Of a stretch of DNA of 64,000 bases, positions 1 to 64,000 are shown one piece after another. The DNA is from Eledone cirrhosa (Eukaryota). The DNA lies in the NCBI GenBank assembly GCA_964016885.1, contig OZ024741.1, forward strand, positions 203,236,001-203,300,000, read 5' to 3'. Every line of letters starts with the position of its first letter. The first letter of the stretch is position 1. The position numbers were made by a program, and so were the translations under genes. Below the pieces are notes generated by a model, which was not told the DNA's origin, did no database searches, and saw only the letters and a program-made list of their open reading frames with translations.

Positions 1-419
1 GTATGTATGTATGTATGTATGTATGTATGTATGTATGGAAATACTCGGTATGGTGCTCGAGCGTGCAGTTAGTCCACCTGGAGTGCGAGAACCTTAGTTC
101 TTATTAGGACCATTCTTGCAAAAGGAAAGCTCTGGAGTAAAACACTCGACTCGATGGCAGCAAATGATGTTGAACTGTTCTATTTGGATAACTATAACTG
201 TTATTCAGGGAGTGGGATTGGTCAAGTGGAAGGCTTTACTTCAAGCGCAGGCATCACTTGATCTAAACGATTTTGACGTGTGTTGTCGAGCATTTCTTTC
301 ACTGCAGCATATGCAGAAACGAATCTAAGTCCTTGACAGGGCTAACATGTCATGTTTGTGCTACCCATGTATGAGAAAAAGATTAACGGATGGCTATTCT
401 CGAAAATGAGATGCACCAA

Positions 420-458
<39 letters not shown>

Positions 459-515
459 ATATATTTATATATATATACACGCGCAAATATATATACATAC
501 GTACATATACACACA

Positions 516-655
<140 letters not shown>

Positions 656-724
656 TATATATATATTAGAAAGTGTGGTTTTTTTACAAAATGAAAAATA
701 ACCGGTGTCCTCCACGAGTGAAAG

Positions 725-1200
725 TATAAAGAAAAAAAGATGAAATCGAAAATGCAACTGGAGTCTTATTTAAAAATATATATATATATTTATTTGGTTC
801 CTTTACCGGTTTCGCAGTTATTCTGCTTTTCAAAAGTAGAGTTGGGATGGAGGGTTTGTGGTTTTTCTCACATCTGCTGCTAACACAGAAGGGAGCGGTT
901 AAGCGAGGAAAGGGCCAATCCCACTTTCTGAACATCGAATGCATTTATTCAAAACGAACAACTGGTCTACATCATTGGATGCAAACGAAGTCGCAGGTTT
1001 TATATCAGGAGTCTCGAGCTCCACAATAAAAAAAAAAAAAAAAAAATTGCCAGATGTGAGAAAAACCACAGACCCTCCATTTCAACTCTACTTTTGAAAA
1101 GTAGAAGAACTGCGAAACCGGTAAAGGAACCAAATAAATATATATATTTTTTAAAAAATAAGACTCCAGTTGCATTTTCGATCTCATCTTTTTCTTTATA
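725..1200. mobile_element. Inverted-repeat PLE-like terminal fragment (arms ~725-876 and 1051-1200), each arm carrying a minimal hammerhead with variant core UUGAAAA
   Basis: The arms are reverse complements. Plus arm 1091-1126 reads ctt-TTGAAAA-gtag/ctgc-GAAA-ccggt-A^aag; the minus arm 801-836 has a perfect gcag/ctgc stem II. The plus arm runs into (TA)n. Confidence 0.65.
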
Positions 1201-1853
1201 TATATATATATATATATATATACGTACGTTTCAACTTCAATATTATCAGGTAACACTAATTCATCGTCAGGCCATTAATTCAGGATTTGAATGATGCAAA
1301 TCCCAAAGAAATACAAGAATCCATATACAATAAGGTAAAGAAATTGAGGTTTTCTTTAGAATTCTTTTCTAAAAACCTCTGCGAAAATGAAGCCTATGTT
1401 GCACAAATAATTAACTGCTTTGTATGTGCCTCTCCGGAGATAAAACTTCTTTCCTTTTTTATTAAACTCTTAAAAAATCTCTTTAATTTCTTTACCATAT
1501 GGACTATATGTTTTATGGACTATATATTCTTTACTTTATGGACTATATATTCTTTACTTTATGGACTATATATTTGCGTATTTCTTTAGACATTGCATCA
1601 CTCAAATCCCGAATTAAAGTCCTGGCAATGTTTTAGTTTTACCTGGTAGTATTGAAGGTGAAATGCCTGTAGACATTACAAAAATGATTTGAAGTACTTT
1701 CTTTGGTTATCTATTAATTAAAAAATTATTACGCTCTATATTCTTCATAAGTGATTAATACATTGAGCTTTTTATCATTTGGTAATAAACGGGTTTCATA
1801 CCCAATTTTTTCATCTCCTATATATATATACCTCCATAGATGTATAGTATAAA

Positions 1854-1919
<66 letters not shown>

Positions 1920-2271
1920 GAGGTACAATATAATATATATTCTGTTAGCTTCTTTGTTGAATAAAATTAATAAATTTTGCATTTAAATTATATAAATTGT
2001 TATTTATCGGTAGACCAAAATGGTTTGTTTGGAGTGAAGAAGCTATACTAACGGAAGCCATTGTTGACAAGCTATCATCAGTCTTCCAGAAATGAACCTT
2101 GTAAACTCGTCTGGTGTCACTGTGTCAGATTTCCAACCAATCTTCCTGCATCTGTCGGTAATAACTGTCTGTCTGGCTGTCTGTATGTCTTTCTGATCTC
2201 CAACATTTTACACACATCTTCCGGTTGTCTAGAAGGCGTTGATATATGTGTGTCATGGCTATATATGTTAT

Positions 2272-2308
<37 letters not shown>

Positions 2309-2520
2309 AACACATATATACATATATACATATATACATATATATATATACATGTGAGTATGTGCGTCAATGGGTGTCTGTGCGTGTGTGTTTGTGTTTG
2401 TGTGTCTTTGTATGTTTGTGACGGCAATATATGTGTAATATATCGTGCTATATCATTCATCGCGTGAATTAGGCAGAAGTACATGTCACCCTCCCGACCG
2501 AAATGGTTACTATCGCTACA

Positions 2521-2550
2521 CAGAGAGAGAGAGAGAGAGAGAGTGAGATA

Positions 2551-2641
<91 letters not shown>

Positions 2642-2662
2642 TGAGAGAGAGAGAGAGAGAGA
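2521..2662. repeat. (GA)n microsatellite
   Basis: Direct inspection. Confidence 0.95.
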
Positions 2663-3094
2663 GAGTTATGGAACAGCAACTATTGCAATAAATTAAGCAT
2701 AATGATTTCAACTTTAGACACAAGGCCTGCAAATTTGGGCGTGGGGAAAGTCGATTAAATCGTCCCCAGTGCGTGACTGGAACTTTATTTTATCAACCCT
2801 GTAAGGATGAAAGGCAAAGCTAACCTCGGCGGGATTTGAACTCAGAATGTATATAGCCGGTCCAAGTGTAGAATAATTGCACTTCTCCACTTTTTCTTAT
2901 TAATTCTAGTTTGTGTGTTAAGTACTTTAAATGTATGTTTGTTTAAACAGAGAATTCTGTGTACGTGTCTGGATATATGTAAGTACGTGTGTTTGAATAT
3001 ATACATAGATATACCTCCACACACATATAAATAGATATAGATATATATACACACATATGTATACACACATAGACATCTCTTTCTCTCTCTCTCC

Positions 3095-3171
<77 letters not shown>

Positions 3172-3512
3172 TATATATATATATATATATATATAGATAT
3201 ACATATAAAAATGAGAAACAGACCACACACAGATCGTAGCAGCAGAAAGATTTATTTTTCTGTTGCATGATCCACCATTTTAAAATGGCATTCTCAATTA
3301 AATCATGCGAAACCATCTTGCTGGTTTGAGAGCTGATGAGGGCGAATATGTGTGTGAGAACTTCTCTTGTACATCGCTATTTTTTATTTCCTTCTTCCAG
3401 TCACCTCTATAGGCGGACACACTTCCCCTTGTCCTCTCCTTTTCCAATCGTTTCAATATTTCATCTGCCTGTCATCCACCTCGTGGATTGTCTCCCTACC
3501 GACCAAGGCCTC

Positions 3513-3812
3513 CAGTGGTCTCCAACCTTTTTTATACCACGGACCGGCTTCATGCCGGACAATCTTTCCGGGGATCGGTAGTTGCACATATGTGTTATAT
3601 AAGTGCATTTCGATAAAGAGAGCAAAAATAAAATGTGTAATTTATTAAAGTAGATGAACATTGAATCTTCAAACAACTTTTAAAAAAATTAAAGTCCAAT
3701 ATTCAATTTATCTATTATAGAATTTTAAACAGGTTAATTATTTCTTTGCTGCCCGGTAGCAAATGATCCACCGATCGTTACCAATCCGCGGCCCAGTGGT
3801 TGGGGACCTCTG
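3513..3812. mobile_element. hAT/Charlie-like MITE
   Basis: TIRs CAGTGGTCTCCAACC / GGTTGGGGACCTCTG match 13/15; no clean 8-bp TSD. Confidence 0.65.
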
Positions 3813-4321
3813 CTCTGAGGTATTTTGCCCATCGCTGTCATTGACAGCATTTGGCTGGTTTAACAGCTGTCCTAGCGATGAGTTTTCTCATTTTTTATAT
3901 GACTCGTGCAGAGTCACTAGGTCAGTTCACGCGCGCACGCTCTTTCACACATTCACACTCTCACAGCAGCCAGCCTGTCACGGTCCAACAGCTACACACG
4001 CATGCACACACACGCACGTATATAGACATGCCAACCCCACATATGCAATGATTACCTCCCTTCCTAAAGCTCTCAAACGCATAAGATACCCCTTGACCAG
4101 TCAATCTCCATAATGGCTGAATGAATACGGCCGTGTGTTTTTTTCTCCCCTTTAATTCATCTCCCGTCCTCACTCTTTGTTTTTCTATCTATTTTCTATT
4201 TCTAACTCTATTTTCCTGTGAAGGACTATTTCCTGCTATTCCAAGCGTTAAACTAATATATTACCTCAATCAACTGTGTTATTTGCTTTGTTATTGCTGT
4301 TTACCCTTTATATGCAAATGT

Positions 4322-4502
4322 AACTGTTTCTACGTTTGGCACAAGGCCAGGAAATACCCAGTGCATTACTGGTACTTTATTTTATCGACCCTGTAAGGAT
4401 GAAAGGCAAAGTTATCCTCGGCGGGATTTGAACTCAGAATGACAAGGACCGTAACTCTACACATCAAAGCATGGCGTCCGACCCTCTACCAATACTGCCA
4501 AT
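4322..4502 (-). mobile_element. tRNA-derived SINE, family 1
   Basis: Matches the full copies at 12301-12491 and 45868-46060. Confidence 0.85.
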
Positions 4503-4566
4503 ACACAAACTGAACCGAAAAGGTCTGGTTTCTCGGGTATGTCACTATTTATAAGACAAATTTTGT

Positions 4567-4626
4567 ATTTTATCTGATGAGAGCGTACCAAAGTTTTTGG
4601 TACCCTTGAAATATATATAATAAAAT
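4567..4626 (+). ncRNA. Type I hammerhead ribozyme in a PLE pLTR fragment (~4520-4760)
   Basis: attttat-CTGATGA-[gtaccaaa/tttggtac stem II]-GAAA-tatata-TA^ataaaat; perfect 7-bp stem I and palindromic minimal stem III. Homologous to the pLTR at 59.4-59.6 kb. Confidence 0.85.
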
Positions 4627-4757
4627 AAATATGGTTTTATAAATATAGTTTTCCATTTATTAATATCATTGATATTATACTCCAGGAAAACTGTTGAGTT
4701 CTTCGAATCTGTTATAAATAAATTTGTTGAATTACCAACAAATTAAATATCTCTTTG

Positions 4758-4830
<73 letters not shown>

Positions 4831-4843
4831 CCATACATATAAT

Positions 4844-4875
<32 letters not shown>

Positions 4876-5574
4876 GAATAAATGGATGAATAAATGATGA
4901 TTTTGTATTGTGGCTCATTTTCCCCGTTGTATTCACTGACAATATTGTCAGTGAATGTTATGAAGAAAACAAAAGGTAATTGTCATCATTGGTGAATCCC
5001 CTATAAACGACTATTTCCTCGTCAGTTGTGAGTTCACTCTATAAAATGATAATAACCCAACTTGAAGTCTAACTACATTGTTATACAATCTAGAATTTCA
5101 ACAATTAACATTTTCAGAGTATACATTTTATCGTAACTATACAATTTTATATTATTCATGCTCAGAGAGCGTGGTATATTGGTTATGTTGTTAAGGTATT
5201 ATGTTTTATCCTTCAGTACGACACTGTATTTTATTTGCTCCATTCCACTCCACTCAGTATTTTAAAAAATACTGTTGTATTTTTTAAATACTGTTGCACG
5301 TTTAATTAAAAGGATCAGTCTTGTCACATACTATATGAAGCTGACTCTCCCTGAGAATTACACTAAGAGTAAACGTGCCTGTTGAATACTTCACCACTTG
5401 CCCTGTAAGACAAGATAGACTGTGTATGTAATTCAAAGGGGCAAGCTTATCACACAGTGCCACCTTCATGAACATCTCCGAGAACTACGCTGAGTACATG
5501 AATATTAATTTTACGAGCTGGCTATTCCATTGTTCGAACAAATGAACGCTTATAATAATTGAAAAAACAATAAC

Positions 5575-5915
5575 GCCGCCGCCACCACCATCGCTACCAC
5601 AACCACCACCACCACCACCACCACCACCATCGCTACCACCACCACCGCCACCGCCACCACCACCACTACCACCGCCACCACCACCATCGCTACCACCACC
5701 ACCGCCACCACCACCACTACCACCGCCACCACCACCACCACCACCACCAACAACAACAACAACGACAGCTGCAGCTTCAGCTCTATCAGCAACACAACCA
5801 CCACCACCACCACCAACGACAACAATAACAATAACACCATGACCAAAACCACTACCATCACCACTATGGACAACAACAACAGCAACAGCTCCAACAATAT
5901 CAATAGCAATACCAT
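5575..5915. repeat. (ACC)n/(AAC)n trinucleotide repeat
   Basis: Direct inspection; the poly-Val ORF is an artefact. Confidence 0.9.
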
Positions 5916-6172
5916 CATTCTTTAAATGGTAATAGGAAGTGAAAATATAAACAATGTAATAATTAATTTAAAAGAAATGAATGCTGTAGTTAGTTAATCA
6001 AGCTCCGTGTATTATAATAATTGCACACAGGAACTGTGATTAAACAAGGTGAATGGGTGTCTTTAATTAAGATTCTTTTTCACAATGACTAAATACACAC
6101 GTATACGAACACGCACACAGCCACACGTGTATATATATGTATATATATATATATATATATAATATGTGTGTC

Positions 6173-6210
<38 letters not shown>

Positions 6211-6223
6211 TATAATAATAATA

Positions 6224-6292
<69 letters not shown>

Positions 6293-6298
6293 ATAATA

Positions 6299-6339
<41 letters not shown>

Positions 6340-6342
<3 letters not shown>

Positions 6343-6706
6343 AAAGTTATATTTAATTTGTTGGGATTCAACAAGCTTAAAAGTTTTATAACTGATATAA
6401 AGCACTCAACTGAAAATGGAGTAAATATTCAATATATTAATAAATGGAAACTATATTTATAAAACCATAATTATTTTAGTATTTATATTTCAAGGGCAAC
6501 CAAGGCAAATTTTAGTGCGCTTTCATCAGATAAAATACAAAATTTGTTTTATAAATGTTGACATACCCGCAGAAAAACAACCTTGACGTCAAATTTTGTA
6601 TTTTATCTGATGAAAGCGCACCAAAATTTGCCTTGGTTGCCTTTGAAATATATATAATAAAATAATTATGGTTTTATAAATATAGTTTCCATTTATTAAT
6701 ATATTG
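6340..6706. mobile_element. Foldback PLE pLTR fragment with hammerheads on both strands (plus 6600-6663 intact; minus ~6473-6536 degenerate)
   Basis: attttat-CTGATGA...GAAAtatatata^ataaaat on plus, TCATCAG at 6523; arms inverted around ~6560-6590; between TA tracts. Confidence 0.8.
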
Positions 6707-6709
6707 TAC

Positions 6710-6753
<44 letters not shown>

Positions 6754-6893
6754 GAAGTAATTCCGTCGGAAAGGTCCAGGAGAAAAGAGTGCTCTATGTA
6801 GATTACAGAGCTTATTAGTTATGTAATAAACAACAATAATTATCTTATGTTGTTTATTAAATAAATAAATATATATATATATATATGTATATA

Positions 6894-6984
<91 letters not shown>

Positions 6985-6989
6985 GTATA

Positions 6990-7099
<110 letters not shown>

Positions 7100-7106
7100 C
7101 ATATAA

Positions 7107-7226
7107 GTTTACGGCCATATCACGCTGAAAACACCGGTTCTCGTCCTATCACCGAAGTTAAGCAGCGTCGAGCCTATTTAGTACTTAGATGGGTGACCGC
7201 TTGGGAACCCTAGGTGCCGTAAGCAT
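7107..7226 (+). rRNA. 5S rRNA, isolated copy (possibly a pseudogene)
   Basis: GTTTACGGCCATATCACGCTGAAAACACCGGTTCTCGTCC...GTACTTAGATGGGTGACCGCTTGGGAACCCTAGGTGCCGTAAGCA, ~120 nt; terminal helix GTTTACGGC/GCCGTAAGC; box A/C-like internal promoter. Confidence 0.92.
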
Positions 7227-7233
7227 TTACTGC

Positions 7234-7294
<61 letters not shown>

Positions 7295-7473
7295 CAGACC
7301 TGCCACCTCTAAAATCCATGAAAAAAAGTGCCCCAAAACGGGGAGAAATGAGGCAAAATAGGAAGAGTTTGCATAATGAAAGCTCTACCCAGTTTCACAG
7401 GAGAAGACATCTCTCACCCACGCTAAAGTGGGTGAGTGATCTCCCCATCGGACGGGGAGAGTTGACAGGTCTG
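7295..7473. mobile_element. Short MITE with ~16-bp TIRs in (TA)n
   Basis: CAGACCTGCCACCTCT ... AGAGTTGACAGGTCTG. Confidence 0.6.
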
Positions 7474-7505
<32 letters not shown>

Positions 7506-7682
7506 GCGGCGATGAATTATTATTTTATTTTTGACCGCCGGTCAGTCAATGGCAACATTGAGGACCGAGTAAGTTAGATCGCAGATATATATATATAAAA
7601 GACAGCGAGAAGCGAAAACCAACCAAACAGTGAGTGTGTTCTGTTATTAATTCTGGCAATATTACGCAAATATGACCCTCCC

Positions 7683-7839
<157 letters not shown>

Positions 7840-7919
7840 TAAAAGTAAACAAATAAAAAAGCAAATGACACTGCACAATAAAGTAATATATTATGTTAAT
7901 GCTCGATATAGCAAGAAAA

Positions 7920-7960
7920 GAGTCTTAACGTTTCGGACACTAGTCCTTCATCAGATAATA
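7920..7960 (-). ncRNA. Degenerate minimal hammerhead (related decayed copies near 13825-13857, 16410-16445 and 48660-48690)
   Basis: Minus strand CTGATGA-agga-ctagtg-tcc-GAAACGTTA; stem I pairs poorly. Confidence 0.5.
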
Positions 7961-8136
7961 GAATGAGAAATAAAAGAAGAGATAGAAAGATAAAGTCAGA
8001 AGAGAAAGATAGCGGAAAAAACTTTTTTGAGAAAAATTACTTGTGTATTCAGGCAGCGATTTGGGAGAAAACAAGAAACACACGCATGCACACACACGCA
8101 CATGTATATATGTTTCAACATATTTATATATATGTT

Positions 8137-8237
<101 letters not shown>

Positions 8238-8429
8238 ATAAACACCTATTAAATACACAAATATACATACATATATACACACATATATACACACATATAT
8301 GCTCTTTCCTTTCCACTTCCCCCGCCTTCCATTTCTCTGTTTACATTTGCTCATTCTTCCACTCCAACTAATTGTCTCATACATTTATTAATGGCCTCGA
8401 AATAAATACCTTTACAGCTCGAACTTTCT

Positions 8430-9020
8430 TTTGTATATTTCACATCTATATATCCTTCATACGTATATTTCATATGTCTCTTTCATACCTATATTTTGCA
8501 TCTATATCTCCTTCATACGTATATTTCATATCGGTCTATTACATACGCATAGTTCACATCTATGTCTCTTTTATTCATATATTTCACACCTATATCCCTG
8601 TCCCGCGTATATTTCACACCTATATCTCTTTCATACGTTTATTTCACATCTATATCTTTTCTATACGTATATTTCTCTCTGATATACCACAGTATATTCC
8701 ACACTTATATTTCCCATTATATTCCTTACCTATAGCTCACATATTTCCTACCCATATCTCACATATTTCCCGCCAATATGTTACATTAGATATTCCACCT
8801 ATATCTCAAATCTCTCACCAATATCACAGTATATTTCACACCTAATTCCCACATATATCCCACAGTATATCCTCCACCTTTATTTCACATGTCCCGCCAA
8901 TATCTCACTGTATATTTCCCTCTAACATCTCGCATATTTCCTTCTAGATCTAACAGTGTATCCCCTCCCTATATTTCTCAGTATATTTCCCGTCCATATT
9001 TTACATTATATTTCCAAAGA
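8430..9020. repeat. Degenerate ~30-bp minisatellite (TATATTTCACATCTATATCTCTTTCATACG-like)
   Basis: Recurring tatatttcacayctatatc units. Confidence 0.75.
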
Positions 9021-10185
9021 CATCTTAAACATGTCTGTAATTTTGTACTGTCAAATGTTTGTTCCATCTCTAAATCTTATGTGGCATCACACAACTACAA
9101 ATGTACCAACTAACCTTTAGCCCTTAACAAGCATGCCACCACAATCTTAGCTTCAAACATATTTTCTCTTTATACGTAGACAACCAAACCATATATTAGC
9201 AGCTCAACCTATATGTCGCCGAAGCAACCTTAATACCACCTTAAATCCGGTAGTCGGTCAAGTGAAATTTGTACTAGATTACAGTAGAATATATAGAGAT
9301 ATGTGTTATTCCAAGAATCCATATCTAAAGTGTCACCGCTTTACCCGAAATATAGCTCATAGCATGAAAGACGTCTGCTCCTGCCCTTACCTCGCCGCCC
9401 TCCACTATCCCCCACAATATGCTACCAACTGTTAGTAATGCGACTTAACCCACCCCCCCTCCCTCGTTTAACCCTCAGCAAACCACTCGCCATCTTAAAG
9501 ACAAAGAACTAAAAAAACATCAACGCAGTAATAAACTAGAATAACACAGTCTCCAGTAATTTTCTAATTGAGATGTCGTTACATGTTACCCTGCTTTCTT
9601 CTGGCTCTTTACGTTCTGAGTTCAAATCCCACCGAGGTAAGCTACGGGGTCGATAACATAAAGCACTAGTAGGGTCGATTTAATCGACTTTCCGCCTTTC
9701 CCAAAATTGCTGGCCTTGTGCCTATAGTAGAAATAATATTACCGTACTTAAAAGAGTCCTTCGTCTGATATGTTCTCCCTACTGTCTATATATATCAAAC
9801 GTAAAAACAATATTTTCAATTTAATTAAGAGTATGTATAGCTGTGTGGTAAGGAGTTCACTTCCCAATCATATGGTTCCGGGTTCAGTGTTTTCTATTAT
9901 AGGCCCGGGTTGACCAATTACTGGTACTTTGTTTTATTTACCTCGCAAGGATTAAAGGCATAGCTAGCCTTGGCGGGATTTGAACTCAGACCTTAAAGGT
10001 CCGTAACTCTATGCCACAAAGCATGATTCCGACACCCTACCGATACAGCAAAATAGTCTATTTTTCTGTTCTAAGGGCTTATACGCTATGTTATTATTAG
10101 ACTATTTTAGTTATAAAATACAGCGAAGTTACTGATTCAGTTCAGTTTTCAAATTCCACTATCGTCTTCTAACCACGTGATATTT

Positions 10186-10227
<42 letters not shown>

Positions 10228-10952
10228 TTATAAAGGTATGTGTATGTGTGTGTTTGTGTGTGTGTTCACATGTGTGTTTGCATTTGTGTTTATGTCCCTT
10301 GACGCCAAGGAAAAAAGAGGGATGGATTAAATAAGTACCTGAATTGAGGAAAAAAAGGTATACTGGGTCAATACAATTCACTAAATCCATTGAAGATGTT
10401 GCTCTAGCATGACCGCAGTCTAAAGCCTGAAACCAGTAAAAGAATGTAGAACGTACAGCGTTCCCTTAACCGACATCTTATTCAGATGAAATGCGGCCGA
10501 GGAAACAATATTTTCTACTTAATTAACTGTTTTTATAGCTCGGTTTCATTGGTCGGTTTTCTAATTAAAGCTAAGCTACCCATGTTATATGACATTACAG
10601 AGACAGGCTTCTCTCATAACGTCATCAACTATTATGTTCCGTTGGAGGAATTCTAAAACGCCATAAATAATCTAGTAGAGAAACTTAATACATCCCCCAC
10701 CTGCCTTCTATAAAACTAACATTTGAAAGATTATTCTGATGGTCTGCTAGACATTTAACATCCAAACTATTCTCCCCTCCACCACACCTGCCTGTATTTA
10801 GAACGAAATTAACGCTATCTTGATACATAGTTTGCATTTTAAGAGACAATTTAAAAAAAATAAGAATTTTTCTACATAATCTTGTCATTGCTTGTCATAT
10901 ATCTGTCTGTGTTGTGTATTGTGTACACTGTATATATATATACATTTTTTTT

Positions 10953-11092
10953 TAGTCCAGAATTAGCCATCGAAACGGCTTGAGCTCAGCCGTCGGGGTC
11001 TTACTGGTTCCTATTACCCACTCTACTACCCTAAGTATTGAGTACTTTGGTGCGTTATGGTCCACCTGGTTCCTTACCACATTTCCTTCGTT
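10953..11092 (+). mobile_element. 3' tip of the pLTR of the truncated Naiad family (other copies ~14469-14600, 40511-40718, 56908-57047, 58968-59240)
   Basis: Shared gaaacggcttgagctcagccgtcggggtc...gtattgagtac...ccttcgtt, ending in (TA)n. Confidence 0.8.
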
Positions 11093-11626
11093 ATATATAT
11101 ATATATATATATATACCCGCAACTCCATATATATATATATATATATATAAATATATGTGTGTGTGTGTGTTTGCTTGTCTTGTGTAAGTATAAAATAAGA
11201 GCCACCATGAGGAAAAAGCATTTCAGACAAAATTTCAAGTTGTAAATAAATACAACGATGTTAGCAACTGTTTGTCATAAGGTTTTGTTATTAGCCGTCA
11301 TATTTTGGCAGAGCTTGCTGTCAGCTGCAATTGTCGAGATGTTGACAAGGTAAAATCCTCATCACCGTGGGAGGCCTCTCTTTCCACACGTTCTTTCGTA
11401 ATCACTCACTTGAAACACAGTATGGTGTATGAGCTCTTTACACAGGTTTCTATCAGGGAATTACAGCCACAAATCATTGTCATTTTCTATAGATTCCTTC
11501 AAAGGTTAAGAGGGGAAATAATGGTATCTAAAGATCAGCAAATTTGGAGGAACAACAAAGTTAATTAAACCAACCTCAGTATTTGACTGCTCCTTTACAT
11601 TACCGAACCCAGAAGAATAAAAGGTA

Positions 11627-11950
11627 ATAATTGTTTCTACTTTTGGCACAAGCCCGAAAATTATCCCAGTGCATTACTGGTGCTTTATTTTATCGACCCC
11701 GTAAGGATGAAAGGCAAATAAAGGGCCATAACTCCATGCTGCAAAGCATGAAAGGTAATGAAAGGTAATAATTATTTCTACTTTTGGCACAAGGCCAGCA
11801 ATTACCCCAGTGCATTACTGGTGCTTTATTTTATCGACCCCATAAGGATGAAAGGCAAAGTTAACCTCGGCGGGATTTGAACTCAGAACGTAAAGAATCA
11901 TAACTCTATGCTGCAAAGCATGGTGTCTGACACTCTACCGATACTGCCGG
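11627..11950 (-). mobile_element. Tandem partial SINE family 1 copies
   Basis: Repeated aataattgtttctact...aaggatgaaaggcaaa. Confidence 0.8.
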
Positions 11951-12300
11951 TATCAATTGAGACACAAGGCCAGCAATATGGGTGAGGCATAATCGATTAA
12001 ATAGACAAGAGTACTTGACTAGTAATCTATATTATCGAACCCAATATTGACTGGTAATTTGTTATTGTCACAGTATTTGATTCGTGATCAATTGAACAAA
12101 CCCGATACTTGACTGGTGCTATATTTTATCGAACCCGAAAGGAGTAAATGCAAAGTCGATCGCGGTGTGATATCAATGAAGAAGGTAAAGAGACAGAACT
12201 AATGTCCGATGCTCCAAGGGTCCTGCATATCTAAAGACCTTATGGGAAAAAAAAAAATTAGTGGTTTAATAACAATTTGGATGTAATTCCCAATGAGATA

Positions 12301-12491
12301 AATAATTGTTTCTACTTTAGGCACAAGGCCAGCAATTACCCAGTGCGTTACTGGTACTTTATTTCATCGCCCCCGTAAGGATGAAAGGCAAAGTCAACCT
12401 CGGCGGGATTTGAACTCAGATCGTAAAGGGACGTAACTATGCCGGAAAGCATGGCGTCCGACCCTCTACCGATACTGCCAATCCACCGCCC
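12301..12491 (-). mobile_element. Full-length tRNA-derived SINE, family 1 (central domain resembles the Meta/Sauria-SINE core)
   Basis: Sense strand GGGCGGTGGATTGGCAGTATCGG (box A) ... GAGTTCAAATCC (box B) ... GTTGACTTTGCCTTTCATCC...; flanking direct repeat aatgagataaataat. Confidence 0.9.
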
Positions 12492-12629
12492 AATGAGATA
12501 AATAATAGAAGAAACTGAGTACGAATGCATATACATATGTATATATAGGGCCACACACATAATGTGTTATGTGCTCTTCTTTGTTATATAGAGGTAACGC
12601 ACACGCGTACACGCTCACGCACGCACGCA

Positions 12630-12727
<98 letters not shown>

Positions 12728-12967
12728 AATGTAGCTGACGTCCAACAGAAAAAAGTACTCAATACCGACGTAGTCTTTCTGTATTCATTTTATTAATGTA
12801 AGACTAAATAGCGAGTCTTTTAGAGTTACACCTGCTTCCCACCTGTGACAAGCAGGTGAAGATTCAGGGTAACAGGACAAACAGGTTTAACAAAATGTAT
12901 ATATATATATATATGTGTGTGTGCATATGTATATATATATGTGTGTGTGTATATATACATATATATA

Positions 12968-13015
<48 letters not shown>

Positions 13016-13022
13016 TATACAG

Positions 13023-13055
<33 letters not shown>

Positions 13056-13099
13056 TATATCTTTGTATATATGTATATATATATATATATATATATCTT

Positions 13100-13143
<44 letters not shown>

Positions 13144-13287
13144 TATATATATGTACATATATATATATATATATTTGTATACATACATATATATATACAT
13201 GTGTGTGTATATATGTATTTATTAATATATGCATGTTACATAAACACGTATGTCTATATAAATATATATAATGTATATTATAAATAT

Positions 13288-13461
13288 AGTATCGGTAGAG
13301 GGTCGGACGCCATGCTTTCCAGCATAGTTACGTCCCTTTACGATCTGAGTTCAAATCCCGCCGAGGTTGACTTTGCCTTTCATCCTTACGGGGTCGATAA
13401 AATAAAGTACCAGTAATGCACTGGGTAATTTCTGGCTTTGTGCCTAAAGTAGAAACAATTA
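13288..13461 (+). mobile_element. SINE family 1, 5'-truncated
   Basis: Near-identical to the reverse complement of 12301-12491. Confidence 0.85.
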
Positions 13462-13586
13462 TAAATATATATATAAATGAAAGTTATGTTTATCATAAAT
13501 AACTTGACCATTATACTATATTACATATTATGTATATATGTGTGTGAATGTGTGCGTATAGCATGCATATATATGTATATATTATG

Positions 13587-13636
<50 letters not shown>

Positions 13637-13637
13637 C

Positions 13638-13721
<84 letters not shown>

Positions 13722-13988
13722 ATACACCAAACTACAATATCAACAGACTTGAACGGACTTTCCTTAATCATTTCTGCCCTCCCTTAACCATTCTATTTCT
13801 TCTCGAATTTCTCATCCTATTTTCTCATGAAAGACTAGCGTCCGAAACGTTAAGGCACTTTACCTACTATATAAATCGTAAAACTATTTATATATTTCTG
13901 TTTGACTTTTGCATATATATATACACACACGTAGGTGTTTATATTCGCATGTATATATATGTATATATATATATATATATAAGAATAA

Positions 13989-14027
<39 letters not shown>

Positions 14028-14072
14028 AATAAATATGTGTATATATAATATATATATACCTATATATATGTA

Positions 14073-14154
<82 letters not shown>

Positions 14155-14194
14155 TATAAGTATTAATAAAATAGATGTTCTTTTGATCAATTAC

Positions 14195-14247
14195 ATTTTA
14201 TTATACATATTTCGGATGTACAACAGTACGTCCTCATCAGACAACAT
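14195..14247 (-). ncRNA. Type I hammerhead ribozyme (PLE pLTR fragment)
   Basis: atgttgt-CTGATGA-ggacgtac/gtacatcc-GAAA-tatgta-TA^ataaaat. Confidence 0.75.
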
Positions 14248-14388
14248 ATAATGATACATGACATACCCTGAGATGTTAAATGGTTAAGATTTAATCAAGG
14301 TAGTAAAACTCATTCTTTGACATAATCATCGAATATGGTTTAACAACTTAATACTTATATATATATATATATATATATATATAACGTA

Positions 14389-14453
<65 letters not shown>

Positions 14454-14709
14454 CGTATATATATATATAACGAAGAAGGTGTGGTAAGATACTAGGTATA
14501 CCATAACGCACCAGAGTACTCAATACTTTGGGTAGTAGAGTGGGTAATAGATACGTTCGAAACGGCCGAAGCTCAGCCGTCGGGGTCCTAACACTTTTCA
14601 TATATATATGAATGAAGTATTTCCGTAGGAAAGGTAAAGGAAAAGAGAATGCCCTATGTAGGCTACAGAACTTTTTAGTTATGTAATACTATGTTGTTTA
14701 TTACATAAC

Positions 14710-14742
<33 letters not shown>

Positions 14743-14750
14743 GCAATATG

Positions 14751-14781
<31 letters not shown>

Positions 14782-15161
14782 GTATGCAAATACATATATA
14801 TTTAATAAGACATTTAAACATCTATATCAATCAACTAATAGTTATATTAGAATCAATGCACAAATAATTATATAAATCGAACATTCAACTCGATGTTTTA
14901 CTTTAATTGTTATTTCTTTACATTCATAATGGAACCCTTGTCAATGATTTATATATACATGCATGCACTTAGACACACACACACTCACATATATATATAT
15001 TATATTTATTATATTATATTATATTATATTTACTTTGCCTTTCATCCTTACGAGGTCGATAAAATAAAGTACCAGTAATGCACTGGGTAATTGCTGGCCT
15101 TGTGCCAAAAGTAGAAACAATTATATTATATTATATTATATTATATTATATTATATTATAT

Positions 15162-15215
<54 letters not shown>

Positions 15216-15312
15216 TAAAATAACAGATTATGCAAAGAACCGCTGCTTTCACACTTAACGGGATCTTCTGAAACTCTCTCTCTATATATATATGTATATA
15301 TAATATATATAC

Positions 15313-15405
<93 letters not shown>

Positions 15406-15910
15406 ACATATATATATATATATATATGGCAATCTTATTGACTTTCGTATATAGTATGTAAAAACATCTAAATGAACAAAACTAGTCATGTTTCAGTCTA
15501 AGGAATTGCTGATATTACATAACCTAATATAAATATTGCATACTACCACACTATTGCTCTTTACTTATGTATGTTGACTTTTTTGTACACACATCTATCT
15601 ATCTATATATCTATCTATATATCTATCAATCTTTATAAATCGACTAACTTTTTAAATTCCATTTGTGATAACATTTTACACGTTTTTATTGTATGTAAAC
15701 TTCCCCCTTTGTATTTGTCCCCTTCTTTTGTGCCCCTGTGGCTAATAAAGAAATATATCTATCTTTATATATATATGTATGTCAATATACATGTGTGTGT
15801 TTGTGTTTATATAGTATCGGCTTGCTGTGAGTTTAATTTTTACATGCATATGTATGTTTATATATATATATATAAATATATATATATATATGTATGTTTA
15901 TATATATATG

Positions 15911-16012
<102 letters not shown>

Positions 16013-16083
16013 TGAATGTATGTATATACGTATATATATGTGTATATATAATGATATATATATATATATAAATACATACATTC

Positions 16084-16140
<57 letters not shown>

Positions 16141-16170
16141 TATATATGAATATATATACATGTATACATC

Positions 16171-16278
<108 letters not shown>

Positions 16279-16571
16279 TTAATGTATATATATTTATTTA
16301 TGGATATACATATATGTTTGTGAAAATATATAAACCCAAAGAACAAAGCGAACAGCATAGTGCACCGACGAAATATATTAGTTTAACGCTTGATATAGTA
16401 GGGAAAGAGCCTTAACGTTTCGGACACTAGTCCTTCAAGAGAAGATAAAATGAAAAGTAGAAGAAATAGAAAGATAAATGGTGAGAAGATGAAGGAATGT
16501 GTGAAAAACCCGTGTCTGTTCAGTATGTACTTATATATACATATAAATATATATATACATATATATATATA

Positions 16572-16806
<235 letters not shown>

Positions 16807-16874
16807 ATTAAAACTTAACAAAAGTAACGGACGGGTAACGCGTGCATCGAAGGATCATACTGCAAAATACTGTG

Positions 16875-16917
<43 letters not shown>

Positions 16918-16983
16918 CAAATAAATATATATATATATTAATTCAAAATATTAACAAAAATAGACATTCGTGTGATCAAGTAT

Positions 16984-17048
16984 ATTTTATTATACATATT
17001 TCAGAGGTACTGAGGTATCTTCAACAGTACGTCCTCATCAGATAAAAT
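16984..17048 (-). ncRNA. Type I hammerhead ribozyme (PLE pLTR fragment)
   Basis: attttat-CTGATGA-ggacgtactg...cagtacctct-GAAA-tatgta-TA^ataaaat; 7-bp stem I. Confidence 0.8.
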
Positions 17049-17198
17049 AAGATAATGCATGACATACCCTTACTAAGTAGATGGTTAAAATTCAGTCATG
17101 GCAGTCTTCATAACACCGGAAAACCAATACTGTGGAGTGCTTCTAATCTATTGTAAAACTTTATTCTTTGATTTATTCATTGAACCTTGTTTAACCTT

Positions 17199-17483
<285 letters not shown>

Positions 17484-17541
17484 TATATATATATATATGT
17501 ATATTTATTAAAATAACAGATTAAATTTTAAGCAATGTGTT

Positions 17542-17619
<78 letters not shown>

Positions 17620-17973
17620 CGTGTGTGTGTATGTGTGTGTGTCTGTGTGCAGTTATATATATATATTTCGTAGCTAGTAGATCAGGGAGTCGCTCCAGGT
17701 ATAGCCGCTATATAGTTCCTGTATTGGGCAAAACCAACCGGCAGGAGACCCAGAACAAGAATATATTAATATGTTAAATAAATAAATATTTGTATATAAT
17801 AATTATTATTAGTTTTATAGATACTACTACTAATAATTATTAGTATCTATTATACTAGTAATAATAATAACATACATATTTCTCTATATATATAAGCATC
17901 AATAAAATCGGAACGGTTTCTCACAGTATTTACACACTAATTTCCTTGAAGTACTGCGTTATCATATCGTATG

Positions 17974-18031
<58 letters not shown>

Positions 18032-18142
18032 TATAGATATATATATATGTACATATATACATATATATATATACATACACACTCACATATTGGTGTACTT
18101 ATGTGTGTAAATATATGTATACATAAGTACATATATATATAT

Positions 18143-18177
<35 letters not shown>

Positions 18178-18252
18178 ATACACACTCACATATTGGTGTA
18201 CTTACGTGTGTAAATATATGTATATAGAAGTATATATAATATATGTATATGA

Positions 18253-18286
<34 letters not shown>

Positions 18287-18806
18287 ATACATACACATAC
18301 GTGTGTGTGAGCATGCCTATGTGGAGTGCATGTGTTTGAGTTTATAGTTTATGCATGTGTATATATTTGTATATGTTAAGGTTTCGATTTTGATATTAGT
18401 CTGTCGGTATAAAACAATTGAATTATGATTTCCCTTCTTAAAGAAATGAGTTTAGCAATCCGTTCAACCGACACTGAATCACATAGTCTGTAATCATTGT
18501 CGTCAATATTGCTTCTTTCTCATCTTGAGGGTTTATATATATATGTATACACACACACACATATGTATTTATATATATATATATTCATAAATATATATAT
18601 ATATATATACAAATATAATTTCAGCGAGATCGTATTTTGGCGGTGGCCAAAACAAAACGAAACGCAATCTTCGAGATTACCGGCAAGCGCTCAATGGACT
18701 ATGAAGAAGCCAGAGCAATTAACATACGTTATAAAGGCCAGACACATTTAAAACAGTGGCCCTGACTTGACAAGTTCAGGCAGCCGAAAAAACGAGCAGG
18801 CTAAAC

Positions 18807-18868
<62 letters not shown>

Positions 18869-19535
18869 ATATATACATTCATTAAAAACAACGGAATGTC
18901 GAACTGGAAACTTTCCTTAAAATTTTAATTCGGCGAAAATACTATACGTATTTCAATGGCCCAGTTTCACCATCCGACCATGATACAAGACTTAGGCAAT
19001 TTAATCAGGTGTTGATTCGAGAATTAATTATATAAGATAACAGGATTATGTCGATCGCAAACAGAGAATAGAAAATAGAGGACAGATTTGATTCAGGGAC
19101 GGCCTGCCACTTCTGTATTGTTGTTACAGCAAACCCCGAAACTGCTACAATATCACCGAATTGGCAGGTCGTCCTCGAATCAAATGTCTTCTATATTCTA
19201 TTCTCTTAAAATTTTAAAGAAATTTCCAGTCCGGTCTTCTGCTGTTTTTAATGAATATTTAAATCCGTTTCTGCACCAGTCACGGCATACCACATCTACG
19301 AGGGATGATTTACATAACGTCGAGTGCTTTAATATATTGTATCATCGTTTATTGACCGGAATCATCAGTTCTACCCATTGGTAAACAACATAACATTAAT
19401 GTTATATATACCATATATACCATGTGTGTTGGGGGTGGTATTCATGTTTGTAATTATTTAACGTCCGTTTAGATAAATACCCACATAAACACACACACAC
19501 ACACACACACGCATATAAACTGCTTTTTATTTTAC

Positions 19536-19611
<76 letters not shown>

Positions 19612-20277
19612 GTATGTATATATATATATATATATATATAGATATATAGATATATATATGTATGTATGTATATGCGTGTGCATGACTTTTTTATGACATT
19701 TATTTTGCATGTATTTGTTTAGAATTCGTTTAGATTGCTTTAGATATAATTAGTTCAACTGGAATCGAACGCCAGCCGAACACCCAATCACTGAGCCACG
19801 TGTTGGTTAACACTTCAGTTGTTTTGAATGAATGGAAAGTTTCATGGCAGTCAGTAAATTATGTAACTTTTCAATGGTAAGATTTAGATTTTACTTTCAC
19901 AGTGTTATCCAACTACGTTAACCGAGAAGCTTTGGTACTAAAGTTGAAGGAAAAGGAGACGAAGAGGACACGAATGATTAATAAGATGACAATACGATTT
20001 AACAATTAACTCATTACTTGATTGGTTGATTAACGATTCGATTGATAACTAAACTGATGTGAGATGCGATGGGTGTGCTTGTTTTGACTGTGGAATGTCC
20101 CTCCCTAAATACCTCAATAAATAAACATATCAATAAATCTCAAACATGTGATGTATTTTATTGGCATCATGACCTTCCCAATGTACAACAATATACGTTT
20201 CATGTAACGTTTCTCGCCTGTGCACGTCTATGTGAGTGGGTACGTGTGCATAACTGAGTATGTGAATAAATGTGTGC

Positions 20278-20384
<107 letters not shown>

Positions 20385-20423
20385 TTCTCAAGAATGAAAC
20401 AGTTCTAGTCCAGTAGAATCTCA

Positions 20424-20478
<55 letters not shown>

Positions 20479-21335
20479 ATGTATATATGTATGTGCGTGT
20501 GTGTGTATGTGTGTTTGTGTATGTGTCTGTGTGCATGTGTGTGTGTGATTGTGTTTGGGTGTCCCCAAGAAGATTAATAGTATAAATGAAACATTTGAAC
20601 TACTTTTAGTCCAAGTGGGTGATATGAGTTGTTATTCAAGGTGACTGAATAAATCATTTCTCTTTATTGATATTGGTATCGATAAGTAGAATCTCGCCGA
20701 GACGAGATCAAGTTTGCATTCCATACTTCTGGTTGCGATAAAATAACGTACCAGTCAAGTACAGGGGTCGATATAATCGACTTTCTCTTTCCCAAAACTG
20801 CTGACCTTACTACTACTACTACTACTACTACTACTATTACTACTACTACTACTACTACTACTACTAGTAGCAGTAGTAGTAGTAGTGTTTGCAATGAGCG
20901 GATGTCTGTAAAACCGCCCAGAAAGATGTTTGGATTTTTACAATGTTTACGTAAATTAAAAAGAAAAAGAAAACATTTTCTTTTTCTATTTTATTATGAT
21001 TTGTGACATTTGAGTATTCCCCGCTTTACATTGGCATGAGAAATTAAGTTTTGACTTAGCTTTTATAAGTGTTGCTTATTTACGTTTTGTTTTAGAAATA
21101 AATGAATACATTTTGTTAACATTATTTACTTGTAATTCAATACGGGGTGCTTGGCACTATCATCATAGCAACGAATACGCTATCCAAAATTTCGAAAATG
21201 TTTCCTACATTTTGTAAACAAAAATATAAATTCCCCAAAATGCTAACCAGAATGAACATTAACAATTGGACCAGCAGACACACATATGGACCCGAATTGT
21301 GTAGCGATAGATTTATTCGTTTTAACAAGTAAAGC

Positions 21336-21528
21336 AATAATTGTTTCTACTTATAGTACAAGGCCAGCAATTACCGCAGTGCATTACTGGTGTTTTATCT
21401 TATTGACCCTGTAAGGATGAAAGGCAAAGTTAACCTCGGCGGGATTTGAACTCAGAATGTAAAGGGTCATAACTCCATGCTGCAAAGCATGGTGTCTGAC
21501 GCTCTATCGATACTGCCAATCCACCGCC
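21336..21528 (-). mobile_element. SINE family 1, full length
   Basis: Same sequence as 12301-12491; aacaagtaaa repeated on both flanks. Confidence 0.85.
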
Positions 21529-22949
21529 AAACAAGTAAAATAATAATAACAGCTTTTCTAGCAAAAGAGTCCCATATATTTATCTATTTGTTCGAAAATG
21601 GAGAATGTTTTATCTGTCTTCCAAGCCGATGTATGGCACGATGTGTCTTCCATGAAATGTTTTGCCTGGGATTTAAGATTGCGAGCGATATGAAGGGACA
21701 AGCAGAGCTGGTGCAACATACAACTTCTCCAGTCTGGTACCGCTTTACATGGGAGCGACGCACGATAGGTATCGAGTCCTAAAAATGTTGATCCTTAGCT
21801 TAGCATCGTGTTGTTATGGTGAGACACGTGAGACATGCAGATGGTGAGGCATGTGTTCGTATGGAATCTGTATGGACATGTAGGTTGTTATGACCGCTGA
21901 AATCTGTAAGTCTCTCATGGGATTGAACCCTATTGTGAGATTAGAAATGGTTGTAATTGACGGGGATAGGAGGGGAGAAAGCCCAGCGCCATCACGGTAG
22001 AAGTAAAACCCATTTCACTGCAGAGCTGGAAAAGCAGAGGTGTTAAGAGGGGGACAAACAACAACAACAACAACAACAACAACAGCCTACAGAATCACCA
22101 CTAGTCTCCAGGGATTCCTTTCACCAGCATAGAGCTGGTAGCAAGAGCCTACAATTAACAACATAGCCCCATCTTATTATGACGATAGGGAGGAAATGCA
22201 GAATGGAATGAGAATGAAATATGTCAAAGATATAAAAAAAAGTTGGGTCAAAAATAGAAAACAAAATGTGCCGAAGCCAGACAGAAAGCAATTAAAACAG
22301 AAAAAAACCGTCCCCTGCCCTCATAAGAATACATGAGATTCACGGTTCTTCTAATCACTAATGGTAGCCTAATGGATCCTAGAAGAAGGAAATAATGAGA
22401 TGATTGAGGAGATGAGACGATTATGTGGCACACTTCAATTGTGAACTGTTGGAGAAAGTTGCACTAGTTAGAGTATAACTATGAAGAGGACACTAACTAG
22501 AGTCAAACTCTTAAGAAGTCAGTGAAGTGAAGAATTCTTACCCGGAACATCTCCGAAAATCTTTATTTCGAAAGTCACAGTTTGTAATGCCTGGAACAGG
22601 GTTCTATGGTGTAATACTCAAAGTATAAAATATTTCAAAGTATTGGGGGTGTAGTACCCTGTGCATTACACGGAGCAGGTACCTGGAGTGGAATATCCGG
22701 AACATTTGACATAAAAGGGCCCTCTGGTGTGGTACCCGAGTAGAGTCCTGAAATAGTCTAAATTTACGTAGGTGGTGTCATCTTATCCGTGTGTGAGTGA
22801 CTTCCACTTACTTCTACGGATTTGCATTCAGTTATGTATGTGTTTATGTATGTATGTATGTATGTATGTATGTATGTATGTATGTATGTATGTATGTATG
22901 TATGTATGTATGTATGTATGTATGTATGTATGTATGTATATGTATGTGT

Positions 22950-24561
22950 GTTCTTCTGGTTTTATAATTTCACAAAGTTTTACCAATAGAGAGAGAGTCG
23001 GTTTCTAACATAGACTCAAGACTCTCTCGTTGGAATTTACACATCAACTAGGTAGATTATGTATGCATGTGTAGATATGGATGTTATTGTATGTGTGGAT
23101 GTGTATGTTTTGACTTGTATGTGTGCATGTGTATAGGCTTAGTATCTGTACATGTGTATATGCAGTTATTAGATGCACATTTTTTGGAATGTTTTACATA
23201 TTTTTAATGTTCCATTAATGGATTATACTTGTAATTTCCTAACTAGTTGTGTTCTTTCTGTTCCTGTGAAGCCTAGCTTCTCAAGATTTGTATTGAGGCA
23301 GTTACTAACATATCCCAGTGCCCCAATAATCACAGGCATAAATCTGAAGGTGTAATAAGGGTGGAGTATCTGCAGATTTCTCATCAGTTCTGCATAAATA
23401 TTCTTCTTTTCACTAATCTTGGATATTATATTAGCATCTGCTGGACAGCTAATTTCCACTACTGTGCATGCTTTCTTTTCCCTGTCCCATATCATAATAT
23501 CTGGTCTGTTATGCCTGCATTTTATTGGGGTTTTAACTGGAACATTCCACCAGTACTCTTTCATATTATGTACATGGATGTCTTCCACATTGCTGTAGCT
23601 TTTAATGTATCGGGGCTATATTTTTTTACGAACTGCATTGTACAGTGTTTTGGCCACTAGATCATGCCTCATAGTTCATGTATGTATGTATGTATGTATG
23701 TATGTATGTATGTATGTATGTATGTATGTATGTATGTATGTATGTATGTATGTGTGTATGTATGTATGTTCTTCTGGTTTTATAATTTCACAAATTTTCG
23801 CCAATAGAGAGAGAGTCGGTTTCTAACATAGACACAAGACTCTCTCATTGGAATTTACACATCAACTAGGTAGATATGTATGTTTGCATGCATATGGATG
23901 TTATTATATGTGTGGATGTGGATGTTTTGAGTTGTATGTGTGCATGTGTATATGCTTTGTATCTGTACATGTGTATATGCAGTTATTAGATGCACATTGT
24001 TTGGAATGTTTTACATATTTTTAATGTTCCATTAATGGATTATACTTGTAATTTCCTAACTAGTTGTGTTCTTTCTGTTCCTGTGAAGCCTAGCTTCTCA
24101 AGATTTGTATTGAGGCAGTTACTAACATATCCCAGTGCCCCAATAATCACAGGCATAAATCTGAAGGTGTAATAAGGGTGGAGTATCTGCAGATTTCTCA
24201 TCAGTTCTGCATAAATATTCTTCTTTTCACTAATCTTGGATATTATATTAGCATCTGCCGGGCAGCTAATTTCCACTACTGTGCATGCTTTCTTTTCCCT
24301 GTCCCATATCATAATATCTGGTCTGTTATGCCTGCATTTTATTGGGGTTTTAACTGGAACATTTCACCAGTACTCTTTCATATTATGTACATGGATGTCT
24401 TCCACATTGCTGTAGCTTTTAATGTATCGGGGCTATATTTTTTTACGAACTGCATTGTACAGTGTTTTGGCCACTAGATCATGCCTCATAGTTCATGTAT
24501 GTATGTATGTATGTATGTATGTATGTATGTATGTATGTATGTATGTATGTATGTATGTATG

Positions 24562-24592
<31 letters not shown>

Positions 24593-25705
24593 GTATGTAT
24601 GTGTGTATGTATGTATGTTCTTCTGGTTTTATAATTTCACAAATTTTCGCCAATAGAGAGAGAGTCGGTTTCTAACATAGACACAAGACTCTCTCATTGG
24701 AATTTACACATCAACTAGGTAGATATGTATGTTTGCATGCATATGGATGTTATTATATGTGTGGATGTGGATGTTTTGAGTTGTATGTGTGCATGTGTAT
24801 ATGCTTTGTATCTGTACATGTGTATATGCAGTTATTAGATGCACATTGTTTGGAATGTTTTACATATTTTTAATGTTCCATTAATGGATTATACTTGTAA
24901 TTTCCTAACTAGTTGTGTTCTTTCTGTTCCTGTGAAGCCTAGCTTCTCAAGATTTGTATTGAGGCAGTTACTAACATATCCCAGTGCCCAATAATCACAG
25001 GCATAAATCTGAAGGTGTAATAAGGGTGGAGTATCTGCAGATTTCTCATCAGTTCTGCATAAATATTCTTCTTTTCACTAATCTTTGATATTATATTGGC
25101 ATCTGCTGGACAGCTAACTTCGACTACTGTGCATGCCTACTTTTCCCTGTCCCATATCATAATATCTGGTCTGTTATGCCTGCATTTTTGGGGGGATTTT
25201 ACTGGAACATTTCACCAGTACTCTTTCATATTATGTACATGGATGTCTTCCACATTGCTGTAGCTTTTAATGTGTTTATTATTGGGGCTATCTTTTCGAC
25301 GGATTGCATTGTACAGTGTTTTGGACACTACATCATGCCTCATAGGTAGATGGTACCGCGATGAGATCTTTGGACAACTGCTGATGACACGGGTGACATC
25401 TTCGATGTTAATTCTGCAGAGTCTGCACTTGTTATCACATCTAGGTGTTTTGCCTGCATCCCTATCTCTTTTGTGAATCAGATATTTCATGTATGTATGT
25501 ATGTATGTATGTATGTATGTATGTATGTATGTATGTATGTATGTATGTATGTATGTATGTATGTGTGTGTGTGTGTGTGTATATATGTATGTATGTTCTT
25601 CTGGTTTTATAATTTCACAAAGTTTTACCAATAGAGAGAGAGTCGGTTTCTAACATAGACACAAGACTCTCTCATTGGAATTTACACAACATCAACTAGG
25701 TAGAT
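22950..25705 (-). mobile_element. Tandem 3' fragments of an RLE-type (R2/R4/NeSL superclade) non-LTR retrotransposon separated by (TATG)n
   Basis: Peptides CRLC...SSC, RHD, RPDIMIWDREKKACTVVEISCP (PD-(D/E)xK), K..Y..L, PVIIGALG. Units ~22950-23678, 23769-24495, 24617-25488, 25595-25705. Confidence 0.85.
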
Positions 25706-26255
25706 ATGTATGTATGTCTGCATGCATGTATGTATGTCTGCATGCATGTATGTATGTATGCATGTATGTATGTATGTATGTATGTATGTATGTATGTATG
25801 TATGTATGTATATCTGCATGCATGTATGTATGTATGTATGTATGTATGTATGTATGTATGTATGTATGTATGTATGTATGTATGTATGTATGTATGTATG
25901 TCTGCATGCATGTATGTATGCATGTATGTATGTATGTATGTATGTATGTATGTATGTATGTATGTCTGCATGCATGTATGTATGCATGTATGTATGTATG
26001 TATGTATGTATGTATGTATGTATGTATGTATGTATGTATGTATGTCTGCATGCATGTATGTATGTATGTATGTATGTATGTATGTATGTATGTATGTATG
26101 TATGTATGTATGTATGTATGTATGTCTGCATGCATGTATGTATGCATGTATGTATGTATGTATGTATGTATGTATGTATGTATGCATGTATGTATGTATG
26201 TATGTATGTATGTATGTATGTATGTATGTATGTATGTATGTATGTATGTATGTAT
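25706..26255. repeat. Long (TATG)n microsatellite with periodic TCTGCATGCA interruptions
   Basis: Direct inspection. Confidence 0.95.
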
Positions 26256-26791
26256 ATTCTGGTTTTATTATTTTATAAATTTTCACCAATAGAAAGAGAG
26301 CCGGATTCTAACAGAAACAAAGCTCTTTCATTGAAATTTAGACATCAACTAGGTAATTACGCATGTATGTCTATATGTGTTTGTATGTGCGTGCACGTGT
26401 GTGTACAGGTATGGGTGTTATTGCATGTGTGGATCTATATTTTTTGTGTTATATGTGTACATGTGCATATGTTTTTGAAACTATACATCTATATACGTAT
26501 GTATATATCTCGAGGTCAACTTTGCCTTTCATCCATTGAAGGTCAATAAAAAAGCACCTTCTAGTTTTGGATTGGATTGTCCCTTTATGTTTCTTTCCCA
26601 CTTCCTCTCTTTCTTTCCCTGGAAGAAATCTGTTGTATTCAGACGTGGAGAGGAGATAGGCTCCGCCGGATTTATAAAATGCCCTAGAAACGCCGTATCT
26701 CAATACGGCACCTTCACGACTCCACAGGAGTTATGAGGCCATACATATATACATGCATACATACATGCATATATGTATGTATATATGTATG

Positions 26792-28054
<1,263 letters not shown>

Positions 28055-28887
28055 ATATCATTTAATATCATTGAATATTATACTCCAGAAAACTGGTCGT
28101 GTGCTCTGAATCAGTTATAAACATTTATATTTGTTGAATTTGTATTTATATTTGTCTTCATTAAGACATCTCTCTATGAGAAGTTTACTCTGATATAAAA
28201 CCTGCGACTTCGTTTGCATCCAATGATGTAAACCAGTTCTTCATTTTGGGGCAAATGTATTCGATGTTCAGAGACTGAGATTGGCCTCGTGCAAAGCCTT
28301 TCCTCTCTTAAAAAGCTTCAAGTAGAGACATCGCTTGATATGTGACACTTTTTTGCGATGCATGTCATTGCTGGCCATAGGTAAGTCCCTTGCAGGACTA
28401 AAAAGCCATGACCGTGATGCTCATGCTTAAGTATCACGCAATGGCATTACTCGAAATCAAGTTGTAGCAATCATGTATGTATGTATGTATGTATGTATGT
28501 ATGTATGTATGTATGTATGTATGTATGTATGTATGTATGAATGAATGTATGTATGTATGTATGTATGTATGTATGTATGTACACACACACACATATATAT
28601 GTATGCGTGTATGATATATATGTATATATGTGTGTGTGTGGGGGGGGGGGGGGGTGTATCACCATATGCCCTAATCCCTTTTGGAACACGTTTTGTATGG
28701 ATGTTTGTCCTTGTGGCAAATATATGCAAGAATAATTATTATTGTTTCTGTTATAAATATATTCTGTTTAAACCGAACCAACATAAACAACTGCGGAAAT
28801 GCAAGATAATTGTTTTTAATGGTTCTAATTTAAGCACAAACCCACTGATTTGGGTTGGAGGACAAGGAGAAGTTTATTATATTAACC

Positions 28888-29185
28888 GACACGTGATTTA
28901 GTGGTTAGGGTGTTCAGGTCTCGATCGTAAGGCCATCAGCTCGGTTCCCTGTCCGGGCGGTACGTTTTGTCATTGAGTAAAATACTTTATTTCTCATTGC
29001 TCCAGTCCACCCAGCTGTCAAAAATGTGTGGTCATGTACTTCAAGGACACACATTGTGTAACGCTAAATCTTTCTGAGAACTACCTTAAGGTTGCACGTG
29101 TCTGTGGAATGCTCAGTCACTTACACGTAACTTTCATAGGCAGGCATTTCTTTGATTGAATCAACTGGAGCATTCGTCGTCGTTA
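28888..29185 (+). mobile_element. tRNA-derived SINE, family 2 (decayed copies ~5166-5550, 31000-31300, 46080-46240, 47080-47350)
   Basis: tagtggttagg box A, gttc-like box B, followed by ttgagyaa...ctttatttc..ttgctccagtccac. Confidence 0.65.
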
Positions 29186-29244
29186 ACAAAGTTCAGCGTG
29201 GCACAGTGGGACAAGGTTTAGACTTTTAAATTACAAGCGCAGTC

Positions 29245-29405
29245 CTTCTTTCGATCTTCCAAACAGTTTCAGTCTATTCTGTTTCATTCACAAGTCTTGG
29301 GTGGGCCCGAGGCTATGGTAAATTACACTTGTCCACGATCAACGCAGTGGGAGCGAACCCAGGACCTAATGACTGCAAAGTGTACTTCTTAACCATATAG
29401 CCATA
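29245..29405 (-). mobile_element. tRNA-derived SINE, family 3 (related pieces ~9836-9915, 38345-38480, 42040-42210, 45435-45560)
   Basis: Sense tggctatatggttaagaagt...ctgggttcgctcccactgcg...caagtgt...atagcctcgggcc. Confidence 0.6.
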
Positions 29406-30094
29406 CTGAGTTCAGCACATTAGATAATAAAGTCTTCAATATATGACATTAAATAATAGAGTCTTCAACACACGATAATAAATAATTAAGTCCTAAATAT
29501 GATATTAAATAATAAAGTCTTCAATATATGACATTAAATAATAGTGTCCTAGATATATGACATTAGATAAAAGAACCCTAAAGAGTTGTTATCGTTTTTC
29601 ATCCATCTTGCTATGCTTGCTCGACGCCTGGAGTTTACGTTTTCATGGACATTAAGCGATTGAGAGTGTAAGACGTCTACTCAACATTATATGGGATGCT
29701 TGTCCATTGCAAAAATAAATCCCAACTACCGCTTGTATTAATTTACCGCTGTGTGAACTGGAGCAATTAAAATGAAGTGTCTTGTTCAAGAACACAACGC
29801 ATCAACTTGTCTGAAAATTTAATCCATAATCTTATAATCTAACCCCTAGATCACGTGCATTCACAGATATAAATATATACTGTCTGTAAATCAAACTGGA
29901 AAGTTACGGCTGTGATCATTTGATCAAAGGTCAACAGGTTGAAATCACACTTAAACAACAAGAGTAGCAACAGCATTTTACTCATAAAGTTTAACCATTA
30001 TGAACCTTTCAAATGAATGAATTCGAGTTGAATGATATTTAGCTGTAAATCAACGACTTTAAATAGGGGCTAAACAACACTAAATAGGACTTCA

Positions 30095-30820
30095 ATAGAT
30101 ACAAAATAGAATATAGTGCATAGAGTATAGAGTATAGAACATAGAATATACAATATAGAACATAGAGTGTAAAGCATAGAATGTAGAGCACAGAACGTAG
30201 AGCAAAGAACATACAACGGGGCATAGATCACAGATCAGAGATCATAGAGTAGAGGCCATAGGAGATAGAATATAGACTATAACATATAGAACATAGAATA
30301 TAGAGTAGAGTGTATGGAGTGTAGAGTGTAGAACAAAAAGCATAGGATATAGAGTATAGTGTAGAACATAGAACACAGAGCATAGAGGATAGAGGATGGA
30401 ACATAGAGCATAGAATATAAAGTATAGAACATAGAGTATAGAATATAGAGTAAAGAACATTAAACACAGGACATAGATCATAGGACATCATAGAGGATTG
30501 AGCATAGCGCTTGGAATATAGACTATACAACATTGAGCACGGAGTATAGAGGAGAGAACATAAAGCATAGAATATAGAGTGTTGAGCATAAAACATTGAG
30601 TAGAGAGTATAGAGTATACAACAGAGGACATAAAGTATAGAACAGACGTTAGAGCATAGAGTATGGAGAATATAACATAGAGTATAACATATATAAACAT
30701 AGAACATATAGCAGAAACCATAGGACATAGAAAATAGAGTATAGAACATAGAAAACAGATCATACAGCATAGAAGATAGAGTTTGGAACATAGAGCTTAG
30801 AGCATAGAACACAGAGCACG
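30095..30820. repeat. Degenerate heptamer-like minisatellite (ATAGAAC/ATAGAGT)
   Basis: Direct inspection; the overlapping ORFs are low-complexity. Confidence 0.85.
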
Positions 30821-31358
30821 CAACATACTACTCTATCTATCCTGACTCTGCTGATGTTTGTATATAAACATATGAAGCCCATATGTTTATGTTTTCAATA
30901 ACATCTGTTGGAAGTTAACCACCAATTCTTACACTCAATTGTGTACACTTGAATGTTTGTCTCTTCATTCTCACAACTAGATGTATGTTGGACCTCCGTC
31001 GAATTCGACGACGAGTATTTCAGTTGTTTGATCACGTAAAATAATCATCCAAATGACTGATGATTCCACTGATATGTACCCTGAGCGTTGTTGTCAGCGA
31101 AACACGATGTCACACGGTGTGTGACAAAGCTGGTCATCATGTATCATAGTGTAAGCATTCAACAGACACGTGCACTGTAGCTATTACCGTAATTCTGAGT
31201 GACATAGGGTGTTACGAGGTAAACCTTTTGAATTACAGATACAACAATTTTTTCTAGAGGGGTGGACTGGAGCAACATGAAATAAAGTGTCTTGCTTATA
31301 TATAAATACACACACACATGCATAAATACACACAGACACTCAATTAAACACGATCACA

Positions 31359-31402
<44 letters not shown>

Positions 31403-31448
31403 AGTGTGTGTGAGTATATATATATGTAAATATATATATATATATATG

Positions 31449-31503
<55 letters not shown>

Positions 31504-31529
31504 CTTTTCTCTCTTTCTCGATACGTAAA

Positions 31530-31608
<79 letters not shown>

Positions 31609-31629
31609 GTTAAAAGAATAGAGGTGTAA

Positions 31630-31664
<35 letters not shown>

Positions 31665-31773
31665 TATAGTAATAATAATAATAATAGTAATAATAATAAA
31701 TGTGAAGACTAAAATCCAAAGAGGGCTCGTTAAGGATAAATATATATCAAATATATAAGAACTCTAGAGCAAA

Positions 31774-31900
31774 TATTTATTAAGATAACAGATTAAAGTT
31801 TAAGCAAAGAATCGCTGCTTTCACCCTCATTTCAGAAGATCCCGTTAAGGGTGAAAACAGCGATTCTTTGCTTAAACTTTAATCTGTTATCTTAATAAAT
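31774..31900. repeat. Foldback repeat of a short TA-associated element (pieces also at 15211-15273, 17503-17535, 39861-39902)
   Basis: atttattaagataacagattaaag...gctgctttcaccc followed by its reverse complement. Confidence 0.7.
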
Positions 31901-31910
31901 AAATAAATAA

Positions 31911-32001
<91 letters not shown>

Positions 32002-32285
32002 TTTTAAATATATATACATACAAATATATAGGTATGTCCATAGAAATCCAACTACACACACTTCCCATGCACACTCACATCCAAATCAACATATACGCAC
32101 ACACAAATCAGTAAACACACATATATGTAGATATAAAACAAACATGCACTCAAAATCCTTTCAACACATACATAGAAGTCACATGGCGGTATATATGTTG
32201 TTCACAAAGACATGCTCCAGCATGGCCGATGTTCTGTGGCTAAATCAAAAATATTAAGGAACATGCAAATATGACATGTCGCGAA

Positions 32286-32318
<33 letters not shown>

Positions 32319-32833
32319 TGTATGTATGTATGTATGTATGTATGTATGTATGTATGTATGTATGTACATACATTCTAGGAGAAGGAAAACTCTGATATAA
32401 CACCTGCAACCCTGATGGTATCCAATGATGTTGACATGTTCTTCTTTTTGGTAAATATCATCTTGGTTAAGAGAGTGGGACTGGCTTTGTGCAGTGCCTT
32501 TGCTCACTATAAAAGCTTCACGGCACAGGCATTGCTTTATATCTGGAGATCTCTCTGCACTTGTCACATGGTACCATGGGCCCAGCACTATGTGTCAATA
32601 ATCGTCACAAGTGTAGTGTTTGTACCAGAGTTTTCAAGTCGCTGGCTGGACTAAAAAGTCACACTCGTTCATTGCATCGGTGGGGGTTCTCCTACATGGA
32701 TATAAAGTAGTGGCAGTACTCGAAAACGAGTTGGCAGCCACCATGTATGTATGTATGTATGTATGCATTATGTATGCATGTATGCATGTAAACATATATG
32801 TATGCATGTATATATATAATCATTATAATAATG

Positions 32834-32866
<33 letters not shown>

Positions 32867-32888
32867 ATGGTAATAATGGGGTTTACCA

Positions 32889-32932
<44 letters not shown>

Positions 32933-33006
32933 ATGTGTGTGTGTGTATATATATATATTAAAAAAAAATATATATATATATACGCATATATATATATATG
33001 TATGTA

Positions 33007-33045
<39 letters not shown>

Positions 33046-34033
33046 GTGCGTGTGTGTGTGTATGTGCGGATAGATATGTATAAATGGATATATATACATA
33101 TATGTATATGCATGTATACATAGATATACATATATATATACGCATGCATGTGATTGTATGTGTACGTATGCGTCTCATATCACACACAATCATATGTAAA
33201 TACAACTGTGTACGTCAATGTACGTGGCTGAAATACTGCTAGCTCTGATAGTTATAGACGCATGAAACAACTGAATGATTAGAATAATCATGTTATATCT
33301 ACATAGTATAAAACATACCTTTTCGTTTCCATATTATATCATATAAGGATCTACATAAGAGAATGCATATTAATCATTCCCGTTACCATATTTCAAATGA
33401 GATATAATTGTCTATAATTTCCAAATTATCAAGAATTTGGAGGGATTTATTAAAACCACTAACTTTCTCATTATTAACAGTAATATATATAAGGTTAACT
33501 TTGCCTTTCATCCATACAGAGGTCGATAAAATAAAGTACCAGTAATGTACTGGGTAATTGCTGGCCTTGTGCCAATAGTAGAAACAATTATTAACAGTAA
33601 GTTGGTGTTTGGAACATAATTTTCTATAGGTTCTTACATAAAATTATGGTGGAAGGCCTTAGATAAATATAACCTCTTCATTACCATATTTTCAATGAAA
33701 TACTTCGCTTTTGTTTTTCAAATAATTTTGAAAATAATCAAGAGTTTTTAGGGATTTATTAATAAGATAGGTTATTACATGAAATTGTGATAGAAGGTTT
33801 TCAGATGAATGTAAAAGTTTTAAAATAAACAGCTTAGTGTTGCAGAACCAGGCGCGATTTTAGGTGGTTTTGTATCAATAAGTTTAAATATTTTAATATA
33901 TTTGATAATATTTGATATATTGTATATATATATATATATATGTATGTAGTATTAATTTGGAGGAAACAGTTGTAAGCATAAAAATGTTTTGAACAGTTCT
34001 TTGATTCTTATAATTCATATATGTATGTATATA

Positions 34034-34076
<43 letters not shown>

Positions 34077-34078
34077 AA

Positions 34079-34109
<31 letters not shown>

Positions 34110-34541
34110 CAATGTATATATATATATGCAAATATATATATATATATATATATATATGCATATAGTTGTATTGATATAGTCTAATATATTATATGAAATA
34201 TACGTTCTCTATAGAAGTAGTCCAATACATCTCTAGCTGAAATGATATACGGGAATGTCTGTGAATGTATGTATGTGGTAAACAATACATTTGTATTATG
34301 AATAAACGAAACATATTAAGACATAATTAGTTTAATGAACATACGTATAGTCCTATCTTATAGAACTAAGTTACTAAGTGAATGTCTATATTATCTTGTA
34401 AGGATCACTCATAGGTGTGTGTGTGGTTAGCGTTGACTATGTTGTACTCCAATGAATTATCGCCAGTAAACATCAATATATAAATTGTGATTACTTGCTC
34501 CCATAATAAACTGATAAATTTTAAGATTAACTGAGTGAATG

Positions 34542-34602
<61 letters not shown>

Positions 34603-34995
34603 ATTATTTAATTCATAAGCCTTGCATCTTCGAAATATATCTAATAAAATAGAGATGATCTAAAGTAACTATCTTTTGTTTATTATTATAATTATATATA
34701 TATATATATATACATCGTATGTATATATATATATATATATATACAGTCAACATTTATTATGGTGTACACTAATGACAACGCAAGTAAATATTAATATATA
34801 CACAAACTGTATGTAGTATTGTTTTCTCCCTCCTATAGTATATCTCAATAAAGGATATAACTATTAGGTTCTGAAATGAAATAAATAACCCCGCTTCCTG
34901 ATATTTCTATGATATTTGGAAAAGAAGAAAGTAAATAGCAAACGATAAATAGTTAGTGAAGACAACATCCAAAACAGGAAATTATGAACTAAATA

Positions 34996-35065
34996 CAGGG
35001 CCGTATTAACCCATGACCAGGCCCCTAGGCTCAGCCTAGTTAGCCTTATGAATAATACAACCCTG
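34996..35065. mobile_element. Miniature TIR element downstream of twist
   Basis: CAGGGCCGTATTA ... TAATACAACCCTG; 8-bp flanks actaaata/gataaata match 6/8. Confidence 0.45.
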
Positions 35066-35743
35066 GATAAATAGAAAGTAAAAGAAACAAGGTGATGAAA
35101 TAATAACTAAAATAACTTGAATTATGTATCCAAAATATATATATATATTCTTATATTATAATATATTTCAAGAACCAAAATAAGACTGTATTAGTCCATA
35201 AAAAAGTGTCATATTAAATGCATTTTAAAGATCTGTACATTAATTTATCATCTGTTTCCAGTTTTGGAAGCTGGTACAGTCACCTCTGCATGGACAGGAG
35301 GAATACTCACCGTACGGAGCCATTCACATAACTTACGAAACATTATAATACTTCCCAATGAAGCTAATCACTTTTTTTAAACAACACCTTTTGTCACTTT
35401 TTTCTCTTTCTGAATGTCTCTTTTCTTTTCCTTGTTGACCAGTGTCTGTAATACAATCGGCTGCTGCTGCTGGCCACTGGTAGGTAACGTTTCGCTTCGG
35501 ATCTAGAGAAATGACTTGTCAATTCGACTGTCATATCTCGCTTCTGTCACCATTCCAAGCAACAATCACTCGACAGATTAAATAGGATATTGCAGTCAAA
35601 ATATCTCCACACTTTGACTATACTCTTATATCACATGTAATTCATTATACAATGTTTGTAATCGCATATACCGTCAACTGGCGACCGATTGTTATGCTTT
35701 TTTTCTTTACGGAGTTGGACGTGTGAATTTTTCTTTAGAAAGT

Positions 35744-36334
35744 TCAATGTCCTCCCATCGACCACGCACCTTCCATCCTCCACACAGAGAAAGCATAGCT
35801 AAGTCTTTCGTGTGCCATGTAACTACACGATGCCATTTTATTGTCCGTGTCATCGCTACGAAGCACCTGATAAAGGAAATCAATATATCGTGCAGCAAGC
35901 TTTAGTGTTTGTATTTTGCTTAGTTTATCGGACGGCAGAGTAGGAATGATTTTACGAAGCTGTGCAAAAGCTTCGTTCAATGACTGAGTACGTTGTCGTT
36001 CACGTACATTAGCTAAAACTCTTTGATTCTGTATATCTTCAACAGACTGAGGATTTTTTCGCCGTGCTTTTCGCACTGCTGAAGAATGAGATGCACAGGT
36101 TACTGCAAGTGAATGGACCGGGGTCAACTTTAATGATTCCGGTGAGCTAACGTCGCTACAAAGGCCATTTTTCGTATAACCACGCTTTCGCTGTATTCGC
36201 ATTTTGTCTGTTTCATCATCACTGCTGGGTAGATCCTGATTCGACATTTGATGGTGATGGTGGTGATGATGATGATGGTGAGAGGACAGAGATAAGGAAT
36301 CTCCGTCCAGTAATGAGTGTTGCTCGGGTATCAT
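35744..36334 (-). CDS. twist: Twist family bHLH transcription factor (196 aa from the ATG; single coding exon)
   Basis: [55 protein letters not shown] bHLH and the C-terminal WR motif [14 protein letters not shown]. The track's first codon is TTG; the first ATG is at 36334. Confidence 0.97.
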
Positions 36335-37344
36335 TTTCAATGTTCTACAGATTAAATATTTTCCACGGATGAATAGTTTTTATTCTCGTTTCTGTAGGAG
36401 TGGGAGTAAGTTTACAGTATGTTGGTACACGTGAAAATATTGCTTCACGTGTAAATTGATAACGTGTTGTTAAAAGCTGGTCATTTTTAAAAAAAATCAC
36501 ATCTGTATCGATAACATCGATTTTTGAAATTTTGAAATAATTATCATGTTTATTTCGTTTTGTTGTTTTAAATAGTTCCGTCAACTCAGTTTGCACAATA
36601 ACAAACCTTAGAGTAAATGTCTTTTTTTTTTTTTTAAAGTCGTGTTTATATTGATTATATGTGTGGACTTAATGTTTTTAGAAGTAAATATGTATGGGTG
36701 CAATATTGTTTTATATCCACGGTTACTTTGAAAACTTTTAAAGGTCTATAATGATCCGTTTCTTTTGTCAATGGTTTGTTTTCTTCCTTAATAGTAAGCG
36801 ATAAATGGTTGGAAAGTTAAATTCTAGCAACAGTTGTTGTTAGAAATAACAAAACAGTTGTTTAGGAATTTGACACAAATGAAAGATTATATGATGAGTG
36901 TGTTGAATGAAGTGCCACATCTACAATATATATATATGTATATATATAAACTTGTATTGTTACTGTGTAACTAGCCTGTCATAGATGTTCTTAGGTTTGC
37001 CAAACTTTCCAAGTAGAATGAGATGAAAACCCGAGCGATTCGTCTGTCAAACTCCAGTTTGTATGAAAACGTTAAGTGATGATTCCTAACCGACTGTTTT
37101 CTTATTTATAACTACCCCCTCTCTCTCACACTATAACTATATACATATATATATATATATACATACACACACGCATATATATATATATATGTTTATATAT
37201 ATATATATCACTCTCTCTATCTCTCTCTTCTGTCAGTATGTGGCCACAATACGTTGTCTTGTGAATGCGTTAGCAAGTGATAGTCCATGGCTGTTAAAAG
37301 CTGCATGATAGTGTGTTTCGATGTTTTTGTGTGCTACGTAATTT

Positions 37345-37429
<85 letters not shown>

Positions 37430-38203
37430 CAGACACCCTGTGATAACTATATATAAAGTTCTTTCTCTCACTTTCCTCTTGTCCTGAGTCTTATAGTGTC
37501 TTAGATGCCGTCAATCAAAAACAAAACTGTAGAATCTTTCGGTGCCTCATCCATAAAACAACCAATGGTAATAAAGTACTCTATTCTAAACGACCAATGA
37601 TAACCGAAAGAAGCCTTTTAACGGGACAGTAAGTGAAGCCTGCTCGTCGGAATATATACATTTATATGCTAAAAGACATAGAAACAACGATTACCCCCTA
37701 CCCTTTCCCTCCTGTCTGAAGACTCCCTTTACCATTAATGTTCTTCATCTGCCTGCCAACCCCACTCCAAGTAAATTCAAGAACTACTACGAAGGCTTCG
37801 TGAAGTGACACCCGAGCTGCCGACTAGAGCGATGTCTTTACAGTCAATACTACTACTAGCAGTACCACTGTCTGAATTTGTATAGACGGGGCAGAGGTTC
37901 CTCACTATAAGTTTCGTTCATACGCTGGTGAGTTATGTTGCAGCGTCAAGCAGTTTCATTCACTATAACATAGAACCAAGCTGGACACAGTTGGCAATTT
38001 TTTCTGTGATCATGTATATATTCTTTTATTGTTTTACTGGTTTCAGTCTTTAGACTGTGGCCATGCAGGGGCATCGACATAGCTTAGTCGATTATATGGC
38101 TCCCTGTATGTATTTTTTTATTTTATCAAATCTGATACTTATTTTATCTGGATCTCATCTCGTAGAAACGCTGTTACATAAACGCAGATACAAACACAAA
38201 GGT

Positions 38204-38338
<135 letters not shown>

Positions 38339-38594
38339 AGTGCATAAACGATGGGTTTCTTCAAACATCGGTCAATCCGAAGCTATAGTAGAAAACACTT
38401 GCTTAAGTTGCCGAGCAGCGGAACTGAACCGAAAACCACATTGTTGTGTTGCGAAGAAAACTCCAAAACCACACAGCTATGCCGAAAAACAAGGACCCAT
38501 TTCTTATAAGTGTTTCGGAATTATTTTCAAACCATTTTCTACTTCCTTCGAATTTATCGATGGAATCCCTATTTTACTTGTTCCAGCCAAGTTA

Positions 38595-38900
38595 CACGAT
38601 ATTGCGACGTGCAGCGCCTCGTTCACCGCCACCAACCTTGTTGCTTCAGCCACAAACCCGGGCCCCGCTGTCCGCAATACAGAAGAGAGGAAGATTGTCA
38701 AATACAGACCTGACAGACCGCTTCCTCTTTGCATCGGTCTCTATCGACACCTCTAGCGTCCTTAGTCCCCGCACTGCTGATTTCTTCCGTAAAATCGGAA
38801 AGGCCGCGGCCCACTTGAGGAGGGAGCCACGAGAGGTGAGGTGGCTGTTGCAGATGGTATCTGGCTATTCTCCGCGGTAACAACTTTGTCATTTTGTCCA
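38595..38900 (+). pseudogene. 3' fragment of a CRE-like non-LTR retrotransposon (RLE domain, frameshifted)
   Basis: Joined frames give D.ATC...ATNPGPAVRNTEERKIVKY / LTDRFLFASVSIDTSSVLSPRTADFFRKIG...EPREVRWLLQ, resembling the CRE C-terminal pattern. Confidence 0.65.
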
Positions 38901-39455
38901 CCGGGCGCGGCTGAGGAATCGCTCAGACTGGAGTGTAGTGTCTGCCCCCCCCCCCCATTTCTTCCGTTGCTTGATCCTTTTTTCTTTTTCTTTTTATTTC
39001 CTTCTTTCTTCCTTTTCTGTTCTCTTTAATATTCTGTTTTGTTTTTATTAGATACCTGTTAATTATTTTTATATAATATCAATGGTTTTTCATGTCAATT
39101 GTTTTTAATTTCAATTATTTTATAATAAAATATGTTTTATGTATTCAGAACTGATTCATTCGGGAGAAATCATCAGGAAGCCCTGATGATTTCTCCCGAT
39201 TGAAACAGTTCTAGTCCTGTAGAAGCCTTTTCTATATTAAATATATATATTATTATTATTACTATATATATATATATATATAGATGAGTTTCTACAGGAC
39301 TAGAACTGTTTCATTCTTTAGAAATCATCAGATGATTTCTAAAGAATGAAACAGTTCTAGTCCTGTAAAATCTCATCTATATTAAAACTGTTATACTCTG
39401 CAATGTATTGAGTACCTTACTTACTGTGGTTACCTCCGATTCAACCCGGAATAAC

Positions 39456-39532
<77 letters not shown>

Positions 39533-39597
39533 CATATATACATATATATATATGTATGTATAGTGCTCAACTAATCGTATATATGTATGTATTCAGA

Positions 39598-39668
<71 letters not shown>

Positions 39669-39730
39669 TCCCAAGGCTCTGATACCATCAACACTATACA
39701 CACAGAGATGGCATATCTAAGAACTGACTA

Positions 39731-39786
39731 ACTGCCTGATGAGGTCATAGCCATTCAATGGCTATCATCGAAATATATATAGCAGT
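39731..39786 (+). ncRNA. Type I hammerhead ribozyme
   Basis: actgc-CTGATGA-ggtc-atagccat/atggctat-catc-GAAA-tatata-TA^gcagt; perfect stem I and 8-bp distal stem II. Confidence 0.85.
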
Positions 39787-39827
39787 AAATAAAGGATTAT
39801 GAGTTCATGCAATTGACTTATGTTTCG

Positions 39828-39866
<39 letters not shown>

Positions 39867-40179
39867 TAAAATAACAGATTAAAGTTTAAGCAAAGAATCG
39901 CTATATATATTTATCCTTATCGAGCCCTCTTTGGATTTTAGTCTTCAAATTTATTATTATTACTATATATATATATATAAAATGTTTTCCTGGGTCATGT
40001 ATTTTCGTTGCTCTGGTAATGCGGTTGGACTGCCGACTGCTATATCTGATTTGCTAAGCTGTCTGAACGTAATGTTATTACCCTGGGGTCTTACCTCATC
40101 CGAGTGCTAAAGCTACAGACCGATTATGCATATACGCTAGCTTGGCCGTATACTAAAGCTTCGTCAATGCTGTACTAAA

Positions 40180-40511
<332 letters not shown>

Positions 40512-40715
40512 ACGAAGGAAATGTGGTAAGGAACCAGGTGGACCATAACGCACCAAAGTACTCAATACTTAGGGTAGTAGAGTGGGTAATAGGAACAAGT
40601 AAGACCCCGACGGCTGAGCTCAAGCCGTTTCGACGGCTAATTCTGTACTGAGTTTATTCAGTACAGAATTAGCCGTCGAAACGGCTTGAGCTCAGCCGTC
40701 GGGGTCTTACTTGTT

Positions 40716-40779
<64 letters not shown>

Positions 40780-41644
40780 CGTTTTATAATGATCCTTCTG
40801 GATCTATGCGCTCTGGTTTCAAATCTTACAGTGGTCAACTTTGCGTTTCATCATTTCGAGGTCGATTAATAAAATTCCTGTCCAGTATTGGTGTCGATTC
40901 TTCACCCCTCGTGTATCCCCCCTTTTGCCATCTCTCTGTCTGTCATCCCCCCTCTCTCTCTCTCCTCGGAGGAAACCAACTGCATTCAAACTCGGAGAAG
41001 GGTTGGCTCCGCCAGGTTAAAATGTCCATGATACAATTATCACCAACGCGTCTCTACGACTTAATACGCAGTGAAGAACCCAAGCATGTAAGTTTATATT
41101 ATCGATAAGCATCTCTACGAGTCCATAAGCTGTAAAGGGCTCATTCACGCAAGTCTATATTAGAGATAGATATAAAACTGCTTCTGTTTCTCTATAAAGA
41201 GAATTTGTTCAGCACAAACTTTATTATATGAATTATAAACCAAGATACAAGGCTAATAATGTATTGTATGTGTGTGTGTATGGGATGTCAACCAGAGAAA
41301 TATTTGAACTGATTCTGGGAACACCTTATTCTATATATTGTCATTACTACATTCTTTTGTCTTAGAACGAATATCATAAACAAAAAAAAAATGAGGAAAT
41401 TCGTGTTAGGTGTTTTGTTAAAGTGTTATTAAATATTTTGGAATGTTTCAGGTTGGTGAGGTAATTCAATAGATTCAGCATAAGCAATGTTATTATATAC
41501 ATATACCCCAGGTCTGAACACAATAAAACCAAAATTCTACTGTCACTGCTGCCGTCTCTCCCGCCCTGAAACCAGCTTCTACTATAGAAAAGGGATTGTT
41601 TTAAAGTGTTTATATTTATAGAAAAGCCTTCCATCATTATTTTA

Positions 41645-41752
41645 TCCCGCCGAGGTTGACTTTGCCTTTCATCCTTACGGGGTCGATAAAATAAAGTACC
41701 AGTAATGCACTGGGTAATTGCTGGCCTTGTGCCTAAAGTAGAAACAATTATT
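41645..41752 (+). mobile_element. SINE family 1, 3' half (also 15031-15123, 33491-33592, 48163-48342)
   Basis: Identity to the family consensus. Confidence 0.85.
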
Positions 41753-42223
41753 TTATGTAAGAACGTTTACGTTATGTTCCAAACGCCAAATTAAAAAGGG
41801 GAAAGTTAGTTATATTATTAAATCTCTCCAAATTCTTGATTATTTTCAAAATTAAATTAAAAAACACGGACAGTATCTTTCATTAGAAATATGGTAACAA
41901 AATGTAAATGAAGTGAAATGACTTCATCTGATGTCGCGAGTTTGTACCGATGACCGTTTACATCAAGCTCTTCATCGTTCAACATTATTATGATATATAG
42001 TATATATAGTATAATAAATATTTGTCTAATAACATGTTTCTGACACAAGAATATGAGGTGCAAGCATGGATATGTTGTTGCAACGTTATGATTTCGGGCT
42101 TTAGTCCACCGGCATGTCACATTAGGAAAGCGTCTTCTACTGTAGCCTAGTGTTGGCTAATGCACAGTCAATGGAAATTGGTAGATGGAAATTTTGCGGA
42201 AGTTCGTTGTATACACACACACA

Positions 42224-42290
<67 letters not shown>

Positions 42291-42737
42291 TGAATGAAGA
42301 AGTATATATATATATCTAAACGGGTATAGATACATACATACATACATACATACACAGCGTCCAACTAATACTGAGTTTGGTTCTTTGAAAGAGTTAATAA
42401 AATTAACACATTCAGAGCCTAATTAAATTAAATATGGGAAAAGCAAATAAGTTTTTTTTAAAAATCATTACTTACTCACATTAATGTCCCTTCACAGTTT
42501 GATTGGGGAAATATATATATATATATATATATATTGGTAAAAGGAAAACAAAATGCTGACAAATTGTTCCCAGTGAAAAATAGTTTAATTAGGAATAAGT
42601 AACAATTAGTAATAAGTATTGGTTTGTATTCAGTTTTAGTTTTAAGTTTTTACCGGTTGCGCATTTCTAATGCTTTTCAAAAATAATTTTGAGATAGAGC
42701 GCCCGTGATGTTTGCTCTAATCCGATTAGAGCAAACA

Positions 42738-43850
42738 TTAGTACGGCTGATACTTAAATATAAGTATGTATACGTACATACATATATGTATACAGACGTA
42801 CAGTGTTTACCGAACATTTATTATAATTTTCGGTTTGTTTGTAAACAAACAGCCCGAATTAAGCCGTACAGTGTTCGGCAACCATCGTCGCCCTTTTGTT
42901 CAACACTGACAAAGGAACGATGAACTAGTTTCAAGCTTATTTGCTATCGTCAGCATCGTATACCTTCCTGTCAGATGATTGAATGTCTGAAAGTATATAC
43001 TTTCCTTATGCATATTAACGGCTGAGCAGCCTAATTTGTATATCGTCTGAGTACACCCGGCTGACTAACTCACTCGATATGCAAATTAGGCTGCACAGCC
43101 GTTAATATGCATAAGGAAAGTATATACTTTCAAACGTTCAATCATCTGACAGGAAGGTATTTGATGCTGATTACAGCTAATAAGCTTGAAACTAGTACAT
43201 CGTTCCTTTGTCAGTGTTGAGAGAAAGAGCGACGATGGTTGCCGAACACTGTACGGCTTAATTCGGGCTGTTTGTTTACAAACAAACCGAACATTATAAT
43301 AAATGTTCGGTAAACCCATACGTACATAAATATATGTGTGCATGTATGCATATATATACATACTACTGTACGTCTCTCTCTCTCTATATATATATATGTG
43401 TACGTATACATACTTATATTTATGTAACAGCCGTACTAAGAGTGAGGCATGAAATTTCGTTTCATTTTTTTCATTTATCCTTTTCGGTGCGCTGGCCGAT
43501 TAACTCACTCTATATGCAAATTAAGCTGCTCAGCCGTTAATATGTATAAGGAAAGTATATATTTTCAGACGTTCAATCGTCTGGCAGGAAGGTATACGAT
43601 GCTGACGATAGCTAATAAGCTTGAAACTAGTACATCATTCCTGTGTCAGTGTTGAACAAAAAGGTGACGTGGTTGCCTAAACACTGTACGGCGTAATTCG
43701 GGCTGTTTGTCTGTTTACAAACAAACCGAGCATTATAATAAATGTTCGGTAAACCGATACGTGCATATATATATGTGTGCATGTATGTATATATATAGAT
43801 ACTACTGTACGTCTGTATACATATATGTATGTACGTATACATACTTATAT
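42738..43850. repeat. Foldback/MITE-like complex: ~300-bp unit forward (42738-43040) and inverted twice (43080-43439, 43495-43850)
   Basis: ttagtacggctg...gctgagcagcctaatttg and its reverse complements; matching ORF-track peptides (FVCKQTARIKPYSVRQPSS) on both strands. Confidence 0.8.
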
Positions 43851-43865
43851 ATACATATATATATA

Positions 43866-45196
43866 TATAGCAGAAGTATCCGGCGTTGCCCGGTTAAAAA
43901 ATAATGAAATTTAATTTAAAACTTTTTCTTTGGTACATTTGAAACTTCTGATATAGCTGTTTTTTTTATGTAACATATTATAGTTGCAATATGATTTCAT
44001 ACTTTCTCTTTTCATTCATTTCATACCTTGTCTGTGTTTGGTTTTTCATATCACTGATGGAATATAGTTGTAAATATTTTGGTTCTTTTTCTGAAAGTGG
44101 CTGAAGTGCTCCAATTCTGTGGTATACTTGTCCTTGGATAAAATGACGTCATTTGGAATGCATTATTGTACTTCTGGAAATTTTGAAGAACGTGTCTTCA
44201 TTCAGTTGTTGTGCCAATCAGCAGTTCCTTCAAGTTAGTTCAGGTAATAGCTTCAACTTAATCTTTCCATTTAAACAGAAAAATGCAGTCGACTCATCAT
44301 TCGTACATCTGATTCCTTTGATGAATAGTTACTTCCATTGTTGTATCTTCAGCAAGCGTTTTTGATTTTTGTTTCTCTCATTCATCCTGTCTATTTTGTG
44401 CACTTCTTATTCTTTGTTGATGAAGTCTTGATGGTCTTTGTGCATCTGATTTTTTCCTCATGATGAAACCTTGCTTTCTTTGTCCTATCATCCGCAAGCC
44501 TTTCTGATCTTTGTTCTTCTGATTAATTTTGCTTTTCTTTGTTTTTGGAGTCTTTCTGGTTGCTGCTCTTCACTTTCATTCTCCCTTTGTAGCTGCTTTG
44601 CCATAACTTTATGAGATATTCTTCCAAGTGAAGGTCTATTCTTTGGTGGTATTTTTTGCTTCCAGCTTTTAATATCACTATTATTTAACTAAAATTTTTA
44701 ATTTGTTCTGTTAATGGTGGATCTAAGTTGAGTCAAATTTCGTTGAATGAGGACTCACTGCATTAACTTGCAGTTATTTTTCGGAAACAACAACCAAAAA
44801 CTATAGGGAAATGAATATGCAAAAAAAAATATTATAGGCTTCACATGTGTTATTTTTTGTAGTGTATCCATAAATAAAATAAAGAACCAAACATTTAATG
44901 AGAGGACGATACACACATATACAGATGAAGCTATATAAGATGTGGCATATACACACACGCGTGTTAACTTGTTTTAGTTGTACCTTCGTTCATGCAAGAG
45001 ATAGAGAGTGATGTTCAATACTGAAGCAAGCATGTGTTTGTTTTAGTGTCGGCTACTATGTTGAACATGTGTCACTCGCTTTCTTCGCTTTCTTTATCAC
45101 TATTCTTTCCCTCTTGAATTACTATGTGAACATACAATGTATCAGGAAAATACGTCTAAATCTACTCATCAATGAAGGAAACTATTAATATATATA
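43866..45196 (-). mobile_element. Internally deleted Helitron remnant
   Basis: Minus-strand 3' hairpin CCGG-gcaacg-CCGG then ...GCTA. Broken coding remnants (M)PPKNRPSLGR, FCLNGKIKL, KYNNAFQMTSF and IQGQVYHRIGAL are typical of the RepHel N-terminus. The 5' boundary is approximate. Confidence 0.75.
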
Positions 45197-45325
45197 TTAA
45201 AATATAGAGCATTTAGTCGATTGGTTCTGATTTTGCCGAAACACTAAGTTACTGGACGTAAACAAAGAGTTAATGCGTATACATTGACATATGCACGCAT
45301 ATACACACAGGAACACATACATACA

Positions 45326-45432
<107 letters not shown>

Positions 45433-45867
45433 TAAACCACGGGCTTACACACAATTTATGCCAACGAAATTCCACTCACCAGGCTCTGGTTAACCCGTGT
45501 AATGGTACTGAACCCAGAAACTCGTGGTTGCGAAACGAACCCTTTATCTCTCCACTGCTATGCTTGCTTCCTCTTCAATTATCACTACACGCCCCCTTTC
45601 ACTTTACAGGTAAGCGTTCCACGCCTAATTGTAACAGGTGAACACCTATGAAAAGTTTGAGTTCTATAGCAAGCTTATAAAGTATTATAACCTACTGCGT
45701 AATGGCCACATTCGGTTTCGTCGACGAGTGTTCCATTAACGTGCATTTATCTGAGCTTCCCGTTGGCAGGTTTACCCTCAATACCGTTCTCAGGGAGATT
45801 CAGCGTGATACAGTATATTATAAGGCTTTCCCTAAGAATTACAGTTCATCTTGCATTATAATATAAG

Positions 45868-46060
45868 GGGCGGTGGATTGGTAGTATCGGTAGAGGGTCG
45901 AACGCCATGGTTTGACGCATAGAGTTACGCCCCTTGCTATTCTGAGTTCGAATCCCGCTGAGGTTAACTTTGCCTTTCATCCTTACAGGGTCGATAAAAT
46001 AAAGTACCAGTAATGCACTGGGATAATTGCTGGCCTTGTGCCAAAAGTAGAAACAATTAT
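45868..46060 (+). mobile_element. Full-length SINE family 1 with target-site duplication
   Basis: attataatataag at 45855-45867 and 46056-46068; box A and box B present. Confidence 0.9.
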
Positions 46061-47749
46061 AATATAAGTGGTCTTAAAATTTCAGAGACACTTGCACCTA
46101 TAACGTAGTTCTTAGGGAGATTCAGTGGGCTGGAGCATTATGAAATAAAGTGTTTTGCTCAAGAACACAACGTAGCGCCGGGTTTCGGACTCACGGCCTT
46201 ACGATCGTGAACCGAATACCCTAACCAGGACGCGTCTTCACACAACCTGCGGTAGAATCACTCAAATATATGACATGTATTCATGAAGAATTGCGCTTGA
46301 ATTATAGATGCAGGTATAGCTGTTTGGCAAGTAGTTTGCTTGGTGCCTATTTACGTGTGTAACTGTGTTTATATTCTTTCCCCCGTAGCTAAGTGGTTCG
46401 ACGAAAATGAGACCGATAAGATAAGCAAGGGACGTGAAAACATTAGTACTGAAGTTGATTTGATCGACTAAATCAATGATTGAAACTAATGAAAGAGTAA
46501 AAGAGATTGGGGAGACAATTGTTAGTCCCTGTAGGGTATTTCAATAGTTCTGCTTCTCTGACATTCATAAGCTCAGAGAGAGTCATGTAACTGAACTTTT
46601 ATAATATTAAGATGCCAAAAATAAAGGAGAGTAGAAAGAAAAGGAAAGAAAAAAGTGCGAAGAGAAACGGAAGGGAGCAAAATGTATACCCATGGCATGG
46701 CGGTACCTCTCAGCTGCGTCTTGTGGAGGAAAAGGTGGCAAAAACACTGTTGGAGAGAACAGTAGCCAGCGATACCCACTGCATCAGCCATTCCTACTCG
46801 TGGAGTTCCTTTCTCATGCTTGATACTCTCCTCCCGGCGCGGCGGAGGAAGTGTAAATAAATCAGAACCCATCCCAGCGAAAGGAAGTCTACCTCGTTTT
46901 TTTTTTACGTTTTGAGATATGTAACACTTCAAGTATTTATATGCTCAAGAATAATTCTTTAAGAATGAGTGTTATACTTTTAATGACTCGTTTATCTTTG
47001 ACCACTCCTAGAATGAAAGTGTTATATATATTTATAGAAATTTTAATTGCACCTCCTACGGTTACGACGATGACTTGTTTGACAAACGGAACAACCTGTT
47101 CGTGAACTTAGTATGCAAGTGGCTGAGCATTCCATAAACACGTGTACCTTTAATGTACTTCTCAGGGAGATTCAACATGCTACATTATACAACAAATCTG
47201 GCCTTTGAATTGAAATGCAGGTACATCTTTCACAGCTGATTGCGGGGAAGCAACGTTAAATAAAGTGTCTTGCTGAAGGAAACCACACACCGCCGGGAAT
47301 CGAACTCACAAACTTACGACCATAAACCGAACGACCTAGCCAGTAAGCCATGTGTTTCTTTGTCTTCGGGATCTCAGAAGAATGAAAGGCAAATCTGACC
47401 TCCGTGGGATTCGAATTCAAAACGCAACTAAATACTTTAAAGCGTGTCCGACGTCCTAACGACTCGGCCAATCCGCCAGCTTCGAGTAAACATGATGTTT
47501 CCCCTTTCTCTCTCTCACATACTCATGTATGTATGCGTGTGTGTGAATATATATATATATATACTGTATATATAATAATATTATTTATACTTATATATAT
47601 ACTATATATAATTATAAACAGGAAAGGTCAGTAATTCTTTACCACCTTATTACCAGTAACATCAGATGTTTTACAGAGCCGGAATATAAATTACAGAATA
47701 ATCAAAACTATGTTCAAAACATGTTTTGAACATAGTTTTGAACATAATT

Positions 47750-47867
<118 letters not shown>

Positions 47868-48453
47868 TCTGTGTGTCTGTGTGTGTGTGTGTGTGTCTGT
47901 GTGTGTCTGTGTGTGTCTGTGTGTGTCTGTGTGTGTCTGTGTGTGTGTGTGTCTCTGTGTGTCTCTGTGTGTCTGTGTGTGTGTAAATCTTGTATGTTCA
48001 ATTCCATAGTGTGACATGTTGGGCAAGTGTCACTCAACATAGCTTCGTGTCAACCCATACTTTATGAGTGAACTCATTAGTTTTACTACCAGGTCGTTCC
48101 GTTGATCGAACAAGTAGAACACACGTCGTCCAGGGGGTTATGTGGTCTGTTATTATTAGACTTTGGCAGTATCGGTAGAGGGTCGGACGCCATGCTTTGC
48201 AACAGAGTTACGTCCCTTTACGAACTGAGTTCAAATCCCGCCGGGGTTAACTTTGCCTTTCATCCTTACGGGGTCGATAAAATAAAGTACCAGTAATACA
48301 CTGGGTAATTGCTGGCCTTGTGCCTAAAGTAGAAACAATTATTAGACTATTTTCTGTAGTCAATAAATACGGCGAATTTACTAATTTAATTCAATTTTTA
48401 ATTTCCATCGCCGGATTCTAAACATGTGATGTTTACATATTTCTCTCTCCCTC

Positions 48454-48503
<50 letters not shown>

Positions 48504-48747
48504 TCTCTCTTTCTCTCTTTCTTTCTCTTTCTTACTCTCTCTTTCCTCTATATCTATATTTATATAAAAGGTAAACAGAAATAACAAAAATAAAATAAGG
48601 GGCACAGTACATGGAAGGAATATATTAGTTTAACGCTTGAAAAAGCAGGAAGATGGTCATAACATCTCGGACTCTGGTCCTTCATCAGAAGAAAGAATGA
48701 GAAATTAAAGAAGAAATAGAAAGATTGAAGAGACGAGCAGGGAGAAA

Positions 48748-48786
<39 letters not shown>

Positions 48787-48819
48787 TGAAAAATGGCGAG
48801 GTGTGTTGTTGCAAATAGG

Positions 48820-48861
<42 letters not shown>

Positions 48862-48867
<6 letters not shown>

Positions 48868-49618
48868 TTTTATTCCAATAACTTATTTTAGTTATTGTTC
48901 GCTCTAGGCTGAGGTATCTTGTCTCTAAAGCGAAGAAATACCTATGATTCCTAGCAGACAACTGACGATGGATATTCCTCTCCTTCGCCCGTAACTTTTA
49001 TTTTCCATTATACTTAATTGCAACCACACAGCTCACCATTTTATTCATATAAGCTTCCTTCTTCGCTGTGACCCGTCTCTTTTCTCTCCCCTTGTTACTA
49101 TCCTCTCTCTCCCCTTTCTCTCCCCCTTCTCCCTCTTACTTTCGCTCACCCCCTCTGCTAGCCACCTTCTCTCGGCTAGCCTGCCACTATAACTATCGCT
49201 TTCTTGCTTCCTCTTACTTTCACTCACTTCCTCTCTGCTAGTCATCCTCTCTCCGCTAGCTCACTGTACGCAGTCTCTTCTCTCGCTAACACTGCTACAG
49301 CTAAGACGTGTCTTTTTCTCTCGTCAAAATTCGCCAGTTTTTACGTTCGAAATGAGTTGTTGACTTGATATTTTCCCTATTTTCCTCTCTTTACGTTGCT
49401 TCACCCTTCGTATCTGTTTACATGTTTTTACTCTCTCTCTCCCTTTTTTTAATCCCAATAACTTATTTTAGTTATTGTTCGCTCTAGGCTGAGGTATCTT
49501 GTCTCTAACGCGAAGAAATACCTATGATTCCTAGCAGACAACTGACGATGGATATTCCTCTCTTTCGCCCGCAACTTTTATTTTTTATATACTTAATTGC
49601 AACCACACAGCTCGCCAT

Positions 49619-49620
<2 letters not shown>
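48862..49620 (+). mobile_element. Non-coding element with ~170-bp terminal direct repeats (offset 580) between (TA)n tracts; each repeat holds a candidate rearranged hammerhead
   Basis: 48875-49040 matches 49455-49618; see findings for the pairing. Confidence 0.7.
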
Positions 49621-49683
<63 letters not shown>

Positions 49684-49688
<5 letters not shown>

Positions 49689-52600
49689 ATAAATGCTCTG
49701 AAATAGCGATATATATATGAATATAGACATAGAATATTCGAAAATATTCTGTATGTTTATAATAAACATTTTGAAGACCTAATCGCTATAGAATAGAATA
49801 CGTCACGTATTACAATTAGATTCTCGATAAAAGCAAGGGAAGTAATCTACGCGTTTCATTCTTGTTAGAATTCATCAGGACTACATATCCAGTGCTTTTA
49901 TCGAGAATGACACAGCTAGAGACTTATAGAATACTTAGCTGTGTACAGGAACTGGTTTGAAAGAGCGGTTGCCGGTCCGGCAGAAATTAGAAATTGGAAT
50001 AAATGCTCTGAAATAGCGATATATATATGAATATAGACATAGAATATTCGAAAATATTCTGTATGTTTATAATAAACATTTTGAAGACCTAATCGCTATA
50101 GAATAGAATACGTCACGTATTACAATTAGATTCTCGATAAAAGCAAGGGAAGTAATCTACGCGTTTCATTCTTGTTAGAATTCATCAGGACTACATATCC
50201 AGTGCTTTTATCGAGAATGACACAGCTAGAGACTTATAGAATACTTAGCTGTGTACAGGAACTGGTTTGAAAGAGCGGTTGCCGGTCCGGCAGAAATTAG
50301 AAATTGGAATAAATGCTCTGAAATAGCGATATATATATGAATATAGACATAGAATATTCGAAAATATTCTGTATGTTTATAATAAACATTTTGAAGACCT
50401 AATCGCTATAGAATAGAATACGTCACGTATTACAATTAGATTCTCGATAAAAGCAAGGGAAGTAATCTACGCGTTTCATTCTTGTTAGAATTCATCAGGA
50501 CTACATATCCAGTGCTTTTATCGAGAATGACACAGCTAGAGACTTATAGAATACTTAGCTGTGTACAGGAACTGGTTTGAAAGAGCGGTTGCCGGTCCGG
50601 CAGAAATTAGAAATTGGAATAAATGCTCTGAAATAGCGATATATATATGAATATAGACATAGAATATTCGAAAATATTCTGTATGTTTATAATAAACATT
50701 TTGAAGACCTAATCGCTATAGAATAGAATACGTCACGTATTACAATTAGATTCTCGATAAAAGCAAGGGAAGTAATCTACGCGTTTCATTCTTGTTAGAA
50801 TTCATCAGGACTACATATCCAGTGCTTTTATCGAGAATGACACAGCTAGAGACTTATAGAATACTTAGCTGTGTACAGGAACTGGTTTGAAAGAGCGGTT
50901 GCCGGTCCGGCAGAAATTAGAAATTACTTCCCTTGCTTTTATCGAGAATCTAATTGTAATACGTGACGTATTCTATTCTATAGCGATTAGGTCTTCAAAA
51001 TGTTTATTATAAACATACAGAATATTTTCGAATATTCTATGTCTATATTCATATATATATCGCTATTTCAGAGCATTTATTCCAATTTCTAATTTCTGCC
51101 GGACCGGCAACCGCTCTTTCAAACCAGTTCCTGTACACAGCTAAGTATTCTATAAGTCTCTAGCTGTGTCATTCTCGATAAAAGCACTGGATATGTAGTC
51201 CTGATGAATTCTAACAAGAATGAAACGCGTAGATTACTTCCCTTGCTTTTATCGAGAATCTAATTGTAATACGTGACGTATTCTATTCTATAGCGATTAG
51301 GTCTTCAAAATGTTTATTATAAACATACAGAATATTTTCGAATATTCTATGTCTATATTCATATATATATCGCTATTTCAGAGCATTTATTCCAATTTCT
51401 AATTTCTGCCGGACCGGCAACCGCTCTTTCAAACCAGTTCCTGTACACAGCTAAGTATTCTATAAGTCTCTAGCTGTGTCATTCTCGATAAAAGCACTGG
51501 ATATGTAGTCCTGATGAATTCTAACAAGAATGAAACGCGTAGATTACTTCCCTTGCTTTTATCGAGAATCTAATTGTAATACGTGACGTATTCTATTCTA
51601 TAGCGATTAGGTCTTCAAAATGTTTATTATAAACATACAGAATATTTTCGAATATTCTATGTCTATATTCATATATATATCGCTATTTCAGAGCATTTAT
51701 TCCAATTTCTAATTTCTGCCGGACCGGCAACCGCTCTTTCAAACCAGTTCCTGTACACAGCTAAGTATTCTATAAGTCTCTAGCTGTGTCATTCTCGATA
51801 AAAGCACTGGATATGTAGTCCTGATGAATTCTAACAAGAATGAAACGCGTAGATTACTTCCCTTGCTTTTATCGAGAATCTAATTGTAATACGTGACGTA
51901 TTCTATTCTATAGCGATTAGGTCTTCAAAATGTTTATTATAAACATACAGAATATTTTCGAATATTCTATGTCTATATTCATATATATATCGCTATTTCA
52001 GAGCATTTATTCCAATTTCTAATTTCTGCCGGACCGGCAACCGCTCTTTCAAACCAGTTCCTGTACACAGCTAAGTATTCTATAAGTCTCTAGCTGTGTC
52101 ATTCTCGATAAAAGCACTGGATATGTAGTCCTGATGAATTCTAACAAGAATGAAACGCGTAGATTACTTCCCTTGCTTTTATCGAGAATCTAATTGTAAT
52201 ACGTGACGTATTCTATTCTATAGCGATTAGGTCTTCAAAATGTTTATTATAAACATACAGAATATTTTCGAATATTCTATGTCTATATTCATATATATAT
52301 CGCTATTTCAGAGCATTTATTCCAATTTCTAATTTCTGCCGGACCGGCAACCGCTCTTTCAAACCAGTTCCTGTACACAGCTAAGTATTCTATAAGTCTC
52401 TAGCTGTGTCATTCTCGATAAAAGCACTGGATATGTAGTCCTGATGAATTCTAACAAGAATGAAACGCGTAGATTACTTCCCTTGCTTTTATCGAGAATC
52501 TAATTGTAATACGTGACGTATTCTATTCTATAGCGATTAGGTCTTCAAAATGTTTATTATAAACATACAGAATATTTTCGAATATTCTATGTCTATATTC

Positions 52601-54147
52601 ATATATATATCGCTATTTCAGAGCATTTATTCCAATTTCTAATTTCTGCCGGACCGGCAACCGCTCTTTCAAACCAGTTCCTGTACACAGCTAAGTATTC
52701 TATAAGTCTCTAGCTGTGTCATTCTCGATAAAAGCACTGGATATGTAGTCCTGATGAATTCTAACAAGAATGAAACGCGTAGATTACTTCCCTTGCTTTT
52801 ATCGAGAATCTAATTGTAATACGTGACGTATTCTATTCTATAGCGATTAGGTCTTCAAAATGTTTATTATAAACATACAGAATATTTTCGAATATTCTAT
52901 GTCTATATTCATATATATATCGCTATTTCAGAGCATTTATTCCAATTTCTAATTTCTGCCGGACCGGCAACCGCTCTTTCAAACCAGTTCCTGTACACAG
53001 CTAAGTATTCTATAAGTCTCTAGCTGTGTCATTCTCGATAAAAGCACTGGATATGTAGTCCTGATGAATTCTAACAAGAATGAAACGCGTAGATTACTTC
53101 CCTTGCTTTTATCGAGAATCTAATTGTAATACGTGACGTATTCTATTCTATAGCGATTAGGTCTTCAAAATGTTTATTATAAACATACAGAATATTTTCG
53201 AATATTCTATGTCTATATTCATATATATATCGCTATTTCAGAGCATTTATTCCAATTTCTAATTTCTGCCGGACCGGCAACCGCTCTTTCAAACCAGTTC
53301 CTGTACACAGCTAAGTATTCTATAAGTCTCTAGCTGTGTCATTCTCGATAAAAGCACTGGATATGTAGTCCTGATGAATTCTAACAAGAATGAAACGCGT
53401 AGATTACTTCCCTTGCTTTTATCGAGAATCTAATTGTAATACGTGACGTATTCTATTCTATAGCGATTAGGTCTTCAAAATGTTTATTATAAACATACAG
53501 AATATTTTCGAATATTCTATGTCTATATTCATATATATATCGCTATTTCAGAGCATTTATTCCAATTTCTAATTTCTGCCGGACCGGCAACCGCTCTTTC
53601 AAACCAGTTCCTGTACACAGCTAAGTATTCTATAAGTCTCTAGCTGTGTCATTCTCGATAAAAGCACTGGATATGTAGTCCTGATGAATTCTAACAAGAA
53701 TGAAACGCGTAGATTACTTCCCTTGCTTTTATCGAGAATCTAATTGTAATACGTGACGTATTCTATTCTATAGCGATTAGGTCTTCAAAATGTTTATTAT
53801 AAACATACAGAATATTTTCGAATATTCTATGTCTATATTCATATATATATCGCTATTTCAGAGCATTTATTCCAATTTCTAATTTCTGCCGGACCGGCAA
53901 CCGCTCTTTCAAACCAGTTCCTGTACACAGCTAAGTATTCTATAAGTCTCTAGCTGTGTCATTCTCGATAAAAGCACTGGATATGTAGTCCTGATGAATT
54001 CTAACAAGAATGAAACGCGTAGATTACTTCCCTTGCTTTTATCGAGAATCTAATTGTAATACGTGACGTATTCTATTCTATAGCGATTAGGTCTTCAAAA
54101 TGTTTATTATAAACATACAGAATATTTTCGAATATTCTATGTCTATA

Positions 54148-54148
<1 letters not shown>
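49684..54148. mobile_element. Retrozyme-like array of 310-bp units with one hammerhead per unit: 4 units minus-sense (49684-50925) and ~10.4 units plus-sense (50923-54148)
   Basis: Period exactly 310; CTGATGA at 51201+310n (n=0-9) and TCATCAG at 49872+310n (n=0-3); no ORF; (TA)n on both flanks. Confidence 0.9.
51195..51237 (+). ncRNA. Minimal type I hammerhead ribozyme (representative copy of the array)
   Basis: gtagtc-CTGATGA-attct(aaca)agaat-GAAA-cgcg-TA^gattac; palindromic ACGCGT stem III; predicted cleavage after 51231. Confidence 0.92.
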
Positions 54149-54191
<43 letters not shown>

Positions 54192-54495
54192 GCAATTATC
54201 AACATCATAATTTAAAATGTTAGCAGTTGCAAACAATCACTTACATTCTCCAAACCTCAAGCTCATTTCAATAGCGTAAGATTAGCTCTGAAACCACCTC
54301 AGCCTTGATGTAGAAAAAGACGAATACGACCAGAAATAAATTAGTAGTCAATCCGGACGTTTACGTTTCGAACTAGGACCGGCTTCATCTGAATTTGAAT
54401 AATTATATATATTTGTATGCATACATATAATGGACGACATCTCGTCTCCGAGAAAAAAACAAAAAACAGACGTTGGCAAAAACGTGTTATTGATG

Positions 54496-55515
54496 TCACT
54501 GTCGTAGATGGTGTTTTAGATGGTCCATCGAATCAGCAAGGGACTTTAATGTCATCCCATACAGTGTGCAGGTAAGTTCCCCGCCTGCTTGAGTTTGATT
54601 GGTTTGGTATGCTTTGTGGTGTCGTGTTAGCCCATCTGCAAAGTAACACACTTTGGTACAGATGTCACATGCAGGATCAAGGTGTATGGAATATTCAAAG
54701 GTGTTATTTCCATGAGTATGATGTCTGCTATTGCTTAGTAGTCCACCCTTTGACATACATGTTCGCATTTATCACAGGTAAGAGCCCTTTTCGAACCCCG
54801 TTCTGGGAGCAGACTAACACTCCCATCATCATATCTTTAGCTGCTCGCTTCACCTTAGCATAGGCTCTCATCTTCTTGTCAAATTCCTTAATACCGGCAG
54901 CAATCAGATTTCGGCACTGGGCTCTCTCTGTTGCAAGATTTCCCTATGTTCTGGCGTTGATGTTGACCTTCTTTAAGGTATCTTTCTGGTAGTCTTTAAA
55001 GCTCTTGTGTGACTTGCACTGCAGACGTTTACCTTACAACAGCTGTCCATACAATCCTTGTTTTGGGAGTCTGCTGTTCTCTAGTCGTACCATGTGATAT
55101 GACCACTGGAAATACTGTCTCATGCTTGGCAGACAGGCTTGCTGCAGTACATCAATATCTGGTGTATGAGACTTCCATGAGATCTTGAAAATGAAGTATA
55201 AGCATTGTTGGTGGAAATGTTTGAGGTGCTAGATATGTTGTCCATGTCTTACATCCATAGAGTAAGGCTGTAAGCACACATACTTGATACTCTTTAACAT
55301 TCATGCGCACAGTGATATCTGTCTGTGACCAGAGGCGCTTCTCCAGCTTACCAAAAGCTTCGGAAGCTTTACACACATGGTAGCTTACCTGTCCATCAAG
55401 GGTGCTGTTTCTGGAGAGAGTACAACTCAGGTAGACGTAGTTATCCGCAATCTTCATTATTTTCCCTTTGACAGATATTGATGGTGAAATATACGGCTTT
55501 CCAGGTGGATGGTGG
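54496..55515 (-). pseudogene. 3' part of an RTE-clade LINE (RT C-terminus plus degenerate C2H2 fingers), frameshifted
   Basis: YVYLSCTLSRNSTLDGQV...KASEAFGKLEKRLW...VLTALLYGCKTWT; CDICTKVC...LTRHHK. Confidence 0.85.
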
Positions 55516-55557
55516 TTTACACACACACACAAACATACACATACTCACATATACACA

Positions 55558-55695
<138 letters not shown>

Positions 55696-55868
55696 ATGTC
55701 AAGTGTCAAGAGTTTCTGTAGACTGGATAAAGAAAAAGAGTGCGTTAGGTAAAGTACAGAGCTTAAGTAATTTGTTATAAATAAATTCTCAACACAGTGA
55801 CATGCGACCTAAGGTTTCAAGACCTACGCTCGTATAGGTCTTAAAAACTGTATATCTGTGTGTGTGTA

Positions 55869-55901
<33 letters not shown>

Positions 55902-55904
<3 letters not shown>

Positions 55905-56799
55905 GAGGTTGTATTTAATTTGTTGGGATTCAACAAGCTTAAACATTTTTATAACTGATATAAAGCACTCAACAAGCCGTAAAGGAAGTTATAAGTGATT
56001 TATAACTTCCTTTACGCTCCTTTACTGTTATTATAATACAACTAAGTGGTTATTCTTTTGTAAACTCCAGAAAATTTTCCATAAATTTAGAATTATTTGG
56101 ATATTTTAAATTTTTGACTTACAAATTTTAATAAAATAAACTATAATATATAATATATATATTTTTTTATATTTTATAATCCTTAACATACACATTTAAA
56201 CTAATTATTAAATTATTAATTAAACCTTTAATCAAATTTTTTCAACCTATCATTATAAATATTATAATCAAAACATAACGAATCCTGCTTTATTATACCT
56301 CCACGCTATCCCCATTTCTTCGTTTCTTCTTCTTTCCTCTCACGTAAACATACTTACGCTATATTTGTCCTTTGTAACTAATATTTTCTCTCACTTAAAA
56401 ATATAATCACGCTCTCCTCTCTTCACACTATTTTCAGTCAAAAATATATATAATCATTCCTTCTTTTTTCTCTTTCTTTCTTTTTTTCTCTCTCCCTCAC
56501 AATATCACCTTCCAACAGTTTAATTTAAATAAACCGTTATCTTTTCAACCTTTCGGACACTCATTTGCATACTCAATCATAACTTTCTATCACCCTCAAT
56601 AAATGTAATATCTCCACTATCCAGGAAGCTCCAACCGTTAAGGTTGTCTTTTTTCAGGGTATGTCAATATTTATTTATAAAACTAATCTGTATTGTATTT
56701 TATCGGATGAAAGCGCACCATAATTTGCCTTGGTGGTCCTTGAAATATGTATAATAAAATAAATATGGTTTTATAAATATAGTTTCCATTTGTTAATAT

Positions 56800-56803
<4 letters not shown>
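55902..56803. mobile_element. PLE 3'UTR/pLTR remnant with inverted tip; hammerhead core mutated (CGGATGA at ~56704)
   Basis: 56640-56803 is homologous to the 6340-6706 element; 55902-55975 is homologous to 6340-6410. Confidence 0.65.
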
Positions 56804-56867
<64 letters not shown>

Positions 56868-56873
56868 TATATG

Positions 56874-56910
<37 letters not shown>

Positions 56911-57119
56911 AAGGAATTGTGGTAAGGAACCAGATGGACCATAACGCACCAGAGTACTCAATACTTAGGGTAGTAGAGTGGAAAATAGGAAAAAGTATGA
57001 TCCCGACGGCAGAGCTCAAGCCGTTTCGACGGCTATTTCTGGACTAAATTAGAATTTTTAGCCTGGTGAATAAATAGCCGAACTTGTCAAGGGGGTACTT
57101 CCTTATATGGGAAGATTGT

Positions 57120-57993
57120 AGGAAACCAAACGACAACCTGCACTACATCCACTGCCGCTCTAACCATCCTAGAAACATCACCAATAACCTGGTTAAAAAC
57201 ATCCCCCTCCGCATATCTCATTTGTCCGCTAATGAGCAGATATTCGACGAACATGCGCTTCATTACAACCAGGCCCTCAAGCGGAGTGGCTTCCGGGAGG
57301 AAATATCCTTTTATCCAGCTTCCCTTAGCGGAACCAGCAGGCGACACCGCTGCTCACGCAACGTAACGTGGTTCAATCCTCCCCATAATGCCGAGGTGGC
57401 AACACCTATCGGGAAAATCTTCTTTAGGCTCCTCGAAAAAGACTTCCCACTACAACACCGCTACCACAACATAATCAACAAAAACACCATCAAACTCTCC
57501 TACAGCAGCACACCTAACTTCGCACAAAACATCGTCTCCTCAAACAACAAAAAACTCAACCCCTATGGAAGAAACAACCTAGACATCAGTGGAGAGCCGA
57601 TAGATCTACGTGCCCCCTCAACAACAAATGCCGAGAACGTAACGTGATCTACCAGTGCAACATGTTGAGGACGGACACCTCCAACAAAGCTTATATAGGA
57701 TTAACTGCGTGTGACTTCAAGACCCGGCTCTACCAACACCGACATACCTTCCGAAACCGGTCCGGCGACATGCCACTACACTTTCGGGCCACGTCTGGGA
57801 CCTCCAAGATAATAATATAACCTACAATCTCACTTGGAGCTTACTGTCCAGAGCTAACTCTTACACGGGAGGACGCCGTCCGTGTAACTTATGCTCGGAG
57901 GAAACATTACAAATGGTGTTTTCGAAGAACCAACCCCTAAACAAGAAAGACGAACTGGTAACCGCATGCAAACATAGATTGCGTAGGACTTAA
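57120..57993 (+). pseudogene. Naiad-type PLE RT thumb plus GIY-YIG endonuclease, frameshifted
   Basis: RKPNDNLHYIHCRSNHP...RNVTWFNPP...IKLSYS; shifted frames give NVIYQC...AYIGLT.CDFKTRLYQH and TTLSGHVWDL...CNLCSEE...LNKKDELVTACKHR*. Confidence 0.9.
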
Positions 57994-58697
57994 CTCGCCC
58001 TCAAACCCCATAACGACACGAGTGGGTAGACAAGGGCTGATACTCCCCTCCCCATTTGCCGAATAAGTTAGGGGAAACCCCAGCTTACATAGGTACATGC
58101 ATCTCTTTTCTTTTCCTCTATGTTTTCTTCTTCCCCCTGTTTATCCCCCCCCCCCCTATTTTCTTCCTCGTCTGCTTTTCCCCTTTCGCCTACCCCGATA
58201 CAGCCCATCGGGCCTCTGTAGCATCAGTTTCCCACCCCTGTAATTTTAAGATAGAATGGCCGAATACGTTTTACTAACTACTTATAGCAGATGTGTTAGA
58301 CCCCTTTAATTTTGTATCAGTTTTGTTCCTACTCCATTTCTACAATTTTTTCTATTCTCAACTTATTAACCTGTAATTGTAAGAGACCATTGTGATTTTT
58401 TTTATTCATTTCTCACTATCTAATTTTATATATTTTTTTTATTTATTTCTATTATCTTTTATTGTCTCCTACTCTCATTCCAATTACCTATTCTATAACT
58501 TCCCTCCTCCACTTCATACACTATCCTTAGAATCTGCTGTATACATATCACTTTCAACGCTTGACCGGCTCCACTCACTTCCCTATTATTCTACAGGCAA
58601 GTTCAGCCACCCCTACCTCCCATGAGAGACTTATTTGTGTTTACAACAAATTTTAACCAATCGTCTTGACAACTACAATCTTCCCATATAAGGAAGT

Positions 58698-58795
58698 ACC
58701 CCCTTGACAAGTTCGGCTAATTTATTCACTAGGCTAAAAATTCTAATTTAGTCCAGAAATAGCCGTCGAAATGGCTTGAGCTCTGCCGTCGGGGT
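58698..58795 (+). ncRNA. Variant type I hammerhead (core UUGACAA, long stem II); inverted copy at ~57002-57098
   Basis: cccc-TTGACAA-gttcggcta...tagccgtc-GAAA-(c/t)ggc...gccGTC^gggg. Confidence 0.75.
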
Positions 58796-58932
58796 CATAC
58801 TTTTTCCTATATATATATATATACATATATATTATATATGTATGTACATATATGTATATATATACATGTATATATATATATATATATACACGCATATATA
58901 ATATATATATAATACATACACACACATATATA

Positions 58933-58968
<36 letters not shown>

Positions 58969-59238
58969 ACGAAGGAGACGTGGTAAGGAACCAGATGGAC
59001 CATAACGCACCAGAGTACTCAATACTTAGGGTAGTAGAGTGGGTAATAGGAAAATGTTTAACCCCGATGGCAGAGCTCAAGCCGTTTCGACGGCTATTTC
59101 TGGACGCAGAAATAGCCGTCGAAACGGCTTGAACTCTGCCGCAGGGTTAAACATTTTCCTATTACCCACTCTACTACCCTAAGTATTGAGTACTCTGGTG
59201 CGTTATGGTCCATCTGGTTCCTTACCACGTCTCCTTCG

Positions 59239-59375
<137 letters not shown>

Positions 59376-59504
59376 AAGTTATATTTAAAATTGTTGGGTT
59401 ACAACTAGTAAATATTTATAACTGATATAAAAGCACTCGACAAATACTTGGAGTATATTTACAATATTAAATAAATGGAAAACTATATTTATAAAACCAT
59501 ATTT

Positions 59505-59568
59505 ATTTCATTATATATATTTCGGGGATATCATATTAACAATATGCTATGCCTTCATCAGACAAAAT
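59505..59568 (-). ncRNA. Type I hammerhead in the 3' pLTR
   Basis: attttgt-CTGATGA-...catatt/aatatg...-GAAA-tatata-TA^atgaaat. Confidence 0.8.
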
Positions 59569-59932
59569 ACAATATAAACAGTTTTATAGATAAATATATT
59601 CGACATACCGTAATAAACATCAACTTCATTTGAAGAGGTTCACTCTAGCAGTGAAAATACAGAGAGAAAGAAAGAGAGAGAGAAAAGAGGGAAATAAGAA
59701 AGAAAGAAAGACGAAACGAAGAAAAGGAAGAAAAAGAAGAAAAAGAAGAAATGCATGGGACAAAATAGAGAGATGGAAAAATAGATAAAGCGAAGAGCTT
59801 CATGTAAAGAGACCGAAAGAGATATATATATATATAGAGAGAGAGGAAATAGAGATAGATACATATATAAATATAGATATAGAAAAATTAGGTAGTGGGA
59901 GGTCATTTTGAGTAAGTGTATCAATGATGCAT

Positions 59933-59967
<35 letters not shown>

Positions 59968-61087
59968 GCTCAAGTATTAATGTAAGGGAGATATAGAGAG
60001 ATATAGAGAGATATAGAGAGAGAAAAATTTAAAAATAGCCAGACATATTCGAGGCGTAGAAAACCCTATGTTTTAATGTATTAGTATTTATAAAACTTAC
60101 ACTATATTGTAAATATCAGTATTCCTGAATGAAACAAGTATTCACAATGCGTGAAAATTCATTATCTTATGTTTAGTTTTTTAAAAAATTCATATGTCTA
60201 TGTGAATCCAACTGATTCACTCCGCAAATTCAAAGTTACCGGAAAACATTCTCAATGTGGTATAAACATTTGAGCGTATTATTATTCTTGCGATTACTCT
60301 ACAAGATTATCTATCAAGCAGAAATAGAGAGCAGATTTCAATATACTAATCGAAAATATATATTATATTATAAGCAGAGATAACAATAATGATAATAAGT
60401 AAAAATATATAAAAATATAAAAATATAGAATAGAAAACTAAAAAAGAATATTACGAAAGAATATTACATAATAAAAATATTGCATATTAAAAATACTATG
60501 TTTTAAAATTATTACGTATTAAAACTTTACATATAAAAATATTAAAAATAAAAATAAAATAAAATAAAATAAAAAAAAAATAAAAAATAAAAATATAAAA
60601 ATATTATAGAATACTACAATACTAAAAGAATAAAAATAAAAATAAAAATAAAAATAAAAATAAAAAAAATAAAAATAAAAATAAAATAAAAATAAAAAAT
60701 AAACCACAAAGAACAACCCTTCAAGGTTAATTGACAATATATTGCCAAGTTCACTACAAGACAAAGCCAAAATTATCTATCAAATCACATCTAGCAAGGA
60801 ATATCGCAAAAAAAAAAAAAGGTTATGATGTCCAATAATGTCTACATATGTTCCTATATTTAATATATAAGTTTATCAAGTGTAAGGTTAATTCATAAAA
60901 TTTGGAGCATCGGCTTTTAGGGTAGCTTAATTTTTCATGAGGAATGTTTAGATAAAAATAAAAATAAAAAATAAATACAATAAAAATAAATACAATAAAA
61001 TAAACAGTAAAAAGAGGGAATCAAAGATTTAGGAATCAAAAGATTTATCGGCTAGTTCTCATATAAATATAAATCAAACTAAATATA

Positions 61088-63301
61088 CTACATTTTAAAT
61101 TTAAATTTATATTTAAACGTTGAGTTTAATCTATGTTTGCAACAACTGAATAAATTTGTCCGTAGGTTAAGGGAATTTTTAGATTTTAGTATAAAGAATA
61201 TCTCCTCTGCGCAGAGGTCACATGTCTCAGAGGATGAATTAAAAGGAATCCCTCTTGAGACTATATTCCAAGCCGTCGAATATCTAACGTTATCTAGCTT
61301 AAGTTGCCAGAGTACACCTGATAGTGCCGTTGAAGATTTTTTATTTGGATCTGTGAAAGAATTCTTGTGGTTATTATAGCGAAGTTTAAATTCCGTCGAT
61401 GTGGAACCGACGTAGTTAAAAGAATTAGAGTCAGTATTAACATTACAATTGTATACTATATTTTTAACTAAGCAGTTGTTATTTAACGGACATTTAGATC
61501 TATCTCTACAGTTGCATTTGTTAACTTGTATATTATTTATGCTATTATCAGTAGTTTTTAAGTTCCTATTATTTATTCTATTAATATTTTGTGCTAAATT
61601 TTTGGTGGATGAATAGGTTAATTTAATTGTATGCCTATTGAAGATTGAGTGGTACCTATGTGTTCTAGGGAAGCGATTATCAAGAGCTTTGAAAAATAAT
61701 TTAGCGATGTGGGTTTTAATGTTTAGTGAGAAAGGGGGGGCAAACCAAATTATGTTCCTAGTTCTATTTCTTTTTTGTCCTTTGGAATTATTGTAATGCT
61801 TTCTATTATAGTTGTTAATGTTGTTGCCATAATTAAAAAAGTTGTTACTTTGTTTAGTTTGTTTATCATTATCTATGTACACAATCTTATCAGCATACCC
61901 TGCCCTAGCTAGTGCATCATTATAGTATTGGGCCTTTTCGTCAAAAATCTTTCTATTCGACGAGATCCTAGAGATACGCTTTTGGACTGAGTTTACTATA
62001 GTGTTTTTGACAGATCTGGGGTGGTTAGAGTTAAAGTTGACATAGTTTAAGTTTTCATTCAACTTGTGAAAAGGATAGTGGAGACATGTGTTGAGATTTA
62101 ATGTTATATCTAGGAAATTGACTATTCTATGGTTGTTCTCAATTTCTATTTTAAGGTTAAAGTAATTAAAAAATTTTGTAATTTGTTTACATTTTCTATT
62201 TAGTTCAGGGTTATTATTATTAATGAGTAAAAGCATGTCATCCCTATATAAACCTCCGGTAGTACCAGGTATTTTCCTATGTAGCGAATTGATTAAAAAT
62301 AAGCCCACAAGGTCAGTTACTTGAGCTGAGTCGGAAGATCCCATAGTTATGTCAAAATTGCTATCTCTATCTGCTCTGGTCCATAATTTGTCATCAAATT
62401 CTATCAAAGTTTTCCTAGCCGATAATATAATATGCATTTCTTTGCTAGTTAGGTCCGTATGTTTGAATGCGTAATTTAGTGCCTTATTTAGTAGACTAGG
62501 GGTAATAGAAGAATAATAGTTAGCTATATCAAGTTGAATAAACCTATTATTATTGTCATATTTAATTTGCCTAAACCACTCAACAACCTCTCCGGTTCCC
62601 TTCCACAAGCTCAGGTTAGATACATAATCCAAGTTCTTAATTTGCAGTATCACCCTGTCAAGAATGTTTTTGCTTAATTTGCCCAGGTCCGATTTTGAAG
62701 GTGCGATTAATCTAACTGGCGGGTCAATCTCAAAATTCCTCTTGTGGTCCTTCATATTGATCTTCGGTTTCCTGGGCACAAAAGGTTGTGTTCTGTTCTC
62801 AATTTCCAACTCATGCATTATACAAGATGCTTCAACATTCATTTTCACAAGTTCGGTCTTATCTGCTACCTTGTATTTTTTCCTCAGCTCTTTCAGTATG
62901 AGGCCATTATACATGTCTTTCTGCACTCCATAGAGGTTGTTGGTCTTGTCAGATTTCACCAAGATCTTCTCAGTTTTCTCTAAGCTCTCAATGTTATCCT
63001 TAATGCCTTTCAGATATTCCTGGCCTTTAAAGTTTCTCTTGAATTTGACCCCTTGTATGATAGAAATTATATCGTTTTCAAAGTCAGATAAAAGTTTGTT
63101 AGGGGGTGGATTTCTTTTAGATTTGAAAACTTTGTTTAAGTCCGAGATATTTTCGTCTGCATTAAATTTATCAAAGTGGAATGCACGCCACCTGATTCTC
63201 CTTATAAAAGAGTCAGATTTATCTATTAGTTGTTTTACAAAGTCTTTGTTTCTAGGTAGAGGTATGTCTTTTAGAGAGGAAGTAATCTTAAAGAATTCCA
63301 T
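61088..63301 (-). CDS. Penelope-like reverse transcriptase plus C-terminal GIY-YIG endonuclease (Naiad-like), 737 aa
   Basis: SLKDIP...RRIRWRA N-terminus, SDKT motif, RT motifs LDIANYY / TMGS / LYRDD / FLDITL, SNHP thumb, CNC..CPL...C linker, NIVY..YVG, CDLC..E, CKHR. Confidence 0.95.
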   Translation of the reverse strand: MEFFKITSSLKDIPLPRNKDFVKQLIDKSDSFIRRIRWRAFHFDKFNADENISDLNKVFKSKRNPPPNKLLSDFENDIISIIQGVKFKRNFKGQEYLKGIKDNIESLEKTEKILVKSDKTNNLYGVQKDMYNGLILKELRKKYKVADKTELVKMNVEASCIMHELEIENRTQPFVPRKPKINMKDHKRNFEIDPPVRLIAPSKSDLGKLSKNILDRVILQIKNLDYVSNLSLWKGTGEVVEWFRQIKYDNNNRFIQLDIANYYSSITPSLLNKALNYAFKHTDLTSKEMHIILSARKTLIEFDDKLWTRADRDSNFDITMGSSDSAQVTDLVGLFLINSLHRKIPGTTGGLYRDDMLLLINNNNPELNRKCKQITKFFNYFNLKIEIENNHRIVNFLDITLNLNTCLHYPFHKLNENLNYVNFNSNHPRSVKNTIVNSVQKRISRISSNRKIFDEKAQYYNDALARAGYADKIVYIDNDKQTKQSNNFFNYGNNINNYNRKHYNNSKGQKRNRTRNIIWFAPPFSLNIKTHIAKLFFKALDNRFPRTHRYHSIFNRHTIKLTYSSTKNLAQNINRINNRNLKTTDNSINNIQVNKCNCRDRSKCPLNNNCLVKNIVYNCNVNTDSNSFNYVGSTSTEFKLRYNNHKNSFTDPNKKSSTALSGVLWQLKLDNVRYSTAWNIVSRGIPFNSSSETCDLCAEEIFFILKSKNSLNLRTNLFSCCKHRLNSTFKYKFKFKM

Positions 63302-63481
63302 TTTTCAGTTATAATATAAAGCGCTCAACAGTATTGGAGCAAGATACATGTAAAGTTATATTTAAAATTGTTGGGTTACAACTAGTAAATATTTATAACT
63401 GATATAAAAGCACTCGACAAATACTTGGAGTATATTTACAATATTAAATAAATGGAAAACTATATTTATAAAACCATATTT

Positions 63482-63545
63482 ATTTCATTATATATATTTC
63501 GGGGATATCATATTAACAATATGCTATGCCTTCATCAGACAAAAT
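63482..63545 (-). ncRNA. Type I hammerhead in the 5' pLTR
   Basis: Same sequence as 59505-59568. Confidence 0.8.
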
Positions 63546-63909
63546 ACAATATAAACAGTTTTATAGATAAATATATTCGACATACCGTAATAAACATCAA
63601 CTTCATTTGAAGAGGTTCACTCTAGCAGTGAAAATACAGAGAGAAAGAAAGAGAGAGAGAAAAGAGGGAAATAAGAAAGAAAGAAAGACGAAACGAAGAA
63701 AAGGAAGAAAAAGAAGAAAAAGAAGAAATGCATGGGACAAAATAGAGAGATGGAAAAATAGATAAAGCGAAGAGCTTCATGTAAAGAGACCGAAAGAGAT
63801 ATATATATATATAGAGAGAGAGGAAATAGAGATAGATACATATATAAATATAGATATAGAAAAATTAGGTAGTGGGAGGTCATTTTGAGTAAGTGTATCA
63901 ATGATGCAT

Positions 63910-63944
<35 letters not shown>

Positions 63945-64000
63945 GCTCAAGTATTAATGTAAGGGAGATATAGAGAGATATAGAGAGATATATATCTATT

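What the first reader, a model, noticed from the sequence alone, without database searches (positions are those of the whole stretch)
49684..54148. 14-copy 310-bp retrozyme-like (viroid-like circular RNA) array
Seen: non-coding 310-bp units, identical as far as I can read, each with one minimal type I hammerhead with a palindromic ACGCGT stem III. Known: this architecture defines metazoan non-LTR retrozymes, and minimal PLE-type HHRs cleave as dimers, which a tandem transcript supplies. Inference: transcripts are cut into 310-nt monomers, circularised, and copied by rolling-circle reverse transcription using a PLE RT such as the intact one ~7 kb away. Unit identity implies a very recent event.
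Basis: partly seen in the sequence, partly recalled or inferred. Interest (0 to 1): 0.85.

Follow-up and report, generated by a model that had tools for sequence, protein, structure and literature searches.

The report
Two-armed retrozyme with Penelope insertion footprint
This is one of more than a thousand recent insertions of a 310-base non-coding repeat carrying a hammerhead (self-cutting RNA) motif, laid down as two back-to-back multi-copy arms with fixed ends like those of Penelope-type jumping genes, which likely means two reverse transcriptases copied one small RNA, probably a circle, from both sides of a DNA break.

Summary
Real, and richer than reported. The 14 hammerheads lie in two back-to-back arms (4.0 and 10.45 units) inside (TA)n, not in one tandem run. 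The family has at least 1,234 dispersed insertions. Of 111 arrays dissected, 92 have the same two-arm layout, and 88 of these end at two fixed sites about 26-40 nt apart. This is the inverted-copy-plus-tail signature of Penelope-like elements (PLEs), whose enzyme starts at two adjacent internal RNA sites (PMC11167929). Both arms share one haplotype in 48 of 50 arrays (shuffled mean 5.5). Neither arm can be a copy of the other in 14 of 88. Cut-site passes are seamless (972). A monomer circle is the best template but is inferred; no RNA data were available. The hammerhead is canonical type I, not minimal. The neighbouring PLE (Hydra clade) has a different, ~92-nt tail and is not shown to be the helper. 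Verdict: a metazoan non-LTR retrozyme whose insertions record PLE twin priming, a step the papers read here only propose. The scan had already reported this family and reading from other DNA of this genome.

The parts
49619..49682 (.). (TA)n target microsatellite, left part
49683..50925 (-). Arm 1: 4.01 units, 4 hammerhead cores; RNA 3' end at unit phase 165 (the 'long', tail-bearing end) joined to (TA)n. Phase 1 = first base after the predicted cut.
50923..50925 (.). Inner head-to-head junction, 3-nt microhomology (phases 163 and 2). That it lies at the cut site here is chance: 5 of 176 inner ends fall within 5 nt of the cut, 5.7 expected.
50923..54160 (+). Arm 2: 10.45 units, 10 hammerhead cores; RNA 3' end at phase 139, in the unit's own (AU)5 tract (the 'short' end); one mismatch at 54149 next to the junction
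51232..51541 (+). One 310-nt monomer, cut site to cut site (predicted linear or circular RNA)
51171..51259 (+). Type I hammerhead: distal stem I 16 bp (51171-51186 with 51244-51259), internal loop, helix I 6 bp (51195-51200 with 51232-51237), core 51201-51207, helix II 51208-51221, GAAA, palindromic helix III 51225-51230, predicted cut after 51231
51290..51403 (+). Candidate PLE-recognition and priming module (phases 59-172): two hairpins with compensatory changes in sister family B, short start site in the AU tract (51361-51370), long start site (51396-51403)
54161..54188 (.). (TA)n target microsatellite, right part
59370..64000 (-). Neighbouring autonomous Hydra-clade PLE (738-aa open frame 61091-63304; pLTR hammerheads at 63538 and 59561; continues past the window into an inverted arm). 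Context only, not shown to be the helper.

Best explanation
The array is one insertion of a young, dispersed, non-coding hammerhead repeat (a non-LTR retrozyme) that was likely written into a cut (TA)n site by a Penelope-like element's enzyme, with both DNA ends predicted to prime reverse transcription at two fixed internal sites of the same RNA, probably a 310-nt circle. Steps: (1) inferred: read-through transcription of an array gives a multimer; (2) inferred by analogy: hammerheads cut as dimers through the palindromic helix III; (3) inferred: the monomer is ligated into a circle; (4) inferred from shown footprints: a PLE endonuclease cuts both strands in (TA)n, and one end pairs with the AU tract (phase ~130-139) while the other primes at phase 165-172; (5) inferred: each RT runs round the template for a variable number of turns; (6) shown: the two cDNAs are joined head to head at random phases, mostly by short microhomology. 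Which PLE family is the helper is open.
For: Dispersal: 2,738 hammerhead hits, 995 long-end and 1,234 short-end junctions, reversed-pattern controls 0. Layout: 10 of 12 loci taken without end selection are two-armed; 92 of 111 overall; 88 of 92 pair a 138-139 end with a 159-172 end; 200 of 214 flanks are (TA)n. An autonomous PLE family in the same genome shows the same layout, with ends at 199 (39 ends) and 259 (37 ends) across 48 loci. Literature signature: inverted 5'-truncated copy, 30-40-bp tail, (TA)n bias (PMC8557442); two adjacent internal RT starts, both strands cut and extended, dimer predicted (PMC11167929). Target DNA overwrote phase 131 in 49 of 83 short ends. One template: same haplotype in both arms in 48 of 50, shuffled mean 5.5, maximum 14. 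Not fold-back: 47 short-in-long, 27 long-in-short, 14 neither, of 88. Monomer bottleneck: 35 array-wide substitutions, 19 private to one of 85 arrays, against 16 intermediate calls in 9 arrays; about 40 unit-specific events unshared between arms against 1 shared in register (hand count). No deletion in 972 passes over the cut site. RNA-level constraint: 6 of 7 array-wide stem changes keep pairing (p 0.0002, or 0.02 for transitions only); 9 of 26 pairs covary in sister family B.
Against: No RNA evidence at all: expression, cleavage and circles were not tested. In vitro, hammerhead mutants did not change PAc insertion and unprocessed RNA was the main substrate (PMC11167929). PLEs make multicopy head-to-tail inserts of non-autonomous elements in a clade that mostly lacks hammerheads (MRC1, PMC8557442), and a 163-bp family-B derivative without a hammerhead is also tandem here (L130-L132). 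L069 shares a unit-specific variant in register; L062 and L084 switch haplotype within an arm; L054 and L073 show repeated sub-variants. So multimeric templates, template switches or later turnover do occur. 18 of 111 arrays have one arm only. Only 1 of 9 frog retrozyme dimers cleaved in the 2026 preprint. Helix II here opens with A-U or U-U, not G-C. An A-to-G excess among array-wide changes is not significant (10 vs 5, p 0.08).
Confidence: 0.68

Rival explanations
1. Same PLE twin priming, but the template is an uncleaved linear multimeric transcript of a homogeneous donor array; the hammerhead is a passenger or acts only in another step.
For: Hammerhead not needed in vitro; hammerhead-less tandem derivatives exist; in-register variants in L069 and L084; seamless cut sites are expected here too.
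Against: 19 private array-wide substitutions need a one-unit bottleneck. Only 1 of about 41 unit-specific events is shared between arms in register. I saw no carried-over donor flank or donor inner junction at the inner ends, but did not count this formally. If most singletons are later mutations or assembly errors, the register test loses force.
Confidence: 0.2
2. The template is a cleaved linear monomer, and multimers arise by repeated RT jumping from the 5' end of the RNA to a 3' end.
For: Explains the one-unit bottleneck. Two array-wide 1-nt insertion haplotypes sit at phases 3-5, next to the cut.
Against: No unit-specific indel at phases 309-2 in 645 passes and no deletion in 972; inner ends are not enriched at the cut (5 of 176, 5.7 expected). 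The insertions are array-wide, as expected for a scar made once at ligation.
Confidence: 0.07
3. Single priming followed by fold-back self-priming of the cDNA, or short inserts later expanded and homogenised as satellite DNA by unequal exchange, or assembly expansion.
For: Self-priming was proposed for head-to-head PLE copies (PMC3846280); satellite growth after insertion is proposed in the 2026 preprint; some long arrays show block duplication (L054, L073).
Against: In 14 of 88 arrays neither arm fits inside the other, and both size orders are common. Each array has its own inner junction and haplotype. Variant frequencies are bimodal. Unit-specific differences are resolved in other arrays.
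Confidence: 0.05

Closest known systems
Metazoan non-LTR retrozymes (Cervera and de la Pena 2020, PMC7229834, parts 2-4 of 6 read, supplement not readable; Li, Clavereau and Pollet 2026, 10.64898/2026.07.22.740005, parts 1-3 of 5 read, supplements closed)
   Same: 150-450-bp low-GC non-coding tandem units, one type I hammerhead each, weak palindromic helix III as in axolotl and newt, thousands of copies, co-occurrence with PLEs, structured monomer.
   Different: In the text I read, the arrays are described as tandem repeats, with no inverted second arm, fixed ends, tail or (TA)n target. The PLE link there rests on co-occurrence and pLTR phylogeny; PMC7761336 (section 9 read) says the repeats show no motif that identifies the helper. 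Circles were shown there and not here.
EN+ Penelope-like elements: PAc/Poseidon (PMC11167929, parts 1-2 of 4 read), Hydra, Neptune, Naiad (PMC8557442, passages and section 11 read), Adineta Penelope (PMC3846280, passages)
   Same: Head-to-head inverted copy, 30-40-nt tail from two internal RT starts, AT-rich or (TA)n targets, microhomology at inner joints, hammerhead upstream of the start sites.
   Different: No ORF; arms of up to 20 or more units; canonical rather than minimal hammerhead. PAc starts without homology to the cut DNA, whereas the short site here pairs with (TA)n over up to 10 nt.
Non-autonomous Chlamys elements such as MRC1 (PMC8557442, one passage)
   Same: Non-coding PLE passengers with multicopy head-to-tail insertions.
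   Different: They share 3' sequence with their autonomous partner and their clade mostly lacks hammerheads; no such sequence partner was found here.
LINE-1 twin priming (recalled, no call)
   Same: Both target ends prime on one RNA and give an inverted 5' arm joined by microhomology.
   Different: In L1 it is a minority outcome with a variable internal site and a poly(A) end; here it is the rule, both sites are fixed, and arms exceed unit length.

Membership tests
Metazoan non-LTR retrozyme | Tandem non-coding unit of 150-450 bp, low GC, no LTR, PBS or PPT | tested here: met
   310 bp, about 34% GC, no ORF of 100 aa in the array; PBS/PPT not searched for formally
Metazoan non-LTR retrozyme | One type I hammerhead per unit | tested here: met
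   14 cores, full stems, Rfam HH9 E 0.0025 (below gathering score)
Metazoan non-LTR retrozyme | Many dispersed genomic copies | tested here: met
Metazoan non-LTR retrozyme | Self-cleavage (monomer or dimer) | not testable with these tools
   Only pairing-preserving variation and a 6-bp helix III dimer duplex of -7.5 kcal/mol
Metazoan non-LTR retrozyme | Expression as linear and circular monomer RNA | not tested
Minimal PLE-type hammerhead (PMC4209133) | Short helix I (4-5 bp), poorly defined loop 1, long helix II (7-8 bp) | tested here: not met
   Helix I 6 bp plus loop plus 16 bp; helix II 4-5 bp
PLE-mobilised insertion | Inverted 5'-truncated copy, head to head | tested here: met
   92 of 111 arrays; 10 of 12 without end selection
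PLE-mobilised insertion | 30-40-bp tail at one end, from two internal RT start sites | tested here: met
   Ends at ~130-139 and 165-172
PLE-mobilised insertion | AT-rich or (TA)n target | tested here: met
   200 of 214 flanks (99 of the arrays were picked by a junction pattern that fixes one flank)
PLE-mobilised insertion | Target-site duplication | tested here: inconclusive
   Cannot be read inside (TA)n
PLE-mobilised insertion | Sequence homology to the pLTR of an autonomous partner | tested here: inconclusive
   None with the Hydra family or the 1,278-aa family; other PLE families not covered
Viroid or viroid-like infectious RNA | RNA-to-RNA replication without a DNA stage | not testable with these tools
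   No hammerhead core on the unit's opposite strand; no hit in metagenome contigs

The most novel reading that the evidence does not exclude
A dimeric Penelope-like enzyme performs double rolling-circle reverse transcription: both ends of one DNA break prime about 35 nt apart on a single ribozyme-made RNA circle. Each retrozyme array is then a fossil record of one circle read in two runs. The same route would explain the tandem-plus-inverted structure of PLEs themselves, whose arms here also exceed unit length.
Probability: 0.45. Interest if true: 0.8.

Novelty: new variant of a known kind. Interest (0 to 1): 0.62.

Why it matters
How animal retrozymes return to the genome, and why PLE copies are tandem and inverted, are both stated as open in the papers read (PMC7229834, PMC7761336, PMC8557442, the 2026 preprint). 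This family gives more than a thousand near-identical insertions with defined start sites, a defined target, a 310-nt substrate and two young intact candidate helpers in the same genome. That makes circle-templated, double-primed retrotransposition testable with the existing in vitro PLE assay. It also defines a short RNA module that may direct an RT to write multimers at (TA)n. Searches that found no prior description: (open-access library only; supplements of the two retrozyme papers unseen).

Tried and rejected
DNA search of the unit in the own genome returned nothing because common words are skipped; patterns were used instead. The window's inner junction at the cut site looked like an RNA 5' end but is chance. 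Arm 1 being exactly 4 units is also not general (inner phases uniform, p 0.14). Pfam finds neither PLE protein, so clades rest on motifs from PMC8557442: DKT, RWR, CxCX5C, CxxC and CxH for the neighbour (Hydra); a CX4CxxC linker with GIY-YIG-like endonuclease for the 1,278-aa family (Neptune/Nematis type). Helper search: no retrozyme-A arm joined directly to a PLE arm among 111 arrays except L179. There a PLE arm passes without (TA)n, through a 3-nt overlap, into 47 inverted bases and 4.75 retrozyme units; this is 1 of 48 loci of that PLE and could also be a later deletion. Hydra loci were seen only 1.5 kb either side of the ORF, so chimeras there could be missed. One locus has a run of N at the joint and is uninformative. 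A-to-I editing signature: inconclusive. No array-wide change in the 12 invariant core positions, but with 35 variants that alone is not significant (chance about 0.25, my calculation). No exact match in metagenome contigs. The host was not identified; 'octopus' and 'cephalopod' in literature searches were my guess from genome character.

Full report
Observation. Tandem Repeats Finder splits the region into two 310-bp arrays, 49683-50925 (4.0 copies) and 50923-54160 (10.4 copies). They are the same unit in opposite orientation: 4 hammerhead cores on the minus strand and 10 on the plus strand, with one mismatch in all, at 54149. The RNA 5' ends meet in the middle with a 3-nt overlap, and the RNA 3' ends face outward into (TA)n. 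I number the unit from the base after the predicted cut (phase 1 = 51232). The ribozyme is a type I hammerhead with a 6-bp helix I, an internal loop, a further 16-bp stem, a 4-5-bp helix II and the palindrome ACGCGT as helix III (Rfam HH9 E 0.0025, below gathering score). PMC4209133 (passages) calls this the canonical metazoan form, active as dimers; it is not the minimal PLE form.

Family. The own genome (3.0 Gb) holds 2,738 exact copies of the window's hammerhead 37-mer, a minority haplotype (24 of 85 arrays). It also holds 995 junctions of phase 165 with (TA)n and 1,234 of phase 139 with (TA)n; reversed-pattern controls gave 0. I dissected the window, the 11 loci behind the first 100 hammerhead hits, 59 arrays from the long-end list, 40 short-end loci picked for lacking an exact long end nearby, and L179. 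111 arrays passed the length and identity filters. 92 are two arms head to head, 1 has a split second arm, and 18 have one arm. Among the 12 loci not chosen by an end, 10 are two-armed. 88 of the 92 pair a 138-139 end with an end at 165 (64), 170 (15), 172 (5), 166 (2), 168 or 159. 200 of 214 flanks are (TA)n. Inner junctions fall at any phase (p 0.14 for uniformity) and mostly carry short overlaps. Median total length is 7.8 units, the longest complete one 31.8, and arm lengths correlate (rho 0.33, p 0.002). In 49 of 83 short ends of haplotypes with C at phase 131 the last unit reads T. The target DNA therefore paired with the RNA's AU tract, the true start lies at about 130-139, and the tail is about 26-40 nt.

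What makes this layout. PLE copies carry an inverted 5'-truncated copy and a 30-40-bp tail at one end, and several clades target (TA)n (PMC8557442, passages and section 11; PMC3846280, passages). The purified anole PLE cuts and extends both strands and starts at two adjacent internal sites whose spacing is the tail; a dimer is predicted (PMC11167929, parts 1-2 of 4). An internal control behaves the same way. A very young autonomous PLE of this genome (4,286-bp unit, 1,278-aa frame, 109 near-identical hits) shows head-to-head arms in (TA)n with ends at positions 199 (39 ends) and 259 (37 ends) across 48 loci, and some arms are longer than one unit. The retrozyme arrays thus carry the PLE footprint directly. 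The retrozyme papers infer the PLE link from co-occurrence and pLTR phylogeny, and a review says the repeats show no motif pointing to the helper.

One template, primed twice. In 48 of 50 arrays with both arms covered twice, the arms share one of 25 haplotypes; shuffled pairing gives 5.5 on average and 14 at most. A fold-back copy would have to fit inside the first arm. The short arm fits in the long in 47 arrays, the long in the short in 27, and neither in 14 of 88, so both arms come from RNA at least in those 14, and no single fold-back order explains the rest.

Circle or multimer. In 85 arrays covered three times or more there are 35 array-wide substitutions, 19 of them private to one array, against 16 intermediate calls in 9 arrays, some of which are alignment ambiguities. 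A variant in every unit of both arms needs a one-unit bottleneck. Where the arms overlap in register (56 kb, first 71 arrays), about 40 unit-specific events are in one arm only and 1 (L069) in both. This is my hand count after merging multi-base events and dropping the ambiguous rows of L054, L076, L087 and L093; L062 and L084 are haplotype switches counted apart. A transcript of an older array should pass its unit-specific changes to both arms. Passes over the cut site are clean (no indel at phases 309-2 in 645; no deletion in 972), which argues against jumping between linear monomers. Against the circle: no RNA data; the anole enzyme does not need its hammerhead in vitro; hammerhead-less tandems exist here and in Chlamydomonas; L054, L062, L069, L073 and L084 show multimeric templates, switches or later turnover. 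I put the monomer circle at about two to one.

Selection on the RNA. Six of 7 array-wide changes in hammerhead stems keep pairing (p 0.0002; 0.02 if only transitions are counted). The only core position that varies array-wide is the free N7, while unit-specific changes do hit the core. A>G outnumbers T>C 10 to 5, which is not significant. A sister family B (about 320 bp, 1,942 pattern hits) shares phases ~59-212 at about 77% identity and has the same two-arm layout in the loci read. Its two hairpins show compensatory changes (3 of 26 pairs). Its hammerhead has a different sequence but the same shape, with 9 of 26 pairs covarying, a longer palindromic helix III, and both C3-G8 and U3-A8 cores (that this pair is a tertiary contact is supported by the C3G/G8C rescue). 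The shared part is the likely enzyme-recognition module.

Helper. The neighbour at 59370-64000 is an intact Hydra-clade PLE with 61 of 61 scored hits at 96-100% identity. It has the same target and layout, but its own hammerhead and ends about 92 nt apart. The 1,278-aa family has a 60-nt tail. One of its 48 loci (L179) runs without (TA)n into retrozyme A and ends at the retrozyme's long site, and another (L233) is head to head with a third retrozyme. L179 could be a later deletion. The helper is unresolved.

Verdict. A real, very young non-LTR retrozyme family whose insertions record PLE twin priming, with good but indirect evidence for a circular monomer template. It is a new variant of a known kind, interest 0.62. 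I reached this reading before consulting the scan's notes. They show the same family and reading reported from other windows of this genome (nothing near this window), which is not independent support. Supplements of PMC7229834 and of the 2026 preprint were not visible and might describe inverted arrays.

Noticed in passing
L093:4217-5019, L075:8018-8518, L103-L132, L156:4646-5063: Sister retrozyme family B (~320 bp, 1,942 pattern hits): same priming module, different hammerhead with C3-G8 and U3-A8 core variants and a palindromic helix III of up to 12 nt; older and more diverged.
   Followed up: partly
L130-L132: 163-bp tandem derivative of family B that keeps the priming module but has lost the hammerhead; at least five units ending in (TA)n.
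   Followed up: no
L047:1900-5460, L063:7090-8800, window 42953 (-) and 43602 (+): Third hammerhead repeat family C (~470-500 bp with an internal TA tract), also head to head in (TA)n, ends about 61 nt apart; related cores in the window.
   Followed up: partly
L233:4979-9191: Family C arm joined head to head to an arm of the 1,278-aa PLE with a 2-nt overlap and no (TA)n: a likely single chimeric insertion.
   Followed up: partly
L175-L182, L203-L242: Very young PLE family (4,286-bp unit, 1,278-aa frame with an asparagine-rich insert, CX4CxxC linker); head-to-head arms, ends fixed 60 nt apart, arms sometimes longer than one unit.
   Followed up: yes
window 17250-17490, 27720-27850, 39180-39450: Short head-to-head insertions of a very abundant hammerhead family (27,663 pattern hits) whose helix II resembles the retrozyme's; unit phases 226-305 align at 72% with its inverted junction, a possible origin of the retrozyme's ribozyme half.
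   Followed up: partly
window 7107-7225: Full-length 5S rRNA copy (106 bits) lying between two (TA)n tracts; possibly retroposed by a PLE enzyme.
   Followed up: no
window 48864-49619: A ~590-bp partial tandem repeat ending in the same (TA)n tract that holds the array's left end; no complete hammerhead core seen.
   Followed up: no
window 57123-57990 and 58970-59240: 5'-truncated second Hydra-like PLE fragment (+ strand, about 40% identity to the neighbour) and a small perfect head-to-head insertion between (TA)n tracts.
   Followed up: no
L043, L049, L070, L077, L095 (C); L076, L087 (T): Two array-wide 1-nt insertion haplotypes 2-5 nt after the cut site, against one other array-wide indel elsewhere (L054): possible ligation scars. 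Post hoc.
   Followed up: partly
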